DNA of 64,000 nucleotides, taken from assembly GCA_035577785.1 (NCBI GenBank), contig DATLUZ010000297.1, forward strand, positions 7,802 through 71,801, written 5' to 3'. Positions within the stretch are counted from its first letter, which is position 1, and the number at the start of each line of letters is the position of its first letter. The position numbers were made by a program, and so were the translations under genes. The notes under the pieces were generated by a model, which saw only the letters and a program-made list of their open reading frames with translations, did not search any database and was not told the origin of the DNA. This stretch comes from Burkholderiales bacterium. Lineage in GTDB: Bacteria > Pseudomonadota > Gammaproteobacteria > Burkholderiales > SG8-39. Positions 1 to 64,000 of this stretch are shown one piece after another.

Positions 1-725
<725 letters not shown>

Positions 726-836
726 CCATCCCGGGCTGCTGCAATGGCGGCGAGCGCAACGGAGAGCCTGCGGCGCAGGCGCAGGCCCAGTGCGTCGCCT
801 TCATGACGGGCGAAAGGATCCGCGAGCCGCGGCTTC

Positions 837-2384
837 TCAGCTACTGACCGGGCAGTCGACCCGCATGACCACGCCCGAGCCGTCCTCGCGGTTCGCCGCC
901 CGCGCCTCGCCGCCGTGGAACTGCGCGATCAGGCGGACCATGTACAGGCCCAGCCCCAGATGGGGCTCCTTATTGCCCAGGTGAGGCTCCTTGCCATCGA
1001 GGTGATCGGGCCGCAGGGAAACCATCGATTCGAAGAGGCGCCCGGCCATCTCCGCGGGAAGCAGGGGTCCGCTGTTGCTGACGGTGAGCGCGCCTTTTTC
1101 GTCGAGCCGCACGCGGACAGCCTCGTCCGCGACCGAAAAGTCGGCCGCGTTCGCGGCCAGCTTGTCGAGCATCTGGGCATAGAGATCGGGAGCGCCCCGC
1201 AGCATGACCGGGTGGTCGGGCAGCGAAAGGGCAAACCGGATGCGGGGAAAGACCGACGCATACCCCGCAACGCAGCCGCGCAGCACCTCGCCGGCGTCGA
1301 AGCGCTCGCGCTCTGCCTCCCGCACCGCGGTCTCCAGGCGGGTCGCCTCGGACATGCGCGTGAGGATGGCGTCGAGGCGGGCGAGGCCCTCGGCCGCGCG
1401 CTCGGTGTAGACGCGCGCCTCCTCGGGCAGCGCGGTCATCTTCAGGTTCTCGAGCGACGAGCGCACCACGGTGACCGGCGTGCGCAGCTCGTGCGAGAGG
1501 CGACCGCCGAGCTTCTCGAGATAGGCGTTGTACTGCGCGAGCCGCTCGAGCGCGGTGGAGAAGCTGCGCGAAAGGTCGCCGAGCTCGTCGCCCGAGCTCG
1601 ACCCCGCGATCAGCTTCTTCACCCGCCCCTGCGAGTCGATCGCCTGCTCGGCTTCGTCGCGCAGGCGCCTCAGCCGCAGCGACAGGCGCGAGGCGAACGC
1701 GAGCAGCACCAGCGCGCTGATCGCGAACACGACCAGCGTCACCGCCACCACTTTTTCCAGCGTGCGGTCCGAGAGCGAGCGGATCGCGTTGGTCGTCTCC
1801 TCGACCACCACGGCGCCCAGCACGTCGTCGCCCGACCAGATCGGATGCGCCGCCGAAAGGATGACGGCGCGAGAGTCGGTGGAGTTGCGCCAGCGCCGCC
1901 CGGCCATGCCCTGCAGCGCGGCGCTGACCTCGCCGGCGCCGCTGATCTGCGACTCGGGCAGCGCGTCGTCGAAATCCTCCGTGGGCCGCTCGAGCAGGAG
2001 CTGGGTCACCGGGCGCAGCGACCGCGCGAGCACCTCGAGCGCATCCGCGGGCGGGGGTTCGTCGGGCACCTTCTTCCTGAGGTCGCCGGTGATGGCGAGC
2101 AGCCGGCCCTGCCGGTCGACGATCCAGATGCGCAGGTCGGCGCGGCCGAGACTTCTGAGAATGCGCTCCATCTCGCCGTTCGCCGCCACGCCGGGACGCA
2201 GGTCGAGGAGCTCGGGCCGGTCGTGCAGCGTGGTCGCGACGGCGCGCGCGGTGGCGACGAGGGCCTGCTCCTGGCCTTCGCGCAGCACCGCCTCCATGTC
2301 CTTCACGTAGCGATAGCCGAGCCAGGGGATCGGCGCCAGCACGAGCGCGACCAGCGCGACCTTGGCTCTCAGGCCAAAGCGCAC
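837..2384 (-). CDS. Two-component sensor histidine kinase
   Basis: 515 aa with N-terminal and mid-protein TM segments, H-box HELRTPVTVV and ATP-lid GLGLYMV. The GTG start directly follows the TAG stop of the upstream regulator (TAGGTG). Confidence 0.9.
   Translation of the reverse strand: MRFGLRAKVALVALVLAPIPWLGYRYVKDMEAVLREGQEQALVATARAVATTLHDRPELLDLRPGVAANGEMERILRSLGRADLRIWIVDRQGRLLAITGDLRKKVPDEPPPADALEVLARSLRPVTQLLLERPTEDFDDALPESQISGAGEVSAALQGMAGRRWRNSTDSRAVILSAAHPIWSGDDVLGAVVVEETTNAIRSLSDRTLEKVVAVTLVVFAISALVLLAFASRLSLRLRRLRDEAEQAIDSQGRVKKLIAGSSSGDELGDLSRSFSTALERLAQYNAYLEKLGGRLSHELRTPVTVVRSSLENLKMTALPEEARVYTERAAEGLARLDAILTRMSEATRLETAVREAERERFDAGEVLRGCVAGYASVFPRIRFALSLPDHPVMLRGAPDLYAQMLDKLAANAADFSVADEAVRVRLDEKGALTVSNSGPLLPAEMAGRLFESMVSLRPDHLDGKEPHLGNKEPHLGLGLYMVRLIAQFHGGEARAANREDGSGVVMRVDCPVSS
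954..992 (-). repeat. In-frame 21-nt tandem duplication inside the kinase ATP-lid (KEPHLGN / KEPHLGL)
   Basis: Minus strand reads aaggagcctcacctgggc-aat-aaggagccccatctgggg. The two copies differ only at synonymous third positions. Confidence 0.8.
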
Positions 2385-3074
2385 CTAGGTGTTCCAGCGG
2401 TAGCCGAGCCCGTACACCGTGTCGATGGCATCGAACGCCGGATCGACCGCCTGGAACTTGCGCCGGATGCGCTTCACGTGCGAGGTGATCGTCGAGTCGT
2501 CGACCACGATGTGCGCTTCCTTCATGAGCTGCTCGCGGTTCTTGACGTGGCCGGGAAAGCGCGCCACGCAATGCACCAGCCAGAACTCGGTGAGCGTGAG
2601 GTCCACAGGCTTCGCCTTCCAGGTCGCCACAAAGCGTTTCATGTCGAGGCGCAGCTCGCCGCGCTCGAGGATCTCCTCCTCGAGCGGCGGCTCGCGCAGC
2701 AGGTCGGCGCGCCGGAAAAGCGCGCTGATGCGCGCAAGGAGATGCGGTATCCCTGCGTCCTTGGTCAGGTAGTCGTCGGCCCCCATGCGCAGCCCCGAGA
2801 TCACGTCGAAATCGCTGTCGCGGGCGGTGAGGAAGATGATCGGCAGCGCGGCCGACAGCGCGCGCAGCTCGCGGCACAGCGCGAAGCCGCCGTCGGGCTC
2901 GCCGGCGAGGCCGATGTCGAGCAGCGCGAGGTCGGGCAGCCGGCTGCGGAACGCCGCGAGCGCCGAGCCGCGGTCGGCGAACGCGCTCACCTGATAGCCG
3001 TGCTTCTTGAGAAGATCGGTGTAGTTGGCGCGGATTGCGGGATCGTCTTCGACGATGGCTACGGTTTTTGCCAT
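2385..3074 (-). CDS. OmpR/PhoB-family response regulator
   Basis: ORF 2385..3329 trimmed to ATG 3074 (MAKTVAIVEDDPAIR...). It has a receiver domain plus a winged-helix C-terminus (TVYGLGYRW). The upstream 85 codons have no regulator-like sequence. Confidence 0.9.
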   Translation of the reverse strand: MAKTVAIVEDDPAIRANYTDLLKKHGYQVSAFADRGSALAAFRSRLPDLALLDIGLAGEPDGGFALCRELRALSAALPIIFLTARDSDFDVISGLRMGADDYLTKDAGIPHLLARISALFRRADLLREPPLEEEILERGELRLDMKRFVATWKAKPVDLTLTEFWLVHCVARFPGHVKNREQLMKEAHIVVDDSTITSHVKRIRRKFQAVDPAFDAIDTVYGLGYRWNT

Positions 3075-3222
3075 GCGGCCAATATACCGGAGGCCGGGGC
3101 GCCGAAACCCGCTGCCACGGATTCGCCACAATTCATCGGCGCCGCGCCAGCTTTGCGCTGCGGCAGGCGCAGCTTGGGTTGCTTGAATGACGAACATGTC
3201 ACACGCAACCAGGAGCACGCCT

Positions 3223-3336
3223 ATGAAAGCCGTGATCGATTTCTCATACGCCGCCTTCGTCGCCGCCGTGATCGGCATCGCGGTCGGCGGCACCGCCTTC
3301 TCCCTCGTCTGGCTGATGCACATCCTCAAGGTGTAG
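3223..3336 (+). CDS. Unannotated 37-aa single-TM small protein (MKAVIDFSYAAFVAAVIGIAVGGTAFSLVWLMHILKV)
   Basis: Below the 60-aa cutoff of the ORF track. AGGAG at 3211-3215 lies 7 nt before ATG 3223. 34 of 37 codons end in G/C, like genuine genes here. The product is one hydrophobic helix. Confidence 0.5.
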   Translation: MKAVIDFSYAAFVAAVIGIAVGGTAFSLVWLMHILKV

Positions 3337-3467
3337 CAAGACGCCGAGGGCTGGTGGCTGGCGGCTCGCGTGACGCCGCCTCCCCACGGCCACGATGCCA
3401 GGCGCTGCGCTCGGCGCCCGGATCCGCCAGCTCCTGGCCCTCGGCGCCTTTCCCGAACGGCACTACC

Positions 3468-3803
3468 ATGCTTCGCCTCGCCTGCGTCTTCTCAGTCTGG
3501 ATCGCCTCGACGGCTTGGGCCCTTGACGACGCCGACGCGGACTACGATTTCGAGCTGCATGAGGCTTACGTGCTGGCGTGGAGCGAAGCAGACGATCATC
3601 AGCGGCGGCTGCTCGAGCGCGCGCAGCGCGGCTGGAACGACTACCGCGCCGCGAATTGCGAGCTCGTCGGAAGCGGCTGCTACGCGCTCATGGCCCAGGA
3701 GCGCACTGCCGAGCTGCGCTACGTGTTGCGATCGGAAAAGTCGTGCGCCCCGGCGGCCGGGTCGCCGCCGAGGCGCACTTGCATCGTGCTGCGCGAGGAC
3801 TAG
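3468..3803 (+). CDS. Secreted DUF1311/LprI-like (lysozyme-inhibitor family) protein
   Basis: Last 111 codons of the spurious ORF 915..3803, starting at ATG 3468. It has signal peptide MLRLACVFSVWIASTAWA and a QRGW..YR..C pattern like DUF1311. Confidence 0.6.
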   Translation: MLRLACVFSVWIASTAWALDDADADYDFELHEAYVLAWSEADDHQRRLLERAQRGWNDYRAANCELVGSGCYALMAQERTAELRYVLRSEKSCAPAAGSPPRRTCIVLRED

Positions 3804-3828
3804 GGCCGATGAATTTCGGGGCACCGGC

Positions 3829-3849
3829 CTGCGCCAGACGCTGGCGCAG
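3829..3849. terminator. GC-rich hairpin between convergent genes (possible bidirectional terminator)
   Basis: Perfect 9-bp stem ctgcgccag/ctggcgcag with a 3-nt loop. There is no downstream U-tract on either strand. Confidence 0.3.
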
Positions 3850-3861
3850 ACAAAAACCTGA

Positions 3862-5556
3862 TCAGGCGAGCGCCAGCCGCTTCTCCTGCCAGACGAGGCG
3901 CTTGTCGTGGTACCCGGCGAGGCTCTCGCGGTGGCCGATCGAGACGAGCGTGGTTCCGGTGAGCTTTTCCTTGAGCAGGCGGTAGAGCGCATCCTGATCC
4001 TGATCTGGAAGCGCTGCGGTCGCTTCATCGAGAAACAGCCAATCCGGCTTGTTCAGGAGCGCGCGCGCGAAGGCCAGGCGCTGCTGCTCGCCGCCCGAAA
4101 GCACCTGCGCCCAATTCTCGCTCCGCTCGAGATCGCCCGCGAGCTGCGCCAACCCCACGGCGCTCAGCGCATTCTTGATGGTCTCGTCGGGATGCTTCGT
4201 CGGCTCGTCAGGGTAGCTCACAGCGTGCCTTAGGGAACCGAGCGGCAGATAAGGCTTTTGCGGCAGGAAAAGCAGGCGTGCGCCTTTCGGCAGTTTGATG
4301 CGGCCCTTCCAGTAAGGCCAGATTCCTGCGAGCGCGCGGAAGAACGTCGACTTGCCCGCGCCGGAGGGCCCCGTCACGAGCACGTCTTCCCCGGGCTTGA
4401 TCTGGACCGATGTCTGGTTGAGCAGCGGCGTGCCCCGTGGCAGGTCGATTTCGAGATTGTTCAGCGCGATGGCGCCGTCGCCGGAGTCGACGCGCTCGCC
4501 GTCGAGCCGTTCCGCCTCCTCGCGGACCCGCTCGATCGATGCGCGGAATCCGATCAGGCGGTCGACGGTCGCTTTCCAGGTCGCGAAATCTTGGTAGACG
4601 TTGACGAACCAGGAGAGCGCTCCCTGTACCTGGTTGAACGCCGAGGCGGTCTGGAAGATCACGCCCAGCTGAATTTTGCCCGCAAAGAACCGCGGCGACA
4701 CCACGATGTACGGGAAGATGATTGCGAGCTGCGCGTAGAAATTCGTGTACCAGTTGAGATGCTTGCGCTTACGCATGAGCTGCCACCAGTTGCCGACCAC
4801 CGCGGCGAAGCGCTGCCGCAGGCCGCCGAGCTCCTCCTGCTCGCCGCGATAGAGCGCCACGCCTTCGCTGTTCTCGCGCAATCGCACCAGCGAGAAGCGG
4901 AAGTCGGCCTCGACCCGCTGCTTGTTGAAGCCTAGCGCGATTAGCTTGCGGCCGACGAAGTGGGTGAGCACCGTTCCGACGATGGCGTACGCGAGCGCGG
5001 TCCACACGAGATAGCCGGGAATATTGAAACCCCACAGCTCCAGCGATCCGGACAGCCCCCACAGGATGACGACGAAGGAGGCGAGCGTGACGACCGACGA
5101 AAGCAGGCCGAGGGCGAGGCTGCTGGTGTAGTCGACAAAGAAATTCAGGTCCTCCGAGATTCGCTGGTCCGGATTGTCGGTGCCACGGTCCAGGAGCTGC
5201 ATGCGGTAGTACGCCTGGTCCTGCGTCCACTCCTGGAGGAAGTGGTCGGTGAGCCATGTGCGCCATTCGATCTGGAGCATCTGGAGGAACCACGAGCGGT
5301 AGACCGCGAGGACGATGTACACGAACGCGAGCACGCCGAACTTGCCGAGCTGGTAGAAGAACTCCGCCTGATCCTTCTTCTCGAAGGTGTTGTAGAAGTC
5401 GCGGTTCCAGTAGTTGAACAGCACCTCCATGTAGACCAGGGCGAGCACCAGAGCGACTACGAGGACGAGCAGCCCGAGCGCCCTGGCCCGCTTCTCCGAG
5501 ACCCAGTAGGGCTGCGTAAGTGCCCAGAAAGCCTTTAGAAATCCATTAGTTCGCAT
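3862..5556 (-). CDS. Fused ABC transporter permease/ATPase, SbmA-BacA / YddA (ABCD-like) type
   Basis: 564 aa with an N-terminal multi-TM domain, then Walker A GPSGAGKST, signature LSGGEQQR and Walker B WLFLDEA. Confidence 0.9.
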   Translation of the reverse strand: MRTNGFLKAFWALTQPYWVSEKRARALGLLVLVVALVLALVYMEVLFNYWNRDFYNTFEKKDQAEFFYQLGKFGVLAFVYIVLAVYRSWFLQMLQIEWRTWLTDHFLQEWTQDQAYYRMQLLDRGTDNPDQRISEDLNFFVDYTSSLALGLLSSVVTLASFVVILWGLSGSLELWGFNIPGYLVWTALAYAIVGTVLTHFVGRKLIALGFNKQRVEADFRFSLVRLRENSEGVALYRGEQEELGGLRQRFAAVVGNWWQLMRKRKHLNWYTNFYAQLAIIFPYIVVSPRFFAGKIQLGVIFQTASAFNQVQGALSWFVNVYQDFATWKATVDRLIGFRASIERVREEAERLDGERVDSGDGAIALNNLEIDLPRGTPLLNQTSVQIKPGEDVLVTGPSGAGKSTFFRALAGIWPYWKGRIKLPKGARLLFLPQKPYLPLGSLRHAVSYPDEPTKHPDETIKNALSAVGLAQLAGDLERSENWAQVLSGGEQQRLAFARALLNKPDWLFLDEATAALPDQDQDALYRLLKEKLTGTTLVSIGHRESLAGYHDKRLVWQEKRLALA

Positions 5557-5584
5557 GGCGCACCTGAGGTCGAATGCAAATCAG

Positions 5585-5614
5585 TTTACAGAACCGTCAT
5601 CACGGGTTAACAAT
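5585..5614 (+). promoter_or_regulatory. Putative sigma70-type promoter TTTACA-N17/18-(T)AACAAT of the esterase gene
   Basis: TTTACA at 5585-5590 and AACAAT at 5609-5614. ATG 5623 lies only 8 nt downstream and there is no usable SD. Confidence 0.35.
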
Positions 5615-5622
5615 CGAGGGGC

Positions 5623-6288
5623 ATGTCTTCGGGCCGGGTCTTTCGCTTCGCGCCAACTCCTGACCGTCCCGCGCGCCATTTGTTCGTCTTTCTGCACGGC
5701 TGCGGCGCGACCGCGCAGTCGATGATCCCGATCGCGTTCAGGTTCCAGGCCCGCTTCCCGAGCGCCGCGCTGGTCGTGCCGAGCGGGTTCGACCCCGACG
5801 CGCGCGGCGGCGCCGCGCAGGACTGGTACCCAACGCGCGGCCTCAACGTCGACAACCACCGGGAGCGAGTCGCGTCGGTGCTGCCCGACGTCGACGACCT
5901 CGTGCGCCGGGAGCAGACCAACTTCGGCGTGACTGCGAGCCGCACTGTGCTCATCGGCTTCTCGCAGGGCGGCACGGTGGCGCTCGAGCTGGTGAAGACG
6001 CCCGGGCTCGCGGGCGCGGTGGTGGCCTTCTCGTCGCGTTACGCGCGCCTGCCGGCATGCGGCGCGCGCATCTCCTCGCGCATCCACCTCGTGCACGGCG
6101 AGTACGACTCGGTCGTCTCGCGCGTTTACGCCGAGCGGGCGGCGCGAGTGCTCGCCGGGCTGCACGTTCCCGTCACGCTCGACATCGTCGAAGACCTCGG
6201 CCACGCGCTTTCGCACCGGGCGATCAGCCTGGGCTCCCTGCGGCTGCTGCAGGGCATCTACGAAGGCCGTCGCGCCACCCTGCATTGA
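5623..6288 (+). CDS. Alpha/beta hydrolase, phospholipase/carboxylesterase family
   Basis: 221 aa with nucleophile elbow GFSQGG and the typical LHGCGA start of this esterase family. Confidence 0.85.
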   Translation: MSSGRVFRFAPTPDRPARHLFVFLHGCGATAQSMIPIAFRFQARFPSAALVVPSGFDPDARGGAAQDWYPTRGLNVDNHRERVASVLPDVDDLVRREQTNFGVTASRTVLIGFSQGGTVALELVKTPGLAGAVVAFSSRYARLPACGARISSRIHLVHGEYDSVVSRVYAERAARVLAGLHVPVTLDIVEDLGHALSHRAISLGSLRLLQGIYEGRRATLH

Positions 6289-6650
6289 AGGAGGGCATCG
6301 TTCTCGTCGCTCACGGGTCGCGCGATCCGGAGTGGTCGCGGCCGTTCGAGCGCATCGCGGCGAGCCTCGCGCAGAAGCTTCCCGCGGCGAGCGTCGGGCT
6401 GGCGTACCTGGAGCACGGCCCTTCGCTCGAGGAAGTCGTGACCGCGCTCGTCGCGAAGGGCGTGGGCTCGATCCGGGTGGTCCCGGTGTTCCTCGGCCAA
6501 GGCGGCCATGTGAAGGACGACCTGCCGCGCCTGGTCAATCAATTGAGGCGCCCCGGGTTGATAGTCAGCCTCGAAAAATCGATTGGCGAACAGCCGGTGG
6601 TCATCGAGGCAATCGCTTCCGCTATTTCCGCGGTTCGGAAAGACGCTTGA
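6285..6650 (+). CDS. cbiX: CbiX-type small sirohydrochlorin chelatase-like protein
   Basis: Tail of ORF 6057..6650 (IVLVAHGSRDPEW...VVPVFLGQGGH). TTG 6285 overlaps the upstream TGA (TTGA coupling). The start choice is uncertain. Confidence 0.75.
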   Translation: MKEGIVLVAHGSRDPEWSRPFERIAASLAQKLPAASVGLAYLEHGPSLEEVVTALVAKGVGSIRVVPVFLGQGGHVKDDLPRLVNQLRRPGLIVSLEKSIGEQPVVIEAIASAISAVRKDA

Positions 6651-7620
6651 GCATGGCCATGACGGCGCGGATCTGCGCGCCGTCCCTGGTGTGGTATTGC
6701 GCGCCGGTGTAGCCCCACCAGTCCCAGCAGCCGTTCGGGTTGTACACCCACCACCAGCGCGCGGTCGCCTGGGGGTACAGCACGATGATGCGATTCGTGT
6801 CGGCCCAGCGGTTGTAGCCCGCCTCGCGCGCGAACGTATCGTTGATTGCGTCCTTTCCCTGGAGGCAGCCGTGAAACGCGACGTGCACGCGGCAGCGCTG
6901 GGTCTCGCAGTCCTTCGGGATGTACACGAAACCCTCGTCGCCCATGCTGATGTCGTAGCCGCCGAAGGGCTTCTGATCGAAGGTCTGCAGGCGCCCCACC
7001 GGGGCCGCGGCCGGCGCAACGAGCGGCCCGGCGAGGTACTGGAGCAGCGCCCCCGCCGCATCGTAGTCGCAGTCGTTGATGAACGGCGAGCGCGTCACGC
7101 CGCAGTCCTTGTTTCCGGCATCCTCGGTGACCATTGCGTGGCCCGCGGGCTTGTCGCCCACCAGGACGGTCGCGGTCTGGTACGCGCCATAAAACGCCTG
7201 CAGCTCTTCCACCACCGCGCGCGCCACGGTGTCGTCGTGCGTGCCGCTGAAAAGCCAGGCGCGGCCCGAGGCGAGATTCGCCGTCGGATCGATGCGCCCG
7301 TCTGCGGCGAGGCGGTCGGTCGCCGTCTTCAGCGTCGCGAGTGACGGCAGCGGCATGAAGCTACCCGGCTTCATGCAGTTGTAGTACGCAGTCCACAAGC
7401 TGCCCTGCGCGCAGTAGTACGGCCCGCCGGCGAGCGCGCCCGCGCCCTTGATGCGGCTCGATTGGGCAACATGGACCTGCACCGCCATGTACGCGCCGGA
7501 GGACAGTCCCGACACCGTCGCCGTTTGCTCGGCGTCCAGGCGCGGCAGCGGTGGCGCGGCCGATGCGTGAAGCGAGACCAGCGCGATTACGAGGCGACCC
7601 GTCGCGCCGCAGAAACGCAT
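6622..7620 (-). CDS. Secreted esterase of the PHB-depolymerase family (type-2 domain order, catalytic domain only)
   Basis: 332 aa with a signal peptide. Lipase box GLSSG is near the N-terminus, while the HGC...NRWAD...VLYPQ...NPNGCWDWWGY block is C-terminal. The 3' end overlaps the cbiX-like gene by 29 nt. Confidence 0.7.
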   Translation of the reverse strand: MRFCGATGRLVIALVSLHASAAPPLPRLDAEQTATVSGLSSGAYMAVQVHVAQSSRIKGAGALAGGPYYCAQGSLWTAYYNCMKPGSFMPLPSLATLKTATDRLAADGRIDPTANLASGRAWLFSGTHDDTVARAVVEELQAFYGAYQTATVLVGDKPAGHAMVTEDAGNKDCGVTRSPFINDCDYDAAGALLQYLAGPLVAPAAAPVGRLQTFDQKPFGGYDISMGDEGFVYIPKDCETQRCRVHVAFHGCLQGKDAINDTFAREAGYNRWADTNRIIVLYPQATARWWWVYNPNGCWDWWGYTGAQYHTRDGAQIRAVMAMLKRLSEPRK

Positions 7621-7696
7621 CCTTCATCTTAGCGGAACCTGCTGCGCCGCAATAAGATTTCCGGGAGTAAAGTTGAGGCGAGAGGAGGCGCCAGCC

Positions 7697-8128
7697 ATGG
7701 ACCGTCCCGTGCGCACCATCATCGAGAATCAGGCTCCCGTCACCGCAACCGCTGAAATGACCGTCGCCGCGGCCTCGCGCCTCATGAAAACCAGGCGCAT
7801 CGGCGCGATCCTCGTGCTCGAAGGCGCGCGCCTCGCCGGCATCTTTACCGAGCGCGATGCGCTGTTTCGGGTCATCGCCGAGAACCGCGATCCGGGCAAG
7901 ACCAAGCTCGGCGACGTCATGACGCGCAACCCGCGCACCATCGCGCCCGATCGTCCCTTCGGGCACGCCCTGCACCTCATGCACGAGGGTGAGTTCCGGC
8001 ACGTTCCCGTGGTGGAGAACGGCCGCCCGGTCGGCATCGTGTCGGCGCGCGACGCGCTTGGGCCCGACCTTCGCCAGTTCATCTCCGACCTCGACCAGCG
8101 CGCGCACATCGGCGAGATCCTCGGGTAG
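7697..8128 (+). CDS. CBS-domain pair protein
   Basis: GAGGAGG at 7682-7688 lies 8 nt before ATG 7697 (track start TTG 7673 is less likely). Two CBS repeats are present (GILTERD-like IFTERD, VGIVSARD). Confidence 0.85.
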   Translation: MDRPVRTIIENQAPVTATAEMTVAAASRLMKTRRIGAILVLEGARLAGIFTERDALFRVIAENRDPGKTKLGDVMTRNPRTIAPDRPFGHALHLMHEGEFRHVPVVENGRPVGIVSARDALGPDLRQFISDLDQRAHIGEILG

Positions 8129-8131
8129 CCG

Positions 8132-8437
8132 GTGTACCTGGCGCGCTTCTCCTATCACATCCTGCCGGTGAACCGGCACCGCGCGCTCGAGCTCATCAGC
8201 CGCGAGCTCAAGGCCGCGCGCGGAAAGGGCCTCAATGCCCGCCTGCTCGTGCCGCTGACTCGGGGCCAAGGCGCTCCTGCGCTGCAATTCGAGCTCGAGC
8301 TCAAGAAGCTCGACGAGCTCGAGCAGTTCCGCCATGGCGTCGGCACGAAGGGCGACGCCGGCAAGTGGATGCAGAGCTTCAGCGAGATCTTGGTCTCGCC
8401 CCCCGAAGTCGAGATCCTGCGCGTCGAAGCGGACTAG
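8132..8437 (+). CDS. Hypothetical 101-aa protein (possibly small alpha+beta barrel)
   Basis: GTG start 4 nt after the CBS gene stop, with high GC3. I recognise no motif. Confidence 0.55.
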   Translation: MYLARFSYHILPVNRHRALELISRELKAARGKGLNARLLVPLTRGQGAPALQFELELKKLDELEQFRHGVGTKGDAGKWMQSFSEILVSPPEVEILRVEAD

Positions 8438-10410
8438 CTCGAGAGCTCCGGCAGGTCCCTGAAGAGCTCGAGCGCTTCGGGATTCGCCAGCGCGTCGGTG
8501 TTGGTCACCGGCATGCCGTGCACCACCGCCTTGACCGCGAGCTCGACCACCTTGCCGTTCTTGGTCCGCGGGATGTCGTCCACCTGGACGATGCGCGCGG
8601 GCACATGGCGCGGCGAGGCGTGGCGCCGGATCTCGAAGCGGATGCGCTCCTCGAGGTGGTCCTCGAGACGCTGTCCGTCCCTAAGCTTCACGAACAGCAC
8701 GACGCGCGTATCGGTCGGCTGCTCGGGCGGCCAGAGCTGGCCGATGGCCACCGCCTCCTCGACCTCGTCGATGCGCTCGACCACGCGGTAGATCTCTGCG
8801 GTGCCGATGCGCACGCCGCCGGGGTTGAGAGTGGCGTCGGAGCGCCCGTAGACGAGCATCGTGCCGCGCTCGGTGAGCTCGGACCAGTCGCCGTGCGTCC
8901 AGACGCCGGGGTACTTGGCGAAGTAGGCCGAGTGATAGCGCTCGCCGCCGCGGTCGTTCCAGAACCCGAGCGGCATCGAAGGAAAGGGCTTGGTGCACAC
9001 GAGCTCGCCCTTCTTTCCGACCACGGAGTTGGCCTCTTCGTCGAACACCTCGACCGCCATGCCGAGCGAGCGGCACTGCAGCTCGCCTCGATAAACCGGC
9101 AGCACGGCGCTCGCGTCGGCAAAGGCGCCCATGATGTCGGTGCCGCCGGAGATGGAGGCGAGGCACGCGTCGCTCTTGACGGCGTCGTAGACGTAGTCGA
9201 AGCCCTCGGGCGCGAGCGGCGATCCGGTCGACAGGATCATGCGCACCGAGCCCAGGTCGTGCGTGTCGCGCGGCCGCAGGCCGCGCTTCGCCGCGGCATC
9301 GATGAACTTGGCCGAGGTGCCGAAATGGGTGATGCGCTCCTTCTCGGCATAGTCGAAGAGAATGCGGCCGTTGCGGGCGAAGGGCGAGCCGTCGTACAGC
9401 ATCACGCTCGCCTCCGCCGCGAGCGCCATGAAGAGGAGGTTCCACACCACCCAGTTCGTGGTGCAGTAGTAGAAGTAGCGCTCGCCCGGGCGCAGGTCGA
9501 AGTGCAGCTTGAACATCTTCAGCGCCTGCAGCAGCGTTCCGCCGGCGCCGTGCACGATGCACTTGGGCTTGCCGGTCGTGCCCGAGGTAAACAGGATGAA
9601 CACCGGGTGATCGAACGGCAGCTGCGCGAAAGCGATGTCGCCGGGCGTGTAACGGCGCAGCCATTCGCCGAGCGTCACGGCCTTGGGAATCTCCGACACG
9701 TCGACCTTCGGATCGAGATGCGGCACCACCACGACCTTCCGCACGCTCGGCAGCTTTTCCACCAGAGCGGCGACGCGCTCGAGCGAGTCGTGCGTCTCGC
9801 CGTTGTAGCGGTAGCCATCGGCGCAGAACAGCACCTTGGGCTCGATCTGGCCGAAGCGCTCGAGCACGCCTTCGACGCCGAAATCCGGCGAGCAGGAAGA
9901 CCACACGATGCCCTGCGACAGCGCCGCAAGCGCGAGCATTCCGGCCTCGGGAAGGTTTGGAATGAACGCCGCGGCGCGCTCGCCGGCGCGCAATCCGAGC
10001 GCGGCCAGCGCCTGGGCGGCGCGCGAGGCGTCGCTGTAGAGGTCGGCGTACGAGACTCGCCGCCGGGGACCGGATTCGTCCCAGAATACGAAGGCGTCGC
10101 CGCGATCGCCGCGGCGCATGAGGTTCTCGGCGAGGTTGAGGCGCGCCTCCGGGAACCAGCGCGCGCCGGGCATCTTGTCGCCGTCGACCAACACTGCGGC
10201 GCCCTTGCGCGAGGCGAGCACGCCGCAGAAATCCCACGTGTCGGACCAGAACTCTTCCGGCCGCTCGACCGACCAGCGGTAGAAATCCGGGTAGCTGTTC
10301 AGCTCGAGGCGGCGCTTTCGCACGACCTGGCGCGCGAATTGCGTGAGCTGCGCCTCCTCGACGGCGCGCTCGCTCGGCTGCCAAAGTATCCGCGGCGCAT
10401 TCGCCGTCAT
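8434..10410 (-). CDS. aacS: Acetoacetyl-CoA synthetase (acetoacetate-CoA ligase)
   Basis: ORF 8434..10569 trimmed to ATG 10410 (MTANAPRILWQPS...), giving 658 aa. It has AMP-binding motif FTSGTTGKPK and the N- and C-terminal layout of acetoacetyl-CoA synthetases. Confidence 0.9.
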   Translation of the reverse strand: MTANAPRILWQPSERAVEEAQLTQFARQVVRKRRLELNSYPDFYRWSVERPEEFWSDTWDFCGVLASRKGAAVLVDGDKMPGARWFPEARLNLAENLMRRGDRGDAFVFWDESGPRRRVSYADLYSDASRAAQALAALGLRAGERAAAFIPNLPEAGMLALAALSQGIVWSSCSPDFGVEGVLERFGQIEPKVLFCADGYRYNGETHDSLERVAALVEKLPSVRKVVVVPHLDPKVDVSEIPKAVTLGEWLRRYTPGDIAFAQLPFDHPVFILFTSGTTGKPKCIVHGAGGTLLQALKMFKLHFDLRPGERYFYYCTTNWVVWNLLFMALAAEASVMLYDGSPFARNGRILFDYAEKERITHFGTSAKFIDAAAKRGLRPRDTHDLGSVRMILSTGSPLAPEGFDYVYDAVKSDACLASISGGTDIMGAFADASAVLPVYRGELQCRSLGMAVEVFDEEANSVVGKKGELVCTKPFPSMPLGFWNDRGGERYHSAYFAKYPGVWTHGDWSELTERGTMLVYGRSDATLNPGGVRIGTAEIYRVVERIDEVEEAVAIGQLWPPEQPTDTRVVLFVKLRDGQRLEDHLEERIRFEIRRHASPRHVPARIVQVDDIPRTKNGKVVELAVKAVVHGMPVTNTDALANPEALELFRDLPELSS

Positions 10411-10415
10411 GCTGG

Positions 10416-10443
10416 TGTCTCCGGCCTGCAGTTGTCTCCGGCC
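10416..10443 (-). repeat. Two direct copies of GGCCGGAGACA (17-nt period) in the aacS leader
   Basis: tgtctccggcc occurs at 10416-10426 and 10433-10443 (plus-strand reading), between the TATAAT box and ATG 10410. Confidence 0.7.
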
Positions 10444-10456
10444 GATTTCGCGCAGC

Positions 10457-10462
10457 ATTATA
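10457..10462 (-). promoter_or_regulatory. Consensus -10 hexamer TATAAT upstream of aacS
   Basis: Reverse complement of attata at 10457-10462. It lies in the only AT-rich patch of the 58-bp aacS/putA divergent spacer. Confidence 0.35.
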
Positions 10463-10468
10463 TGGCCC

Positions 10469-13423
10469 ATGGATGAACGCATCCGACAGGACCACCGCCT
10501 CGCGGAGGCGGCGGCGATCGAACGCCTGCGCGCCCTGCAGCCCGATCGCGAGGCGTCGCATCGGATCACCGAGCAGGCGCTGAGCCTGGCACGCGAGGTG
10601 CGATCGACGCGCCCGGCCGCCCTCAGCGCCGAGTCGTTCCTCCGCCACTATGGCCTGTCGACGCCGGAGGGCGTTGCCCTGATGTGCGTGGCCGAAGCGC
10701 TCCTGCGCATCCCGGATCCCGAGACTGCCGACGCCCTTCTGCGCGAGAAGCTCTCCGCCGGAGAATGGGGCAAAAGCGGGGGCAAAGGCGGGGCGGCCCA
10801 CGAGGACGACTCCTGGGCCGCGAGCGCGGCCGATTGGGCGCTCATGCTGACCGGCACGCTCGCGCGCTGGCGCGAAGCGCAGGCCGAGCCGATCGCCCAG
10901 CTCAAGCGCCTCGCCGCGCGCCTGGGCGAGCCGGTGGTGCGCACGGCGGTGCGCCAGGCCATGCGCATCCTCGCAAGCCAGTTCGTGATCGGGGAGACGA
11001 TCGATGAAGCTGTGACCCGCGGCCGCGCGTTCGAAGCCTATCGCTTCTCCTACGACATGCTGGGCGAGGCTGCGCGCACCGCCGAGGACGCGGCGCGCTA
11101 CTTCGACGCTTATTGCCGCGCGATCCGCGGCACGCCGGCGGGCGACGGCGTGTCGGTGAAGCTCTCCGCGCTGCATCCGCGCTTCGAGGAGGGGAAGCGC
11201 GCACGCGTGCTCGACGAGCTCGCGCCGCGCGTCGCCCAGCTCATCCGCCTCGCCGAGCAAAGCGCGGTCGGGATCACGATCGACGCCGAAGAGTCCGAGC
11301 GGCTCGAGCTCACGCTCGAGCTTTTCGAGCTGCTGAGCCGCGGCCATACGCTCGGTCTCGCCGTCCAGGCCTACCAGAAGCGCGCGCTCGCCGTTTGCGA
11401 CTGGCTGGTCGGCCTGCGGCGCCGTATCTCGGTGCGGCTGGTGAAGGGAGCGTACTGGGACGGCGAGGTCAAACGGGCGCAGCAGCTCGGCATGGCCGAC
11501 TACCCGGTGTTCACCCGGAAATCCGCGACCGACCTCTCCTACGTGGCGTGCGCGCGGCAGCTTCTCGCCGCGCCGGCGACGCTCTATCCGGCGTTCGCGA
11601 CCCACAACTGCCGCACGGTCGCGACGATCTTCGAGCTCGCGGGCGACCGCCCATTCGAATTCCAGAAGCTCTTCGGGATGGGCGACACGCTGTACGAGGT
11701 GCTTTCGCGCACGCGCGCGTTCGCCTGCCGCATCTATGCGCCGGTCGGGAGCTTCACCGACCTGCTGCCCTACCTCGTGCGCCGGCTGCTCGAGAACGGC
11801 GCCAACACATCCTTCGTCCACCAGATCGCCGACCCGGCGGTGCCGCTCGAGGCGCTGGTCGCCGATCCCCTGGAAGCCCTGCCCCAGCCGTACAGTCCCG
11901 ATCCGCGCATCCCACTTCCGCGCGAGCTCTATCCGGATCGCCTGAACTCGCTCGGGCTCGACCTCGCGCGCGAGGATGTTCTGCATTCGCTCGCCGAGAG
12001 GATTCGTTCCGACCGCGGCCGCGAGAATCTGGCCGCGGTGGAGAGCACCACCGCCCAGGAGCTCGACTTCAGCATCGCGCGCGCCGCGTCGGCGTTCGAT
12101 TCGTGGACCCGCGTGCCGGCGCCCGGGCGCGGCGCCGCGCTCGAACGTGCGGCCGATGCGATGGAACGGCGCATGCCGGAGCTCGTTTCACTCATCGTGC
12201 GCGAGGGCGGCCGCACCTATGCAGACGCGGTGTCGGAAGTGCGCGAGGCGGCCGACTTCTGTCGGTACTACGCCCTGCAGGCGAGAAAGCACTTCGAAAC
12301 CCCGTTTCGGCTCTCCGGGCCGGCCGGGGAGAAAAACGAACTTTTTCTTCACGGCCGCGGAGTGTTTGCCTGCATCGCGCCGTGGAACTTTCCGCTCGCC
12401 ATCTTCACCGGCCAGGTCGCGGCCGCGCTCGCCGCGGGAAACACGGTCATCGCGAAGCCCGCCGAGCAGACGCCCCGGATCGGCTGGCGTGCCGTCGAAA
12501 TCCTGCACCAGGCCGGCATCCCGGCCGACGTCCTGTCGTGCGCGGTGGGCGACGGCGAGACGCTCGGCGCGCCGCTCGTCGCCGACCCTCGCATCGCCGG
12601 CGTCGCCTTCACCGGCTCGGACGAGACCGCGCGGCGGATCAACGCGGCGCTCGCGGCCCGTTCCGGACCGATCGCGACGCTGATCGCGGAAACGGGCGGC
12701 GTCAACGCCATGCTGGTCGACGCTTCCGCCCTGCCCGAGCAGGTTGTCGACGACGTCGTCGTTTCTGCGTTCCAGAGCGCCGGCCAGCGCTGCTCGGCGC
12801 AGCGCATCCTCTTCGTGGACGAGGGCTGCGCCGCGCGCGTGATGCGCCTGCTCGCCGGCGCGCTCGGCGAGCTGAAGGTGGGCGATCCCGCCGAGCCCGA
12901 CACGGATGTCGGCCCCATCATCGACGCCCCGGCCCGCGCGGCGCTTGCTCGGCACGTCGAGAAGCTCCGGGCGGGCGCAAGACTGATCGGCGAGGCGCGC
13001 GCTCCCTCGTCGGGCAACTACATCGCTCCGATCGCCTTCGAGATGCCGATCGAAGCGCTGCCCCAAACCGAGGTTTTTGGCCCGGTTCTCCATGTCTGCG
13101 TTTACCGCAGAGACGACCTCGGGCGAGTGCTGCAGTGGATTCGCGACACCGGCTACGGCCTCACGCTCGGCGTGCACAGTCGCATCCAGAGCTTCGTCGA
13201 CACCGTGGTGCGCGAAGCGCGGGTGGGCAACGTCTACGTCAACCGCAGCATGATCGGCGCGGTCGTCGGCGTGCAGCCTTTCGGCGGCGAAGGGCTCTCG
13301 GGCACCGGCCCGAAGGCCGGCGGGCCGCACTATCTCTTCAGGTTCGCGACCGAGCGGACGCTGACCGTCAACACCGCGGCAGTCGGCGGCGTCACAGAGC
13401 TCCTCACCCGGCCTTTGAAGTGA
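10469..13423 (+). CDS. putA: Bifunctional proline dehydrogenase / 1-pyrroline-5-carboxylate dehydrogenase PutA (no DNA-binding domain)
   Basis: ORF 10343..13423 trimmed to ATG 10469 (MDERIRQ...), giving 984 aa. It has a PRODH barrel (VRLVKGAYWD) followed by an aldehyde dehydrogenase domain with catalytic Cys in SAGQRCSA. Confidence 0.9.
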   Translation: MDERIRQDHRLAEAAAIERLRALQPDREASHRITEQALSLAREVRSTRPAALSAESFLRHYGLSTPEGVALMCVAEALLRIPDPETADALLREKLSAGEWGKSGGKGGAAHEDDSWAASAADWALMLTGTLARWREAQAEPIAQLKRLAARLGEPVVRTAVRQAMRILASQFVIGETIDEAVTRGRAFEAYRFSYDMLGEAARTAEDAARYFDAYCRAIRGTPAGDGVSVKLSALHPRFEEGKRARVLDELAPRVAQLIRLAEQSAVGITIDAEESERLELTLELFELLSRGHTLGLAVQAYQKRALAVCDWLVGLRRRISVRLVKGAYWDGEVKRAQQLGMADYPVFTRKSATDLSYVACARQLLAAPATLYPAFATHNCRTVATIFELAGDRPFEFQKLFGMGDTLYEVLSRTRAFACRIYAPVGSFTDLLPYLVRRLLENGANTSFVHQIADPAVPLEALVADPLEALPQPYSPDPRIPLPRELYPDRLNSLGLDLAREDVLHSLAERIRSDRGRENLAAVESTTAQELDFSIARAASAFDSWTRVPAPGRGAALERAADAMERRMPELVSLIVREGGRTYADAVSEVREAADFCRYYALQARKHFETPFRLSGPAGEKNELFLHGRGVFACIAPWNFPLAIFTGQVAAALAAGNTVIAKPAEQTPRIGWRAVEILHQAGIPADVLSCAVGDGETLGAPLVADPRIAGVAFTGSDETARRINAALAARSGPIATLIAETGGVNAMLVDASALPEQVVDDVVVSAFQSAGQRCSAQRILFVDEGCAARVMRLLAGALGELKVGDPAEPDTDVGPIIDAPARAALARHVEKLRAGARLIGEARAPSSGNYIAPIAFEMPIEALPQTEVFGPVLHVCVYRRDDLGRVLQWIRDTGYGLTLGVHSRIQSFVDTVVREARVGNVYVNRSMIGAVVGVQPFGGEGLSGTGPKAGGPHYLFRFATERTLTVNTAAVGGVTELLTRPLK

Positions 13424-13440
13424 AGACCTGCTGATCGAAG

Positions 13441-14259
13441 CTAGCGCGCGCTCATCAGCTCGCGCGCCGTCGACTTGTTGTGCTCGTACATGCGGCGGTT
13501 GTATTCGACGACATAGGCGTGCTGCTTGCCGATGCGCACGCTCGCGTCGTGGCCAAGGCTTTCGTAGCACGACGCGCCGAGGGGCTTCACACCGATCGTC
13601 CAGGGCGACGCGGTTTCCTTGCCGGCTTCCGCGGCGGGATAACCGGATACCTCGTCCACGCACTGGCGCATCGACATGTAGCGGCGGTCGCCGGCCTTGA
13701 TCGCCTGGGCCACCGCCTGCTCCACCGGAACCTGGGTCAGGGTGTCGGGTGCGCCCTTGCCCGCCGCCAAACGCGCGCCCAACGGCTCGCCGTCGACCAT
13801 GTCGGCGATCGGGCCGGCGACGTGGATCGCAACCACGATGCCAAAGGCGGTGCACACCGCCCGTATCGGTGTCCATTTCACGACAACTGGCCAGGCGCGC
13901 TTGAGGAAGAAGATCATCGTTCCCACGCCGACGATGGCGAGCGCGACAATCGGATGGCGCTCGCAGATCCCATAGGTGTAAGCAGAAAGCTTCGCCGCGA
14001 AGGGCATCGCCTGCTCGAGCATCCTCCAGCCCTTGTGCGCGAAGGCCATGACGTAGACGAGCGATGAAACCGCGATCAGCCAGCCACCAGCGACAAAGGC
14101 GAGGTTGCTCGGCAGGCTGTAAGGCCGCCATTCCTGCTGCAGCAGCACGAAGACTGCGAGCGCCACAACCGTGAGCAGCGCGACGGCCAGAATATGCTCG
14201 CTGAAGGCCCGCTGCACGAGGGTGGGCCAGGAGCTGACGAAGTTGACGATGGCGTCCAT
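13441..14259 (-). CDS. Hypothetical integral membrane protein with soluble C-terminal domain
   Basis: 272 aa. GGAGG lies 5 nt before ATG 14259. There are 4-5 predicted TM helices followed by about 110 hydrophilic residues, with no recognisable family motif. Confidence 0.7.
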   Translation of the reverse strand: MDAIVNFVSSWPTLVQRAFSEHILAVALLTVVALAVFVLLQQEWRPYSLPSNLAFVAGGWLIAVSSLVYVMAFAHKGWRMLEQAMPFAAKLSAYTYGICERHPIVALAIVGVGTMIFFLKRAWPVVVKWTPIRAVCTAFGIVVAIHVAGPIADMVDGEPLGARLAAGKGAPDTLTQVPVEQAVAQAIKAGDRRYMSMRQCVDEVSGYPAAEAGKETASPWTIGVKPLGASCYESLGHDASVRIGKQHAYVVEYNRRMYEHNKSTARELMSAR

Positions 14260-14333
14260 AGCGCCTCCTTCTTGGATTCGCCAAGCTATCCAAGCCCTTC
14301 AGGCGCGGCAAGCAACTATGTCAGGCTGAGCGG

Positions 14334-14359
14334 CGCGGCGTGACTTGCATCACGCCGCG
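14334..14359 (-). terminator. GC-rich hairpin 9 nt after the dehydrogenase stop (no U-tract)
   Basis: Stem gcggcgtga/tcacgccgc with a 6-nt loop. Confidence 0.3.
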
Positions 14360-14368
14360 GTGTTGCAG

Positions 14369-15631
14369 CTACGCTCTGCGCACCATCGCCGGCGTGAGCG
14401 CCTTGATCGAAGGCGCGCCGACCTGCTGCATGATCGCGCGCAACTCGACGCGCAGCAGCTCCATCACCCGCTCCACGCCGGGCTGCCCGAACGCGCCGAG
14501 TCCCCAGATATACGGCCGTCCGACGCACACGCCCTGCGCGCCCATGGCGAGCGCCTTGACGATGTCGGTGCCGCGGCGGAAGCCGCTGTCGACGAAGATC
14601 GGGATGCGACCGCGCACTGCCTCGACGATCTCGGGCAGCGCGTCGATGGTAGAGCGGCCGCTGTCTTCGCTGCGCGCGCCATGGTTGGAGACGATGATTC
14701 CATCCATGCCCTGCTCCGCGGCGAGAACCGCGTCCTCGTGCGCGAGGATGCCCTTGAGCACGATTTTCATCTTGGTCGTATCGCGCAGCCGCTTGAGGAA
14801 ATCCCAGGTCATATTCGACGACTGGGTATTCGTCAAACCCGACACATCGACACCCTCATACATCGCTCGGCGCTTCAGGCTTGCCTGCAGGCTGCTGCGG
14901 TCGTGGCAGGTGGCGCACTCCCGCTTGTCGGTGCGCTGAAGCCTGAAAAGCGTCTCCTGGTTGCGTCCGCCGCTGCGGTCCACCGTCACCGCGACGACCG
15001 GACAGCCCGCTTTCTCCGCCCGTGTGACGAACGCCTTTGCGACGTCCCATTTGTTCGTCGCGTAGAGCTGGTACCACACCGGCGCGCCGCGTGCAGCGGT
15101 GACCTCCTCGACCGACGACGTCGTCGCGGTCGACAGGATCATGAGATGGTTGCCCGCCCGCGCGCCCCGGGCCACCGCGATTTCGCCTTCCTGGTGGAAC
15201 GACTTCTGCCCGCCCACCGGCGCAATGATGATGGGGCTGGCGTAGCGCACGCCGAGGATCTCGGTGCTCATGTCGACCTTGCTCACGTCGACCAGCCGGC
15301 GCGGCCTGAGCTGGAACTTGAGGAAGCCTTCGCGGTTGGCGCGGAGCGTCACCTCGTCGTCGATGCCCGAGGCCATGTAGCCGAAGTGCGCCGGCGGGAC
15401 GTTCTTGCGCGCCACCGGCTCGAAGTCGAACACGTTGATCGCGTCCTTCGGCGAGGCGATCAGGTCTTCCGTGCGCATCGGCGCCCACATGATCGGATCG
15501 GGCAGCTTGGACGGCGCGAGCGGCCCGTCCGCGCCCAGTGCGCCCAGCCCGGGCCAGGCGAGGAGCGGACTTCCCGCGAGGAATTCCAGAAAGCGGCGGC
15601 GGCTTTCGGTTCTGATCTTCGAGTCGGGCAC
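14369..15631 (-). CDS. FMN-dependent alpha-hydroxy-acid dehydrogenase/oxidase (LldD/glycolate-oxidase family) with twin-arginine signal
   Basis: ORF 14369..15658. I prefer GTG 15631, which lies 5 nt after AGGGAGG. Tat motif SRRRFLE is followed by a hydrophobic stretch and LGA. Family motifs are VSNHGARS and DSGFRRGTD. An insert carries CATCH. Confidence 0.85.
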   Translation of the reverse strand: MPDSKIRTESRRRFLEFLAGSPLLAWPGLGALGADGPLAPSKLPDPIMWAPMRTEDLIASPKDAINVFDFEPVARKNVPPAHFGYMASGIDDEVTLRANREGFLKFQLRPRRLVDVSKVDMSTEILGVRYASPIIIAPVGGQKSFHQEGEIAVARGARAGNHLMILSTATTSSVEEVTAARGAPVWYQLYATNKWDVAKAFVTRAEKAGCPVVAVTVDRSGGRNQETLFRLQRTDKRECATCHDRSSLQASLKRRAMYEGVDVSGLTNTQSSNMTWDFLKRLRDTTKMKIVLKGILAHEDAVLAAEQGMDGIIVSNHGARSEDSGRSTIDALPEIVEAVRGRIPIFVDSGFRRGTDIVKALAMGAQGVCVGRPYIWGLGAFGQPGVERVMELLRVELRAIMQQVGAPSIKALTPAMVRRA

Positions 15632-15682
15632 GTTCACCTCCCTAAAGGCGCTCTTCACTTCAGGTGTTCTTCACTTCATGAA

Positions 15683-16654
15683 TCAGTCTATCCGCGCGCC
15701 GGAGGCCTTGACCACCGGCGCCCACTTGGCGATCTCGCTCTTCACGAACTCCGCGAACTGCGCCGGCGTGTTCGGCGAGAAGCGCGCGCCCTCGTTCGGC
15801 AGCCGCGCCTGGATCTCGGGCGAGGCCATGATTCGCATGGCTTCGGAATTCCACCGCTGGACGATGCCCGCAGGGGTGCCGGCGGGCGCGAACAGGCCGA
15901 TCCAGTTGTTGACCTCGAATCCCGGCAGCGCCTCGCCGACGGTAGGCAATTCCGGGGTCGCGGCGGCGCGCGCATGGCCCATGGTGGCGAGCGCGCGGAG
16001 CTTCCCCGCCTTCGCTTGCGCCAGCACGGTGGGCATGGTGGCAAAGAGGAGCGAGGTCTGCCCCGCGAGCAGCTCGGTGATGGCGGGGACGTTCCCTTTG
16101 TAGGGCACGTGGGTCAGGTCGATCTTCGCCATCGTCTTGAAGAGCTCTCCGGCGAGATGGCTCGCCGTCCCCATGCCGGCTGACGCGAACGTAAGCTCCC
16201 CGGGCCGCGCCCGGGCGAGCGCGATCAGCTCGCCGACGCCGTTCGCGGGCACCGAGGGATGCACCACCAGCAGGCCCTCGGCCTCGAGCACGAGCACGAC
16301 GGCGGCAAAATCCTTCACCGGGTCGTAGGGCAGCTTGGAAAAGAGCGTCACGTTGACCGCGTGCGTGCCGACCGCGCCCATGACCAGCGTGTAGCCGTCG
16401 GGCGGCGACTTCGCCACGGCTTCGGCCGCGATGGTGCCGCCGGCGCCGGCGCGGTTTTCGACCAGCACCGGCTGGCCCCAGCTTTCGGCGACGCGCTGGC
16501 CGATGATCCGCGCATAGATGTCGGCGATGCCGCCGACCGGGAATGCGCAGATGATGCGGATCGGCTTTGACGGGTAGGGCTGCGCGCGCGCCTCCAAGCC
16601 CCATGCAATGCAAAGGGCAAGGCCAAGCGCGCCAAGCCGACCTAGAATTGCCAT
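15683..16654 (-). CDS. Bug-family (TctC-like) tripartite tricarboxylate transporter substrate-binding protein, orphan
   Basis: 323 aa with a signal peptide, YPSKPIRIICAFPVGG and VENRAGAGG motifs. No tctA/tctB lies nearby. Confidence 0.9.
   Translation of the reverse strand: MAILGRLGALGLALCIAWGLEARAQPYPSKPIRIICAFPVGGIADIYARIIGQRVAESWGQPVLVENRAGAGGTIAAEAVAKSPPDGYTLVMGAVGTHAVNVTLFSKLPYDPVKDFAAVVLVLEAEGLLVVHPSVPANGVGELIALARARPGELTFASAGMGTASHLAGELFKTMAKIDLTHVPYKGNVPAITELLAGQTSLLFATMPTVLAQAKAGKLRALATMGHARAAATPELPTVGEALPGFEVNNWIGLFAPAGTPAGIVQRWNSEAMRIMASPEIQARLPNEGARFSPNTPAQFAEFVKSEIAKWAPVVKASGARID
16643..16648 (+). promoter_or_regulatory. TAGAAT -10-like hexamer upstream of gdh, encoded inside codons 3-4 (ATT CTA) of the divergent Bug gene
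   Basis: One of seven correctly oriented TAGAAT copies. A second candidate, TAGAAC, is at 16676-16681. Confidence 0.3.
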
Positions 16655-16691
16655 TCCTCGCTCCCGCGCCTAGTGTAGAACAGCGACCAGG

Positions 16692-19600
16692 ATGGAAGCC
16701 AAGACGCAGCCAGCGAAGTCGGATCTCGCCCAGCGATTCGAGCGGCTTTATTACGCGGAGGTCGACCCCGAAGAGCTCGCCGCGCGCAGCGCCAGGGATC
16801 TCGCCGGGGCGGCCGCGAGCCACCTCGAGCTCGGCCGCAGGTTCGCCAGCGGCAAGTCGACGATCCGCGCCTACAACCCCACGCAGGGCCAGCACGGCTG
16901 GCAGAGCACCCACACCGTCGTGGAGATCGTCAACGACGACATGCCGTTCCTCGTCGACTCGGTGACGATGGAAGTGAACCGCCAGGGCCTCACCCTGCAT
17001 CTCGTGATCCATCCAGTGCTGAGAACCGTGCGGAACGCCGCGGGCGAGCTCGAGTCGGTGTCCGCCCCGGGCGAGTCTTCCGGGGGCCGGCTCGAGTCGT
17101 TCATGCACCTCGAGGTGGACCGCCGCACCGATCCGGCCAAGCTCGCCGAGCTCGAAGCGGGGCTCGCCAAGGTGCTGGGCGACGTGCGGGCCGCGGTCCA
17201 GGACTGGGGCGCGCTGAAGGGGCGCATGGCCGACGTGCTCGCCAAGCTGGACGAAGCACGCAACGGCGTCGACCGCGCCGAGCTCGAGGAGGGCCGCGCT
17301 TACCTCGAGTGGCTGATGAACGACCACTTCACCTTCCTCGGCTGCCGGGATTACGTCCTCGAGCGGGCAGAGAGCCAGGACGTGCTGCGCATCGTGCCGG
17401 GAAGCGGCCTCGGAATCCTGCGCGAGCGCGGCGAGACGCTGTCGGTGAGCTTCGCCGGCCTGCCGCCGGAGGCGCGCAAGCGCGCCCGGGTGAAGGAGCT
17501 CCTGGTGCTGATCAAGGCGAGCTCGCGCTCGACGGTGCACCGCTCGGGCCACCTGGACTACGTCGGCGTGAAGCATTTCAATGCCGCCGGCGAGGTGGCC
17601 GGCGAGACCCGCTTTCTCGGCCTCTACACGCACACCGTCTACGCCGAAAACGTGACCCAGGTGCCCATCCTGCGGCGCAAGCTCGCCGCGGTCGTCGAGC
17701 GCGCCGGGCTGCTGCCGGCGGGGCACAGCGGCAAGGCGCTCGCGTCGATCCTCGAGAGCTACCCGCGCGACGAGCTGCTGCAGATCAGCGCCGACGACCT
17801 CTACGCGCATGCGATGGCGATCCTGCAGCTCGGCGAGCGCCAGCGCCTGCGCCTGCTCGTGCGCCAGGACGCCTACTCGCGGTTCGTGTCGTGCCTCATC
17901 TTCGCGCCGCGCGAGCGCTACAACACGGAGCTGCGCCTGCGGTTCCAGCAGATCCTCACCGAAGCCTTCGACGGCGTCTCCTCCGAATTCGACGTCGACC
18001 TCTCGGCCTCCGCGCTGGGACGCATCCTCATGCGCATCGCCACCAAGCCGGGCGCGATGCTGCGCGCGCCGGACGTGAAGGCGCTCGAGAAGCGCCTGGT
18101 CGATGCGATGCGGCGCTGGGAGGACGACTTGCATGCCGCGCTGGTCGAGCGCCACGGCGAGGAGCACGCCAACCAGCTCTACGGGGTTTACGCCAGCGCG
18201 TTCCCCGCGAGCTACCGCGAGGAGTATGCGGTGCAGGACGCGGCCTGCGACATCGACATGATCGAGAGCCTCGATCCGAAGACCGACCTCGGCATGAACC
18301 TGCACGCAAGCGCTCGCGCGGAGCCCGGGACCCTGCGGTTCAAGATCTACCGCCGGGGCAGCCGGATTCCGCTCTCCGACACCCTCCCGATGCTGGAGCG
18401 GCTCGGCGTGCGCGTGCAATTCGAGCATCCGCACAGGGTCGAGCCCGCGGGCGCGCCGCCGGTGTGGGTGGTCGACTTCGGTCTGACGCCGCCCGCGGCC
18501 GCGCGGCCGCTTAAAGAGGTGCGCGACAGTTTCCACGAGGCTTTCTTCGGCATGTGGTCCGGCGCCGTGGAGGCGGACCCGCTCAACCGCCTGGTGCTCA
18601 CCGCCGGGCTCAAGCCGGCCGAGATCGTCGTGCTGCGGGCCTACGCGCGCTACCTCAACCAGACAGGCTCGGCGCTTAGCCTGTCGTACGTCGAGCAGGC
18701 GCTGGCTGGAAACCCGGCGGTGGCCTCGCTGCTCGTGCGTCTGTTCTTCTCCCGGTTTGATTTGAAGGGCAAGCACGACGAAGGCCGCTACGCCGCGGAA
18801 ATTGAAGCTGCGCTCGATGAAGTAGAAAACCTGGACGAGGACCGCATCCTGCGCAGCTTCCTCGCGGTCGTGCAGGCGACCACCCGGACGAACTATTTCC
18901 TCGAGCGGCCCTACCTCTCGTTCAAGCTCGACCCCAAGCGCGTCCCCGGCCTGCCCCAGCCGCGGCCGATGCACGAGATCTGGGTCTACTCGCCGCGCGT
19001 CGAGGCGGTGCATCTGCGCGGCGGGCCGGTCGCGCGCGGCGGAATCCGCTGGTCGGACCGCAGGGAGGACTTCCGCACCGAAGTGCTCGGCCTGATGAAG
19101 GCCCAGATGGTGAAGAACGTGGTCATCGTCCCGGTCGGGGCGAAGGGCGGCTTCGTCTTGAAGCGCGCCACGGCCGGCAACCGCGAGGCGCTGATGAAGG
19201 AAGGGGTGGCCTCGTACCAGACCTTCCTGCGCGGCATGCTCGACATCAGCGACAACCTGGCGGACGGGAAGGTGGTGCCGCCGCGCTGCGTGGTGCGCCA
19301 CGACGGCGACGATCCCTATCTCGTGGTGGCCGCGGACAAGGGCACCGCGACGTTTTCCGATTACGCCAACGCCATTTCGCAGGAGTACGGCTTCTGGCTG
19401 GACGACGCGTTCGCTTCGGGCGGCTCGGCCGGGTACGACCACAAGGCAATGGGCATCACGGCGCGCGGCGCGTGGGAATCGGTCAAGCGCCACTTCCGCG
19501 AGCTCGGCATCGACACGCAGGCGAACGAGTTCACCGTCGTCGGCATCGGCGACATGTCGGGCGACGTCTTCGGCAACGGCATGCTGCTCTCGCGCAAGCT

Positions 19601-21404
19601 CAAGTTGGTCGCCGCGTTCGACCACCGCCACGTATTTCTTGATCCGGCGCCCGAGCCGGAGAGAAGCTGGCAAGAAAGAAAAAGGCTGTTCGAGCTGCCG
19701 CGCTCCTCGTGGGGCGATTACGACGCGAAGCTGCTCTCGCAGGGCGGCGGGATCTTCCCGCGCAGCGCGAAGTCGATCGCCCTGTCTCCCGAGGTGCGCA
19801 AGGTCCTCGACGTCAAGGCGGAGGGGCTGACGCCGGGAGAACTGATCAGCGCGATCCTCAAGTCGCCCGTGGATCTCCTCTACAACGGCGGCATCGGCAC
19901 CTACGTGAAATCGAGCCGGCAGTCGAACGCCGACGTCGGCGACCGCGCCAACGACGCGATCCGGGTGAACGGCGCCGAGCTGCGCTGCCGCGTCGTCGCC
20001 GAGGGCGGCAACCTCGGCTTCACCCAGCTCGGGCGCGTCGAGTACGCCCTGAAGGGCGGCCGCATCAACACCGACGCCATCGACAACTCGGCCGGCGTGG
20101 ACTGCTCCGACCACGAGGTCAACATCAAGATCCTGCTGAACGCGGTGGTGCGCGAAGGCCGGCTCGCGCGCGCCGAGCGCGACAAGCTGCTCGCGGAGAT
20201 GACCGACGAGGTCGCGGCGCTCGTGCTGCGCGACAACTATTTCCAGACCCAGAGCCTGTCGGTCACGGGAACGCTCGCGCCCGCGCTGCTCGATGCGCAG
20301 GAGCGCTTCATCAAGACCCTGGAGAAGGCGGGCCGGTTGAACCGCGCGCTCGAGTTCCTGCCGAGCGACGAGGAGCTCGCCGAGCGCCGCGCCGCCAAGC
20401 TCGGCCTCACCTCGCCCGAGCGCGCGGTGCTGCTCGCCTACGCGAAGATCGCGCTCAACGACGAGCTGGTCGGCTCGAACGTTCCGGACGACCCGTGGGT
20501 CGCGACCGCGCTCGAGCGCTATTTCCCGACACCCCTGCGGGGCCGCTACAAGGCTCAGATCTACGCGCACCCCCTGCGCCGCGAGATCATCGCCACCCAC
20601 GTCGCGAACAGCATGGTGAACCGCGTCGGCAGCACCTTCGTGCACCGCATGCAGGAGGAAACGGGCGCCGCGGCTCCGGACGTGGTGCGCGCCTACCTCA
20701 TCGTGCGCGAGGTGTTCGGCTTCGTCGAGCTCTGGCGCGCGAGCGAGGCGCTCGACTACCAGGTGCCCGACCGCACCCAGACCGCGATGATCATCGACGG
20801 TCTGCGGCTCATCGTGCGCGCCACGCTGTGGTTCCTGCGGCATCGCGAGCGCCTCGTCGACATCGCAGGCTCGATCGAGCACTTCCGAATCGGAGCCGAG
20901 CACGTGGCGGCGCTCTTCCCGCAGGTCCTGCCGCCGATGGACCAGTTCGCCTACACCTCGGCGGCCGGACGGCTGGAGAAGGATCGCGTGCCGCGGGAGC
21001 TCGCCGCGCGGGTCGCGGGCCTGGACGCGATGTTCAACGCCCTCGACATCGTCGAGGTCGCCGACCGGTTGAAGCGCGACGTCGCCGACGTGGCGCGGGT
21101 GCACTTCGGGCTGGCGGGCGAGCTCGACTTTCCATGGCTGCGCGAGCGCATCGGCATCCTGCCGACCGAGAACCACTGGCAGACGCTCGCCAAGGCAGCG
21201 CTGCGCGACGACCTTTCCGGCATGCTGCGCGCGCTCACCGCCGACGCCCTGCGCGCCGGGGACGTCGCGACCTGGAAGGCGCGCAACGCCGTGCTGCACG
21301 AGCGCCTGAGGCAGATCCTCGCCGAGCTGCGCGCGGTGGAGTCGCCCGACCTCGCCATGCTCTCGGTCGCGATGCGCGAGCTGCGCAACCTCGCATCGCG
21401 CTAG
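16692..21404 (+). CDS. gdhB: NAD-specific glutamate dehydrogenase, large (about 180 kDa) type
   Basis: 1570 aa in the Bac_GDH family. The central catalytic region contains GGIRWSDR and VGAKGGFV motifs. Confidence 0.95.
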   Translation: MEAKTQPAKSDLAQRFERLYYAEVDPEELAARSARDLAGAAASHLELGRRFASGKSTIRAYNPTQGQHGWQSTHTVVEIVNDDMPFLVDSVTMEVNRQGLTLHLVIHPVLRTVRNAAGELESVSAPGESSGGRLESFMHLEVDRRTDPAKLAELEAGLAKVLGDVRAAVQDWGALKGRMADVLAKLDEARNGVDRAELEEGRAYLEWLMNDHFTFLGCRDYVLERAESQDVLRIVPGSGLGILRERGETLSVSFAGLPPEARKRARVKELLVLIKASSRSTVHRSGHLDYVGVKHFNAAGEVAGETRFLGLYTHTVYAENVTQVPILRRKLAAVVERAGLLPAGHSGKALASILESYPRDELLQISADDLYAHAMAILQLGERQRLRLLVRQDAYSRFVSCLIFAPRERYNTELRLRFQQILTEAFDGVSSEFDVDLSASALGRILMRIATKPGAMLRAPDVKALEKRLVDAMRRWEDDLHAALVERHGEEHANQLYGVYASAFPASYREEYAVQDAACDIDMIESLDPKTDLGMNLHASARAEPGTLRFKIYRRGSRIPLSDTLPMLERLGVRVQFEHPHRVEPAGAPPVWVVDFGLTPPAAARPLKEVRDSFHEAFFGMWSGAVEADPLNRLVLTAGLKPAEIVVLRAYARYLNQTGSALSLSYVEQALAGNPAVASLLVRLFFSRFDLKGKHDEGRYAAEIEAALDEVENLDEDRILRSFLAVVQATTRTNYFLERPYLSFKLDPKRVPGLPQPRPMHEIWVYSPRVEAVHLRGGPVARGGIRWSDRREDFRTEVLGLMKAQMVKNVVIVPVGAKGGFVLKRATAGNREALMKEGVASYQTFLRGMLDISDNLADGKVVPPRCVVRHDGDDPYLVVAADKGTATFSDYANAISQEYGFWLDDAFASGGSAGYDHKAMGITARGAWESVKRHFRELGIDTQANEFTVVGIGDMSGDVFGNGMLLSRKLKLVAAFDHRHVFLDPAPEPERSWQERKRLFELPRSSWGDYDAKLLSQGGGIFPRSAKSIALSPEVRKVLDVKAEGLTPGELISAILKSPVDLLYNGGIGTYVKSSRQSNADVGDRANDAIRVNGAELRCRVVAEGGNLGFTQLGRVEYALKGGRINTDAIDNSAGVDCSDHEVNIKILLNAVVREGRLARAERDKLLAEMTDEVAALVLRDNYFQTQSLSVTGTLAPALLDAQERFIKTLEKAGRLNRALEFLPSDEELAERRAAKLGLTSPERAVLLAYAKIALNDELVGSNVPDDPWVATALERYFPTPLRGRYKAQIYAHPLRREIIATHVANSMVNRVGSTFVHRMQEETGAAAPDVVRAYLIVREVFGFVELWRASEALDYQVPDRTQTAMIIDGLRLIVRATLWFLRHRERLVDIAGSIEHFRIGAEHVAALFPQVLPPMDQFAYTSAAGRLEKDRVPRELAARVAGLDAMFNALDIVEVADRLKRDVADVARVHFGLAGELDFPWLRERIGILPTENHWQTLAKAALRDDLSGMLRALTADALRAGDVATWKARNAVLHERLRQILAELRAVESPDLAMLSVAMRELRNLASR

Positions 21405-21416
21405 AGTCAACTGCGG

Positions 21417-21422
21417 TAGAAT
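21417..21422 (+). promoter_or_regulatory. TAGAAT -10-like hexamer upstream of gltI
   Basis: Lies 46 nt before ATG 21468. GGAGGAG SD is at 21454-21460. Confidence 0.3.
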
Positions 21423-21467
21423 TTTTCCGCTACGGAAGGATCCACCATCCCTCGGAGGAGCAAGAAA

Positions 21468-22373
21468 ATGAAGCGTGCATTGGCGCTGCTCGCCGCACTG
21501 GCAGCCGCGATCGCGGTTGCGACACCCGCGGCCGCGCAGGAAGGCACCCTCAAGAAGATCAAGGACGCGGGCGCGATCACCATCGGGCACCGCGACGGCT
21601 CGGTGCCGTTCTCGTACTACGACGACAAGCAGCAGCCCGTCGGCTATGCCATGGACCTGTGCGCGCGCATCGTCGACGCCGTGAAGAGCGAGCTCAAGGC
21701 GCCGAAGCTCGAGGTGAAGTACCAGCTCGTCACCTCGGCGAACCGCATCCCGCTGATGGCGAACGGCACCATCGACCTCGAGTGCGGCTCGACCACCAAC
21801 AACCTCGAGCGGCAGAAGCAGGTCGCCTTTACCATCACCCACTTCGTCACCGCCAACCGCTGGGTAGCCAAGCGCTCGGCCAGGATCAACAAGCTCGAGG
21901 ACCTGAAGGGCAAGACCATCGTCTCGACCGCCGGCACCACCAACATCAAGCAGATCACGGAGCTGAACGGCCAGAAGAACCTCGGCATGAACATCATCTC
22001 GGCGAACGGCCATCCCGAGGCGTTCCAGATGGTCGAGACCGGGCGCGCGGTGGCCTTCGTGATGGACGACATCCTCCTCTACAGCCTCGCCGCGCAGTCG
22101 CGCAATCCGAAGGACTATGCCATCTCGGCCGAGGCGCTCTCGGTCGAGCCCTATGGAATCATGCTGCGCAGGGACGATCCGGCGTTCAAGAAGGTGGTCG
22201 ACAACGCCATGATCCAGACCTACAAGTCGGGCGCGATCAACGCCATCTACGACAAGTGGTTCCAGAAGCCGGTGCCGCCGCGCAACATCAACCTCAACGT
22301 GCCGATGAGCGAGCAGTTCAAGAAGGTGATCAAGAACCCGACCGATTCGGGCGATCCCAAGGACTACCAATAG
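21468..22373 (+). CDS. gltI: Glutamate/aspartate ABC transporter substrate-binding protein
   Basis: 301 aa with a signal peptide, family-3 SBP, and strong SD. It is followed by gltJKL. Confidence 0.9.
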   Translation: MKRALALLAALAAAIAVATPAAAQEGTLKKIKDAGAITIGHRDGSVPFSYYDDKQQPVGYAMDLCARIVDAVKSELKAPKLEVKYQLVTSANRIPLMANGTIDLECGSTTNNLERQKQVAFTITHFVTANRWVAKRSARINKLEDLKGKTIVSTAGTTNIKQITELNGQKNLGMNIISANGHPEAFQMVETGRAVAFVMDDILLYSLAAQSRNPKDYAISAEALSVEPYGIMLRRDDPAFKKVVDNAMIQTYKSGAINAIYDKWFQKPVPPRNINLNVPMSEQFKKVIKNPTDSGDPKDYQ

Positions 22374-22390
22374 CCGCGTGCGGGCAAAGC

Positions 22391-22416
22391 AAAACGGGGA
22401 CTGAGGTCCCCGTTTT
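22391..22416 (+). terminator. Intra-operon hairpin/attenuator after the binding-protein gene
   Basis: aaaacggggac-tgag-gtccccgtttt forms an 11-bp stem. The only U-run is the four T that are part of the stem. This placement after the SBP gene is typical of ABC operons. Confidence 0.5.
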
Positions 22417-22443
22417 CACGTCGCGCATCTTCCGAGGGGAGAC

Positions 22444-23202
22444 GTGAAATACAGCTGGCACTGGCAGGTGCTGCTCGAGACCGAGCCTGGCGGCACCGGC
22501 ACCTATCTGCACTATCTGCTGGTGGGCCTGGGCTGGACGCTCGCCACCGCGCTCGCCGCCTGGGTGATCGCGCTCGCCCTCGGCGCGCTGGTCGGCACGG
22601 TGCGCACCACCACCGTGCGCTGGGCGGTGCGCCTCGGCAACCTGTACGTCGAGATTTTCCGCAACGTTCCGCTCATCGTGCAGATGTTCCTGTGGTTCTT
22701 CGTCGTGCCCGAGCTGCTGCCGGAGCGGCTCGGCGACTGGATCAAGCAGATGCCCCCGCCCTGGGGTTCCTACGTTCCCGCGGTGCTGTGCCTTGCGATC
22801 TTCACCTCGGTGCGCGTCGCCGAGCAGGTGCGCGCCGGCATCAATTCGCTGCCGCGCGGCCAGCGCATGGCGGGCACGGCCATGGGCCTGACGCAATCCC
22901 AGACCTATCGCCACGTCATCCTGCCGCAGGCGCTGCGCATCATCCTGCCGCCGCTCACCTCCGAGTTCATGAACATCATCAAGAACTCCTCGGTGGCCCT
23001 GACCATCGGCCTGCTCGAGCTGACCGGGCGGGCGCGGGCGATGCAGGAGTTCAGCTTCCGCGTGTTCGAGGCGTTCACCGCGGCGACGGTGATCTACCTC
23101 CTGACCAATCTGATCGTGGTGCTCGCAATGCGCGCGCTCGAGAAGAGCGTGCGCGTGCCGGGGTTGATCGCGGCCGGCGGCGCTCCTCAGGCAGGCCACT
23201 GA
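22444..23202 (+). CDS. gltJ: Glutamate/aspartate ABC transporter permease
   Basis: 252 aa with a GTG start after GAGGGGA and the polar amino-acid permease EAA-loop family. Confidence 0.9.
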   Translation: MKYSWHWQVLLETEPGGTGTYLHYLLVGLGWTLATALAAWVIALALGALVGTVRTTTVRWAVRLGNLYVEIFRNVPLIVQMFLWFFVVPELLPERLGDWIKQMPPPWGSYVPAVLCLAIFTSVRVAEQVRAGINSLPRGQRMAGTAMGLTQSQTYRHVILPQALRIILPPLTSEFMNIIKNSSVALTIGLLELTGRARAMQEFSFRVFEAFTAATVIYLLTNLIVVLAMRALEKSVRVPGLIAAGGAPQAGH

Positions 23203-23894
23203 TGTTCGCCGGCTACGACTTCGAGGTCATCCAGCGCTCGCTGCCCTACCTGTTCAAGGAGGGCATGGTCTTCACGTTGACGCTGACGGCGATCGCCGCG
23301 ACGGGCGGCATCGTCTTCGGCACGGCTCTCGCCATGATGCGCCTCTCGGCGCTCAAGTCGGTCTCGATGCTCGCCGGCGGCTACGTCAACCTGATGCGCT
23401 CGGTGCCGCTCGTGCTGGTGATCTTCTGGTTCTTCTTCCTCGTCCCCTACATCGGCGCCTGGATCATCGGCGCCAGGGAGCCGATCCGCGTCGGAGCGTT
23501 CCTCTCGGCGGCGATCACCTTCACCATGTTCGAGGCCGCCTACTACTGCGAGATCATGCGCGCCGGCATCCAGTCGATTCCGCGGGGGCAGGTGTGGTCG
23601 GGCTACGCCCTCGGCCTCAGCTACTGGCAGACGATGGGCCAGATCGTGCTGCCGCAGGCGTTCCGCAACATGGTCCCGGTGCTGCTCACCCAGACCATCA
23701 TCCTCTTCCAGGACACCTCGCTCGTGTACGTCATCTCGGCCACCGACTTCCTGGGCGCCGCTTCCAAGGTCGCGAACCGGGACTACCGCCTGGTGGAGAT
23801 GTACACCTTCGTCGCGGTGGTGTACTTCGTCGTTTCGTACTCGCTCTCCCTGCTGGTGAAGCGGCTTCAGGATAGGATTGCCATCCCCCGATGA
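23202..23894 (+). CDS. gltK: Glutamate/aspartate ABC transporter permease
   Basis: Tail of ORF 22692..23894 starting at ATG 23202 (TGATG overlap with gltJ), giving 230 aa ([17 protein letters not shown]...). Confidence 0.9.
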
Positions 23895-24619
23895 TTTCCA
23901 TCAAGAACGTGAGCAAGTGGTACGGCAGCTTCCAGGTGCTCGCCGACTGCAGCACCGAGGTCGCCAAGGGCGAGGTCGTGGTGGTGTGCGGTCCTTCGGG
24001 CAGCGGCAAGTCGACCCTCATCAAGACGGTGAACGCGCTGGAGCCGTTCCAGAAGGGCACGATCACCGTGGACGGCGTCTCGGTGGGCGACCCGAAGACC
24101 AACCTGCCGAAATTGCGCTCGCGCGTGGGCATGGTGTTCCAGCACTTCGAGCTCTTCCCGCACATGACCGTGACGCAGAACCTGACCCTGGGTCAGGTCA
24201 AGGCCCTCGGCCGCAGCGAAGAGGAAGCGCGGCAGAAAGGTCTCAAGCTTCTCGAGCGCGTCGGCCTGTCGGCCCACAAGGACAAGTATCCGGGCCAGCT
24301 CTCGGGCGGCCAGCAGCAGCGCGTCGCGATCGCGCGCGCTCTGTCGATGGACCCGATCGCGATGCTCTTCGACGAGCCCACCTCGGCCCTCGACCCCGAG
24401 ATGATCAACGAGGTGCTCGACGTGATGGTCGAGCTGGCGCGCGAGGGCATGACCATGATGGTCGTCACGCACGAGATGGGCTTCGCGCGCAAGGTTGCGC
24501 ACCGCGTCATCTTCATGGACGGCGGCCGCATCGTCGAGGACGCGGGCAAGAAGGATTTCTTCGGCAAGCCCCGCTCGGAGCGCGCGCAGGTCTTCCTCTC
24601 GAAGATCCTGCAGCATTGA
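23891..24619 (+). CDS. gltL: Glutamate/aspartate ABC transporter ATP-binding protein
   Basis: 242 aa with Walker [10 protein letters not shown], signature LSGGQQQR and an ATGA overlap with gltK. Confidence 0.95.
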
Positions 24620-24625
24620 GCCCGC

Positions 24626-25672
24626 TTACTGCAGGATTGCCTTGACCCGCTCCCAGTCGTTCGGATATAGGGCGAGCATGCCCGGCTTGTCGATGTCCAG
24701 CACCGAATAGTCGAGTGCGAGGAACTCGCGCCCGATTTCCTCCAGGCGCTCACCCAGTACCCGGGATGCAGGGTCGAGACGACGCACCACGCCCAAGCCG
24801 GTCGGCGCGGTTGCGATCACGTTCACGCTGAGGTCGGGGCGGTATTTCCTGAGCACCAGGACGAGACGCCAGGCGTCGCCGCTCCAGAATACCGTCTGCC
24901 GCTCTCTCTCGGCGGTGAGCCGGTTGAGCGGGTAACAGTCGTGAATCAATATGGTGGAGTCTGGGGCCGCGTGTTTTTCTATGTTGACGAAATCCCGCAG
25001 CGCGAATTCGAATCGGTGCATCCCGTCGATGAAGGCGAGGTCGATGGGCAGGCCTTCCAGATCGGCGCGAACGTCGCGAGTCGCGAAGTAGTCGTCGCTG
25101 GTCGTCGCGACGATGCTCGTGCGGGAGCCGAGCTGCATCTTGAGTTTCGGCGCGGGGTCGATACCGATCGCACGAGTCTCGGGCCGTGCCAGGGCGATCG
25201 ACTGACCCGTCTCGACGCCGATCTCCAGATAGGTACGCGGACGCAGGTGGGAATGGATCGCGGACAATACATCCAGGTAATAGGCACCAGGCAGGTCGAG
25301 ATTGGCGAGCACGGCGAACACCGGTTCGAATCCCGGATCGAGTGCCAGAGCCGCTTCAAGGCAGCGGCGCGTGGCCTCGATTCCGCCAAGCTTCAGATGG
25401 GCTACCGCGGCGTTGAACGCGTGCCGCGCGTCCTTCGGGTCGAGCCGGCGCACCTCCTCGAAATGCTGCAGCGCCTCGCCGTAGCGGCCGTTCTGAAAAG
25501 CGAATCCGCCCACGAAGTGGTGCGCCTGCACGTGCTTCGGGTCGTCACGCAGCACGCGCGCAAAGTGCTCGGCCGCGACCGCATGATTGCCCGCCTGCAA
25601 CGCTGCCAAGGCGGCCTCCAAGGCCGCCTTTCCCGCCGGCTCTGCGGAGCTCGGCCCTGGCATTTCTTTCAC
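24626..25672 (-). CDS. TPR-repeat protein fused to class I SAM-dependent methyltransferase (Methyltransf_24-like)
   Basis: 348 aa with about three N-terminal TPRs. The methyltransferase core follows: YLEIGVETGQS, DLAFIDGMHRFE and ILIHD. Start is GTG 25672 or ATG 25663. Confidence 0.8.
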   Translation of the reverse strand: MKEMPGPSSAEPAGKAALEAALAALQAGNHAVAAEHFARVLRDDPKHVQAHHFVGGFAFQNGRYGEALQHFEEVRRLDPKDARHAFNAAVAHLKLGGIEATRRCLEAALALDPGFEPVFAVLANLDLPGAYYLDVLSAIHSHLRPRTYLEIGVETGQSIALARPETRAIGIDPAPKLKMQLGSRTSIVATTSDDYFATRDVRADLEGLPIDLAFIDGMHRFEFALRDFVNIEKHAAPDSTILIHDCYPLNRLTAERERQTVFWSGDAWRLVLVLRKYRPDLSVNVIATAPTGLGVVRRLDPASRVLGERLEEIGREFLALDYSVLDIDKPGMLALYPNDWERVKAILQ

Positions 25673-25728
25673 TGTGCGTCCAACATGCGGCGACTAGCTT
25701 AGCGCAGGTGGGAAAATGAAGCCTGGTC

Positions 25729-27849
25729 ATGGATAGTCTTGCCCGGGCGAAAGAGCTGTTTCTCGCCGCATTGGCGCACCAGGAGAGAGGTGAGCTCGCC
25801 GCGGCGGAGCAGATCTACCGGGAAGCCTTGGAATTGGCGCCCACGCGCCCGAGCATTGCCAACAATCTCGCGCTGGTCCTGTTGCGATTGGAGCGCTTCT
25901 CCGAAGCGGAGTCCCTGTTCAAGGAGCTGCTGTCAACGAGTCCGGGAGATGCGACCGCCGTTCTCAATCTCGGGAATTGCCAGCTCGGACTGAAGGCAAC
26001 GGCGGAGGCGCTCGCGTCCTTTGAAAGGGCGCTGGCCATCAAGCCGGGCTATGTCGAGGCGCTTGTCGGCCGCGGTGTTTGCTTGCGGCGGCTGGAGCGC
26101 GCGGATGAGGCGCTGTCTTCCTACGACCAGGCCTTGACTCACGACCCTCGCAGCGCGGATGCGCTTGCGGGGCGCGGTAATGTCCTGCTGGACTTGGAGC
26201 GCTTCGAGGAGGCACTGGCCTCGTGCGCAGCGGCTCTGGCAATCCAGGCAGACCACGTCGAGGCACTCATCAATCGCGGCGCCGCCCTGCTAGGTCTGCG
26301 TCGGTTCGAAGAAGCATTGGCGTCGTGCGAAGGTGTCTTGGCCATCAAGCCCGATCTTGCCGACGGGCACTACAACCTGGGGATGACGTTGACCCGTCTG
26401 GATCGCCAGCAGGAAGCCCTGCAGGCTTTCGCCCGGGCGATCGCGCAGCGACCGGATTTCGCTGCGGCGCGCTGGGCCTTCGCGATGGCGCAGTTGCCGG
26501 CCGTATACGAAGCCGAAGCCGATCCGGCGCGCTGCCGGACCGCATTCTCGCTGGAGCTTGCCAACCTTTGCCATTGGTTTGCTTCCAATTCCGACCACGA
26601 CTCCGACGCCATGGCGCTGCAACCGTTTTACCTGGCATACCAGGAGCAGGACAACCGCGAGATCCTCTCGCGTTTCGGCAGACTCTCCGCGGAAATAATG
26701 CGGCGATGGTTAGATCAAAAGCACTTCCCCCGGCACCCGCCACCCAATCGGAGCCGTATCCGGGTCGGCATCGTATCGGCGCACATCTATGAGCACTCCG
26801 TCTGGAGCGCGCTCATCAAGGGCTGGGTCCGGCACCTCGATCGCCGCCGGTTCGACGTGGACGTTTTCCACCTCGGCGGAACGCAGGACCGGGAGACTCA
26901 TTTTGCGAGGTCGCATGCATCGCATTTCGAGCAAGGTCCGAAAGGCCTGCGGGAATGGGTGCACGCCATCCTTGAGCGACAGCCGGACGTGCTGATCTAT
27001 CCGGAATTCGGAATGGATGGCATGTCGGGCAAGCTTGGGAGCTTGCGTCTTGCGCCTGTTCAGGTTGCGTCGTGGGGACATCCCGAAACGAGCGGCTTGC
27101 CCACGATCGATTATTACTTGTCAGCGGAGGCTTTCGAGCCGCCCGGTGCGCAGCAGCGTTACACCGAGAGTTTGGTGACACTGCCGGGCTGCGGCTGCTG
27201 TTACGAGGAATCGCCGGTGGCGCCAGTGGAGCCCGACCTTGCTCGACTGGGAATCGACTCGGATTCGCCGATTCTCATCTGTCCGGGCACGCCGTACAAG
27301 TACGCGCCCCAGCACGACGCTGTCTTTCCCGCCCTCGCCCGACGGATCGGACGGTGTCAATTCGTTTTCTTTATGCACCAGCCGGCGCATTTGTCGGAGA
27401 AATTGCACCGCCGACTTGAAGCAGCGTTCGAGCGAGACGGCCTGCAATACGCGCGCTACGTGGTCGTCATTCCGTGGCAGCCGCGCGCGGCCTTTCATGG
27501 CCTGATGAAGCGCGCCGACGTGTATCTCGACACGATCGGGTTCTCGGGGTTCAACACCGCGATGCAAGCGGTGGGAAGCGGCCTCCCGATCGTGACGCGG
27601 GAAGGACGCTTCATGCGCGGAAGGCTCGCAAGCGGGCTCTTGAAGCAGATCGGGCTATCGGAGCTGGTCGCGCAATCGGAGGAAGAATACGTCGCCACGG
27701 CGGCCAGACTCGTTCGGGATGCCGAATACGGCAGACGGATCCGCGCGCGAATCGAAGGCGCTCGCGCCTCGTTACGCGAAGACATCGCCCCGATCAGGGC
27801 GCTCGAGGATTTTCTACTCAACCGAGCGAAAGTCGCAAAGCGGCTTTGA
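25729..27849 (+). CDS. TPR-repeat protein fused to GT41 (O-GlcNAc-transferase / SPINDLY-like) glycosyltransferase
   Basis: 706 aa with about eight N-terminal TPRs. The C-terminal half carries WGHPETSGLPTIDYYLS and YTESLVTLPG, as in OGT catalytic domains. Confidence 0.85.
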   Translation: MDSLARAKELFLAALAHQERGELAAAEQIYREALELAPTRPSIANNLALVLLRLERFSEAESLFKELLSTSPGDATAVLNLGNCQLGLKATAEALASFERALAIKPGYVEALVGRGVCLRRLERADEALSSYDQALTHDPRSADALAGRGNVLLDLERFEEALASCAAALAIQADHVEALINRGAALLGLRRFEEALASCEGVLAIKPDLADGHYNLGMTLTRLDRQQEALQAFARAIAQRPDFAAARWAFAMAQLPAVYEAEADPARCRTAFSLELANLCHWFASNSDHDSDAMALQPFYLAYQEQDNREILSRFGRLSAEIMRRWLDQKHFPRHPPPNRSRIRVGIVSAHIYEHSVWSALIKGWVRHLDRRRFDVDVFHLGGTQDRETHFARSHASHFEQGPKGLREWVHAILERQPDVLIYPEFGMDGMSGKLGSLRLAPVQVASWGHPETSGLPTIDYYLSAEAFEPPGAQQRYTESLVTLPGCGCCYEESPVAPVEPDLARLGIDSDSPILICPGTPYKYAPQHDAVFPALARRIGRCQFVFFMHQPAHLSEKLHRRLEAAFERDGLQYARYVVVIPWQPRAAFHGLMKRADVYLDTIGFSGFNTAMQAVGSGLPIVTREGRFMRGRLASGLLKQIGLSELVAQSEEEYVATAARLVRDAEYGRRIRARIEGARASLREDIAPIRALEDFLLNRAKVAKRL

Positions 27850-27859
27850 CCTCGATTTT

Positions 27860-28753
27860 CTACTTCGGACGCTCGACCTTCTTCAGCATCTGCTCCGAGA
27901 TGCGGTACTCCGGATAGCGCTGCCTGAACTCGGCGAGCGCCTTGTCGGCGTCTGCATGCTTTCCCTCCCGGCGCAGCTCGGCAATGCGCTCGAGGAGCTG
28001 CTCGGGGCCGAGCGGTGGTGCTATGGCGGCGATCGCCTGGCTTTCCTGCGCCTTTGCCTGTGGCCTTGCTGTCGCCTGTGAAGGCGGCGCTGCAGCGGCA
28101 GCCGCCTCTCGACTGCCCCTCGCCTGCAGCTCACTGCCTAAGAGCGACCCTGCGACGGCAGAGGACTGGTCTTGGCCCTGCTCCTGATTCGACGGCGCCT
28201 CCGCTGCCGGCGCCGCTGGAGCCTGCTCTTTCCTTTCCGGTTGTGCCGAGGGTGATTCCGCGGCAAGCGACTGCTCCCGCCTGGATTCGAGACGATCTAC
28301 ACGGGCAACCTCGGCCGCCTGTGGCGGGAGCGCATTCTCAGCGGGTTGCGGTTTGGCCGGCGCGGCCGCTGGTGCGGACTTCTTGCGCGTCTCGGGAGCG
28401 GGCACCTCCCGAGCGGGCGCCTGATCGGCGAGCGCCCCAGGTTCGCTGGAGAATCCCTCCCGCTCCTTGCGCACCTCCGATACGGGTGGCGCGGACGCCA
28501 CGGTCAGCGCCTCCGAATCGAGCTGCGTACGGTCGAGCTGTACCGTGATGGCGACCGCAAGCACAAGGACGGCAACCGCACCGAAAGCGAAATACCAGCG
28601 ATGCCGGCCCGCCGGCGCGACGAGCGGCGCGTGCGCCCGGTCGGCCGCGCGGTGGGCCGCGGCGAGGATCACCTGGTCGAGCTCGCGCGGCGGCTCCTCC
28701 GTGCGGAGCTCCTGATAGCGCTGCGAGACCTTGGGATCGAGCTCGTCAGCCAT
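27860..28753 (-). CDS. Putative anti-sigma factor (single TM, disordered Ala/Pro/Gln-rich periplasmic region)
   Basis: 297 aa. The start overlaps the ECF sigma stop (ATGGCTGA). There is a short cytoplasmic N-domain, a TM at about residues 54-75 and a C-terminal helical repeat. Confidence 0.6.
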   Translation of the reverse strand: MADELDPKVSQRYQELRTEEPPRELDQVILAAAHRAADRAHAPLVAPAGRHRWYFAFGAVAVLVLAVAITVQLDRTQLDSEALTVASAPPVSEVRKEREGFSSEPGALADQAPAREVPAPETRKKSAPAAAPAKPQPAENALPPQAAEVARVDRLESRREQSLAAESPSAQPERKEQAPAAPAAEAPSNQEQGQDQSSAVAGSLLGSELQARGSREAAAAAAPPSQATARPQAKAQESQAIAAIAPPLGPEQLLERIAELRREGKHADADKALAEFRQRYPEYRISEQMLKKVERPK

Positions 28754-29282
28754 CGTCGAGCGCCGCCTTCAGCTTGGCCATCGCGTAGCGCAGCCGGCTC
28801 TTCGCCGCCTCTTCGTTCGAGGCGGTCGCGGCCGCGATCTCGGGCACGCTCAAGCCGGCTTCTTCGTGCAGCAGGAAGGCCTCGCGCTGCGCCGGCGGCA
28901 GCTTCTCGAGCGCCTCGGCGAAGCGCGCGAGCGTCTCCCGCGCCTCGGCATGGTGCGCAGGGTCGGGCGTGCTCGAGGGAGCGTCGTGATCGTCGAGCGA
29001 GACGAGCGGCAGCCCGCCGCGGCGCCAATGGTCGACCAGGCGGTTGTGCGCGATGGTATAGAGCCAGGTCGTGAACCGGGCGCTGGGCTTGTAGCTCGCG
29101 CGCGCTTCGATCACGCGCATCCAGACCTCCTGGTAGAGCTCCTCGGCGAGGGCGCGCACCTTGATGCTTCGCAGGACGAAACGGAAAAGGCGCGCTCGGT
29201 GCCGGCTGTAGAGCGTCTCGAAGGCCCTGGCATCCCCGCCGCGATAGGCAAGCATGAGCTCCTCATCCGGCGCCTCGGTCAT
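28746..29282 (-). CDS. ECF-type RNA polymerase sigma-70 factor
   Basis: 178 aa with region 2 (LFRFVLR...DLYQEVW-like EELYQEVW, TWLYTIAHN) and region 4 (LSVPEIAAATASNEEAAKSRLRYA). Confidence 0.9.
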   Translation of the reverse strand: MTEAPDEELMLAYRGGDARAFETLYSRHRARLFRFVLRSIKVRALAEELYQEVWMRVIEARASYKPSARFTTWLYTIAHNRLVDHWRRGGLPLVSLDDHDAPSSTPDPAHHAEARETLARFAEALEKLPPAQREAFLLHEEAGLSVPEIAAATASNEEAAKSRLRYAMAKLKAALDDG

Positions 29283-29430
29283 TCGCGGCCAGTTTAACCG
29301 AGCCCGCGACGGCAGAAGGGATTACGGCAAGCAACATTCGCACCGCCTCTGTCTCGTTTTCCATCAGAGAATGAAACGCGCCGGGCCACGCAAAGGGTCA
29401 ATAACGCGAGAAAAATAAAACCTGCGCGCG

Positions 29431-29436
29431 TAGAAT
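29431..29436 (+). promoter_or_regulatory. TAGAAT -10-like hexamer upstream of the YkgJ-family gene
   Basis: Preceded by A-rich aaaaataaaa. It favours ATG 29465 over ATG 29435, which overlaps the hexamer. Confidence 0.3.
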
Positions 29437-29464
29437 GCGCCGCTTACCCTCCGCGGTTGCCTCG

Positions 29465-29857
29465 ATGCGCAAAGCAAAGCCGTTTCCGATTCCCGTACGT
29501 GCCAAATATTCCTGCCTGAAGTGCCCCGGATACTGCTGCAGCTATCCCGAGATCGAGGTCACGCCGCGCGACATCGAGCGCCTCGGGCGGCATTTCGGCC
29601 TCGAGTACCGCGTGGCAGAAGAGCGCTTCACCAAGTACGACCCGGTGGAGAAAGTGCGGCTGCTACGCCACCGCAAGGACCATGTCTTCGACTCGACGTG
29701 CATGCTTTTCGACCAGGAAAAGCGCCGCTGCACGGTGTACGAGTCGCGGCCCGCGGTGTGCCGCGAGTATCCCGACAGCCCGCGCTGCGGGTATTACGAG
29801 TTCCTCAAGTTCGAGCGCTCCCACCAGGACGACCCGGACTTCATCGCCCTCACTTGA
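29465..29857 (+). CDS. YkgJ-family cysteine-cluster protein (UPF0153)
   Basis: Contains [11 protein letters not shown] and a C-terminal CxxxxxxxxC cluster. The track start of 29435 is possible. The 3' end overlaps the convergent TPP gene by 8 nt. Confidence 0.8.
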
Positions 29858-31535
29858 GCTGCGACTGGCGCGCTTTCTCGCGAATCGATGAGAGGGTGGT
29901 CGCCGGAGTAATGGCGTCGGGGTCGATCCTGAGCTCGACGATCGCAGGCTTGCCCGAGGCAGCCGCCCGCTCGTAGGCCGCGGCGAAGTCTTCCGTACGC
30001 TCCACCGTTTCGCCGTGCCCGCCGAAAGCGCGCGCATAGGCCGCGAAATCCGGGTTCCTGAGGTCGGTGCCGAACACGCGCCCGGGATATTCACGCTCCT
30101 GGTGCATGCGGATCGTGCCGTAAAGCCCGTTGTTCACCACGAACGCGACGAAAGCCGCGCCGTACTGGACGGCCGTCGCGAGCTCCTGCCCGTTCATCAG
30201 GAAATCGCCGTCGCCGCAGAAGGCAACGACCGTGCGCGCCGGTGAAGCAAGCTTCGCCGCGACGGCGGCCGGATAGCCATAACCCATCGAACCGTTGGTG
30301 GGTCCGAGCTGGGTGCGAAAACCCTTGTATCGGAAATGGCGGTGCAGCCAGCCCGCGAAGTTGCCCGCGCCGCCCGCGATGATCGCGTCTTCCGGCAGCC
30401 GGTCCGAGAGCCAGCGCACAACCTCGCCGTACTGCAGCTTGCCCGGCATCGGCAGCGGCTCGGTCCACTCCAGGTATTCCTTGCGCGCGGCGGCGCTCTG
30501 TGCCTTCCACGTCTCACTGGAGATATCGACTTCCCGTAAGGCATCCACGAACTGCGGATAGCCGGAGTTGATCGGCAGCGCGGGCCGGTATACCCGCCCG
30601 AGCTCTTCCGTGCCGGCATGGATGTGGATCAGTGTTTGTTTCGGCACCGGCGCCTCGACGAGCGAATAGGCACCCGTCGTCATCTCGCCGAGCCGCGCGC
30701 CGATGACGAGCAGGACATCGGCGTCCTTCACTCTCTGGGCGAGCTTCGGATTGACGCCGATGCCGACATCGCCGGCGTAGTTGGGGCTGCGGTTGTCGAG
30801 GAGATCCTGGCAGCGGAACGCGGTGCCGACCGGCAGGCCGGCCTTCTCGGCCCAGCGCTGGAGCCTGCGGCAGGCGTCGGCGGTCCAGCCGCCTCCGCCG
30901 AGGATGACGAACGGCCTCTGCGCCCCCGATAGGAGCTCCGCTGTTTTTGCCACCTCGGAAGCCGATGCGGCGGGGCGCACGGTGTGGTAGCGCGGCACGT
31001 CCGCGACGGCCGCCTCGGCGAACAGCGTGTCCTCGGGCAGCGCGAGAATCACCGGGCCGGGGCGGCCCGCCATCGCGGTGTGGAAAGCACGGCTCACGTA
31101 TTCCGGGATGCGCTCGACCCGGTCGATCTGCGCCACCCATTTCGCCATCTGGCCGTACATCCGCCTGTAGTCGATTTCCTGGAACGCCTCGCGCTCGGCG
31201 AACTCGTTGCCGACCTGGCCGATGAAGACCACCATCGGCGTCGAATCCTGGAAGCCGGTGTGGACTCCGATCGCGCCGTTGGTGGCGCCGGGGCCGCGGG
31301 TCACGAAAAGCACGCCGGGCTCGCCGGCGAGCTTGCCGTAGGCTTCCGCCATGTAGGATGCGCCGCCTTCCTGACGGCACACGATGAAGGAGATCCGGTC
31401 GCGCAGGTCGTGCAGCCCGTCGAGCACCGGCAAGTAGCTTTCGCCGGGGACGCCGAAGGCCAGCCTTACGCCGTGCGCCGCCAGGGCGTCGGCGAGGATG
31501 CGGCCGCCGTGGCGGGTCTTGAGGTCGGATTTCAT
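29850..31535 (-). CDS. Thiamine-pyrophosphate-binding enzyme (acetolactate-synthase-like)
   Basis: ORF trimmed to ATG 31535 ([11 protein letters not shown]...), giving 561 aa. TPP motif is [12 protein letters not shown]...VNNG. Confidence 0.9.
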
Positions 31536-31633
31536 GCGCTCATTCTCTCCGAATGCCCCGCTCGGCAAGTGCCGCCGCCTGCACATGCAGCGTCAGCGTT
31601 TATTCCACGGCCGCCGGGAAAGAGGCGGTCGAT

Positions 31634-31639
31634 TATAGT
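31634..31639 (+). promoter_or_regulatory. TATAGT -10-like hexamer 9 nt before the CoA-binding gene start
   Basis: gattatagta at 31631-31640. No SD lies between it and ATG 31649. Confidence 0.3.
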
Positions 31640-31648
31640 ATTCGGGTC

Positions 31649-32119
31649 ATGGACGACATCAATACGCTGCGCCGCATTCTCAAGGACACGCGGGTCATCG
31701 CGGTCGTCGGCTTGTCGGCCGACTGGTACCGGCCGAGCTACTTCGCTGCGAAGTACATGCAGGAACATGGCTACCGCATCATCCCGGTGAATCCGCGTTA
31801 CGAGAGCGTCCTCGGAGAGAAGTGCTACAAGTCGCTGCGCGACATCCCGGATCGGGTCGACATGGTCGACGTCTTCCGCAAGACCCAGGACGTCCCGCCG
31901 ATCGCCGAGGACGCGATTGCGATCGGCGCGAAGGTGCTGTGGCAGCAACTCGGCGTGCGCAACGAGGCGGCGGCGGAACGGGCGCGCGCGGCCGGCCTCG
32001 AGGCAGTTCTAGACCGTTGCGTGAAGATCGAGCACGGCCGGCTCTTCGGTGGCCTGAACTGGGTCGGCGTGAATACCAAAGTCATCTCCGCAAAGCGTCC
32101 CCGCTGGCTCGCGTACTAA
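31649..32119 (+). CDS. CoA-binding domain protein (YccU/YneT-like)
   Basis: ORF 31553..32119 trimmed to ATG 31649 (MDDINTLRRILKDTRVIAVVGLS...), giving 156 aa. Confidence 0.85.
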   Translation: MDDINTLRRILKDTRVIAVVGLSADWYRPSYFAAKYMQEHGYRIIPVNPRYESVLGEKCYKSLRDIPDRVDMVDVFRKTQDVPPIAEDAIAIGAKVLWQQLGVRNEAAAERARAAGLEAVLDRCVKIEHGRLFGGLNWVGVNTKVISAKRPRWLAY

Positions 32120-32134
32120 GGTATCCTTCCCGCG

Positions 32135-32935
32135 ATGGGGAGGATGATAAGAATATTCGAGGGGAGGTTCGGGCGGCTTCTCCTGAGTGACCTCGACGCG
32201 CACGACGAATTGCGCGCGCAGGAAGATCCGGTGATCGTGCTGCGGCAAGGCGATCCCGAGCTCGTGCTTCTCAATCCCGGCAAGAGCTTCCGCAACGCAG
32301 CCGCGCGGCGCGCGCTGGTGTTCCATATCGCGGGCGAGTGGCTGCACGAATCCTTCCCGGCCGCGTTCGACGGCGTCGAGCGCAAGCCCTTCGCGCAGCA
32401 GCGCGAGCCGATCACGCCGCGCATCCGGCAGCTCGCCGATACGCTCGCCGTGGAAGTGCTGAACGACCGCTTCCTCTCCTCGGAGCGCCTCGAGTTCATG
32501 CTCCAGGAGCTGCTGCTCTCGATCGTCGAGACCTATCTCGCGGGCCGGCGCGCCTCCTCGCCGCTGTGGCGCGGCTCGCGCTTCGAGGACACGCGCATCC
32601 GCCGCGCGATCGCGCTGCTGCGCGCGCATCCCAACAAGGACCTCAACATCGATCAGCTCGCCAACCAGGTGGGCCTGTCGCGCTCGCGCTTCTACGATCT
32701 GTTCCAGATCTGCACCGGGTTCTCGCCGCGCGCCTATCTCGACCTGCTGTGCATCGAGGCCGCGATCGCGCGCCTGTCCTCTGGGCGCGGCAAGATCGCC
32801 GAGCTTTCGGCCGAGCTCGGCTTCTCCGCGCAGAGCAATTTCACCCGCTTCTTCCACAACCAGGTGGGCGTCGCGCCCTCCGAGTACCGCCGCGCGGCCG
32901 CGCGCCCCGAAGCGCCCCCCGAGTCGGAAGAGTAA
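32135..32935 (+). CDS. AraC-family transcriptional regulator
   Basis: 266 aa with a C-terminal double HTH (LANQVGLSRSRFYDLF ... GFSAQSNFTRFFHNQVGVAPSEYR). Confidence 0.85.
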   Translation: MGRMIRIFEGRFGRLLLSDLDAHDELRAQEDPVIVLRQGDPELVLLNPGKSFRNAAARRALVFHIAGEWLHESFPAAFDGVERKPFAQQREPITPRIRQLADTLAVEVLNDRFLSSERLEFMLQELLLSIVETYLAGRRASSPLWRGSRFEDTRIRRAIALLRAHPNKDLNIDQLANQVGLSRSRFYDLFQICTGFSPRAYLDLLCIEAAIARLSSGRGKIAELSAELGFSAQSNFTRFFHNQVGVAPSEYRRAAARPEAPPESEE

Positions 32936-32976
32936 GCCGGGCGCGGGCAAGCCCGGGCGCGCTCCCGGCAACGGGC

Positions 32977-32982
32977 TAGAAT
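32977..32982 (+). promoter_or_regulatory. TAGAAT -10-like hexamer with exact leaderless geometry for metY
   Basis: Six nt (tcccgc) separate the hexamer from ATG 32989. This puts the A of the ATG at the expected +1, and there is no SD. Confidence 0.35.
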
Positions 32983-32988
32983 TCCCGC

Positions 32989-34278
32989 ATGCCGGATCGC
33001 AAGTTCGGAATCGAAACGCTGTGCCTGCACGCCGGCCAGATCCCGGATGCGGCCACCGGCGCGCGCGCCGCGCCGATCTACCAGACGACGTCGTTCGTGT
33101 TCGACTCGGCCGAGCACGCGGCGAGCCTGTTCAACCTGCAGACCTTCGGCAACGTCTATTCGCGCATCTCCAACCCCACCGTGGCGGTGTTCGAAGAGCG
33201 CATGGCGGCGGTCGAATCGGGACGCTCGGCGCTCGCCTGCGCCACGGGCCAGGCCGCGGAGGTCACCGCGATCCTGACGCTGTGCAGCTCGGGCGACCAC
33301 ATCGTCTCGGCTGCCACGCTCTACGGCGGGACGCATACGCTGCTGCACGTCAACCTGAAGAAGCTCGGCATCGAGACGACGTTCGTCGATCCGGCGGAGC
33401 CCGAGAACTTCAGAAAGGCATTGAAGAAAAATACCAAGCTGCTGTACGCCGAAACGCTCGGCAACCCGCTGATCAACATCGTCGACATCGAGGCGGTGGC
33501 GAAGATCGCGCACGAGGCCGACATCCCGCTGGTGGTCGACAATACCGTGCCCTCGCCCTACTTGTGCCGGCCGATCGAATGGGGCGCCGACGTCGTGGTG
33601 CACTCGGCGACCAAGTACATCGGCGGCCACGGCACGACCATGGGCGGCGCGATCGTCGACTCGGGCAAGTTCAACTGGGGCAACGGCAAGTTTCCCGAGT
33701 TCACCGCGCCTTCCCCGGGCTACCACGGCGTCATCTTCCACGAGACTTTCGGCGACTTCGGCTACACGATGAAGGCGCGCATGGAGATCATGCGCACGTT
33801 CGGCCCGGCGCTCGCGCCGCTCAACGCCTGGCTGCTCCTGCAGGGGCTCGAATCGCTGCACGTGCGCATGGAGCGTCACTGCGAAAACACGCTGGCGGTG
33901 GCGAAGTTCCTGAAGGAGCATCCGCGCGTCGCCTGGGTGAACTATCCCGGCTTGCCGGACAACAGGTATTTCCAGCTCGCGAAGAAGTATCTGCCCAAGG
34001 GCGCTTCGGGGCTGCTGAACTTCGGCGTCAAAGGCGGCGCGAGAGCCGGCGAGCGCTTCATCGAGGCGGCGCAGTTCATGAGCCACCTCGCCAACATCGG
34101 CGACGCGAAGACGCTCATCATCCACCCCGCCTCGACCACGCATCGCCAGATGGAAGAGGCCGACCAGATCAAGGCCGGCGTCACTCCCGACATGGTGCGC
34201 ATGTCGGTCGGCCTCGAGACGCTCGACGATATCCTCTGGGACATCGACCAGGCGCTGGCGGAGTCGGCGAAATGCTGA
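32989..34278 (+). CDS. metY: O-acetylhomoserine aminocarboxypropyltransferase (sulfhydrylase)
   Basis: 429 aa in the PLP Cys/Met-metabolism family, with lysine motif SATKYIGGHG. Confidence 0.92.
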   Translation: MPDRKFGIETLCLHAGQIPDAATGARAAPIYQTTSFVFDSAEHAASLFNLQTFGNVYSRISNPTVAVFEERMAAVESGRSALACATGQAAEVTAILTLCSSGDHIVSAATLYGGTHTLLHVNLKKLGIETTFVDPAEPENFRKALKKNTKLLYAETLGNPLINIVDIEAVAKIAHEADIPLVVDNTVPSPYLCRPIEWGADVVVHSATKYIGGHGTTMGGAIVDSGKFNWGNGKFPEFTAPSPGYHGVIFHETFGDFGYTMKARMEIMRTFGPALAPLNAWLLLQGLESLHVRMERHCENTLAVAKFLKEHPRVAWVNYPGLPDNRYFQLAKKYLPKGASGLLNFGVKGGARAGERFIEAAQFMSHLANIGDAKTLIIHPASTTHRQMEEADQIKAGVTPDMVRMSVGLETLDDILWDIDQALAESAKC

Positions 34279-35327
34279 GCTGGGAAATCGTCGAGCACGG
34301 AAGACCGCTGCAGAAGGCGCTGAAGGACACACCCAGGCCGCAGGGAACCGAAGTCCTGATGCGCATCACGCGCTCGGGCGTATGCCACTCCGACCTGCAC
34401 ATCTGGGACGGCTACTTCGATCTTGGCGGCGGCAAGCGCTTTTACGTCAAGGACCGCGGCTGCGTGCCGCCTTTTACGCCTGGACACGAGCCCTTTGGAG
34501 TGGTGGAGGCGCTCGGCCCGAGGGCCAAGGGGGTAAGGGTCGGGCAGAAGAAGCTCATCTATCCGTGGATCGGCTGCGGCAAGTGCGCGGTGTGCAAGGC
34601 GGGCCAGGACAACTATTGCGTCTCCGGGAGCCGCTTCCTCGGCGTGAACCGTCCCGGCGCGTATTCCACGCACGTGCTGGTGCCCGACCCGAAGTACCTG
34701 CTCGACACCGCCGGCATCGACGATGCCTTCGCCGCGACGCTCGCCTGCTCGGCGGTTACCGCCTACAGCGCAGCCAACAAGCTGCCCAGGCTCGACAAGG
34801 GCGATGCGGTGGCGGTGCTCGGCTGTGGTGGGCTGGGACTCATCGGCATCTCGATCCTGAAGGCGCGCGGGGTTCGCAACATCATCGGCTGCGACATCGA
34901 CGACACCAAGCTCGCCGCCGCACAGAGGCTAGGGGCAAGGAAAACCGTCAATACGCGCGCCGCCGAAGCGCTGCAGCAGGTGCAAGGCGTGGCCGGCGCG
35001 ATCGACTTCGTCGGCAGCCCCGCCACCGCGGCGCTCGGCATCGCGGCGCTGCGAAAGGGAGGGCGTTACGTGCTGTGCGGCCTCTATGGCGGCGAGCTGA
35101 TGCATCCGTTGCCGCCGATCGCCCAGCGCGCGATCGGCATCGTCGGCTCCTACGTCGGCAGCCTGCAGGAGTTGAAGGAAGTGGTGGCGCTGGCGAAAAA
35201 GCGAAAGCTGCGCGCGACGCCAGTGGAGACGCGCCCCGCCGAGGCGGCGAATTCGGCTCTAGAAGACCTGAAAGCCGGAAGAGTGGTCGGCCGCATCGTC
35301 CTCGACTTCGAATCGGTGGCCGCTTAA
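34272..35327 (+). CDS. Zinc-dependent alcohol dehydrogenase family oxidoreductase
   Basis: Tail of ORF 33021..35327 from ATG 34272 (7-nt overlap with metY). It has GHEPFG, structural-zinc cysteines CGKCAVCKAGQDNYC and LGCGGLG. Confidence 0.88.
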   Translation: MLSWEIVEHGRPLQKALKDTPRPQGTEVLMRITRSGVCHSDLHIWDGYFDLGGGKRFYVKDRGCVPPFTPGHEPFGVVEALGPRAKGVRVGQKKLIYPWIGCGKCAVCKAGQDNYCVSGSRFLGVNRPGAYSTHVLVPDPKYLLDTAGIDDAFAATLACSAVTAYSAANKLPRLDKGDAVAVLGCGGLGLIGISILKARGVRNIIGCDIDDTKLAAAQRLGARKTVNTRAAEALQQVQGVAGAIDFVGSPATAALGIAALRKGGRYVLCGLYGGELMHPLPPIAQRAIGIVGSYVGSLQELKEVVALAKKRKLRATPVETRPAEAANSALEDLKAGRVVGRIVLDFESVAA

Positions 35328-35346
35328 GCGCCGTAGAATACGGCGC
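35328..35346. promoter_or_regulatory. Perfect palindrome GCGCCGTA-gaa-TACGGCGC embedding a TAGAAT box, upstream of ggt
   Basis: Starts 1 nt after the adh stop. TAGAAT is at 35334-35339, and ATG 35352 lies 12 nt after the hexamer. It could be an operator, a weak terminator, or both. Confidence 0.3.
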
Positions 35347-35351
35347 TCGAT

Positions 35352-36938
35352 ATGACGACGCCCTTCTCCTGGACCAACCCCTACGCCTGGCCGCGCAAGC
35401 CCCTGCTCGCGGCCAACGCGGTGTCGACCTCGCAGCCGCTCGCCGCTCAGGCCGGCCTGCAGATGCTCGCCGCGGGCGGCAGCGCGGTGGATGCGATCCT
35501 CGCCACCGCGATCACGCTCTCGCTGGTCGAGCCGGTCTCCAACGGCATCGGCTCCGACGCCTACGCCATCGTCTGGGACGGACGCCGGCTTCACGGGCTG
35601 AACGCCTCCGGCCGCTCGCCGGCGGCGTGGACCCCCGATTTCTTCGCCGGCCTGAAGTCGATGCCGGTGCGCGGCTGGAACAGCGTCAGCGTGCCGGGCT
35701 GCGTGTCGGCGTGGGTCGAGCTTCACGCCAGATTCGGAAGACTGCCCTTCGAGAAGCTCTTCGAGCGCGCCATCGGCTATGGACGCGAGGGCTTTCTCGT
35801 CTCGCCGACGATCGCGGGCCAATGGGAAAAGCAGGTTCCCGAGCTCAAGAACCAGCCCGGCTTCGCGCAGGCCTTCATGCCCGACGGCCGCGCGCCGCGG
35901 CCGGGCGAGCGATTCACGTGGAAGAGCCACGCCGACGTGCTGGAGAAGATCGCGCAGACGCGCGGCGAGGCCTTCTATCGCGGCGCGATCGCCGAGAACA
36001 TCGACGCGCACGCGCGCAAGCACGACGCGGCGATGCGCGCATCGGATTTCGCCGCTCACAAGAACGACTGGGTGACGCCGCTCGAGATGGACTACCGCGG
36101 CTACACCCTGCACGAGATTCCGCCGAACGGCCAGGGAATCGTGGCGCTGATGGCGCTCGGGATCCTCGAGCACTTCGACCTTCGCTCGCACCCCGTGGAC
36201 GGCGCCGACAGCGTTCACCTCCAGATCGAAGCGGTCAAGCTCGCCTTCGCCGACGCCTGGCGCTACGTGGCCGACATCGACCACATGGACGTGCGCCCCG
36301 GCGCGCTGCTCGACAGGGAATACCTCAAGGCGCGCTCGAAGCTCATCGATCCCAAGCGCGCGCAGAGCTTCGGCGCCGGCACCCCGCCGAGGGGCGGCAC
36401 GGTCTATCTCACCGCGGCCGACGCCTCCGGCATGATGGTGTCCTACATCCAGTCGAACTACATGGGCTTCGGCTCCGGCGTGGTGATCGACGGAGTGTCG
36501 CTGCAGAACCGCGCCGCCACGTTCGTGCTGCAGAGCGGGCATCCCAACTGCGTCGGCCCGAGGAAGCGCCCTTACCAGACCATCATCCCGGGGTTCGTCA
36601 CCAAGGACGGCGCTCCCGTGATGAGCCTCGGCGTCATGGGCGGAACCATGCAGCCGCAGGGCCATGCGCAGGTCCTGGTTCGCATCGCGGAGTACGGCCA
36701 AAGCCCGCAGGCGGCGTGCGACGGCCCGCGCTTTCGCTTCGTGCAGGACATGGACGTCAGCATCGAGGACGGCGGGTTCGAGCCGGCGGTGGTCGGGGAG
36801 CTGCAGCGCCGCGGCCATCGCATCGTCACGATCGACGACTACAACCAGTTCGGCAGCGCGCAGCTCATCTGGAAGCTCGACGGCGGCTATTTCGTCGCCA
36901 GCGATCCTCGCCGCGACGGCCAGGCTGTCGGGTTCTGA
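35352..36938 (+). CDS. ggt: Gamma-glutamyltransferase family protein
   Basis: 528 aa with an autoprocessing/nucleophile region GGTVYLTAAD and a family-typical N-terminus. Confidence 0.9.
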   Translation: MTTPFSWTNPYAWPRKPLLAANAVSTSQPLAAQAGLQMLAAGGSAVDAILATAITLSLVEPVSNGIGSDAYAIVWDGRRLHGLNASGRSPAAWTPDFFAGLKSMPVRGWNSVSVPGCVSAWVELHARFGRLPFEKLFERAIGYGREGFLVSPTIAGQWEKQVPELKNQPGFAQAFMPDGRAPRPGERFTWKSHADVLEKIAQTRGEAFYRGAIAENIDAHARKHDAAMRASDFAAHKNDWVTPLEMDYRGYTLHEIPPNGQGIVALMALGILEHFDLRSHPVDGADSVHLQIEAVKLAFADAWRYVADIDHMDVRPGALLDREYLKARSKLIDPKRAQSFGAGTPPRGGTVYLTAADASGMMVSYIQSNYMGFGSGVVIDGVSLQNRAATFVLQSGHPNCVGPRKRPYQTIIPGFVTKDGAPVMSLGVMGGTMQPQGHAQVLVRIAEYGQSPQAACDGPRFRFVQDMDVSIEDGGFEPAVVGELQRRGHRIVTIDDYNQFGSAQLIWKLDGGYFVASDPRRDGQAVGF

Positions 36939-36944
36939 ACCAAG

Positions 36945-37086
36945 AATCAGGGACAGACCACGTTTGTTTTCTTCCTAGGATCGAGACCCTCAGAGAGTGC
37001 GCGCCGCCGGGGAGCGGAACCAGGATCAAGCAGGTGGTAGGCGCAGTGCCGCCGCGAAGGGGAAAAAACGTGGTCTGTCCCTGATT
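36945..37086. repeat. 142-bp element bounded by perfect 19-bp inverted repeats (MITE-like element or long-stem structured RNA)
   Basis: aatcagggacagaccacgt at 36945-36963 is the exact reverse complement of 37068-37086. The arms extend imperfectly inward (T-rich and A-rich runs). The element fills the ggt-gst spacer and contains no convincing ORF. Confidence 0.6.
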
Positions 37087-37099
37087 TGAGAGGTGCACG

Positions 37100-37720
37100 A
37101 TGTTGAAGATCTGGGGAAGGGTGAACTCGGTCAACGTCAAGAAAGCGCTGTGGGCGGCCGAGGAGCTCGGGCTCGAGTACGAGCGCATCGACGCCGGCCT
37201 GCAGTACGGCGTCAACAAGACGCCCGCGTACCTCAAGATGAATCCGACCGGGCTGGTGCCGACGATCGACGATGACGGCTTCGTGCTGTGGGAGTCCCAC
37301 TCGATCGTGCGCTACCTCGCGGCGAAGCATAGCCCGGGCGGTCTCTCGCCCGCCGACCTCAGGCAGCGCGCCGACGCCGAGCGCTGGATGGACTGGACCT
37401 ACAGCTTCCAGAAGGAGTTCCAGCGCCCGATTTTCTGGCCGCTGGTGCGCACGCCGCCGGAAAAGCGCGATCCCGGCGCGATCGAGGCGGCGCGCAAGGT
37501 CTGCGCCGACCTGCTGAAGATTCCCGAGCAGACGCTCGCCGGCCGGCGCTATCTCGCCGGAAACGAGCTGACGATCGCCGACATCCCCCTCGGCTGCCAC
37601 GTGCAGCTCTGGATGCGGCTGCCGCTCGAGCGCCCGGAGCAGCCCCACCTGCGTGCCTGGTTCGAGCGCCTGTGCGAGCGCCCGGCCTTTCGCAAGATCG
37701 TCGACATCCCCCTTTCCTGA
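37100..37720 (+). CDS. Glutathione S-transferase
   Basis: 206 aa with an N-terminal thioredoxin-like GST fold (VPTIDDDGFVLWESHSIVRYL) and a helical C-domain. Confidence 0.9.
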   Translation: MLKIWGRVNSVNVKKALWAAEELGLEYERIDAGLQYGVNKTPAYLKMNPTGLVPTIDDDGFVLWESHSIVRYLAAKHSPGGLSPADLRQRADAERWMDWTYSFQKEFQRPIFWPLVRTPPEKRDPGAIEAARKVCADLLKIPEQTLAGRRYLAGNELTIADIPLGCHVQLWMRLPLERPEQPHLRAWFERLCERPAFRKIVDIPLS

Positions 37721-37723
37721 AAG

Positions 37724-38719
37724 CTAGCGCAGCGCGAGGTTGCGCGCCTTCTTGTCCTCACCGGCAAGCTCCTTCACCCGCGTGTAGAAGGCGGTGAGGT
37801 CGCCGCCCTTCTCGGCCAGCAGGCGCTCGAACGCGGGCACGAGCTCGGTATATACCGCGATCGAGACGAGGAAGGCGTTCGTCGGCTCGGCGGGCACGAA
37901 GCTGCCGAACTCGGCCCGCAGCGCCTCGAACTCGCGCGCCTTGACGCGCCTCTTCTCGTCCTCGGAGACGTCGCTCTTGTAGACCGCTTCGAGGCGCCTG
38001 CGCGCGGCCTCGACGCGCGCGGCGAGCTGGCGGCGGCGGCTTTGCGCCGCGCTGAACGCGGCGATCTCCTTTTCGCGGCCCTGCGCGCGCAGCCAGCGGC
38101 GCACCCCCTCCTCCTCCACCGCCACGGCGAACGACTCGTTGAAGGTCGTGTCGTCGCGCGCGTAGGCGACCTGGTGCGCGAGCTCGTGGAAGAGGAGCCT
38201 GGCGAGCTGCGCGTCCGGGTACCGGATGAACGTCGACAGGAGCGGATCGTCGAACCAGCCGAGCGTGGAATAGGCCGGCACGCCGCCGACGTACACATCG
38301 TTGCCTGCGGCTCGCAGCTTGTCGGCGTGGCCCCGCGCATCGGCTTCGACGAAGAAGCCGCGGTAGCTGACGCAGCCCACGAAGGGGAAGCATTCCTGCT
38401 TCGCCTCGGTGGAAAAAGCCGGAGCGGCGTAGACGTTCCAGGCGACGAACGGCCGGCCGAGGTCGGCGTAGGACTCGTAGCTCCCGTTGCGCGGCAGCGC
38501 GAGCTCGCGCGAGGCGAACTCGCGGATGGCGCGCGCCAGCTCGAGCCGGCCGCGCAGATCCTGCGGCGTCGCCGGGTCGGCGAGCCAGGTCTCGACCGGT
38601 CGCGCGGCGCGCATGATGCCGAGCTGGCCGCTGATCGCCTGGGCGTAGTACTGCATCGACTCGCAGCCGGAGAGCATGAGCACCGCTGCGAGAAGCGCGC
38701 CGCGCGCCGTTGCCAACAT
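37724..38719 (-). CDS. Predicted zinc aminopeptidase lipoprotein (DUF2265 family)
   Basis: ORF trimmed to ATG 38719 (MLATARGALLAAVLMLSGC lipobox). It has an HELAHQ metal motif. TGATG overlaps the upstream hydrolase. Confidence 0.8.
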   Translation of the reverse strand: MLATARGALLAAVLMLSGCESMQYYAQAISGQLGIMRAARPVETWLADPATPQDLRGRLELARAIREFASRELALPRNGSYESYADLGRPFVAWNVYAAPAFSTEAKQECFPFVGCVSYRGFFVEADARGHADKLRAAGNDVYVGGVPAYSTLGWFDDPLLSTFIRYPDAQLARLLFHELAHQVAYARDDTTFNESFAVAVEEEGVRRWLRAQGREKEIAAFSAAQSRRRQLAARVEAARRRLEAVYKSDVSEDEKRRVKAREFEALRAEFGSFVPAEPTNAFLVSIAVYTELVPAFERLLAEKGGDLTAFYTRVKELAGEDKKARNLALR

Positions 38720-39336
38720 CACTGGAATCGTCCTTCGCGCATGAAGCGCTCGATCTGGCGGCCAACCGCCGGCGACACGATGAGCACGCTGTGCCCTGCG
38801 GCGACCAGCGCGCGCGCCGCCATGCCGTCGACCGTCGTCTCCTCGACCCGCACCACGCCGTCGTTCGGACCCGGCAGGCGGCCGAACGCCCGCCCGAGGC
38901 CGAGCGGCACCGTTCCGGCCAGGACGCCGAGAGGCGCATCGCGTTTCCAGACCGCTTCGCGCTCCTGCCAGAGCTCGCCGCACGCGCCCATCATCCAGCG
39001 GCCGAGCCGCGCCGTTCCGAACCTGCGTCCCGCAAAGCAGCCGCGCACCGGGGCGCCGAGCAGGATCGCCGAAGCGACCGGCAGCTCGGGACGGGCGTTC
39101 AGCGTCTCCAGGATCAGCACGCCGCCGAGGCTATGCCCGACGAAATGCGCCGCGCGGCCGTCGAGCGACTCGCGCACGAAGCGGGCGAAGCGCGCCACAT
39201 TGCCCTCGAGCGGGCTGCGGCCCCGGTAGGTGAAGACGTGAGGAAAGTAGCCGGCGCGCGCCAGGCGCGACGCGAGGAGCGTCATGGCCGCGCCCGGCAT
39301 CCACAGGCCCGGCGCGAGCACCACGTCGCGCGCCAC
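38719..39336 (-). CDS. Small alpha/beta hydrolase
   Basis: C-terminal 205 codons of the spurious ORF 38719..40680. GTG 39336 overlaps the MFS TAG stop. It starts VVLAPGLW and has nucleophile GHSLGG. Confidence 0.75.
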   Translation of the reverse strand: MARDVVLAPGLWMPGAAMTLLASRLARAGYFPHVFTYRGRSPLEGNVARFARFVRESLDGRAAHFVGHSLGGVLILETLNARPELPVASAILLGAPVRGCFAGRRFGTARLGRWMMGACGELWQEREAVWKRDAPLGVLAGTVPLGLGRAFGRLPGPNDGVVRVEETTVDGMAARALVAAGHSVLIVSPAVGRQIERFMREGRFQ

Positions 39337-40454
39337 TATTTCTTCTCCGCAGTCAGCAGCAATACCAGCCCCACGCACAAGGGAACGATTCCGAACAGCG
39401 CATAGGTCGCGCCGTAGGAAGAGGTGACGCCGAGCGCGAAATGAAACAGCGGCGGCGTCACCACGACCCCGAGGAACGTGAAGAACGACGATCCGCCGGT
39501 GACGTCGCCGATGCGGCCTTGCGGCGCGAGGCGCGTCAGCTCCGCAAGGAACACGCCGTTCCATCCCACCGCCGTGACGCCGAGCGCGACCGCGAACACG
39601 AACAACGCCCAGAGCGGCCAGCGCGCGCTCGCGCCGAACGCGCACAGCGCGGTGACGCCCATTCCAACGCCGAGCAGGCCGAGCGTGGCGCGGCGGCTGA
39701 GCAGGCGATCGGCGACGACGCCACACAGCACGCGCCCGGCGACGCTGGAGAGCTGCGACACGGCCATCACCATGCCCGCGAGCACCAGCGTAAGCGCGAA
39801 CGACTCGGTGAGGAAGGCGACGAGATAGGCGACCAACGTAATCTGTACTCCGCCGTAGACAAATGACGTCGCCGCGAGTTGCAGGATCTTCGGCTGGCGC
39901 AGAACCAGCGCCACCGGGGCGAACGCCGAGCGCAAGGACACCGGAGCCGCCCGGTTGCGCGCGTTGTCGTAATCCTTGCGCAGCGGCGCGATCACCAGGC
40001 CAAAGGACGCGCACACTGCGCCGACTATGAGCGCCGCGGCTTGCCATCCGAGCGCAAGCAGCAGGACGGGCACCGCCGCGCCCGCGATCGCGGTGCCGAG
40101 CGGCACGCCGGTCTGCTTGATGGAAAAGGTGAGCGCGAGCATTCCGGGGGGCGCCGCGCGCGCGAGAATTACCGAGCTCGCCGGCGTGGCCGGACCGTAG
40201 CCCAGGCCGATCAGCATGGCACCGGCGAGCACCGCCGGTAGCGCGCCGCTCGCGGCGATCGCGAGGCCGCAACCGCACAGGAGCATTCCCACCTGCGACA
40301 CGCGGATCGGACCGAAGCGCTCGACCCAGCCGCCCGCGGTGGCGGTCCCGATCATCGAGCCGAAATACGCCACCGTAACGAAGTAGCCCACCGCGGCCGG
40401 CGCCACTCCGAGCAGCGGCGCGGCCGCCGGCGCCATGACCGGAGCGCAATACAT
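39336..40454 (-). CDS. MFS transporter (N-terminus probably extends to a CTG at 40514)
   Basis: 372 aa from the first canonical start. The upstream in-frame codons remain open and hydrophobic (SVALPLAATLAIQTLVATA), so TM1 looks cut off. Confidence 0.8.
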   Translation of the reverse strand: MYCAPVMAPAAAPLLGVAPAAVGYFVTVAYFGSMIGTATAGGWVERFGPIRVSQVGMLLCGCGLAIAASGALPAVLAGAMLIGLGYGPATPASSVILARAAPPGMLALTFSIKQTGVPLGTAIAGAAVPVLLLALGWQAAALIVGAVCASFGLVIAPLRKDYDNARNRAAPVSLRSAFAPVALVLRQPKILQLAATSFVYGGVQITLVAYLVAFLTESFALTLVLAGMVMAVSQLSSVAGRVLCGVVADRLLSRRATLGLLGVGMGVTALCAFGASARWPLWALFVFAVALGVTAVGWNGVFLAELTRLAPQGRIGDVTGGSSFFTFLGVVVTPPLFHFALGVTSSYGATYALFGIVPLCVGLVLLLTAEKK

Positions 40455-40510
40455 CGCCGTCGCGACCAGCGTCTGGATCGCGAGCGTCGCTGCGAGCGGC
40501 AGCGCGACGC

Positions 40511-41416
40511 TCAGCTTTCGCGCGCCTCGCGTTGAGACGCGCGCACGGAGTCGAGCAACGCCTGCGCCCGGTAAGCGACGGGGTAATCGACCATCTGGCC
40601 GTCGACCTGAATCGCCGCCGCGCCGCGCGCCTCGGCTTCCCTGAAGGCCGCGACGATGCGCTCGGCGCGCGCGAGCTCATCCGGGCTCGGCGTGTAGGCG
40701 CGGTTGACCGGGCCGATCTGGTCCGGATGGACGCACAGCCTCCCCTGGAATCCGCCGCGGCGGCTGCGCTCCAGCGCGCGCTCGAACGCCTCGACCTCCT
40801 TGAAGTGAAACCACGGGCTGTCGATCGGGCCCTCCAGCCCCGCGGCGCGCGAGGAGAGGACGATCCTCGCGCGCGCCTCGGCGAGCTCGGGTTCCTCGAG
40901 ACCGACCGTGAGACCCAGCTCGTGCGCGTAGTCGGCGGCGCCGAACGCCACCCGCTTCACGCGCCACGGGGCCTTGTACGGCCGCAGGCTGCGCGCCTGG
41001 ATCACCCGGTCGATGCGCTGCACGCCTGCCGCGGTCTCGATCTGGGGAATGAGGTCGATCGCGCCTTCGACCATGCCGCGCTCGCGCTCGAGCGCCGCGA
41101 GCAGCCAGTCGATCGCGTGGAGGTCGGCTGCGCTTTCCACCTTGGGCAGCAGCACGCCGTCGACGCGCTTGTGGATCGTGGCGGCCAGGTCGGCATAGCA
41201 GAAGGCGCTCGAGGGCGCGTTGACGCGGACGTAGCCGAGGCAGTTGCGCGGCCTCGAGAGCGCTTCGGCGACGGGCTTGCGCGTCGCCTCCTTGTCCGAG
41301 ATCGCGACCGAGTCCTCGAGGTCGACGATCACGGCGTCGGCCGCGAGGGTCAGGGCCTTCTCGACCCGGCGCGCGACGTTGCCCGGGGCGAAAAGAAGTG
41401 AACGCAGCAGCGGCAT
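40511..41416 (-). CDS. HpcH/HpaI aldolase / citrate-lyase beta-like CoA-ester lyase
   Basis: 301 aa starting LFAPGN, with DLEDSV and acidic metal-binding residues typical of CitE-like lyases. Confidence 0.88.
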   Translation of the reverse strand: MPLLRSLLFAPGNVARRVEKALTLAADAVIVDLEDSVAISDKEATRKPVAEALSRPRNCLGYVRVNAPSSAFCYADLAATIHKRVDGVLLPKVESAADLHAIDWLLAALERERGMVEGAIDLIPQIETAAGVQRIDRVIQARSLRPYKAPWRVKRVAFGAADYAHELGLTVGLEEPELAEARARIVLSSRAAGLEGPIDSPWFHFKEVEAFERALERSRRGGFQGRLCVHPDQIGPVNRAYTPSPDELARAERIVAAFREAEARGAAAIQVDGQMVDYPVAYRAQALLDSVRASQREARES

Positions 41417-41429
41417 CGGCGCATTCTCC

Positions 41430-42587
41430 CTATTCGAGGAGCGTCCGCTCGCTCCATTGCGGATAAGGCTGCAGCGTCGACGACTGCAGCCACTCCGGCC
41501 AGATCACTGCAGCCTTGCCGCGCTGGATCTGCACCACTGCGGGGCGCGCCGCCCTCTGCTCCCCGGTTTCGGGGTCGACCTTGTAGCCGCCGAGCACGGT
41601 GTCGGTCTCCATCTCCGCGAGCGTGGCGCGCAGCTTTTCCTGGTCGAGGGATTTGGTCCGGCGCACCGCTTCGGCGAGCACCGTGCCGGCGGCATGGCCC
41701 TGGGCGGCCGCGAAGGTGGGCGGCGCCGACCAACGCGCTTCGAACGCCGCGGCGAACTGGTCGTTGCCGAGGGTCCTGAACTTCGGATCGTATTCCTTCA
41801 CCGCCAGCGCGAATTCGGCGTCCTGCCCCACCAGGCGGATGAACCGCGGATCGGCCGCGCTGCGCGCGAAGAACAGACGCGGCGCGTAGGCGAGCTTCTT
41901 CAGGCTGCGCACGACGTCGGCCGTGTCGCGCGGCTCACCGAACACGATCCAGGCATCCGCGCTGCCGTTGTAGATGTAGGAAGCGAAATTGGTGTCGCCG
42001 GCCCCGTAGGCCTGGACATCGCCGACGTCGAGGCCCTGCTTCATCGCGCGCTCGTGCGCCGACTCGGCCATCTCCTGGACGGTGTGATCGTTGCGCGCGA
42101 TGATGAACGCGCTCGAAACCCCGGCCGCCTTTGCCACTTCGAGCACCCCCACGCCATAGGCGGAATTGGGCATCGTGGTCTGGAAAAGATAGCGCGGCGC
42201 GCGCTTGTGGACCGCAAGCGAAGGCCCGGCGCCATTGATGAGCACCCTTCGTGCGCGCTCGGACTGCGCGCTCGCCATGAGGGTGGCCGCCGAGCCGTAG
42301 GGGCCTATCAGGAGGTCGGTCTTGCCGCGGATCAGCTCGGCGTAGAGCTCGCCGCTGCGTTTCGCGTCCGACCCGTCGTCGAGCAGCCGCAGCTCCACGC
42401 GCCGGCCGAGCAGGCCGCCCAGGGCGTTCACCTCGTCCTGCCAGAGGAGCAGCGCCTTGCGGTAATCGGCGGCGAGCGGAGCGAGCGCCCCGGTCTGCGA
42501 CACCGCGGCGCCGACCACGATCGGCGCGGGCTGTCCGCAGGCCGGAAGCGCGATCAACGCCAGTAGAATGCGTATCAGGAATGACAC
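41430..42587 (-). CDS. ABC transporter substrate-binding protein (Leu/Ile/Val-binding-like, Peripla_BP_6)
   Basis: 385 aa. The GTG start is preceded by GAGGAG 8 nt upstream, and the signal peptide ends ALPACG. Confidence 0.85.
   Translation of the reverse strand: MSFLIRILLALIALPACGQPAPIVVGAAVSQTGALAPLAADYRKALLLWQDEVNALGGLLGRRVELRLLDDGSDAKRSGELYAELIRGKTDLLIGPYGSAATLMASAQSERARRVLINGAGPSLAVHKRAPRYLFQTTMPNSAYGVGVLEVAKAAGVSSAFIIARNDHTVQEMAESAHERAMKQGLDVGDVQAYGAGDTNFASYIYNGSADAWIVFGEPRDTADVVRSLKKLAYAPRLFFARSAADPRFIRLVGQDAEFALAVKEYDPKFRTLGNDQFAAAFEARWSAPPTFAAAQGHAAGTVLAEAVRRTKSLDQEKLRATLAEMETDTVLGGYKVDPETGEQRAARPAVVQIQRGKAAVIWPEWLQSSTLQPYPQWSERTLLE
42564..42569 (+). promoter_or_regulatory. TAGAAT -10-like hexamer for the FAD oxidoreductase gene, encoded by codons 7-8 (ATT CTA) of the divergent SBP gene
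   Basis: ATG 42581 lies 11 nt downstream. Confidence 0.3.
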
Positions 42588-43957
42588 TGCCCCATCTCCT
42601 CGGCGAGATTGTAGGCGCTCGCAACGTCCTCACCGACCCCGCGCAGACGAAACCGTACTTCACCGACTGGCGGAAGCAGTATTGCGCGCCGGCCGAGTGC
42701 GTGGTCCGCCCTGGAAGCACCGCCGAGGTCGCGGAGGTGGTGGCGCTTTGCGCCCGCGAGGAGGTCGCGGTGGTGGCGCAAGGCGGCAACACCGGGCTCG
42801 TCGGCGGCTCGGTGCCGACCGGATCGCGCCGGGAGATCGTGCTGTCGCTCGGCCGCATGAACCGGATCCGCTCGCTCGATACGCTGAACGATACGATCAC
42901 GGTGGAGGCGGGCTGCGTGCTGGCGGCCGTGCAGAAGGCCGCCGAAGACGCCGGGCGATTTTTTGCGCTCTCCCTCGCGGCGGAGGGCAGTTGTCAGATC
43001 GGCGGCAACCTTTCCACGAACGCAGGCGGCGTGAACGTGCTTCGTTACGGCAACGCGCGCGAGCAGGTGCTCGGACTAGAGGTGGTGCTGGCCGACGGCC
43101 GGGTGTGGGACGGACTGCGCGCGCTGCGCAAGGACAACACCGGCTACGACCTCAAGCAGCTCTTTCTCGGCGCCGAGGGAACGCTCGGCATCATCACCGC
43201 CGCCGTCCTGCGGCTCCTCCCCCGATCGAGCGCCACGGCAACCGCCTGGATCGCGCTCGACAGCCCGCGCGCCGCCGTCGAGCTGCTCGGCGTCCTGCGG
43301 GGACTCCTCGGCCAACGCGTGTCGGCCTTCGAGCTCGTGTCCCGCGCATGCCTCGACACCGTGCTCGCGCATTCGCACGGACTCCAGGACCCGCTCGCGG
43401 CGCCGCATCCCTGGTATGTGCTGGCCGAAGTCGGCGACAGCGGCGACCCCGCGGCGCTGCACGAGCGCGTCGAGACCGCGCTCGCCGACTGCGCCGAGCG
43501 CGGCGCACTGCGCGACGCGGTGCTCGCGCAGAGCGGCGAGCAGTCGCGCGACCTGTGGCGCATCCGCGAGACCATCCCGGAAGCTCAGTTCACGAATGTA
43601 AAGCACGATATCTCGCTGCCGGTTTCGAAGATCCCCGAATTCATCGAGCGCGCCGGCCGGAGCCTGCGCGAGCGCTTCGGCGACATCGACATCTACTGCT
43701 TCGGCCACGTGGGCGACGGCAACCTCCACTACAACATCGGCTCCGAAGCGCTGATGCCCCGCCGCGAAGAGGTGAACCGCGCGGTGTACGACACGCTCGA
43801 GCCCTTCGGCGGCTCGATCTCCGCCGAGCATGGCCTCGGGCAGCTCAAGCGCGAGGAGATCCGGCGGCACAAACATCCGCTCGAGCTCGAGCTCATGCGC
43901 AGCCTCAAGCACGCGCTCGACCCGAAGGGCTTGCTGAATCCTGGAAAGGTCCTCTAG
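42581..43957 (+). CDS. FAD-binding oxidoreductase (GlcD / D-2-hydroxyacid dehydrogenase family)
   Basis: 458 aa with an FAD_binding_4 N-domain (VVAQGGNTGLVGGSVP) and an FAD-oxidase C-domain (SISAEHGLGQLK). Confidence 0.9.
   Translation: MTLPHLLGEIVGARNVLTDPAQTKPYFTDWRKQYCAPAECVVRPGSTAEVAEVVALCAREEVAVVAQGGNTGLVGGSVPTGSRREIVLSLGRMNRIRSLDTLNDTITVEAGCVLAAVQKAAEDAGRFFALSLAAEGSCQIGGNLSTNAGGVNVLRYGNAREQVLGLEVVLADGRVWDGLRALRKDNTGYDLKQLFLGAEGTLGIITAAVLRLLPRSSATATAWIALDSPRAAVELLGVLRGLLGQRVSAFELVSRACLDTVLAHSHGLQDPLAAPHPWYVLAEVGDSGDPAALHERVETALADCAERGALRDAVLAQSGEQSRDLWRIRETIPEAQFTNVKHDISLPVSKIPEFIERAGRSLRERFGDIDIYCFGHVGDGNLHYNIGSEALMPRREEVNRAVYDTLEPFGGSISAEHGLGQLKREEIRRHKHPLELELMRSLKHALDPKGLLNPGKVL
42608..42613 (-). 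promoter_or_regulatory. TACAAT -10-like hexamer for the SBP gene, encoded by codons ATT GTA of the divergent FAD oxidoreductase gene
   Basis: The predicted start near 42601 would give a 14-nt leader that begins with the GAGGAG SD. Confidence 0.3.
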
Positions 43958-44772
43958 CGCGCCCGCTCGAGGACGAGCGGCTGGCGCGATTGCGCGCCGA
44001 TCAGCTCGCCCGCGATGCGTCCGTTTTCGAGACGGCCCTCGAACCGCGAGCCATCTGCCTCCCAGACGATGTCGCGGCCGCGCAGCGTAGCCCGCGAGGA
44101 GGCGATGTCGCGTCCCAGCAGCCTGCCTTCGAGCTCGATTTCCTGGAAGTTCTGGTAGATCCGGATGCGGGTGGCGCCCGCCTGCCCGCTTCCCTGCCCG
44201 CTTCCCTGCCATACGCCTCGCACCTCCGCGGGCACGATCCAGAGATACAGGCTGCTCTCGTCGCCCTGTCCGGGGTGAGCCTTCGCGACATGCATGGTCT
44301 CGCGGCCGTCGGGACGCCAGCCGGTCATCGTGAAGGCATGCGACACGATCCGGGTGCCTGGCTGCAGGCGCTGCAAGAATCTCGGTTGCAGGCGGTTCAT
44401 GAGATCGGGCAGCAGGTAAACCGTCACCACGCTCGCGGCGGAGATGTCCGCCGCGAGCACGTCGCCCTGCACGAACGAGACGCGGTCCGCGACCCCGGCC
44501 CGCGCCGCGTTCTCGCGCGAGCGCTGCACCAGGCTCGCATCGAGCTCGATGCCAAGCCCGCGCGCCCCGAACTGCCGCGCCGCCGCGATCACGATGCGTC
44601 CGTCGCCCGATCCAAGATCGGCGACGAGGTCGCCTGGCCGGGTTTGCGCGAGCGCAAGCATGCGATGCACCACCTCGTCGGGGGTGGTGATGAACGGCAC
44701 GGTGAGCGATTCCTCCGCCGCGCAAAGCGCGGACGAAAAGACGAGCGCGAGAACCGCCAGCCGGCCGCTCAC
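43954..44772 (-). CDS. Class I SAM-dependent methyltransferase with N-terminal signal/anchor sequence and unknown C-terminal domain
   Basis: ORF 43954..44898 trimmed to GTG 44772 (GTGA overlap with the upstream gene). It reads VSGRLAVLALVFSSALCAAEE, then DLGSGDGRI (SAM motif I). Confidence 0.75.
   Translation of the reverse strand: MSGRLAVLALVFSSALCAAEESLTVPFITTPDEVVHRMLALAQTRPGDLVADLGSGDGRIVIAAARQFGARGLGIELDASLVQRSRENAARAGVADRVSFVQGDVLAADISAASVVTVYLLPDLMNRLQPRFLQRLQPGTRIVSHAFTMTGWRPDGRETMHVAKAHPGQGDESSLYLWIVPAEVRGVWQGSGQGSGQAGATRIRIYQNFQEIELEGRLLGRDIASSRATLRGRDIVWEADGSRFEGRLENGRIAGELIGAQSRQPLVLERAR
44182..44210 (-). repeat. Perfect 12-nt tandem repeat (2.4 copies) encoding GSGQGSGQ linker
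   Basis: ctgcccgcttcc occurs twice, plus a partial ctgcc, inside the methyltransferase gene. Confidence 0.85.
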
Positions 44773-45257
44773 GGCATGAGGCGCTCGATCGCCTTCCTCA
44801 CCTCGGGCGCGTTCCAGTCGATCGCGCCAAGATAGCTGTAGGCGACCTTGCCGTCGGGGCCGATGACGTAGCTGGCAGGGAGCACGCGAGCGTTCCACGC
44901 GCGCGTCGTCTTCATGTCGCGGTCAAGCAGCAGGGGAAAAGCGAGCCCCATCTTCTCCGCGAAGCCGCGCGCGGCGCTTGCACCTTCGCCGACGTTGACT
45001 GCGAGCACCGCGAAGGGTCGGCCCTGGAGGCTCTCCTGGAGCGACGCCATGCTCGGCATCTCCTCGCGGCAGGGCGTGCACCAGGTAGCCCAGAAGTTGA
45101 GCAGCACCACCTTGCCCCGATACTCGGACAGGCGATGCGTCTTGCCTTGCACGTCTTCGAGCTCGAGCGCCGGCGTCGCGCCGCCTTTCCACGGCTTGAG
45201 CGGCTGCGCCGCCGCGGGGAAGGCGAATGCGACGAGAAGCAATAAGGCAAATCTCAT
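44769..45257 (-). CDS. TlpA/ResA-family periplasmic thiol:disulfide oxidoreductase
   Basis: 162 aa with a signal peptide and redox motif WATWCTPC. Confidence 0.88.
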   Translation of the reverse strand: MRFALLLLVAFAFPAAAQPLKPWKGGATPALELEDVQGKTHRLSEYRGKVVLLNFWATWCTPCREEMPSMASLQESLQGRPFAVLAVNVGEGASAARGFAEKMGLAFPLLLDRDMKTTRAWNARVLPASYVIGPDGKVAYSYLGAIDWNAPEVRKAIERLMP

Positions 45258-45263
45258 CGAACT

Positions 45264-45269
45264 ACTTTA
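45264..45269 (-). promoter_or_regulatory. TAAAGT -10-like hexamer with exact leaderless geometry for the tlpA-like gene
   Basis: Six nt lie between the hexamer and ATG 45257. It sits immediately after the upstream terminator U-tract, with no SD. Confidence 0.3.
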
Positions 45270-45271
45270 CC

Positions 45272-45304
45272 GCAAAAGAAAAGCCCGGCGCGTTGCGCCG
45301 GGCT
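45272..45304 (-). terminator. Rho-independent terminator of the small Lys-rich protein gene
   Basis: Minus strand reads AGCCCGGCG-caacg-CGCCGGGCU followed by UUUCUUUUG. Confidence 0.7.
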
Positions 45305-45320
45305 CACGGTCTCGTGCGGG

Positions 45321-45536
45321 TTACTTGGTGTCTTTCTTGGCGTCGCTCGGGGCGGAGCCGGTCTTGGTGCTGCCGGACTTCGCCTTGGTGGATTTCGACT
45401 TGGACGATTTGGCCTTCTTCGTGTCCTTCTTCGCTTCCATCTTCGAGTCGGCCTTCGGCTCCGCCTTGGGGGCCTGAGCATAGGCGCCGAGCGCGAACGC
45501 GGACGCAAAAAGCGCAACAAGCAGTTTCCTGAGCAT
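45321..45536 (-). CDS. Small secreted lysine-rich low-complexity protein (71 aa)
   Basis: GAGGAGA lies 5 nt before the ATG. The signal peptide is MLRKLLVALFASAFALGAYA. The mature 51 residues contain 16 Lys and no aromatic or large hydrophobic residues. The gene has its own terminator. Confidence 0.65.
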   Translation of the reverse strand: MLRKLLVALFASAFALGAYAQAPKAEPKADSKMEAKKDTKKAKSSKSKSTKAKSGSTKTGSAPSDAKKDTK

Positions 45537-45618
45537 GACTTCTCCTCGGTTGGTTAAGGCGATCCCTTCGGATCTGCACCGAACAACGCACCACTTGAAA
45601 CTGCGTTGACCCGCGACG

Positions 45619-46686
45619 CTACGGCCTCACGGTGACGTGGAGTCGTTGCACGCCGTTATTCCCGAATCCCGAGGCGTCCCAGGGCGGCTCGAGCGGCTGG
45701 CGCTCGCCCGTGCAGTCCGTGGCTCGGCACGCGAGCTCGTGCTCACCGGGACTCGCTTCCCAAGCGGCGCGCCACGCCTGCCACGCGTGCTCGAACTGTC
45801 GCCGTTCGACAACAGCGTCGCGCCAGATGCCGTTCACCGCGAACTCGACCTTGTCGATGTGACCCGCGCCGCTCCACGCCCGGCCGGTGATCTCGATCGT
45901 TCCTGCATCGACAACGCGCTCTCGAGCGAAGAAGTGCGGAATGCCCGGCGGCGCCATGAGGGAATTCACGCGCATGCGCGTGCAGGGCTCGCCTTTTTCG
46001 CCCGAGGCGCTGCGGAAGTGATAGCCCGAGGCCTGCTGCAGGCCGTCGAACCTGCGGTCGATCGCCTCGATGGCGTAAAGCCACTTCACGCTTGCCATGC
46101 CGTACCACCGCGGCACGATCAAGCGCAGCGGCGCACCGTGCTGCGGCGGCAGCGCAGAACCGTTCATCGCGTAGGCAAGCACTACTTCCTCGCGTTGCGC
46201 GAGCTCGGGAACCAGGCTGCGCGCGAACTCGTGCTCGACGCCGCGATCGAAACCGCGGTCGGCACCGCGGAAGACGATGTCTTTCGCGTCGCTCCTCACC
46301 CCCGCGCGCGATAGAAGCAGCGCAAGCGGCACGCCGGTCCACTCCGCGGTGGAAACACCCTCCTCGAGCCACGGCACCGACGGATAGCGCGGCGAGAGCT
46401 GTCCGCGGCCGTTGCCGGCGCATTCCATGGTGACACGCAATGTCTTGGAAGGCATCGATTTCAACTCGTCCAGGCCTACGGCAAAGGGACGCTGGAAAAC
46501 GCCATTCACGTGGAGCTTCCAGCCCGCGGGCTCGGGCGGAATGTCGAAATGGATAAGGAGGTAGTGCAGCCCGGAGGGCGTCACGTCGTGGCGCAGGGCC
46601 TCGAGCGGCATGCCGCGGTTGCGCCCGGCGAGCGCGAGCTCCTCGCCGGTGTAGCGGCCGACCAGCGGCGGACGGCGTGCGGACAT
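45619..46686 (-). CDS. Sulfite-oxidase-family molybdopterin oxidoreductase (no signal peptide)
   Basis: The Mo-cofactor cysteine is in the motif TMECAGNGR, and there is a C-terminal dimerisation-like domain. I prefer ATG 46686 (MSARRPP...) over track start 46734, which would overlap chaC. Confidence 0.8.
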   Translation of the reverse strand: MSARRPPLVGRYTGEELALAGRNRGMPLEALRHDVTPSGLHYLLIHFDIPPEPAGWKLHVNGVFQRPFAVGLDELKSMPSKTLRVTMECAGNGRGQLSPRYPSVPWLEEGVSTAEWTGVPLALLLSRAGVRSDAKDIVFRGADRGFDRGVEHEFARSLVPELAQREEVVLAYAMNGSALPPQHGAPLRLIVPRWYGMASVKWLYAIEAIDRRFDGLQQASGYHFRSASGEKGEPCTRMRVNSLMAPPGIPHFFARERVVDAGTIEITGRAWSGAGHIDKVEFAVNGIWRDAVVERRQFEHAWQAWRAAWEASPGEHELACRATDCTGERQPLEPPWDASGFGNNGVQRLHVTVRP

Positions 46687-46694
46687 CGCGCCGA

Positions 46695-46702
46695 TTTTAT
46701 AT
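46695..46702. promoter_or_regulatory. Shared AT-rich core TTTTATAT in a 28-bp divergent spacer (TTATAT on plus, TATAAA on minus)
   Basis: It lies 12 nt before chaC ATG 46715 and 9 nt before ATG 46686 on the other strand. Neither gene has an SD. Confidence 0.3.
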
Positions 46703-46714
46703 GCTGGTGACACG

Positions 46715-47416
46715 ATGACCCTGGACGAGTTCATGGCCGGTCTGCCGAAAGGCGACCTCTGGGTATTCGGCTACGGCTCGCTCATGTGGTCACCGGGGTT
46801 TTCTTACCGCCAGAAAGCGCGCGGCCTGATCCACGGCTACCACCGGGCGCTGTGCATCCTTTCGACGCGCTACCGCGGCACCAAGCGCAAGCCCGGCCTG
46901 GTGATGGGCCTGTGCCGCGGCGGCTCGTGCTGGGGCATCGCATACCGCGTCCATGCCGATGGCGTGCGCCGGGCGCTGGCGCGGCTGTGGAAGCGCGAAA
47001 TGCCGCGGCGCGTGTACGCGCCGCGCCTGCTCCAGGTGCAGATCGCGCGCGGACGCCATGTTCGCGCGCTCGCGTTTCTCGCCGATCCAACGCATCCCGC
47101 CTATGTGCGCGAACTCGACCTGCACGGCCGCGCCAGGCTGGTGGCGCAGGGCATCGGGCAGCGCGGTACCGCGGTCGACTACATCCGGAACACGCTCGCG
47201 CACATGCACGAGCTAGGGGTAGGCGACCCCCACCTGGAACGAATCCTTCACGCGGCATTGCTGCTACGCACGAATGGTTCCGGTGCCGCTGCGCGAGCGG
47301 AGGTTCCGGCGCCCCAGCGCCAGCCCGAAGCTACCGCGGCGCGGGACGTGCTGCCGCGGCGCGCGTCATCCGGGCGAGCGCCTCGGCGAGGCGCTCGCGC
47401 TGCGTCGCGAAGTTAA
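46715..47416 (+). CDS. chaC: ChaC-family gamma-glutamylcyclotransferase
   Basis: 233 aa with a VFGYGSLMW motif. The Ala/Arg-rich tail runs 86 nt into the convergent aminotransferase gene. Confidence 0.8.
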   Translation: MTLDEFMAGLPKGDLWVFGYGSLMWSPGFSYRQKARGLIHGYHRALCILSTRYRGTKRKPGLVMGLCRGGSCWGIAYRVHADGVRRALARLWKREMPRRVYAPRLLQVQIARGRHVRALAFLADPTHPAYVRELDLHGRARLVAQGIGQRGTAVDYIRNTLAHMHELGVGDPHLERILHAALLLRTNGSGAAARAEVPAPQRQPEATAARDVLPRRASSGRAPRRGARAASRS

Positions 47417-48473
47417 GGCGCACGAAGCCCCCCGGCCCCGAGAACTGCGGGCCCGGCGACAGCGCCACGCCGGCCTGGAGGAAAAGCGGGTAAGCGTCCC
47501 GGCCTTCGCCAAGCGAAGACGCGTCGATCCACGCGAGGTACGTGGCCTCGACGTGCGCCGTCGGCAAACCCGCCGCCGCCATGGCGCGCTCGACGAGGTC
47601 GCGGTTGCCGCGCAGGTACTCCAGTTGCGCGGCGAGCCAGGCGTCGCCGCCGCGGAAAGCGGCGAGCGTGGCGTCGTAGCCGAACACCGAGGGCGAATGC
47701 AGCACGTGCGCCGCGATGTCGGCCGCGAACGCGCGCCGCAGCCGGTCGTCCTCGATGATCGCCCAGGCGCAGCCCGCGGCCGGGAAATTGAAAGTCTTGC
47801 TCGCGGACATCAGCGTCACCGTGCGACGCGAGACCTCGGGCGAAAGGCTCGCGATCGGCACGTGGCGCAGCTCCGGGTCGAGGACGAGGTCGCAGTGGAT
47901 CTCGTCGGACACGATGATCGCCCGCCCGCTCGCCTCGGCCAGCCGCTCGAGCTCGGCGCGGCGGAAGACCGTGCCGCCCGGATTCTGGGGATTGCACAGA
48001 AAGAAGAGGTCGGCGTCCTTCCTCAGGTCCTGGGGGTCGAAGACCCAGCGGCCGCCCTCGAGGAAGAGAGGGATCTCGGTAAAGCGGCGCGGCGCGAGCT
48101 CCGCGGCGCGCTTGAGGTGCTGATAGACCGGCCGCGGCACGAGCACGTGGCCATCGGGGGGCGCGAGCTTGCGCGCCGCGAGGTGCAGCCCGGGGACCAC
48201 GCCGGAGAGATGGACCACCCAGGAGGGCTCGACACGCCAGGCGTAGCGCCGCTCGAGGCGCTCGCAGATCGCCTCGGTCAGCGCCGCGGGCGGGGTGGTG
48301 TAGCCGAACACGCCGTGCTCGACGCGGGCGGCGAGCGCGTGCAGCACGGCAGGCGGCGCACGGAAATCGCTGTCGGCGACCCACAGCGGGATGACGTCGC
48401 GTCCCGCGTAGCGCTCCCAGCGCGTGCTCCAGGTGCCGGACCGCTCGACCGGCGCGTCGAAGTCGAACTCCAC
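47331..48473 (-). CDS. MalY/PatB-family PLP-dependent cystathionine beta-lyase / aminotransferase
   Basis: 380 aa starting FDFDAPVERSGTWSTRW, with a SASKTFN PLP-lysine motif. Confidence 0.9.
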   Translation of the reverse strand: MEFDFDAPVERSGTWSTRWERYAGRDVIPLWVADSDFRAPPAVLHALAARVEHGVFGYTTPPAALTEAICERLERRYAWRVEPSWVVHLSGVVPGLHLAARKLAPPDGHVLVPRPVYQHLKRAAELAPRRFTEIPLFLEGGRWVFDPQDLRKDADLFFLCNPQNPGGTVFRRAELERLAEASGRAIIVSDEIHCDLVLDPELRHVPIASLSPEVSRRTVTLMSASKTFNFPAAGCAWAIIEDDRLRRAFAADIAAHVLHSPSVFGYDATLAAFRGGDAWLAAQLEYLRGNRDLVERAMAAAGLPTAHVEATYLAWIDASSLGEGRDAYPLFLQAGVALSPGPQFSGPGGFVRLNFATQRERLAEALARMTRAAAARPAPR

Positions 48474-48496
48474 GCCGATTTATAACAAAAAACCGG

Positions 48497-49996
48497 CTAT
48501 TTCTTCGGGTTCGAGGGCTGGTCCTTCTCCAGGCTCGCGCCCTGGTCCTCCTCCTCCTGCTGTTCCTGCCCGGCCTTGAGCGGGTCGTCTTCGAGGCGGT
48601 TCGCGCTGTCGTCGATCTCCTCGGTCTGCATGGCCTGCTGCTCGGTGCGGAGCGCTTCCGGCAGGTAGGTCGCGATGCTGGGAACGAACATGACGACCGT
48701 GATGGCGATGCACTGCAGCACCATGAACTCGAACATGCCCTTGTAGATCGTGAGGAGCGACCAGTCCTTGACCACCTGCTTGAGGTAGTACGCCGACATC
48801 GCGACCGGCGGCGAGAGATACGCGGTCTGCATCGTCACGGCGACGAGCGACCCGAACCACACCATGAACAGATCGTCGGGGATGCCGAAGGACTTGGACA
48901 GCGCCGGGCGCAGCGCGTCGACGACCGGGTAGAAAATCGGCAGGAAGACCAGGATGATCGCCGGCCATTCGAACGGCCAGCCGAGCAGGAATATGAGCAC
49001 GACCACGAAAGCAAGCATCACCAGCGGCGGCACCGGCAGCGACACCATGGCGTCGGTAATCCAGTTGGCGGTGCCCATGCGCGCGAACACCGCGCCGAAG
49101 ATGTTGGAGGTCACGGCGAGCAGCAGCACCATGCTCGAGGTCAGGGTCGCGCTCACGACCGCCTGCTTGAGCCCGGCGTACGTCAGCCGCCGGTAGACGA
49201 CGGCGAGGATCAAGGCACCGAGCGCGCCGATGCCCGAAGCCTCGGTCGGCGTGGCGAGGCCGGCGAGGATCGAGCCCAGCGTGGCGGTGATCAACAGCAG
49301 CAGCGGAAGCACGCCGATCACGACTTCCTTGGCGATCACCACGAGGTCGGTGACGCGCTCTTCCCTCGGCACCGGCGGCCCCAGCTTCGGATTGAGAAAG
49401 CTGCGGGTGATGAGGTAGACGAGATAGATGCCTGCGAGCAGGAAGCCGGGTCCGAACGCCGCGGAATAGAGATCGGCCACCGATACGCCGAGCACCGGGC
49501 CCATGACGATGAGCATCACCGACGGCGGGATCAGGATGCCGAGCGTGCCGCCGGCGGTGATCGCGCCGGCCGAGAGCTTGGCGTCGTAGCCGGTCTTGAT
49601 CATGATCGGCGCGGCCATGATGCCGAGCACGGTGACCGCCGCGCCGACGATGCCGGTGGCCATCGCGAACACCGCGGAAGTCACGATGACCACGATGTAG
49701 AGCGAGCCGCGGATCGGCGCGAGCACCATGCGGAAGGCCGAGAACAGCCGCTCCATGAGCCCTGCCTGCTCGGTGATGAAGCCCATGAAGATGAACAGCG
49801 GCACCGCCGCGAGCAGCTCCTCCTTCATCATGCCGATGGTCTGGAAGTACGCCAGGTTGAACACCACGTCGCCGAGGGCGAGGTAGCCGAAGCTGAGCGC
49901 GAGGAACAGCAGCGTGAACGAGATCGGAATCCCGATAAAGATGGCGCCGATCATCACGATCAGCATCGCCATGCCGATTGCGATATCGGCGCTCAT
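48497..49996 (-). CDS. dctM: TRAP transporter large permease with acidic C-terminal extension
   Basis: ORF trimmed to ATG 49996 (ATGA overlap with dctQ), giving 499 aa. It is a multi-TM protein. The last 53 residues are hydrophilic and acidic. Confidence 0.9.
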   Translation of the reverse strand: MSADIAIGMAMLIVMIGAIFIGIPISFTLLFLALSFGYLALGDVVFNLAYFQTIGMMKEELLAAVPLFIFMGFITEQAGLMERLFSAFRMVLAPIRGSLYIVVIVTSAVFAMATGIVGAAVTVLGIMAAPIMIKTGYDAKLSAGAITAGGTLGILIPPSVMLIVMGPVLGVSVADLYSAAFGPGFLLAGIYLVYLITRSFLNPKLGPPVPREERVTDLVVIAKEVVIGVLPLLLLITATLGSILAGLATPTEASGIGALGALILAVVYRRLTYAGLKQAVVSATLTSSMVLLLAVTSNIFGAVFARMGTANWITDAMVSLPVPPLVMLAFVVVLIFLLGWPFEWPAIILVFLPIFYPVVDALRPALSKSFGIPDDLFMVWFGSLVAVTMQTAYLSPPVAMSAYYLKQVVKDWSLLTIYKGMFEFMVLQCIAITVVMFVPSIATYLPEALRTEQQAMQTEEIDDSANRLEDDPLKAGQEQQEEEDQGASLEKDQPSNPKK

Positions 49997-50544
49997 ACCT
50001 CGATCTTCTCCTTGCGCTCGAGCTCGATGCCCATGCGCGCGGCGTAGAAACTCTTGATCAGCTCGGACACGCCCTGGATCAGCAGGAACACGCAGGTGAG
50101 CGGCACCACCGTCTTGTACGGCCACAGGATCGGGCGCCACGGCGTCTGCTCGGAGGTTTCCTTGATGTCGAAGGCGTACCAGGCCTCGCCGCCGCTGATC
50201 CAGAGCAGCATGACGATCGACGGGAAGAAAAACACGATGTACGAGGTGGCGTCGATGATCCCCTTGGTCTTCACCGACCATTTCTCGTAGAAGAAATCGG
50301 TGCGGATGTGGGCCCCCTTGTGCAGCGCGAACGCCGCGCCGAGCATGAAGATCGTGCCGTAGAACATGTACGTGAGGTCGAACGACCAGATCGTCGGCGC
50401 GTTGAACACGTAGCGCGCGATGACCTCGTACGCGACTACCGCCACGAGCGGCACGTTGAGCCAGGCGATCCAGGTTCCGGTGCGGTCGGTGAACTTGTCG
50501 ATCATGCGGACCGTCCTGATCAGGCCCGTCGACGGTGCGGCCAT
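49993..50544 (-). CDS. dctQ: TRAP transporter small permease
   Basis: 183 aa with four TM helices, positioned between the dctP and dctM homologues. Confidence 0.85.
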   Translation of the reverse strand: MAAPSTGLIRTVRMIDKFTDRTGTWIAWLNVPLVAVVAYEVIARYVFNAPTIWSFDLTYMFYGTIFMLGAAFALHKGAHIRTDFFYEKWSVKTKGIIDATSYIVFFFPSIVMLLWISGGEAWYAFDIKETSEQTPWRPILWPYKTVVPLTCVFLLIQGVSELIKSFYAARMGIELERKEKIEV

Positions 50545-50606
50545 GCGCTCTCCCCTTGAAAGCTAAACGGGGGCGGATCGTCCGCCCCCGTTGGCGAACC
50601 GTGCTG

Positions 50607-51743
50607 CTATTTCTTCTTCGCCTCCGCCTTGTCGGCGGCAGCCCCGGCCGCCGCCTTCTCCGGCCAGTAGTAGTTGGCGGCGAAAGAATACGGCGGGAAG
50701 TAGAAGCGCTTCGCCGGCACCACCACCGAAGCGTACTGGCGCTGCGACTCGAGCACCCTCTTGAAAAACGGGTTCTTGGCGGATTCTTCTTTCGCGATGA
50801 TGTCCCAGGTCTTCAGGAACTCGATCAGGATGTCGGGCGGGGTGCGCAGGATGCGCACGCCGTGCTTCTCCTGGAGCTCCTTGATCGCGTCGGCGTTCTG
50901 CTTCTGCCACTTGGCCCACCAGATGACGAAGGTCTCGGCGGCGACCGTCTTCATCAGCTCCTGGTGCTCGGGCTTGAGGCTCTTCCACACGTCGCCGTTG
51001 ATCACCACCTCGCCGATCGTCACGTTCTCGTGCATGCCGGGCGTGTAGTGGTACTTCCAGACGTTCTGGAACCCGAGGCGCAGGTCCTCCACGCCGCCGA
51101 CCCACTCGGCGCAGTCGATGACGCCGCGCTGCGCGGAGGGGATGATCTCGCCGCCGGGCATGTTGACCGTGGTCATGCCCATGCGCTGCCAGATCTCCGC
51201 GGCCATGCCGGTCTGCCGGCACTTCATGCCCTTGAAGTCGGCGAGGTTCTTGATCGGCCGCTTGAACCAGCCGAACGCCTGCGGGCCCGAGGGCAGGATC
51301 GGGATCCAGTGCAGGTTGAGCTTCAGCTCCTTGTTGAAGAACTCCTGCGCGAGCTCGATGCCGCCGCCGTGGTGCATCCAGCCGAGCGCGTCGATCATGT
51401 CCATGCCGAAGGTGCCGCCCGGGCCGCCGGTGAAGAGAATCGCGGTCTTGCTCTTGCCGACCCAGTACCCCGACCAGGAATGGGCGCCGTCGAGCACCTT
51501 CTTGTGCGTGGCGTCGAGCACCTCGAACGCCGGCACCACCTGGCCCGCGGGCATCGCGTCGATCTTGAGCTGGCCGCCGGAAACCTTGTTGATGCGATCG
51601 GCGAAGTAGGTGAAGTTCTCGTAAAGCGTCAGGCTCGCAGGCCAGGTGGCCTGCATCTTCAGCGTCGTGGATTGTTGCGCCTGCGCGCCGGCCGCGAACG
51701 TCGCGGCACAGGCGAGCGCAAGGACCGACCGGAATTGCCTCAT
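50607..51743 (-). CDS. dctP: TRAP transporter substrate-binding protein (DctP family)
   Basis: Start moved to ATG 51743, which lies 6 nt after GAGGAGGAGG. The signal peptide is MRQFRSVLALACAATFAAGAQA. Confidence 0.9.
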   Translation of the reverse strand: MRQFRSVLALACAATFAAGAQAQQSTTLKMQATWPASLTLYENFTYFADRINKVSGGQLKIDAMPAGQVVPAFEVLDATHKKVLDGAHSWSGYWVGKSKTAILFTGGPGGTFGMDMIDALGWMHHGGGIELAQEFFNKELKLNLHWIPILPSGPQAFGWFKRPIKNLADFKGMKCRQTGMAAEIWQRMGMTTVNMPGGEIIPSAQRGVIDCAEWVGGVEDLRLGFQNVWKYHYTPGMHENVTIGEVVINGDVWKSLKPEHQELMKTVAAETFVIWWAKWQKQNADAIKELQEKHGVRILRTPPDILIEFLKTWDIIAKEESAKNPFFKRVLESQRQYASVVVPAKRFYFPPYSFAANYYWPEKAAAGAAADKAEAKKK

Positions 51744-51846
51744 GCTGGCCCTCCTCCTCAGGTTTGGTTTCACAAGGCGAAATGCAGCCTACCACGCTTC
51801 GCCTGGAGGCGGTCAACGGAAGCGCGTGACCGTCGATCTCCGCAAA

Positions 51847-52617
51847 TCAGTCCAACCGAACCGCGACGCCCTGAAGCTCTCCGGTTGGCGCCGGGTAGCG
51901 CTCCATCACCAGCGGGTCGTGGCCGGGGATGATGTGCGCGGGCGACTCGGCGAGGCTGCGCAGCAGCCGGTAGCCCTCGACCATGTCCGCCACGGACCAG
52001 ACGATCGGGAACGGCCGGGTCTCATCCATGTTTGCGTAGAAATGGCTCGCGTCGGACGCTAGCACCACCCAGCCGCGGCGCGTCCGCACGCGCACCACCT
52101 GCAGTCCCATGGTGTGGCCGCCGATCAGGTGAAGCGAAATCCCGGGCGCGAGCTCCGCGTCGCCGTCGTGGAAGCGCACGCGGTCCTCGTACACGCGGCG
52201 GACCATGCCGACCACGTCCTCGAGATCGTACGCGCCGCGGAAGCACTCGTGCCCCATGTAGCGCCCGGTGGCGTAGCGCATCTCCAGGTCCTGCAGGTGC
52301 AGGGTCGCTGCGGGAAAGAGATCGAAATTGCCGACATGGTCGTAGTGGAGATGAGTGATGACCACATCCTTTACGCCTTTCGGCTCCGTTCCCAGAAGCT
52401 TCAGGCCCTCCGTGGGGCAACGGATGTGATCCCGGCCGCGCTTCTTCGCTACCGCCGCTGAAAAGCCGGTGTCCACGACCACCTCGCGGCCGTCGCCGCG
52501 GATCAGCCAGACGAAGTAATCGAGCGGCATCGGCCCGTCGTGCGGATCACCGCCGATGAAATTCTCCGATCTGCGCCGCGCGTGGTGCGCGTACTTGATC
52601 GCGTAGACCTCGTACAT
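51847..52617 (-). CDS. MBL-fold metallo-hydrolase (N-acyl-homoserine-lactonase-like family)
   Basis: Last 256 codons of ORF 51847..53445. ATG 52617 overlaps the tyrS TGA (TGATG). The zinc motif is THLHYDHVG. Confidence 0.85.
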   Translation of the reverse strand: MYEVYAIKYAHHARRRSENFIGGDPHDGPMPLDYFVWLIRGDGREVVVDTGFSAAVAKKRGRDHIRCPTEGLKLLGTEPKGVKDVVITHLHYDHVGNFDLFPAATLHLQDLEMRYATGRYMGHECFRGAYDLEDVVGMVRRVYEDRVRFHDGDAELAPGISLHLIGGHTMGLQVVRVRTRRGWVVLASDASHFYANMDETRPFPIVWSVADMVEGYRLLRSLAESPAHIIPGHDPLVMERYPAPTGELQGVAVRLD

Positions 52618-53816
52618 CACTCGATCCTGATGCGTGCGAACTTCCGTTTCCCGACTTGGGCCACAACGATCCGCCCGGCCTGCAGCTTCAGATTCTTGTC
52701 GGACACTCTCTCGCCGTCGAGCTTTACCCCGCCCTGCTCGATCATGCGCTGCGCCTCGGAGGTGCTCGGCGTGAGGCCAGCCTGCTTGAGCAGATGCGCG
52801 ATGAGCATTCCGCCTTCGGGCGCCTTCACTGCAAGCTCCCGCATGTCCTCCGGCAGCACGCCCTCGCGAAAGCGCTGCTCGAAACCTTCCTGCGCTTTGC
52901 GCGCCGCTGCCTCGCCATGAAACCGCGCCACGATTTCCGCCGCAAAGCGGACCTTGACGTCCCTCGGATTCGCGCCTGAGCGGACCTCTTCCTTCCACTT
53001 CCTGACCGTCGCGAGCGGCTCGAAGGAGAGCAGCTCGATGTAGCGCCACATCAGCTCGTCCGAAATCGACATCAGCTTGCCGAAGATCTCCTGCGGCGGC
53101 TCGGCGATGCCGACATAGTTGCCGAGCGACTTGGACATCTTCTCCTTGCCGTCCAGGCCCTCGAGCAGCGGCATGGTGATGATGCACTGCGGCTCCTGGC
53201 CCCAGGCCCGCTGCAGCTCCCGCCCCACCAGGAGATTGAACTTCTGGTCGGTCCCGCCGAGCTCTACGTCGGCCTTCATCGCGACCGAGTCGTATCCCTG
53301 CATCAGCGGGTAGAGCAGCTCGTGCACCGCGATCGGTCTTTCTTCGCGGAACCGCCTGGAAAAATCGTCGCGCTCGAGGAGCTGGGACACGGTGTATTTC
53401 GCCGCGAGGCGGATGATGCCCTCGGCGCCGAGCTCGTCGGACCACTCGGAGTTGAACAGGATCTGCGTGCGCTCCGGGTCGAGGATCTTGAACGCCTGAT
53501 CGCGGTAGCTTTGCGCGTTGGCGAGAATCTGCTCGCGCGAGAGCGGCGGACGGGTCTGATTCTTGCCCGTCGGGTCGCCGATCATGCCGGTGAAGTCGCC
53601 GATCAGGAACTGGACCTGGTGGCCGAGCTCCTGGAAGTGCCGCAGCTTGTTGATGACCACCGTGTGGCCGAGGTGCAAATCGGGAGCGGTCGGGTCCAGC
53701 CCCAGCTTGACGCGGAGCTTGCGGCCGCTTTGAAGCTTTTTGACGAGTTCCTCCTCGAGGATCAGCTCTTCGCTACCCCGACGGATGGTCTCAATAGCCT
53801 GTGCGAGCGGTGCCAT
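52617..53816 (-). CDS. tyrS: Tyrosine--tRNA ligase
   Basis: 399 aa with a HIGH-type LHLGH motif, KMSKS, and a C-terminal S4-like domain. Confidence 0.95.
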
Positions 53817-53876
53817 TTATCTATTGCGCGCCCCGAGAACTTTGCTACACTCCCGCAGGCATCTGAATAACAAGGG

Positions 53877-53882
53877 ATTCTA
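53877..53882 (-). promoter_or_regulatory. TAGAAT -10-like hexamer upstream of tyrS
   Basis: Plus strand reads attcta. It lies 54-60 nt upstream of ATG 53816, in the 73-bp divergent spacer. Confidence 0.3.
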
Positions 53883-53889
53883 GCTGCTT

Positions 53890-55131
53890 ATGGGCATTCT
53901 CGGGCCGTTTGCGCGCAGCGCCGCAGTCGTGGTCCTCGCCGTTTTCGGCGCGGTCGCGGCATTCGCCACCATCGCGCCTTCGCCCGATGCCCAGTTCCTG
54001 CTCTCGCGAACCTCGTCCATCGAGGCGCTGCCCATCCCGGCCGAGGCCTTGCTGCCGTCGCCCGCGTCGTACATCCGTGAAGAGCGATTCCAGCGCGGCG
54101 ATACGCTGGCCGCGTTCCTCTTGCGGCTCGGGGTCTCCGACGGCGAAGTCGCGCCGCTCGCGCGCCAGCGCGCGTTCCAGGCGCTGCGTCCCGGCTATAA
54201 CGTTGCGGCCGAGGTCAGCGCCGAGGGCAGGCTCGTGGCGCTCAGCTTTCTCACCTCTCGCGATACGCTGGTCCAGGTGTCGCGCGAAGGGGAGGAGTTC
54301 CGCTCGAGCGAAGAGCGTGCCGCGCTCTACACGCAGGTGGCGATGAAGTCGACCGTGGTGCAGACCTCGCTCTTCGCCGCGAGCGACGCCGCCGGGATCC
54401 CCGACGGCGTGGCCATGCAGCTCGCCGACATCTTCGGCGGCGACATCGATTTCCACCGCGACCTGCGCAAGGGCGACCAGTTCGCCGTGGTGTACGAGCT
54501 GCACCACCTCGCCGGCCGGCCGGTGCGCGCCGGGCGCGTGCTCGCGGCCGAGTTCTCGAGCCGCGGCAAGACGTATCGCGCGGTTCATTACGGCAACGGC
54601 TACTACGCGCCGGACGGCAACAGCCTGCGCAAGGCGTTCCTGCGCGCGCCGCTCGAGTTCTCGCGCGTCAGCTCGGGCTTCGGACTGAGGGTGCACCCGA
54701 TCGCCAGGTCCTGGCGCGCGCACCAGGGCATCGATTACGCGGCCCCGACCGGTACGCGGGTGCGGGCGGTGGGCGACGCAGTCGTCGAGCACGCGGGACC
54801 GCGTGGCGGCTACGGCAACACGGTCATCCTGCGCCATGCGGGGCAGTACACCACGGTGTACGCGCATCTGAGCCGCATCGCGGTAAGGCGCGGCGCACAC
54901 GTTGCCCAGAACGACACCATCGGCTTTGTCGGCCAGACCGGCTGGGCGACGGGGCCGCACCTGCACTACGAGTTTCGCGTCGCCGGGCAGGCGCGCAACC
55001 CGATGTCCATCGCCATGCCCGCGGCGTCGCCGGTCCCGGCCGCCGAGCTCGCCGCCTTCCAGGTCCACGCCGCGCCGCTGATCGCGCGCCTCGAGCTTCT
55101 CGCCAACAGCAACCTCGCACTGCTGGAGTAG
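53890..55131 (+). CDS. M23-family peptidoglycan metalloendopeptidase
   Basis: 413 aa with an N-terminal TM anchor. The C-terminal motifs are HQGIDYAAPTGT and GPHLHYEF. Confidence 0.88.
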   Translation: MGILGPFARSAAVVVLAVFGAVAAFATIAPSPDAQFLLSRTSSIEALPIPAEALLPSPASYIREERFQRGDTLAAFLLRLGVSDGEVAPLARQRAFQALRPGYNVAAEVSAEGRLVALSFLTSRDTLVQVSREGEEFRSSEERAALYTQVAMKSTVVQTSLFAASDAAGIPDGVAMQLADIFGGDIDFHRDLRKGDQFAVVYELHHLAGRPVRAGRVLAAEFSSRGKTYRAVHYGNGYYAPDGNSLRKAFLRAPLEFSRVSSGFGLRVHPIARSWRAHQGIDYAAPTGTRVRAVGDAVVEHAGPRGGYGNTVILRHAGQYTTVYAHLSRIAVRRGAHVAQNDTIGFVGQTGWATGPHLHYEFRVAGQARNPMSIAMPAASPVPAAELAAFQVHAAPLIARLELLANSNLALLE

Positions 55132-55132
55132 A

Positions 55133-56698
55133 TTGCCCGGTACCGGTTTCGCGGCAGGTTCAGCGGCAGAGCAGATCCGCTTGGCCGAGGACGCGCTTGC
55201 CGCCGGCCGGTTCAAGGAAGCCGTCAACGCGCTGCGCAAGGCCCTGCCCCTCGATCGGGAATCGCCGCGCCCGCGATTGATGCTGGGCTACGCGCTCTGG
55301 CGCTCCGGTCAGCGTGCCGAAGCCATCCAGACGCTGCAGCAACTCGTCGAGATGGCGCCGGACAACGCCGACGCCTGGTTCAACCTCGGCAACTTCTATC
55401 GCACCGAGCGCCGGTTCGACGACGCGGTCGCCGCGTTCAGGCGCGCCGTGCCGTTGCGGCGGGACAACGCCGAGCCGTGGATCAACCTCGGCTACGTTCT
55501 CGCGCAGCAGGGCCATTTCGCCGAGGCGCAACGCGAGCTCGGCGAAGCCATTGCCCGCTTTCCGCGCGAGCCGGACCTCCTGGTCAATCTCGCCCAGGTT
55601 CAGCGAGCCACGCGGCACTGGAACGATGCGCTTGCGACCCTCGATCGTTGCCTGGCCCTGGCCCCCCACCACAACGGCTATCGCATTACGCGCTCGATCG
55701 CGTTGGACGAAAGCGGGCAGCCGGACCGCGCGCTGGCGGAGCTGTCTGCGCTTCTGGACAGTGCGCCGGCGATCGCAGAGGCCCGTTTCGCTCGCGCCCA
55801 GATGCGCCTTTCCCGCAGGGATTGGGGCGGCTGGGAGGATTACCTGTGGCGGCCGGACCGACTGCGTTGGCTCGCGAAACAGGGAATGCGCCCAACCCAG
55901 CCGGCCGCGACTCGGGCCGAGGTCGCCGGCCGGGACGTCGTGCTGGTCGGTGAACAGGGCCTCGGGGACGTCGTCTTCTTCCTGCGCTTCGCCAAGCTCC
56001 TCGAACCGGCGGCGAGGAGCGTGCGCGCCGAGGTCGACTCGCGCCTGGAACCGATTCTGCCGAGAGAATGGACGTCGAGCCCGGAAGGGAGCGCCGTACC
56101 GATTCGCATACTCCTGGGCGACTTGCCGGCCATGTTCCAGCAGGGGCCGCTACCGTCGCTTGAGCTGGCCGCGGACGCAGGCCGAAGCGCCGAGCTCAAA
56201 GCGCGATTATCGAGCTGCGGCCCTGCGCCCTACATCGGGGTGTCGTGGCAAGCCGGCGTGCCGTGGACGGACATGTCCGCCCCGGGGGCGGGAATTTTCA
56301 AGCGCGTGCCGCCGGCCGATCTGGGGCGGACGTTGCGCGCCATCCCGGGGACGTTGATCTCGCTTCAGCGCGCGGCACCGGCCGGGGATGTCGAAGCCCT
56401 GAGCGCTGCAGCCGAGCGCCCGGTGCAGGATTTTTCATGGGTGAATGAAAGCCTTCCGGATGCCCTCGCCCTGCTTGCCGGCCTGCACGACTACGTCGCG
56501 GTCAGCAATACCAATGTGCACCTGAACGAGGCGATCGGCCGCAGCACCCGCGTCCTGGTGACTCATCCGTCGGAGTGGCGGTGGACGCGCGACGATGAGC
56601 GCTCGCCCTGGTTTCGGCATGCGGTGGCATACCGGCAGGCCCAGGACGGCTCCTGGGCCACGGCGCTGCACGCGCTACGGAAGGATCTCGGGGGCTAG
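55133..56698 (+). CDS. TPR-repeat protein fused to a GT9 (heptosyltransferase)-like domain
   Basis: 521 aa. The TTG start lies 2 nt after the M23 stop. There are about six TPRs, then [14 protein letters not shown] and [22 protein letters not shown] (GT9-like). Confidence 0.75.
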
Positions 56699-57045
56699 AC
56701 CGAGAACGACGACCCGCAACCGCAGGTGCTCTGCGCGTTGGGGTTCTTGATGACGAACTGCGCGCCCTCCAGGCCTTCCTGGTAGTCGATCTCGGCGCCG
56801 GTGAGGTATTGGTAGCTCATCGGGTCGATGAGCAGGGTGACGCCGTTCTTCTGCATCACCGCGTCGTCGTCGTTCTGGACCTCGTCGAAGGTGAACCCGT
56901 ACTGGAAGCCGGAGCAGCCGCCGCCCGTGACGAATACCCGCAGCTTGAGGTCGGGATTGCCCTCCTCGTCGATGAGCTGCTTGACCTTGTTGGCCGCGCT
57001 GTCGCTGAACAACAGCGGGACGGGCATCTCGGCTACGGCATCCAT
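56695..57045 (-). CDS. erpA: Iron-sulfur cluster insertion protein ErpA
   Basis: 116 aa A-type carrier with GGGCSGFQY and a C-terminal CGCGSSF. Confidence 0.93.
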
Positions 57046-57055
57046 AATTTTCAGT

Positions 57056-57466
57056 TTACTCCTGATTGCTGGCGGCGAGCTTCAGCTCGACGCCTTTCAT
57101 TTCGGCGGGGTGATGCACCAGCCGCCCTTCAACCACGGCGCCTGGATGGATTTCGATCGTCTTGTAATGCACATCCCCTTTGACCTTGGACCCCGCCTGT
57201 AGTTCGAGGGTCTCCGTGGCGTGCACCGGCCCGTTGATGGTGCCGTTGACCACGATGTGCGCGGCCTGCACTTCGCCGTCGATGCGCGCATCGGCCGACA
57301 CCGCAAGGGTGCCGGGCTGGTCGGCCACCGCGCTGACGTTGCCTCGGACCATGCCGTCGACCCGTAATCCGCCACTGAAGATCACGTTGCCCTCGATCCG
57401 GGTGGTCGTTCCGATCAGGCTGTCGATCCTGTTCTGGGGTTTGCTCGATCTGCTGAACATTCTCAT
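57056..57466 (-). CDS. Bactofilin-family polymer-forming protein
   Basis: 136 aa with a beta-helical repeat pattern ([21 protein letters not shown]...). Confidence 0.88.
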
Positions 57467-58224
57467 GCTCCCTTCGGCCCTACGGCCACCGAGTGCGTTG
57501 CGCGCGGCTGGCTCGAGCCAGTCTCGTAGATGCGCACCTGCACGCTCTCCACCTTCGCCTTCGGGTTCACCCGGAACGTCCCTTCGACCCGACGGAAATA
57601 TTTGAAAGCGAGGCGGAAGGCAGCCGCGTCCGCCTGCTCCGGGAAGCTCATCATAACATTGCGCCCCTCTTCCTGCAGGCTCACGACGAGCTCCATGCGT
57701 CCATTGAAGTCGCGCTCGCGGCGCGCGCTCGGCGTGACGAGAAGCAGCCGGTAGCGGTATTCACCAGGCAATACGTCCGCAACGACCTGGAAACTGTAAA
57801 TGGAGGGCGCATTTCCGCTGCGCGCCTCCGACGTCACCATGCTCTCGAATGTGCCTAATTCCTCACGCAGGCGCGCGTTGTCCTGCTCGAGGGTGCGGAT
57901 TTGCTGGGCGAGCTTCTGCTGCGCGGTGCGCTCGATGGAGAGCCGGCTGTCCGCGGCATTCGCCACGGCGCGCAGCCGTTCGAGCTCCGAGCGCGCATCG
58001 TCGAGCTCGCGGCTGACCCGGCTGAGCTCCACTTGCACTTCGCTCCGGTCAAACCCGGCGAAGCGCCTGCCGGCGTCGTAGATCCAGAGCGCCGAAAAAT
58101 ACGAGATGCCGAGCAGCACTGCGATCCCGAGCCAGCGCCAATACCAGGGAAGCGCGTTGTGAATTTCTACACGCGAGGTGGCGATGCCGAAGCGGCGTCG
58201 CAGCGTCTTCACCCAGCGCTTCAA
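57463..58224 (-). CDS. Membrane-anchored coiled-coil protein (DUF6776-like)
   Basis: ORF 57463..58398 trimmed to TTG 58224 (TTGA overlap with argC). It has one TM, a coiled coil ([13 protein letters not shown]...) and a beta-rich C-domain. ATGA overlaps the bactofilin gene. Confidence 0.65.
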
Positions 58225-59261
58225 GGCACCACCGCCACCTGAGTCAAACCCGCCGTCTCCGGAAGACCGAACATCAGGTTCATGTTCTGCACCGCCTGGC
58301 CCGACGCCCCCTTCACCAGGTTGTCGATGACCGACAACACCACAAGCGTGTCGGACCCCTTGGCGCTTTGCGGCGGCCGGTGCACCGCGATCCGGCACAG
58401 GTTCGCGGCGCGCACCGAGCGTGTATCCGGGTGGCTTCCAGGGGGCATCACGTCCACGAACGGCTCGCGCCCGTAGCGCTTTTCAAACAGCGCCTGGAAA
58501 TCAGCCTCGCGCGCAATGCGTGCATAGGCGGTCACCTCTATGCCGCGAATGAGCGGAAGCAGATGGGTCGTGAAGACGAGGCCCACCTCTCGTCGGGCGG
58601 CCTGGGCGAGCCCCTGGCGAATCTCCGGCCAGTGCCGGTGACCCGGCACGTTGTAGGCAGCGAAGTTGTCCGACGCCTCCGAAAATCCGAGATGCAGCTC
58701 GGCCTTGCGACCCGCGCCGCTCACGCCGGATTTCGCGTCGGCGATGAGGTGATCGAGATCGACCACACCCGCCTCCACGAGCGGCAGCAGCGCGAGCTGC
58801 GTCGCGGTCGGATAGCAGCCGGGGTTGGCGACCAGGCGCGCGCCCGCAAGGCGCTCGCGGTTGAGCTCCGGCAGCCCGTAAACGGCCTCGGCGACGAGCT
58901 CCGGGGCAGCATGCTTGAGCTTGTACCAGCGCTCCCACTCCGCCACCTCCTTGATGCGGAAATCGGCGGAGAGATCGATCACGCGCGTGCCGCTTTCGAG
59001 CAGCGCGCGCGCCTCCGCCATTGCCACTCCGCTCGGCGTGGCAAAGAAGACCACGTCGCAGCCGCGCAGCGCGTCGGCCTTGGGCTCGCTGAAGGCGAGG
59101 TCCACACGCCGGCGCAGGCTCGGGAACATCGCCGACACTGCGGTGCCGGCCTCCTTGCGCGAGGTGATAGCGCGCAGCTCGACCTGCGGATGCTGGGCGA
59201 GAAGCCTGAGCAGCTCCACGCCGGTGTAGCCGGTACCGCCAACAATTCCCGCTTTAACCAT
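58221..59261 (-). CDS. argC: N-acetyl-gamma-glutamyl-phosphate reductase
   Basis: Start taken at ATG 59261 ([14 protein letters not shown]). The catalytic Cys is in NPGCYPT. Confidence 0.93.
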
Positions 59262-59271
59262 GCCCATCAGT

Positions 59272-59306
59272 CCCAAAAACAAAAAAGCCGCCCGCGGGCG
59301 GCTTTT
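59272..59306 (-). terminator. Rho-independent terminator after rpsI
   Basis: Minus strand reads GCCGCC-cgcg-GGCGGC followed by UUUUUUGUUUUUGGG. Confidence 0.75.
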
Positions 59307-59324
59307 CGATCGAAGTGCGTTCTT

Positions 59325-59717
59325 CTAACGTTTCGAGTACTGCTTGCGCCGCCGCGCCTTGTGCAGGCCAACCTTTTTTCGCTCCACTTCGCGCGCGTCG
59401 CGCGTCACGAGGCCGGCCGCGCTCAGCTGACTCTTCAGCCCGGCATCATACTCGATCAACGCGCGGGCGATGCCGTGGCGCACCGCGCCCGCCTGGCCGC
59501 TCTCGCCTCCGCCGTACACGTTCACCAGGATATCGAAGCTCGCGCCGCTCTTCGTGAGCTCGAGCGGCTGGCGCACGACCATGCGTCCGGTCTCGCGGCC
59601 GAAGAACTGGTCCACGGGCTTGCCGTTCACCACGAAATCGCCCTTGCCGGGCTTGATGAACACTCTCGCGACGGCGCTCTTGCGCCGGCCCGTGCCGTAA
59701 TAGTAGTCGCCGACCAT
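59325..59717 (-). CDS. rpsI: 30S ribosomal protein S9
   Basis: Last 130 codons of ORF 59325..60293 ([19 protein letters not shown]...[11 protein letters not shown]). TAATG overlaps rplM. Confidence 0.97.
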
Positions 59718-60148
59718 TATCCGATCTCCAGTGCCTTGGGCTGCTGCGCCGAATGCGGGTGGCTGCCGCCGGCGTAGACCTTGAGCTTTTTCAGCATCGC
59801 GTAACCGAGCGGCCCCTTGGGGAGCATGCCCTTCACCGCGCGCTGCAGCACGCGCTCGGGCCGGGTGGCACGCAGCTTGGCGAAATTCGTCACCTTCAGT
59901 CCGCCGGGATACCCCGAGTGCCGGTAGTAAATCTTGTCCTCGGTCTTTCTGCCGGTCACGCGCACCTTGGCCGCGTTCACCACGACGACGTAGTCGCCGG
60001 TGTCGACATGCGGCGTGTATTCGGGTTTGTGCTTGCCGCGCAGGCGCATCGCGATCTGCGTGGCGAGTTTGCCGAGTACCTTGTCCTGAGCATCGACCAC
60101 GAACCAGCCGTGCTCGACTTCGCCTGCCTTCGCGGTGTAGGTTTTCAT
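59717..60148 (-). CDS. rplM: 50S ribosomal protein L13
   Basis: ORF 59717..60226 trimmed to ATG 60148 ([20 protein letters not shown]...), giving 143 aa. Confidence 0.97.
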
Positions 60149-60174
60149 TGCTGGCGCTTCGAGAAAAGTGGCGG

Positions 60175-60180
60175 ATTGTA
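60175..60180 (-). promoter_or_regulatory. TACAAT -10-like hexamer between the candidate sRNA terminator and rplM
   Basis: Plus strand reads attgta. It lies 26 nt upstream of ATG 60148. I see no obvious -35 and no SD. Confidence 0.3.
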
Positions 60181-60183
60181 CCC

Positions 60184-60257
60184 AAAAAAATGGCGCAGCT
60201 CCCGAGAGTTGCGCCGAATCCACCAAAGGAGGAGGGTGGAGGAGATTTACTGCATCC
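60184..60257 (-). ncRNA. Candidate ~74-nt sRNA (or rplM leader attenuator) with two CUCCUCC anti-SD motifs
   Basis: The predicted RNA is GGAUGCAGUAAAUCUCCUCCACCCUCCUCCUUUGGUGGAUUCGGCGCAACUCUCGGGAGCUGCGCCAUUUUUUU. Hairpin UCCACC/GGUGGA presents the loop CUCCUCCUUU. A GC-rich terminator hairpin at 60192-60215 is followed by U7. The upstream promoter is TTGCTT-N17-CATAAT. Confidence 0.4.
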
Positions 60258-60264
60258 GGGATCG

Positions 60265-60293
60265 ATTATGCGAGCGGCGATGCTGCAAAGCAA
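60265..60293 (-). promoter_or_regulatory. Putative sigma70-type promoter TTGCTT-N17-CATAAT of the candidate sRNA
   Basis: -35 is at 60288-60293 and -10 at 60265-60270 (minus-strand reading), with an exact 17-nt spacer. Confidence 0.4.
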
Positions 60294-60433
60294 TAGGCGA
60301 CGTTCGGGTTCCGCACTCTCTCGTTAACCATTTGATTTATAGTTAGATAGGAGACACGATCCCGCGCTTTGAACAAGCGGGCGTGTTAGACAATGGTGCT
60401 TAGCACAAGCCATTGATTTCAGAGGGCCCCTGA

Positions 60434-60853
60434 ATGGAATGCAGCGTTCGTTGGACCGGCGAAGGGATGAGCTTCATCGCGGAGACCGGCAGCAACCACC
60501 TCGTGGCGATGGACGGCGCGCCCGACGGCGGCGGCCGCAACCTCGCGCCGCGGCCGATGGAGCTGGTGCTCGCCGGAACGGGCGGCTGCACCGCCTACGA
60601 CGTGGTCGTTATCCTCAAGAAAAGCGGTCAGGACGTGACGGGCTGCGAGGTCAAGCTCACCTCCGAGCGCGCCGAGACCGACCCGAAGGTCTTCACCCGG
60701 ATCCACATGCATTTCATCGTGCGCGGCCGCGCGCTCAAGAGGAACCTGGTCGAGCACGCAATCCGCCTTTCGCACGAGAAGTACTGCTCGGCTTCGATCA
60801 TGCTCGGCAAGACGGCGCAGATCAGCAAGGACTTCGAGATCGTGGAGGGATAG
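60434..60853 (+). CDS. OsmC/Ohr-family peroxiredoxin-like protein
   Basis: 139 aa with two conserved Cys (GGCTAYD, KYCSAS). Confidence 0.88.
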   Translation: MECSVRWTGEGMSFIAETGSNHLVAMDGAPDGGGRNLAPRPMELVLAGTGGCTAYDVVVILKKSGQDVTGCEVKLTSERAETDPKVFTRIHMHFIVRGRALKRNLVEHAIRLSHEKYCSASIMLGKTAQISKDFEIVEG

Positions 60854-60855
60854 CG

Positions 60856-61506
60856 ATGGCGACCAAATTCACCCGCGCCGCGCCCAGCCCGCGCTATCGG
60901 CGTCTCGTGGAGCAATACAAGCTGATGCATTTGCAGGGAGAGACCCACCTCGGCATTCCGCCGGAGAAGACCTTTCCCGGCGAGAGCCTGCCAAAAGAGG
61001 CGGCCCGGATCAAAAAACTGATCAAGCTGACCGGTGCGAAGACGATACTCGACTACGGCGCGGGCAAGGGCCAGCAGTACCTGCCGCTGCGCATCAGCGA
61101 CGAAGAGGAGCGCATCGAGTATCCCGACATCCGCTCGTTCTGGGGTGTGGCCGAGGTCCGCTGTTACGACCCGGCGTACCAGCCTTTTACCGAGCTGCCG
61201 AGGGGAAAATTCGACGGCGTCATCTGCACCGACGTCCTGGAACACTGCCCGGAGGAAGACGTCCCCTGGATCCTCGAGGAGCTCTTCGCCTTCGCCGACA
61301 AGTTCGTCTATGCCAACGTGGCCTGCTTCCCGGCGCGCAAGCGCCTGCCGAGCGGGGGCAACGCCCATTGCACCATCAGGCCGGTGCGGTGGTGGGAGGA
61401 GCAGCTCGACGGACCGGCGCGCGCCAGGCCGCAGGTCCGCTACCAGTTCCGCCTCGCATACATCAAGGCCGACGAGCTGAAGGAGAAGCTGCTGCAGCGC
61501 TGCTAG
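60856..61506 (+). CDS. Class I SAM-dependent methyltransferase
   Basis: Tail of ORF 60439..61506 from ATG 60856, giving 216 aa. Motif I is ILDYGAGKG, and it contains VICTDVLEH. Confidence 0.75.
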
Positions 61507-62129
61507 ACGCGATACGCGATGCGCGTCATGAGCCCGGAGGCAAAGCGCATCGCGAGCTTCACCGGCGCGGGCAGCGCGGCCGCGCCCAGGCGCACCGCGG
61601 TGTCGCGATGGCGCGCTTCGTCCGCCCGCATCGCCTCGACGAGCGTGCGAGTGCGCTCATCCTTCTCGGGAAGGCGCTCGAGGTGCCCCGAGAGGTGCTC
61701 TTCGACCTGGCGCTCGGTTTCGGCGAGAAAACCCAGGTTCCACCGGTCGCCAAGCACGCCGGCAACCGTGCCAATGGTGAACGCGCCGGCGTACCACACG
61801 GGATTCAGCCAGCTCGTGCGGCCTCCGAGTTCGTCCACCCGCTGCGCGCTCCAGGCCAGGTGGTCCTCCTCCTCCCGCGCGGCGCGCTCGAGCGCCCGGC
61901 GCGCGTGCGGATCGCGTGCGGTCAGCGCCTGCCCCTGATAGAGCGCCTGGGCGCACACTTCGCCAACGTGGTTAACGCGCATGAGCGCCGCGGCGTGCCT
62001 GCGGTCGTGCTCGCTCAGCTCGGCCTCGGGCAGCGCGGCGGCGGGCGAAAGCCGGCTCGGTTCCGCAACGCTGCTGACGGTGCGCAGCGCCCGATCGAAT
62101 TCGGCGATCAGCCGGTCGATGTTGATCAC
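61503..62129 (-). CDS. coq7: Demethoxyubiquinone hydroxylase Coq7
   Basis: 208 aa with a GTG start and di-iron ExxH motifs (EEEDHL, DEARH). Confidence 0.9.
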
Positions 62130-62147
62130 GCGCTAGATTAGCACTTC

Positions 62148-62178
62148 AAAAAAAACGGGCGCCTCGCGGCGCCCGTTT
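62148..62178 (-). terminator. Rho-independent terminator of the porin gene
   Basis: Minus strand reads AAACGGGCGCC-gcga-GGCGCCCGUUU followed by five more U. Confidence 0.75.
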
Positions 62179-62202
62179 GGACGACTTGCCGAACCTTGCA
62201 GC

Positions 62203-63372
62203 TTAGAAGTTGTGCATCACGCCGAGCGCGATGATGCGTGGATCCGCGCCGCGGTTGCCGACAGACGTACTGTTGATCGAACTCGATCCGCCGTTGGAGA
62301 AGTCGTACCAGGCATTATCCTTGTTCTTGATCTGGTTGAACGACAGGTACACGCCGGTACGCTTCGAGAGGAAGTACTTCGCCGCAACGGTGTAGACCGC
62401 GGCGTCGGTGTTGCCCGGATCGACTGTCAGATCCTTGATCTTGCCCCAGTGGCCGTACTGGGCGATGAACTGCCACTGGCCCAGCATGTGTTCCCAGTTC
62501 AGGATCCACATATCGACGTTGGGGCTGGCACCGACAGCGGCGAACGTCGTGCCGCCGAAAGTGACCGCTGTCGCGATGCCCTTGTTCTTGACGTTGCCGA
62601 CGATCGCCGAGACCTGCGACCCGGGCGCGTACGACCAGCCGAGGCCGACTTTCCAGGCCTCGCGGTCCTGACCGCTGATGTTGCTCAGGTCCTTCCTCTT
62701 GCCGAAGTCGGCCTGTGCGCGGATCGGACCGCCGCTGTAGCGGCCGGTGATGACGTACAGCTGCTCCTTGCCTTGCCCGGTTCCGGTGTAGGCACCGCCT
62801 TCGCTCGAGCCAGGGCCCCAGCTCAGCGAGGCGTTGAAGCCACCGAACGTCGGGGTGTTGTACGAAGCGACGTTCGACTCGCGGCCGCTTGGCGACGCGA
62901 GAGCGCCGCCCATGCTCCACATGCTGTCCGCCGCCTGGTTGATGTAGTTCGAGCCGGCCTGCATGATGATGCCGTTGCTGTAGAACGGCGACTGGCGGCC
63001 GAAGCGCACATCGCCCCAATCCCCGCCGATACCCGCGTACGAGTCGCGCGACGCCCAGAAGCCGGTCGAGGCGTTGGGCGAACCGCTCTGGCCGTTGCCG
63101 CTGCCGGAATCGATGTTGACACCGGTCTCCATCACCACGAAGGCGCGCATTCCGCCGCCGAGGCTTTCGTTGACGCGGAAGCCGAGGCGCGAGCCGAAGT
63201 CGAATACGCGCAGGCGGCTCTTGGCATTGCCCGCCGGATCGGTGGCGCCTGTCGCTTGCCACGAGTCGACGCCCACGTTCGCGCGGCCGTAGATCTCGAC
63301 CGTCGACTGGGCCATCGCGGCGGCCGGGGCGAGCGCGCCTGCCACGGCAATCGCTATCAGTTTTTTCTGCAT
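62203..63372 (-). CDS. Outer-membrane general porin (Omp32/OmpC-like)
   Basis: ORF trimmed to ATG 63372, which has GGGAGA 8 nt upstream. The signal peptide is MQKKLIAIAVAGALAPAAAMA. It shows a beta-strand pattern and a C-terminal ...GVMHNF. Confidence 0.9.
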   Translation of the reverse strand: MQKKLIAIAVAGALAPAAAMAQSTVEIYGRANVGVDSWQATGATDPAGNAKSRLRVFDFGSRLGFRVNESLGGGMRAFVVMETGVNIDSGSGNGQSGSPNASTGFWASRDSYAGIGGDWGDVRFGRQSPFYSNGIIMQAGSNYINQAADSMWSMGGALASPSGRESNVASYNTPTFGGFNASLSWGPGSSEGGAYTGTGQGKEQLYVITGRYSGGPIRAQADFGKRKDLSNISGQDREAWKVGLGWSYAPGSQVSAIVGNVKNKGIATAVTFGGTTFAAVGASPNVDMWILNWEHMLGQWQFIAQYGHWGKIKDLTVDPGNTDAAVYTVAAKYFLSKRTGVYLSFNQIKNKDNAWYDFSNGGSSSINSTSVGNRGADPRIIALGVMHNF

Positions 63373-63573
63373 GAATACATCTCCCGTTGTTTGTTTAAGA
63401 ACCGACCGCCGTTGCCGGCGATGCCCCCGAAACGGCGGAAGGCTGCGCACAGTTTGCCAACCCACTGTTTTACGTACCAAAGGTTTCGTCGAAATTCCCC
63501 TGCAAAGCCCCCGGGCCGTTGCATTCGTGCAACAGCGCAGGATTGCACTTCCTAAAAGATAACTAGCGCAAAT

Positions 63574-64000
63574 TCAACTACTTATGTCCAAACGCAGTGT
63601 CTCCAGCGCGACAGACCAAGCGCGCGCGGGGTCCTGACGGTAGAGGCGGAAGCCCCGGAACCACGGACTTTCGCGCCCCGCGTGCATCCAGCGAAATTCA
63701 GGCGGGAAAGGCACCAGAACGCGTGCGGTTTTCCCGAGGCCAGCGCGGATGTGCATGTTGGTATTGCTCACTCCGACGTATTCGTCGGCGAGCTCGAGAA
63801 CCGCAGCGACGTCTTCAAGGTTCTCGTTGAGCGCGGAAAGGTCATGCGCTCGCCGGCCGAGCGCTCTTGAAATAGTTTCCACCTCTCCGGGAAGCGGCAG
63901 GCGCTGCAAGGCGAGAACGCTGCCGCGCCACTCGCGCAGCGCTGCGCCGAGCGGCTCGAGCGGAATTTCCTTGTCGAGTGCGCCTTCTCCGCCGAGCGCG
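63574..64000 (-). CDS. C-terminal part of a second TPR/GT9-like protein (5' end outside window)
   Basis: The frame of ORF 63574..63909 stays open to nt 63999. Its C-terminus (YVGVSNTNMHIRAGLGKTARVLVPFPPEFRWMHAGRESPWF) is a paralogue of the 55133..56698 product. Confidence 0.7.
   Translation of the reverse strand, partial: ALGGEGALDKEIPLEPLGAALREWRGSVLALQRLPLPGEVETISRALGRRAHDLSALNENLEDVAAVLELADEYVGVSNTNMHIRAGLGKTARVLVPFPPEFRWMHAGRESPWFRGFRLYRQDPARAWSVALETLRLDISS

What the first reader, a model, noticed from the sequence alone, without database searches (positions are those of the whole stretch)
14369..16654. Tat-exported FMN alpha-hydroxy-acid dehydrogenase with an inserted CXXCH motif, paired with an orphan Bug binding protein
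The LldD/glycolate-oxidase-family enzyme carries a textbook twin-arginine motif (SRRRFLE, 15584-15604). The motif is followed by a hydrophobic region and LGA. This predicts a periplasmic location, unusual for a family I know as cytoplasmic, peroxisomal or inner-membrane-associated. In the variable loop between the beta4 and alpha4 equivalents there is an insert containing C-A-T-C-H (14903-14917), the canonical heme-c attachment motif. The eukaryotic relative flavocytochrome b2 couples this FMN domain to a heme. Against that, covalent heme-c attachment is normally Sec-dependent, so the motif could be a disulfide, a metal site or chance. The gene lies 51 nt downstream of a Bug/TctC carboxylate-binding protein with no tctAB, which suggests a periplasmic binding-protein plus enzyme pair.
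Basis: partly seen in the sequence, partly recalled or inferred. Interest (0 to 1): 0.55.

Follow-up and report, generated by a model that had tools for sequence, protein, structure and literature searches.

The report
Exported flavoenzyme with conserved haem-c motif
This soil bacterium encodes a lactate/glycolate-oxidase-type flavoenzyme that is sent folded into the periplasm and carries a strictly conserved haem-c attachment motif in its active-site lid, marking a widespread, undescribed enzyme clade that may be a new kind of flavocytochrome c.

Summary
The gene at 14369-15631 (-), which starts at GTG 15631 behind a GGAGG, is an FMN-dependent alpha-hydroxy-acid dehydrogenase (PF01070, E 1e-114). 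It has a twin-arginine leader (SRRRFLE) and one CATCH in loop 4.

Neither feature is chance.
- All 120 closest database relatives and all 80 genome loci keep both, while the two middle residues of CxxCH vary freely.
- In 52 diverse members, down to 38% identity, Cys239, Cys242 and His243 are three of only ten invariant columns.
- His82 (43/43 against 0/23 in exported relatives without the motif), Arg112 and Arg281 travel with the motif. Met257 is present in 77-91%.
- The motif occurs only in exported members.

The genome has TatC and CcmC/E/F. The loop is not an insert: it is 57 residues against 55 in glycolate oxidase.

The Bug neighbour is lineage-specific. The genome holds about 187 Bug matches, and no neighbour is conserved across the family.

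My best reading (about 0.5) is a periplasmic flavocytochrome c whose haem is attached to the lid loop after Tat export. The main rival (about 0.27) is a Cys2His2 metal or Fe-S site. Haem itself is untested, and I found no paper on this clade. First-stage readers of this scan noted the same kind of protein on other DNA (e1-3204490).

The parts
14369..15631 (-). FMN-dependent alpha-hydroxy-acid dehydrogenase gene, 420 aa, GTG start
   Evidence: PF01070 at E 1.1e-114 over residues 74-418. About 40% identical to glycolate oxidase. Most database relatives have the same 420-aa length and N-terminus.
15637..15641 (-). Shine-Dalgarno GGAGG, 5 nt before GTG 15631
   Evidence: Read directly from the sequence.
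15530..15631 (-). Twin-arginine signal peptide, residues 1-34, with a likely cleavage after ALGA
   Evidence: SRRRFLE is followed by a mildly hydrophobic h-region (Kyte-Doolittle about 1-1.5). RR is present in 202-203 of 217 relatives, and the rest are truncated gene calls. AF2 pLDDT is below 50 for residues 24-52. The cleavage site is inferred.
15584..15604 (-). SRRRFLE twin-arginine motif
   Evidence: Conserved as [SN]RRxFL.
15386..15388 (-). His82, three residues before the substrate Tyr85; candidate distal haem ligand or fourth metal ligand
   Evidence: Invariant in alignment A1 and present in 215/217 relatives. Found in 43/43 motif-bearing enzymes against 0/23 exported enzymes without the motif. 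Its role is inferred.
14903..14917 (-). Cys239-Ala-Thr-Cys242-His243, the CxxCH motif in loop 4
   Evidence: Invariant C, C and H with variable middle residues.
14861..14863 (-). Met257 in the R-R-x-M-[YF]-x-G motif; alternative distal ligand
   Evidence: Present in 198/217 and 33/43, but absent in some divergent members.
14672..14689 (-). SNHGAR, holding the catalytic His317 and Arg320
   Evidence: Aligned to SNHGAR/SNHGGR of glycolate and lactate oxidases. Conserved in relatives.
15683..16654 (-). Bug/TctC-family periplasmic binding protein with a Sec-type leader, probably co-transcribed upstream
   Evidence: PF03401 at E 3.6e-68. No terminator-like site in the 51-nt gap. No TctA on this contig.
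13441..14259 (-). Downstream 272-aa putative membrane protein of unknown family
   Evidence: No Pfam match even at E 10. Syntenic only in the four closest relatives, as cluster 33. Its link to the enzyme is unknown.

Best explanation
The gene encodes a periplasmic FMN-dependent 2-hydroxy-acid dehydrogenase. The proposed sequence of events is this. It folds and binds FMN in the cytoplasm and is exported folded by the Tat system. In the periplasm the cytochrome c maturation machinery attaches one haem c to Cys239 and Cys242 of the active-site lid (loop 4). His243 is the proximal ligand, and His82 or Met257 is the distal one. Substrate oxidation reduces the FMN, and the electrons pass one at a time through the lid haem to soluble periplasmic cytochromes c and on to a terminal oxidase. 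This parallels flavocytochrome b2, but with a built-in c-type haem in place of a b5 domain. Shown here: the enzyme family, intact catalytic residues, a conserved Tat leader, an invariant CxxCH with a co-conserved His82, restriction of the motif to exported members, and the presence of Tat and Ccm genes. Inferred: actual export, haem attachment, the identity of the distal ligand, the electron acceptor and the substrate.
For: Family and catalytic set: PF01070 at 383.6 bits. Tyr85, Tyr190, Asp218, Lys293, His317 and Arg320 align to the glycolate oxidase catalytic residues.

Leader: RR is kept in all full-length relatives.

CxxCH: kept in 120/120 close hits, 80/80 genome loci and all 43 Tat-bearing motif loci of an independent metagenome sample. 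More than 40 different middle pairs occur. C239, C242 and H243 are 3 of the 10 invariant columns in 52 sequences down to 38% identity.

The motif is tied to export. Among 50%-identity representatives, 35 have RR and CCH, 19 have RR only, and 41 have neither. The 8 with CCH only are fragments or truncated.

Co-conserved residues: His82, Arg112 and Arg281, with Met257 partly conserved. This is the set expected for an axial ligand and propionate partners.

A loop-only Pfam scan gives only sub-threshold hits, all to cytochrome c families.

Exported sister enzymes without the motif sit beside same-strand multihaem cytochromes c in 4 of 23 loci. This suggests that this exported clade works with c-type haems.

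The genome encodes CcmC, CcmE and CcmF and TatC. Of 30 other genomes with the enzyme, 29 have cytochrome c biogenesis proteins.

Loop 4 is modelled with pLDDT 78-87, so it is not predicted to be floppy.
Against: No haem was observed; everything rests on sequence. No cytochrome c domain reaches a Pfam threshold, and the loop of about 40 residues is far smaller than any known monohaem cytochrome c domain. Covalent haem attachment normally acts on Sec-exported unfolded chains, and a Tat substrate matured on a loop after export is unusual. Met257 is missing in some divergent members. The four invariant side chains (2 Cys, 2 His) fit a tetrahedral metal or Fe-S site equally well. His82, Arg112 and Arg281 could be simple clade signatures, because motif-bearing sequences group together in the tree. 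I could not read model coordinates, so the proximity of His82 to the motif is untested.
Confidence: 0.5

Rival explanations
1. Cys239, Cys242, His243 and His82 form a Cys2His2 metal site that is loaded in the cytoplasm and carried out by Tat. It could be structural Zn, or a redox-active Fe, [2Fe-2S] or Cu centre. It would either stiffen the lid or act as the electron relay in place of haem.
For: Exactly four invariant potential ligands co-occur. Tat export is the usual route for proteins with pre-loaded metal cofactors. No cytochrome c fold is detectable. Met257 is dispensable in some members.
Against: C-x-x-C-H with free middle residues is the canonical haem-c signature, whereas adjacent Cys-His rarely bind one metal ion. 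The motif is confined to exported members, which a cytoplasmically loaded site does not require. A Met conserved in 77-91% has no role in this model.
Confidence: 0.27
2. Cys239 and Cys242 form a periplasmic CxxC disulfide, structural or redox-regulatory, that fixes or gates the lid loop. No extra cofactor is involved.
For: CxxC disulfides are common in periplasmic proteins. The pair occurs only in exported members.
Against: This does not explain the invariance of His243 next to the second Cys, nor the co-conserved His82.
Confidence: 0.08
3. The enzyme and the upstream Bug/TctC protein are a dedicated functional pair. The binding protein would deliver the hydroxy-acid to the enzyme or capture the keto-acid product for uptake.
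For: The two genes are 51 nt apart on the same strand with no terminator-like site between them. Bug genes fill the -1 or +1 slot in 16 of 151 neighbour slots, against 5.5% over all slots.
Against: The excess comes from two synteny groups of related genomes. The orthologous upstream Bug is present only in the four closest relatives. Most alphaproteobacterial and acidobacterial loci have no Bug gene nearby. The genome has about 187 Bug matches and 7-9 TctA. Its own paralogues (52% identity) are closer to this Bug than the Bug genes beside orthologues elsewhere (44-48%).
Confidence: 0.12
4. The CxxCH and the RR motif are chance features of an ordinary cytoplasmic LldD-like enzyme with a mis-called start.
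For: A single CxxCH is usually a false positive. In one archaeal survey 4347 of 4410 single-motif proteins were (PMC4429474).
Against: Both motifs are conserved at the protein level down to about 40% identity. The three cytoplasmic-type paralogues in the same genome have neither.
Confidence: 0.02

Closest known systems
Glycolate oxidase / L-lactate oxidase / (S)-mandelate dehydrogenase (PF01070 TIM-barrel FMN enzymes)
   Same: The fold matches (TM-score 0.90 on the target, about 40% identity to 5zbm). The FMN site and the catalytic Tyr, Tyr, Asp, Lys, His and Arg are shared, and loop 4 has the same length.
   Different: The known enzymes are cytoplasmic, peroxisomal or membrane-associated. They have no signal peptide and no CxxCH, and they use O2 or quinone as acceptor. 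The residue at the glycolate oxidase Trp108 position is Thr168 here, so the substrate pocket probably differs.
Flavocytochrome b2 (yeast L-lactate:cytochrome c oxidoreductase)
   Same: It has the same FMN domain (E 1e-56 to 1fcb). It also follows the same logic of FMN to a bound haem to soluble cytochrome c in an extracytoplasmic compartment. His82 lies three residues before the equivalent of b2 Tyr143, which from my own knowledge of the b2 structure lies at the flavin-haem interface.
   Different: Its haem is a non-covalent b-type haem in a separate N-terminal cytochrome b5 domain. A relative with that domain was seen (P0221, Cyt-b5 plus FMN_dh). Our protein has no such domain, and any haem would be c-type on the lid loop.
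Periplasmic flavocytochromes c and flavoprotein-cytochrome c dehydrogenases (flavocytochrome c sulfide dehydrogenase, p-cresol methylhydroxylase, gluconate/fructose dehydrogenases)
   Same: They combine a periplasmic flavin dehydrogenase with c-type haem as the electron outlet (review PMC6472588).
   Different: They use FAD-type folds and carry the haem on a separate subunit or a full cytochrome domain. From my own knowledge, the flavoprotein usually goes by Tat and the cytochrome by Sec. Here a single Tat-routed polypeptide would carry both.
Split-Soret cytochrome c (predicted Tat leader plus CxxCH haems)
   Same: It is a precedent for a twin-arginine leader and haem-c motifs on the same polypeptide (PMC4429474).
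   Different: It is an unrelated fold and not a flavoenzyme, and its Tat routing is itself only predicted.

Membership tests
FMN-dependent alpha-hydroxy-acid dehydrogenase/oxidase (PF01070) | Profile match above the curated cut-off over the whole barrel | tested here: met
   383.6 bits against a 24.9 cut-off, profile positions 1-349 of 350.
FMN-dependent alpha-hydroxy-acid dehydrogenase/oxidase (PF01070) | Catalytic His and Arg (SNHGxR), the Lys, the Asp of TVD, and two substrate Tyr | tested here: met
   His317, Arg320, Lys293, Asp218, Tyr85 and Tyr190 align to the glycolate oxidase residues and are conserved. The equivalent of glycolate oxidase Arg164 is ambiguous: it could be Arg223 or Asn224.
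FMN-dependent alpha-hydroxy-acid dehydrogenase/oxidase (PF01070) | TIM-barrel fold like the solved members | tested here: met
   AF2 model with pLDDT 84.9. Foldseek to 5zbm gives E 8e-36 and TMt 0.90.
LldD / L-lactate oxidase / MftD equivalogs (NCBIfam) | Score above the equivalog cut-off | tested here: not met
   229.6 against 376, 214.2 against 645.5, 203.9 against 550 and 202 against 470.85. It is not an equivalog of any named enzyme.
Tat substrates | N-terminal S/T-R-R-x-F-L-K motif, mildly hydrophobic h-region and a small-residue cleavage site | tested here: met
   SRRRFLE, an h-region with Kyte-Doolittle about 1-1.5, and ALGA followed by DG. Conserved in relatives. TatP and SignalP were not available.
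Tat substrates | Tat machinery present in the genome | tested here: met
   TatC at E 1e-69 on contig C124.
Tat substrates | Tat-dependent export demonstrated | not testable with these tools
   This needs a tatC mutant or an RR-to-KK variant followed by cell fractionation.
c-type cytochromes | CxxCH motif in an extracytoplasmic protein | tested here: met
   CATCH at residues 239-243 behind an export signal, and invariant across the clade.
c-type cytochromes | Cytochrome c maturation system in the host | tested here: met
   CcmF, CcmE and CcmC lie clustered on contig C14. Of 30 other host genomes, 29 are positive.
c-type cytochromes | Recognisable cytochrome c domain or fold | tested here: not met
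   The loop alone gives only sub-threshold hits (E about 0.1, 13 bits against cut-offs of 24-27). The whole protein matches no cytochrome family.
c-type cytochromes | Conserved distal axial ligand | tested here: inconclusive
   His82 is invariant and Met257 is present in 77-91%. Geometry could not be checked because model coordinates were not readable.
c-type cytochromes | Covalently bound haem | not testable with these tools
   This needs haem staining, a pyridine haemochrome assay or mass spectrometry.
Flavocytochrome b2 | N-terminal cytochrome b5 haem domain | tested here: not met
   No Cyt-b5 match in our protein. The domain is detectable in the relative P0221.
Tripartite tricarboxylate transporter (TctABC) | TctC binding protein encoded with the TctA/TctB membrane parts | tested here: not met
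   The neighbour is a TctC (PF03401). None of the nine TctA matches lies on this contig.

The most novel reading that the evidence does not exclude
This clade is the first FMN-family flavocytochrome c. It would be a folded, FMN-loaded Tat substrate that receives a covalent haem c on its active-site lid only after export. That would show that the cytochrome c maturation machinery can modify a loop of an already folded protein. It would also define a widespread soil-bacterial route for oxidising 2-hydroxy acids in the periplasm and feeding the electrons directly into the cytochrome c pool.
Probability: 0.45. Interest if true: 0.8.

Novelty: new variant of a known kind. Interest (0 to 1): 0.6.

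Why it matters
The FMN alpha-hydroxy-acid oxidase family is a textbook enzyme family, and its only known haem-bearing member is the eukaryotic flavocytochrome b2. An abundant bacterial clade turned up here. One scan of species-representative genomes gave 473 matching stretches, in Burkholderiales, Xanthobacteraceae and other Hyphomicrobiales, Acidobacteriota and Rokubacteria. The clade is exported and carries an invariant CxxCH-plus-His signature, and it has gone unremarked under the generic name 'alpha-hydroxy acid oxidase'.

If the motif binds haem, several things follow:
- It reveals a new minimal way to build a cytochrome c site, on a loop of about 40 residues rather than a domain.
- It challenges the rule that haem-c proteins need Sec export.
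- It adds periplasmic hydroxy-acid oxidation to soil carbon and energy metabolism.
- It offers a compact candidate enzyme for direct-electron-transfer biosensors for lactate or glycolate.

If the motif binds a metal instead, it is still an undescribed second cofactor site in this family.

Tried and rejected
I took genomic context from the search for related loci and my own gene caller instead.
- **First gene caller.** A GC3-based caller merged genes into giant ORFs. I replaced it with a codon log-odds caller.
- **Complex prediction.** Two copies of the mature enzyme with FMN and haem riding along gave 'no answer' (score 0.02). No contacts were returned, so this counts neither for nor against anything.
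- **Model coordinates.** The AF2 model's coordinates were not exposed, so I could not measure distances from His82 or Met257 to CxxCH, or from CxxCH to FMN.
- **Structure searches.** Foldseek returned only the expected oxidases.
- **Literature.** Six full-text searches found no paper on a Tat-exported or haem-c-bearing member of this family.
- **Protein atlas.** It gave only generically named clusters.
- **Conserved operon partner.** None exists. Neighbours include queA/tgt, ligA, PPIases, an aminotransferase with an acyl-CoA dehydrogenase, and MarR with an enoyl-CoA hydratase, varying by lineage.
- **Fusions to cytochrome c domains.** None was found among the long relatives. These were tandem FMN_dh duplications or fusions to other domains, plus one b5 fusion.
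- **Tree.** The careful tree search did not finish, so only the quick tree is used.
Full report
**Observation.** The finding covers two same-strand genes on the minus strand. The upstream gene (15683-16654) is a Bug/TctC-family binding protein (PF03401, E 3.6e-68) with a Sec-type leader. The downstream gene is an FMN-dependent alpha-hydroxy-acid dehydrogenase (PF01070, E 1.1e-114, profile positions 1-349 of 350). The longest ORF starts at GTG 15658. However, GTG 15631 lies 5 nt behind a GGAGG (15637-15641) and gives the 420-aa length shared by most database relatives.

**Enzyme.** The closest solved structures are glycolate oxidases and L-lactate oxidases, at about 40% identity. The AF2 model (mean pLDDT 84.9) superposes on 5zbm with TM-score 0.90 on the target. 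Tyr85, Tyr190, Asp218, Lys293, His317 and Arg320 align with the catalytic residues of glycolate oxidase and are conserved in relatives. The protein should therefore be an active 2-hydroxy-acid-oxidising flavoenzyme. It falls below every NCBIfam equivalog cut-off (LldD, lactate oxidase, MftD), so its substrate is not assigned. The glycolate oxidase Trp108 position is Thr168 here, which suggests a different pocket.

**Export signal.** The N-terminus reads MPDSKIRTE-SRRRFLE-FLAGSPLLAWPGLGALGA-DG. That is a consensus twin-arginine motif, a mildly hydrophobic h-region and a plausible cleavage site. It is translated and under selection. Of 217 distinct full-length relatives, 202-203 keep RR, and the rest are truncated gene calls. 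Even 40%-identical members keep RRxFLxFLAxSPL. The barrel begins near residue 63, and residues 24-52 are modelled with pLDDT below 50. The genome encodes TatC. The three other FMN_dh paralogues in the genome have neither a leader nor CxxCH. Non-covalent FMN must be loaded in the cytoplasm, which explains the use of Tat; that step is inference.

**The CxxCH motif.**
- All 120 best database hits (81-100% identity) have exactly one CxxCH at the same place. So do all 80 loci recovered from species-representative genomes.
- An independent metagenome sample held 43 loci with both the leader and the motif, plus one motif-bearing copy cut at a contig end.
- The two middle residues take more than 40 different pairs.
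- In an alignment of 52 diverse members down to 38% identity, only ten columns are invariant. Three of them are Cys239, Cys242 and His243.
- Among representatives clustered at 50% identity, 35 have both RR and the motif, 19 have RR only and 41 have neither. The 8 with the motif only are fragments or truncated N-termini. The motif is therefore confined to exported enzymes.
- In a tree built from the barrel alone, with leader and loop removed, the cytoplasmic forms make one supported clade. The exported motif-less forms branch beside them. The motif-bearing forms are a deep, diverse radiation with few apparent losses, some of which are frameshifted entries (quick tree only).

**Residues that travel with the motif.** Counts are motif-bearing exported enzymes, against exported enzymes without the motif, against enzymes without a leader.

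| Residue | Metagenome sample | Other counts |
|---|---|---|
| His82 | 43/43 vs 0/23 vs 1/13 | 91% vs 26% vs 2% of representatives; 215/217 overall |
| Arg112 | 42/43 vs 0/23 vs 1/13 | 214/217 overall |
| Arg281 | 38/43 (+4 Lys) vs 2/23 vs 1/13 | 213/217 overall |
| Met257 | 33/43 (not informative in the other two groups: mostly gaps) | 198/217 overall |

- Met257 sits in an R-R-x-M-[YF]-x-G or K-P-M-F-x-G motif, but it is missing in some divergent members.
- His82 sits three residues before Tyr85, in a short helix (residues 80-87 in the model).
- Tyr85 is the equivalent of flavocytochrome b2 Tyr143. From my own knowledge of that structure, Tyr143 lies at the flavin-haem domain interface.
- These residues may partly be clade signatures rather than independent evidence.

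**Not an insert.** The Asp of TVD and the conserved Trp are 57 residues apart here and 55 in spinach glycolate oxidase. The HMMER alignment to 5zbm needs only small gaps. The motif replaces the PPFLTLKNF stretch of the normal lid loop. The loop is modelled at pLDDT 78-87.

**Genomic context.**
- The Bug pairing is not a family trait. A same-strand upstream Bug orthologue (90-94% identity) occurs only in the four closest relatives.
- One betaproteobacterial synteny group has a convergent downstream Bug at 44-48% identity. That is less similar to ours than the genome's own paralogues, at 52%.
- Most alphaproteobacterial and acidobacterial loci have no Bug gene nearby.
- Bug genes occupy 9-12% of the adjacent slots against 5.5% of all slots, and the excess comes from those two groups.
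- The genome has about 187 Bug matches and 7-9 TctA genes, none on this contig.
- No other neighbour is conserved. Contexts include queA/tgt, ligA, an aminotransferase with an acyl-CoA dehydrogenase, and MarR with an enoyl-CoA hydratase.
- In this window the flanks are a 1570-aa NAD-glutamate dehydrogenase, PutA and a 272-aa membrane ORF without a family.

**Links to c-type cytochromes.**
- The genome has CcmC, CcmE and CcmF in a cluster.
- Of 30 other genomes carrying the enzyme, 29 have cytochrome c biogenesis proteins. This is a necessary condition with little discriminating power.
- Exported sister enzymes that lack the motif sit next to same-strand multihaem cytochromes c (c7/c3 type) in 4 of 23 loci.
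- Motif-bearing loci only occasionally have class-I cytochromes nearby: 2 of 43 and 4 of 80.
- This pattern fits an exported clade that hands electrons to c-type haems, with the haem built in where the motif is present. It is suggestive only.
- A Pfam scan of the loop alone gives three sub-threshold hits, all cytochrome c families at E about 0.1.

**Interpretation.** The best reading is a periplasmic flavocytochrome c: FMN is loaded in the cytoplasm, the protein is exported by Tat, haem c is attached to the lid loop, and electrons flow from FMN through the haem to periplasmic cytochrome c. I put this at about 0.5.

The main rival, at about 0.27, is a Cys2His2 metal or Fe-S site formed by the same four invariant residues and loaded before export. 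A plain disulfide does not explain His243 or His82. Chance is excluded by conservation.

The objection that haem c needs Sec is softened in three ways. The motif lies on a surface loop. From my own knowledge, the maturation systems recognise little more than CxxCH. And predicted Tat leaders occur on Split-Soret cytochromes c (PMC4429474).

**Comparison with known systems.** A review of flavoenzymes carrying cytochromes lists b-type fusions (flavocytochrome b2, cellobiose dehydrogenase) and c-type subunits or domains on FAD enzymes. It lists no FMN_dh enzyme with haem c (PMC6472588). Six full-text searches found nothing on this clade, and databases call it only 'alpha-hydroxy acid oxidase'. First-stage readers of this scan noted similar Tat-signal FMN oxidases in four other genomes, one of them with a CxxCH. 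None of those notes had been checked.

**Limits.** There is no experimental evidence and no signal-peptide predictor was available.

Noticed in passing
L087:42-620, L100:2925-3704, L116:3506-4252, L153:6922-7515: Exported (RR-leader) FMN_dh enzymes that lack the CxxCH sit next to same-strand tetra- or penta-haem cytochromes c (Cytochrome_C7/CIII, Paired_CXXCH) in 4 of 23 metagenome loci. This may be a two-gene version of the same electron path.
   Followed up: partly
window 16692-21404 (+): A 1570-aa NAD-specific glutamate dehydrogenase (Bac_GDH_CD with ACT and helical domains) is transcribed divergently, only 37 nt from the Bug start. It is syntenic in the closest relatives.
   Followed up: no
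window 13441-14259 (-): A 272-aa ORF with several hydrophobic segments and no Pfam match even at E 10 lies directly downstream of the enzyme on the same strand. It is conserved in that position only in the four closest relatives (cluster 33).
   Followed up: partly
whole genome G000: About 187 tblastn matches to the Bug protein against only 7-9 TctA matches, so most of these binding proteins are 'orphans'.
   Followed up: partly
L081 (about 8001-10600): Two motif-bearing FMN_dh genes (415 and 417 aa, each with one CxxCH) lie in tandem on the same strand.
   Followed up: no
proteins P0169 and P0165: Exported relatives carry CPACK and CAACN at the motif position. CxxCK is the variant haem motif known from NrfA, so the site may have diverged rather than been lost.
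   Followed up: no
proteins P0151 and P0160: Motif-bearing members of 471-483 aa have an extra segment of about 60 residues between leader and barrel. In P0151 this segment contains a further CPDC pair.
   Followed up: no
L012, L013, L018, L022 and about 10 further alphaproteobacterial loci: A conserved arrangement in Xanthobacteraceae-like genomes. A PEP-mutase-family gene, a GNAT and an NAD-epimerase lie divergently upstream. A class I/II aminotransferase and an acyl-CoA dehydrogenase lie downstream on the same strand. This may hint at the keto-acid product being transaminated.
   Followed up: partly

Follow-up and report, generated by a model that had tools for sequence, protein, structure and literature searches.

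The window, by which we mean the whole stretch of 64,000 nucleotides analysed here, carries on its minus strand the ribosomal protein genes rplM and rpsI followed by argC, and divergently from them an osmC-like gene; the spacer between osmC and rplM holds a predicted small RNA (sRNA) that reads towards rplM (Table 1). The exact L13 protein is also found on ENA soil-metagenome contigs, where the gene order is porin, coq7, a 216-aa methyltransferase-like gene, osmC (divergent) and rplM-rpsI-argC. The order coq7-osmC-rplM-rpsI-argC is common to many Betaproteobacteria, which supports the class of the host, and the best relatives of RplM come from Betaproteobacteria/Burkholderiales MAGs at 80-81% identity. 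An initial annotation made from the sequence had described the spacer as a promoter-to-terminator unit encoding an RNA of about 74 nt, and every coordinate that it gave is correct when read on the minus strand.

Table 1. Genes and sequence features at and around the osmC-rplM spacer, in window coordinates.
Feature	Position	Strand	Basis or remark
rplM (ribosomal protein L13), then rpsI and argC	59717-60148	-	Pfam Ribosomal_L13, Ribosomal_S9 and Semialdhyde_dh on identical metagenome contigs
Predicted rplM mRNA 5' end, CTTTTCTC; +1 = C60168, 20-nt leader	60161-60168	-	Same spacing from the -10 as at other loci
rplM -10, TACAAT	60175-60180	-	Proposed separate rplM promoter, without recognisable -35
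Predicted sRNA	60257-60184	-	In the osmC-rplM spacer
Terminator tail, A then U7	A60191, U7 60190-60184	-	Direct read
Intrinsic terminator; GC-rich hairpin 60215-60192, UCGG loop, one A.C mismatch	60184-60215	-	Fold
Hairpin 1, 6-bp UCCACC (60240-60235)/GGUGGA (60224-60219)	60219-60240	-	Fold and Rfam alignment
Site 2, anti-SD; 10-nt loop of hairpin 1, CUCCUCCUUU	60234-60225	-	Fold and Rfam alignment
Site 1, 5' anti-SD motif, AAUCUCCUCC, single-stranded	60238-60247	-	Sequence, Rfam alignment and fold
Twin CUCCUCC stretches	60244-60238 and 60234-60228	-	Direct read
Predicted sRNA start, 8th nt past the -10	G60257	-	By analogy with the NcS27 dRNA-seq TSS
sRNA -10, CATAAT	60265-60270	-	Direct read; nATAAT-like hexamer kept in orthologous loci
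Spacer between TTGCTT and CATAAT, 17 nt		-	Direct read
sRNA -35, TTGCTT	60288-60293	-	Direct read; three of six positions as in TTGACA
TGC-N3-GCA palindrome over the sRNA -35, TGCTTTGCA, 9 bp; candidate operator	60284-60292		Motif conservation
osmC-like gene, divergent	60434-60853	+	Pfam OsmC, E 3.2e-16
coq7, near the sRNA	61503-62129

Anatomy of the predicted sRNA

Folding of the 74-nt RNA with RNAfold gives exactly two hairpins at -23.4 kcal/mol, and these are the two that the initial annotation had drawn. The MFE and centroid folds agree on hairpin 1 with its 6 bp and on a terminator stem of 9 bp, after which come A and U7. The transcript would contain the stretch AAAUCUCCUCC, read directly from the minus strand. 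Within the first CUCCUCC, positions 60244-60241 are single-stranded in the centroid fold and positions 60240-60238 belong to the 5' arm of hairpin 1, while in the MFE fold a weak 4-bp 5' helix takes up part of this motif; the second CUCCUCC lies within loop 1 of the fold. The arrangement CTCCTCC-N3-CTCCTCC occurs once in the window, against a mean of 0.08 in shuffled sequence.

We rejected several other uses of the region. Its only internal reading frame is AUG-CAG-UAA, which is not kept in the related MAG locus L009, and each open reading frame listed there is either a mechanical read-through or an antisense frame, in line with the view of the initial annotation that no credible ORF lies here. 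A sigma-54 promoter, which the TTGCA-like strings might bring to mind, was dismissed by eye because no GG/GC pair stands at the required 12-nt offset. On the plus strand no T-run follows the hairpin, no suitable start codon follows the GGAGG strings, and the Rfam match described below is found on the minus strand only.

A competing explanation is that promoter-like hexamers, CU-rich sequence and a hairpin have come to lie side by side by chance. A generic consensus scanner called no sigma-70 promoter and no intrinsic terminator in 59500-61000, and the z-score of the fold is a modest -2.16, a fold as good being reached by 3 of 200 shuffles; both results speak for this explanation. The negative result of the scanner does not amount to absence, because the -35 matches the consensus at only three of six positions and because the scanner does not allow the mismatch in the terminator stem. 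Judged from its own sequence alone, the promoter call is weaker than the initial annotation implied; the comparative evidence given below bears on both signals.

Assignment to Rfam family RF02278

An Rfam scan of the 64 kb placed a full-length match to RF02278 (the Betaproteobacteria toxic small RNA, also called double-hairpin RNA) at 60247-60185 on the minus strand, covering model positions 1-64 of 64 with 54.5 bits and an E-value of 3.5e-8. The gathering score of the family is 50 bits, so that the margin is only 4.5 bits, and this is the sole Rfam match in the 64 kb that reaches the gathering score of any family. The family that the initial annotation had suspected is thereby confirmed. With a custom covariance model, built from the first copies that we recognised at other loci, the element scores 78.4 bits (E ~1e-16). 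No second RF02278 copy was detected in the 64-kb window when Rfam was run in a permissive E-value mode; the custom model offered a possible one at 45276-45329 with 16.9 bits and an E-value of 0.34, which we took as chance.

Several features by which members of the family are recognised are found here: two hairpins, the second of which is a Rho-independent terminator with a U-tract, as judged from the fold and from covariation of the terminator; two CU-rich stretches complementary to ribosome-binding sites (RBSs), one at the 5' end and one in loop 1; and a betaproteobacterial host. We regard the element as an unremarkable copy of a small regulatory RNA already on record for Betaproteobacteria. 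Its main value lies in correct annotation, which places the RF02278/NcS27/S17 family in an uncultured soil betaproteobacterium. According to the account in PMC4603805 that cites Kimelman et al. (2012), members of RF02278 were found through their toxicity when cloned in E. coli, whose growth is inhibited upon cloning or overexpression.

Distribution and conservation across rplM loci

We compared 80 species-representative rplM loci, betaproteobacterial and gammaproteobacterial, which were picked by L13 similarity, so that carrying the sRNA played no part in their selection. An RF02278 copy above the gathering score lies upstream of rplM and in the same orientation in 15 of the 80, and the custom model agrees with the Rfam model on these 15. 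They comprise two betaproteobacterial MAGs (L009 and L012), a further MAG (L070), Polynucleobacter, two Dechloromonas, one Rhodocyclales MAG, two Thauera, two Undibacterium, two Burkholderia, Cupriavidus and Caballeronia. A divergent osmC stands upstream in 14 of the 15, and in many other loci osmC adjoins rplM with no sRNA between them. At rplM, no RF02278 copy was found in the sampled Comamonadaceae-type genera, Massilia, Duganella, Janthinobacterium, Gallionella and Nitrosomonas, nor at the sampled Alcaligenaceae (including L040 and L062) and gammaproteobacterial rplM loci.

The two closest GTDB relatives of the window by rplM, L010 and L011, lack an intact copy. In L010 the osmC-rplM spacer measures only 51 nt; in L011 the sRNA promoter is kept, the body of the sRNA is cut down to GTCTCTTCAACCCCGTTTTTT and the terminator is deleted. 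The element is thus dispensable in close lineages, since neither has retained it intact. Read together, these distributions show that the element is old, widespread and repeatedly lost. Across Burkholderiaceae, Rhodocyclales and part of the Oxalobacteraceae the osmC-rplM spacer commonly houses the sRNA and has repeatedly lost it, and this spacer may be the ancestral location.

We aligned the orthologues, a check that the initial annotation had proposed for the two CU motifs. The CU core is nearly invariant: UCUCCUCC within Site 1 is identical in 14 of 14 orthologues, UCUCCUCCAC...GGUGGA is likewise invariant in the 14 sequences, and the Site 2 loop varies in Polynucleobacter and Undibacterium only. 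The terminator covaries, with double compensatory changes in eight of its nine pairs. About 96-97.6% of the cells of the terminator stem pair, a share that drops to 35-47% once the partners are slid, and the covariation score of 0.495 compares with 0.19 in shuffled alignments (0 of 500 reach it) and at most 0.134 in slid ones. The stem of hairpin 1 is invariant in the 14 sequences and so offers no covariation for or against it.

Upstream, each orthologue also shows TTGCnn separated by 16-17 nt from an nATAAT-like hexamer, and this promoter stands at a distance from the core that ranges from a few nt to ~130 nt. Because TTGCnn-16/17-nATAAT is conserved, the promoter proposed for the sRNA is supported despite its weak -35, and both this promoter and the terminator, missed as they were by the scanner, are backed by conservation in orthologous loci. 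Synteny and the conservation of promoter, core and terminator are thus established here along with family membership and anatomy. Against a chance juxtaposition stand, most strongly, the Rfam match above the gathering score and the still higher score with the custom model, together with conservation at the same locus in 15 genomes of several families and the covariation of the terminator. That reading has a negligible probability and is effectively refuted.

Relation to NcS27, S17S and other double-hairpin RNAs

A characterised RNA at this location is ncS27 or bdhR1 of B. cenocepacia J2315 (Sass et al., 2015, 2017, 2019), encoded on the minus strand at 3666557-3666648 (supplement of PMC5688073) between BCAL3348a and BCAL3349 ('OsmC-like protein') and near the L13 gene BCAL3348 (PMC5688073). 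Both the TSS and the 3' end of this discrete 92-nt RNA have been mapped, and it is processed immediately 5' of AUGUCUCC (PMC5688073); its sequence begins AUUGGUUGUCGCGCUGCGGCAACCUCCGA|AUGUCUCCUCCACCCUCCUCCUAAGGUGGAUU..., where the bar denotes the mapped processing site (supplement of PMC5688073). Overexpression of ncS27 slows growth, and an antisense RNA to its CU region makes growth faster (PMC5688073). It affects amino-acid and carbohydrate utilisation genes, and upon overexpression growth is affected on particular substrates only and the expression of predicted targets is changed (review PMC10987360).

The window element shares with NcS27 the Rfam family, the osmC-rplM locus in rplM orientation and the double-hairpin architecture, and the core UCUCCUCCACCCUCCUCCU is identical at 19 of 19 positions and followed by GGUGGAUU. 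The last two bases of the loop differ, being UU in the window and AA in NcS27. The distance from the -10 to the start is shared as well: at the NcS27 TSS, as seen from the L063 locus and the supplement of PMC5688073, TATAAT is followed by 7 nt and then by A(+1), the 8th nt, and the start that had been predicted at G60257 falls at the same spacing from its own hexamer. The two differ at the 5' end and in their distance from rplM. The 92-nt primary transcript of NcS27 has an extra 5' hairpin that is processed off, whereas the predicted TSS in the window lies ~11 nt before Site 1, and because it is so close, no processing would be needed there. The 5' hairpin extension is not present in the window, L009 and L057 are equally short, and extensions occur in L012, L050, L053 and L063; the 5' extension varies within the NcS27 group and is not family-defining. 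In Burkholderia the sRNA is ~650 nt from rplM with BCAL3348a between them, whereas in the window its terminator abuts the rplM -10. By locus and orientation, the window element is the positional orthologue of NcS27.

A second relative, S17S of Bordetella pertussis (Sim et al., 2024, preprint), is an RNase E product of a 190-nt BvgA-dependent precursor that contains a 32-codon ORF, and this precursor adjoins coq7 in Bordetella (PMC11722255). Site 1 of S17S represses the sigma-54 activator BP2158 by direct pairing, as demonstrated with compensatory mutations, and S17 is Hfq-enhanced (PMC11722255). In the same preprint the 27-nt 5' region of S17S is described as 100% conserved across Burkholderiales and Rhodocyclales, and bdhR1 as departing from S17 there at 2 nt (PMC11722255). 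This 2-nt difference leads us to take the region as GUCUCCUCCACCCUCCUCCUUUGGUGG, the consensus of our orthologues, in which case the window would match it at 26 of 27 positions. Like the window element, S17S has two anti-RBS sites, a terminator and coq7 nearby, and Site 1 of the window is the homologue of Site 1 of S17S. Unlike the window element, S17S is not located upstream of rplM, and the Alcaligenaceae rplM loci L040 and L062 carry no copy.

Further members of RF02278 are paralogous copies at other loci, namely ncS03, ncS05 and ncS62 of B. cenocepacia and Hsnc059, Hsnc063, Hsnc086 and Hsnc107 of Herbaspirillum seropedicae, which are double-hairpin RNAs of 57-67 nt with unpaired CU-rich stretches; in these RNAs transcription starts directly before Site 1, as is also predicted for the window. 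The four RF02278 paralogues of J2315 are discrete, Northern-verified RNAs (PMC4603805, PMC5688073). NmsR/RcoF of Neisseria, betaproteobacterial sRNAs whose resemblance to NcS27-type RNAs was remarked by Sass et al. (PMC5688073), similarly have two CU-rich unpaired stretches complementary to the RBSs of metabolic genes. They differ from the window element in being a tandem pair of another sequence family with no RF02278 match, so the likeness is functional only.

The stand-alone, promoter-to-terminator anti-SD sRNA of the initial annotation is thus supported by the Rfam match, the synteny with NcS27 and the shared spacing from -10 to start. That the unit is transcribed on its own into a discrete small RNA is suggested indirectly, by this spacing and by the promoter kept at orthologous loci. 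In all, the spacer very probably encodes a ~74-nt, independently transcribed, trans-acting RF02278 sRNA, orthologous by position to NcS27 (bdhR1) and closely homologous to S17S. For the source organism we predict a discrete RNA with the TSS and 3' end given in Table 1, and by analogy with the characterised relatives we infer its expression, its exact 5' end, its Hfq dependence and its targets.

A probable separate promoter for rplM

Directly after the U-tract of the sRNA come GGG and then TACAAT (60180-60175), which is followed by 6 nt and by CTTTTCTC. The U-tract ends 35 nt short of the rplM ATG, and the predicted rplM start lies ~16 nt downstream of the 3' end of the sRNA. The position at which a -35 of this promoter would be expected (60203-60198, GGGAGC) falls inside the stem of the sRNA terminator, and a recognisable rplM -35 is missing from the window as well as from L009, L010 and L011. 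A TAnAAT-like -10 followed by 6 nt and CTTT(T/C)C was present in most of the loci that we inspected, whether the sRNA is present or absent; the -10 departs at one position in L041 (TAGCAT) and L059 (TAAGCT). In B. cenocepacia the dRNA-seq 5'UTR of BCAL3348 (L13) starts with CUUUUCCGC (supplement of PMC5688073). The first C of CTTTTC is the mapped L13 5' end in that species, and therefore rplM probably has its own start.

This arrangement bears on the alternative that the initial annotation had raised, in which the element is a cis-acting attenuator or leader of rplM-rpsI: transcription would begin at 60257, the hairpin and U7 would gate read-on into the genes, and the short RNA would be a by-product. 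The element does share the orientation of rplM and ends close to its start codon; in this lineage the rplM promoter has no recognisable -35, so that a contribution from read-through is conceivable; and in L011, where the body and terminator of the sRNA are gone, the remaining sRNA promoter would run into rplM. An attenuator, however, would have its structure downstream of the rplM start, and here the predicted rplM -10 and start motif follow the U-tract, with CUUUUCC matching the dRNA-seq 5' end of the L13 mRNA in B. cenocepacia. The sRNA terminator lies 70 to ~650 nt from rplM in 13 of the 15 orthologous loci, many of which have a full rplM promoter, TTGAC(A/G)-17-TAnAAT, between the sRNA and rplM, and in B. 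cenocepacia BCAL3348a intervenes. Members of the family also turn up at loci unlinked to rplM, with four copies each in B. cenocepacia and H. seropedicae and one by coq7 in Bordetella; many osmC-rplM neighbours do without the element, and the rplM leader holds no SD-like sequence with which the CU motifs could pair. On this evidence the attenuator is disfavoured, and we regard it as improbable.

The predicted sRNA may also be set beside the rplM leader of E. coli, which is part of the rplM mRNA 5'UTR and serves L13 autoregulation. Both lie immediately upstream of rplM; the sRNA in the window ends before the predicted rplM +1.

Proposed mode of action and candidate targets

As a trans-acting sRNA, the element would work as follows. 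A sigma-70-type promoter, TTGCTT-17-CATAAT, would start transcription near G60257, and the transcript would end at the U7 tract (60190-60184) by intrinsic termination. Its two CU-rich stretches, UCUCCUCC in the single-stranded 5' end and CCCUCCUCCUUU in the loop of hairpin 1, are complementary to GGAGG-type SD sequences and would pair with the RBSs of a set of mRNAs, blocking translation initiation. Hfq would probably be bound to the terminator and the U-tail. The targets of the characterised relatives, mainly transporters, solute-binding proteins and carbon-catabolic genes, suggest what the set might contain.

The best predicted target in the window is dctP (51743-50607, minus strand), a solute-binding gene with a Pfam DctP match that comes first in a TRAP transporter. 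Its SD GAGGAGGAGGG, 6 nt before the AUG, can form 10 contiguous bp with Site 2, and the duplex has a predicted energy of -24.6 kcal/mol, compared with a mean of -8.3 (sd 3.1) over 1783 crude candidate starts in the 64 kb. As a prediction, dctP fits the reported regulon classes; other genes with a GGAGGAGG SD form a further candidate class.

The CU-rich motifs could be read in another way. Instead of pairing with specific mRNAs, the RNA might serve mainly as a decoy that draws off a pyrimidine binder, for instance ribosomal protein S1 or Hfq, or it might imitate the 3' tail of 16S rRNA. The motif CACCCUCCUCCUUU is like the 3' end of 16S rRNA, CACCUCCUUA, which is the anti-SD. A core that is near-invariant across orders would be unusual for an sRNA seed matching evolving targets, and the toxicity of the family upon cloning in E. 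coli, in the account given by PMC4603805, is compatible with global interference with translation. Experiments on the relatives speak for specific pairing instead: compensatory mutations between Site 1 of S17S and the 5'UTR of BP2158 restore repression, overexpressing S17S in E. coli BL21 caused no notable toxicity (PMC11722255), and the growth effect of NcS27 overexpression is substrate-specific and accompanied by altered predicted targets (review PMC10987360). We accordingly give a decoy or mimic little credence as compared with an sRNA that pairs with specific mRNAs.

Promoter palindrome and compact junction

Beyond the identification of a known sRNA, the modest additions made by this locus are the osmC-rplM location, a palindrome in the promoter and a compact junction between terminator and promoter. 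The compact layout is common to the window, L009 and the decayed copy of L011, and in it the terminator and U-tract fill the -35 and spacer positions of rplM. Such a layout could couple a growth-arrest sRNA physically to the growth-rate-controlled ribosomal-protein operon, either because transcribing and terminating the sRNA occludes the rplM promoter or because read-through of the terminator supplies part of the rplM-rpsI mRNA, a notion that we hold to be speculative and unlikely.

The palindrome TGC-N3-GCA overlaps the -35 of the sRNA. In orthologous sRNA promoters it recurs at a fixed position, at the -35 or at about -55, in 13 of 17 cases, as against 8.8% of background 100-nt windows. This positional conservation suggests a candidate operator for a transcription factor. 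The palindrome may be the same as an 'upstream motif' to which Sass et al. gave no name (Fig. S3). Being locked in position, TGC-N3-GCA offers a handle for finding the regulator of carbon-metabolism sRNAs. On the same speculative and unlikely view, a factor that binds such palindromes, at the sRNA -35 and in front of osmC, might also govern both units. The palindrome before osmC is a second TGC-N3-GCA, 29 nt upstream of the osmC ATG (60405-60397), and it is found in L009 and L012 as well.

Promoter arrangement between the sRNA and rplM

We found the rplM promoter to follow the same order in the window (60161-60203) and in five of the rplM loci sampled by L13 similarity (L009, L010, L011, L040 and L062): a T-run is followed after 3-4 nt by TAnAAT and, another 6 nt on, by CTTTTC with the +1. 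No -35 element was recognisable upstream of rplM in any of these six sequences, and in the window the -35 position lies inside the 3' arm of the terminator of the anti-Shine-Dalgarno sRNA. The -10 box of rplM is abutted likewise in the Alcaligenaceae loci (L040 and L062), there by another terminator.

The sRNA locus of L011 (locus positions 2895-2965), among the closest relatives (RplM identity 80%), is a decayed copy. Its sRNA promoter TTGCAA-17-CATAAT is kept; of the RNA body and its terminator a deletion has left just GTCTCTTCAACCCCGTTTTTT, and transcription from the leftover promoter would now run into rplM. Separately, L014, from an uncultured betaproteobacterium, carries a divergent CU-rich RNA-like element (2840-2910) at the same position in the osmC-rplM spacer, consisting of UUCCUCCUCCU followed by a terminator. 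This element scored 25.6 bits with our own covariance model and, in the Rfam scan, stayed under the gathering score; it may be a diverged homologue.

Candidate target and putative operator

The SD of dctP, GAGGAGGAGGG, gave the top in-window match to Site 2, the CU-rich stretch in the loop of hairpin 1 (-24.6 kcal/mol, about 5 sd beyond the mean over all candidate starts in the window), marking dctP as a candidate sRNA target. Elsewhere in the window, a weak rpfG-RNA-like Rfam match at 25599-25678 (-) reached 25.9 bits (E 0.2), where the family's gathering score is 75.9, and is most likely due to chance.

A TGC-N3-GCA palindrome stands at a fixed position (-35 or about -55) in 13 of 17 orthologous sRNA promoters, compared with 8.8% of background windows, and is a candidate operator for some regulator. 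The window, L009 and L012 each have two copies, one at the sRNA -35 and the other some 29 nt ahead of the osmC start codon.

Coordinates of the operon with the candidate target dctP and of the palindromes
Feature	Sequence	Coordinates	Strand	Details
TRAP-transporter operon	window	50607-51790	(-)	dctP 51743-50607; dctM ~49828-48497
TGC-N3-GCA	window	60284-60292		overlaps sRNA -35
TGC-N3-GCA, second copy	window	60397-60405		~29 nt upstream of start codon of divergent osmC
TGC-N3-GCA pair	L009	1000-1008; 1054-1062
TGC-N3-GCA pair	L012	2218-2226; 2302-2310

In the five Burkholderiaceae loci (L017, L050, L053, L057 and L063; region ~1000-2170), the RNase P RNA gene (RF00010) is located just past osmC, so that osmC is there flanked by two non-coding RNA genes.
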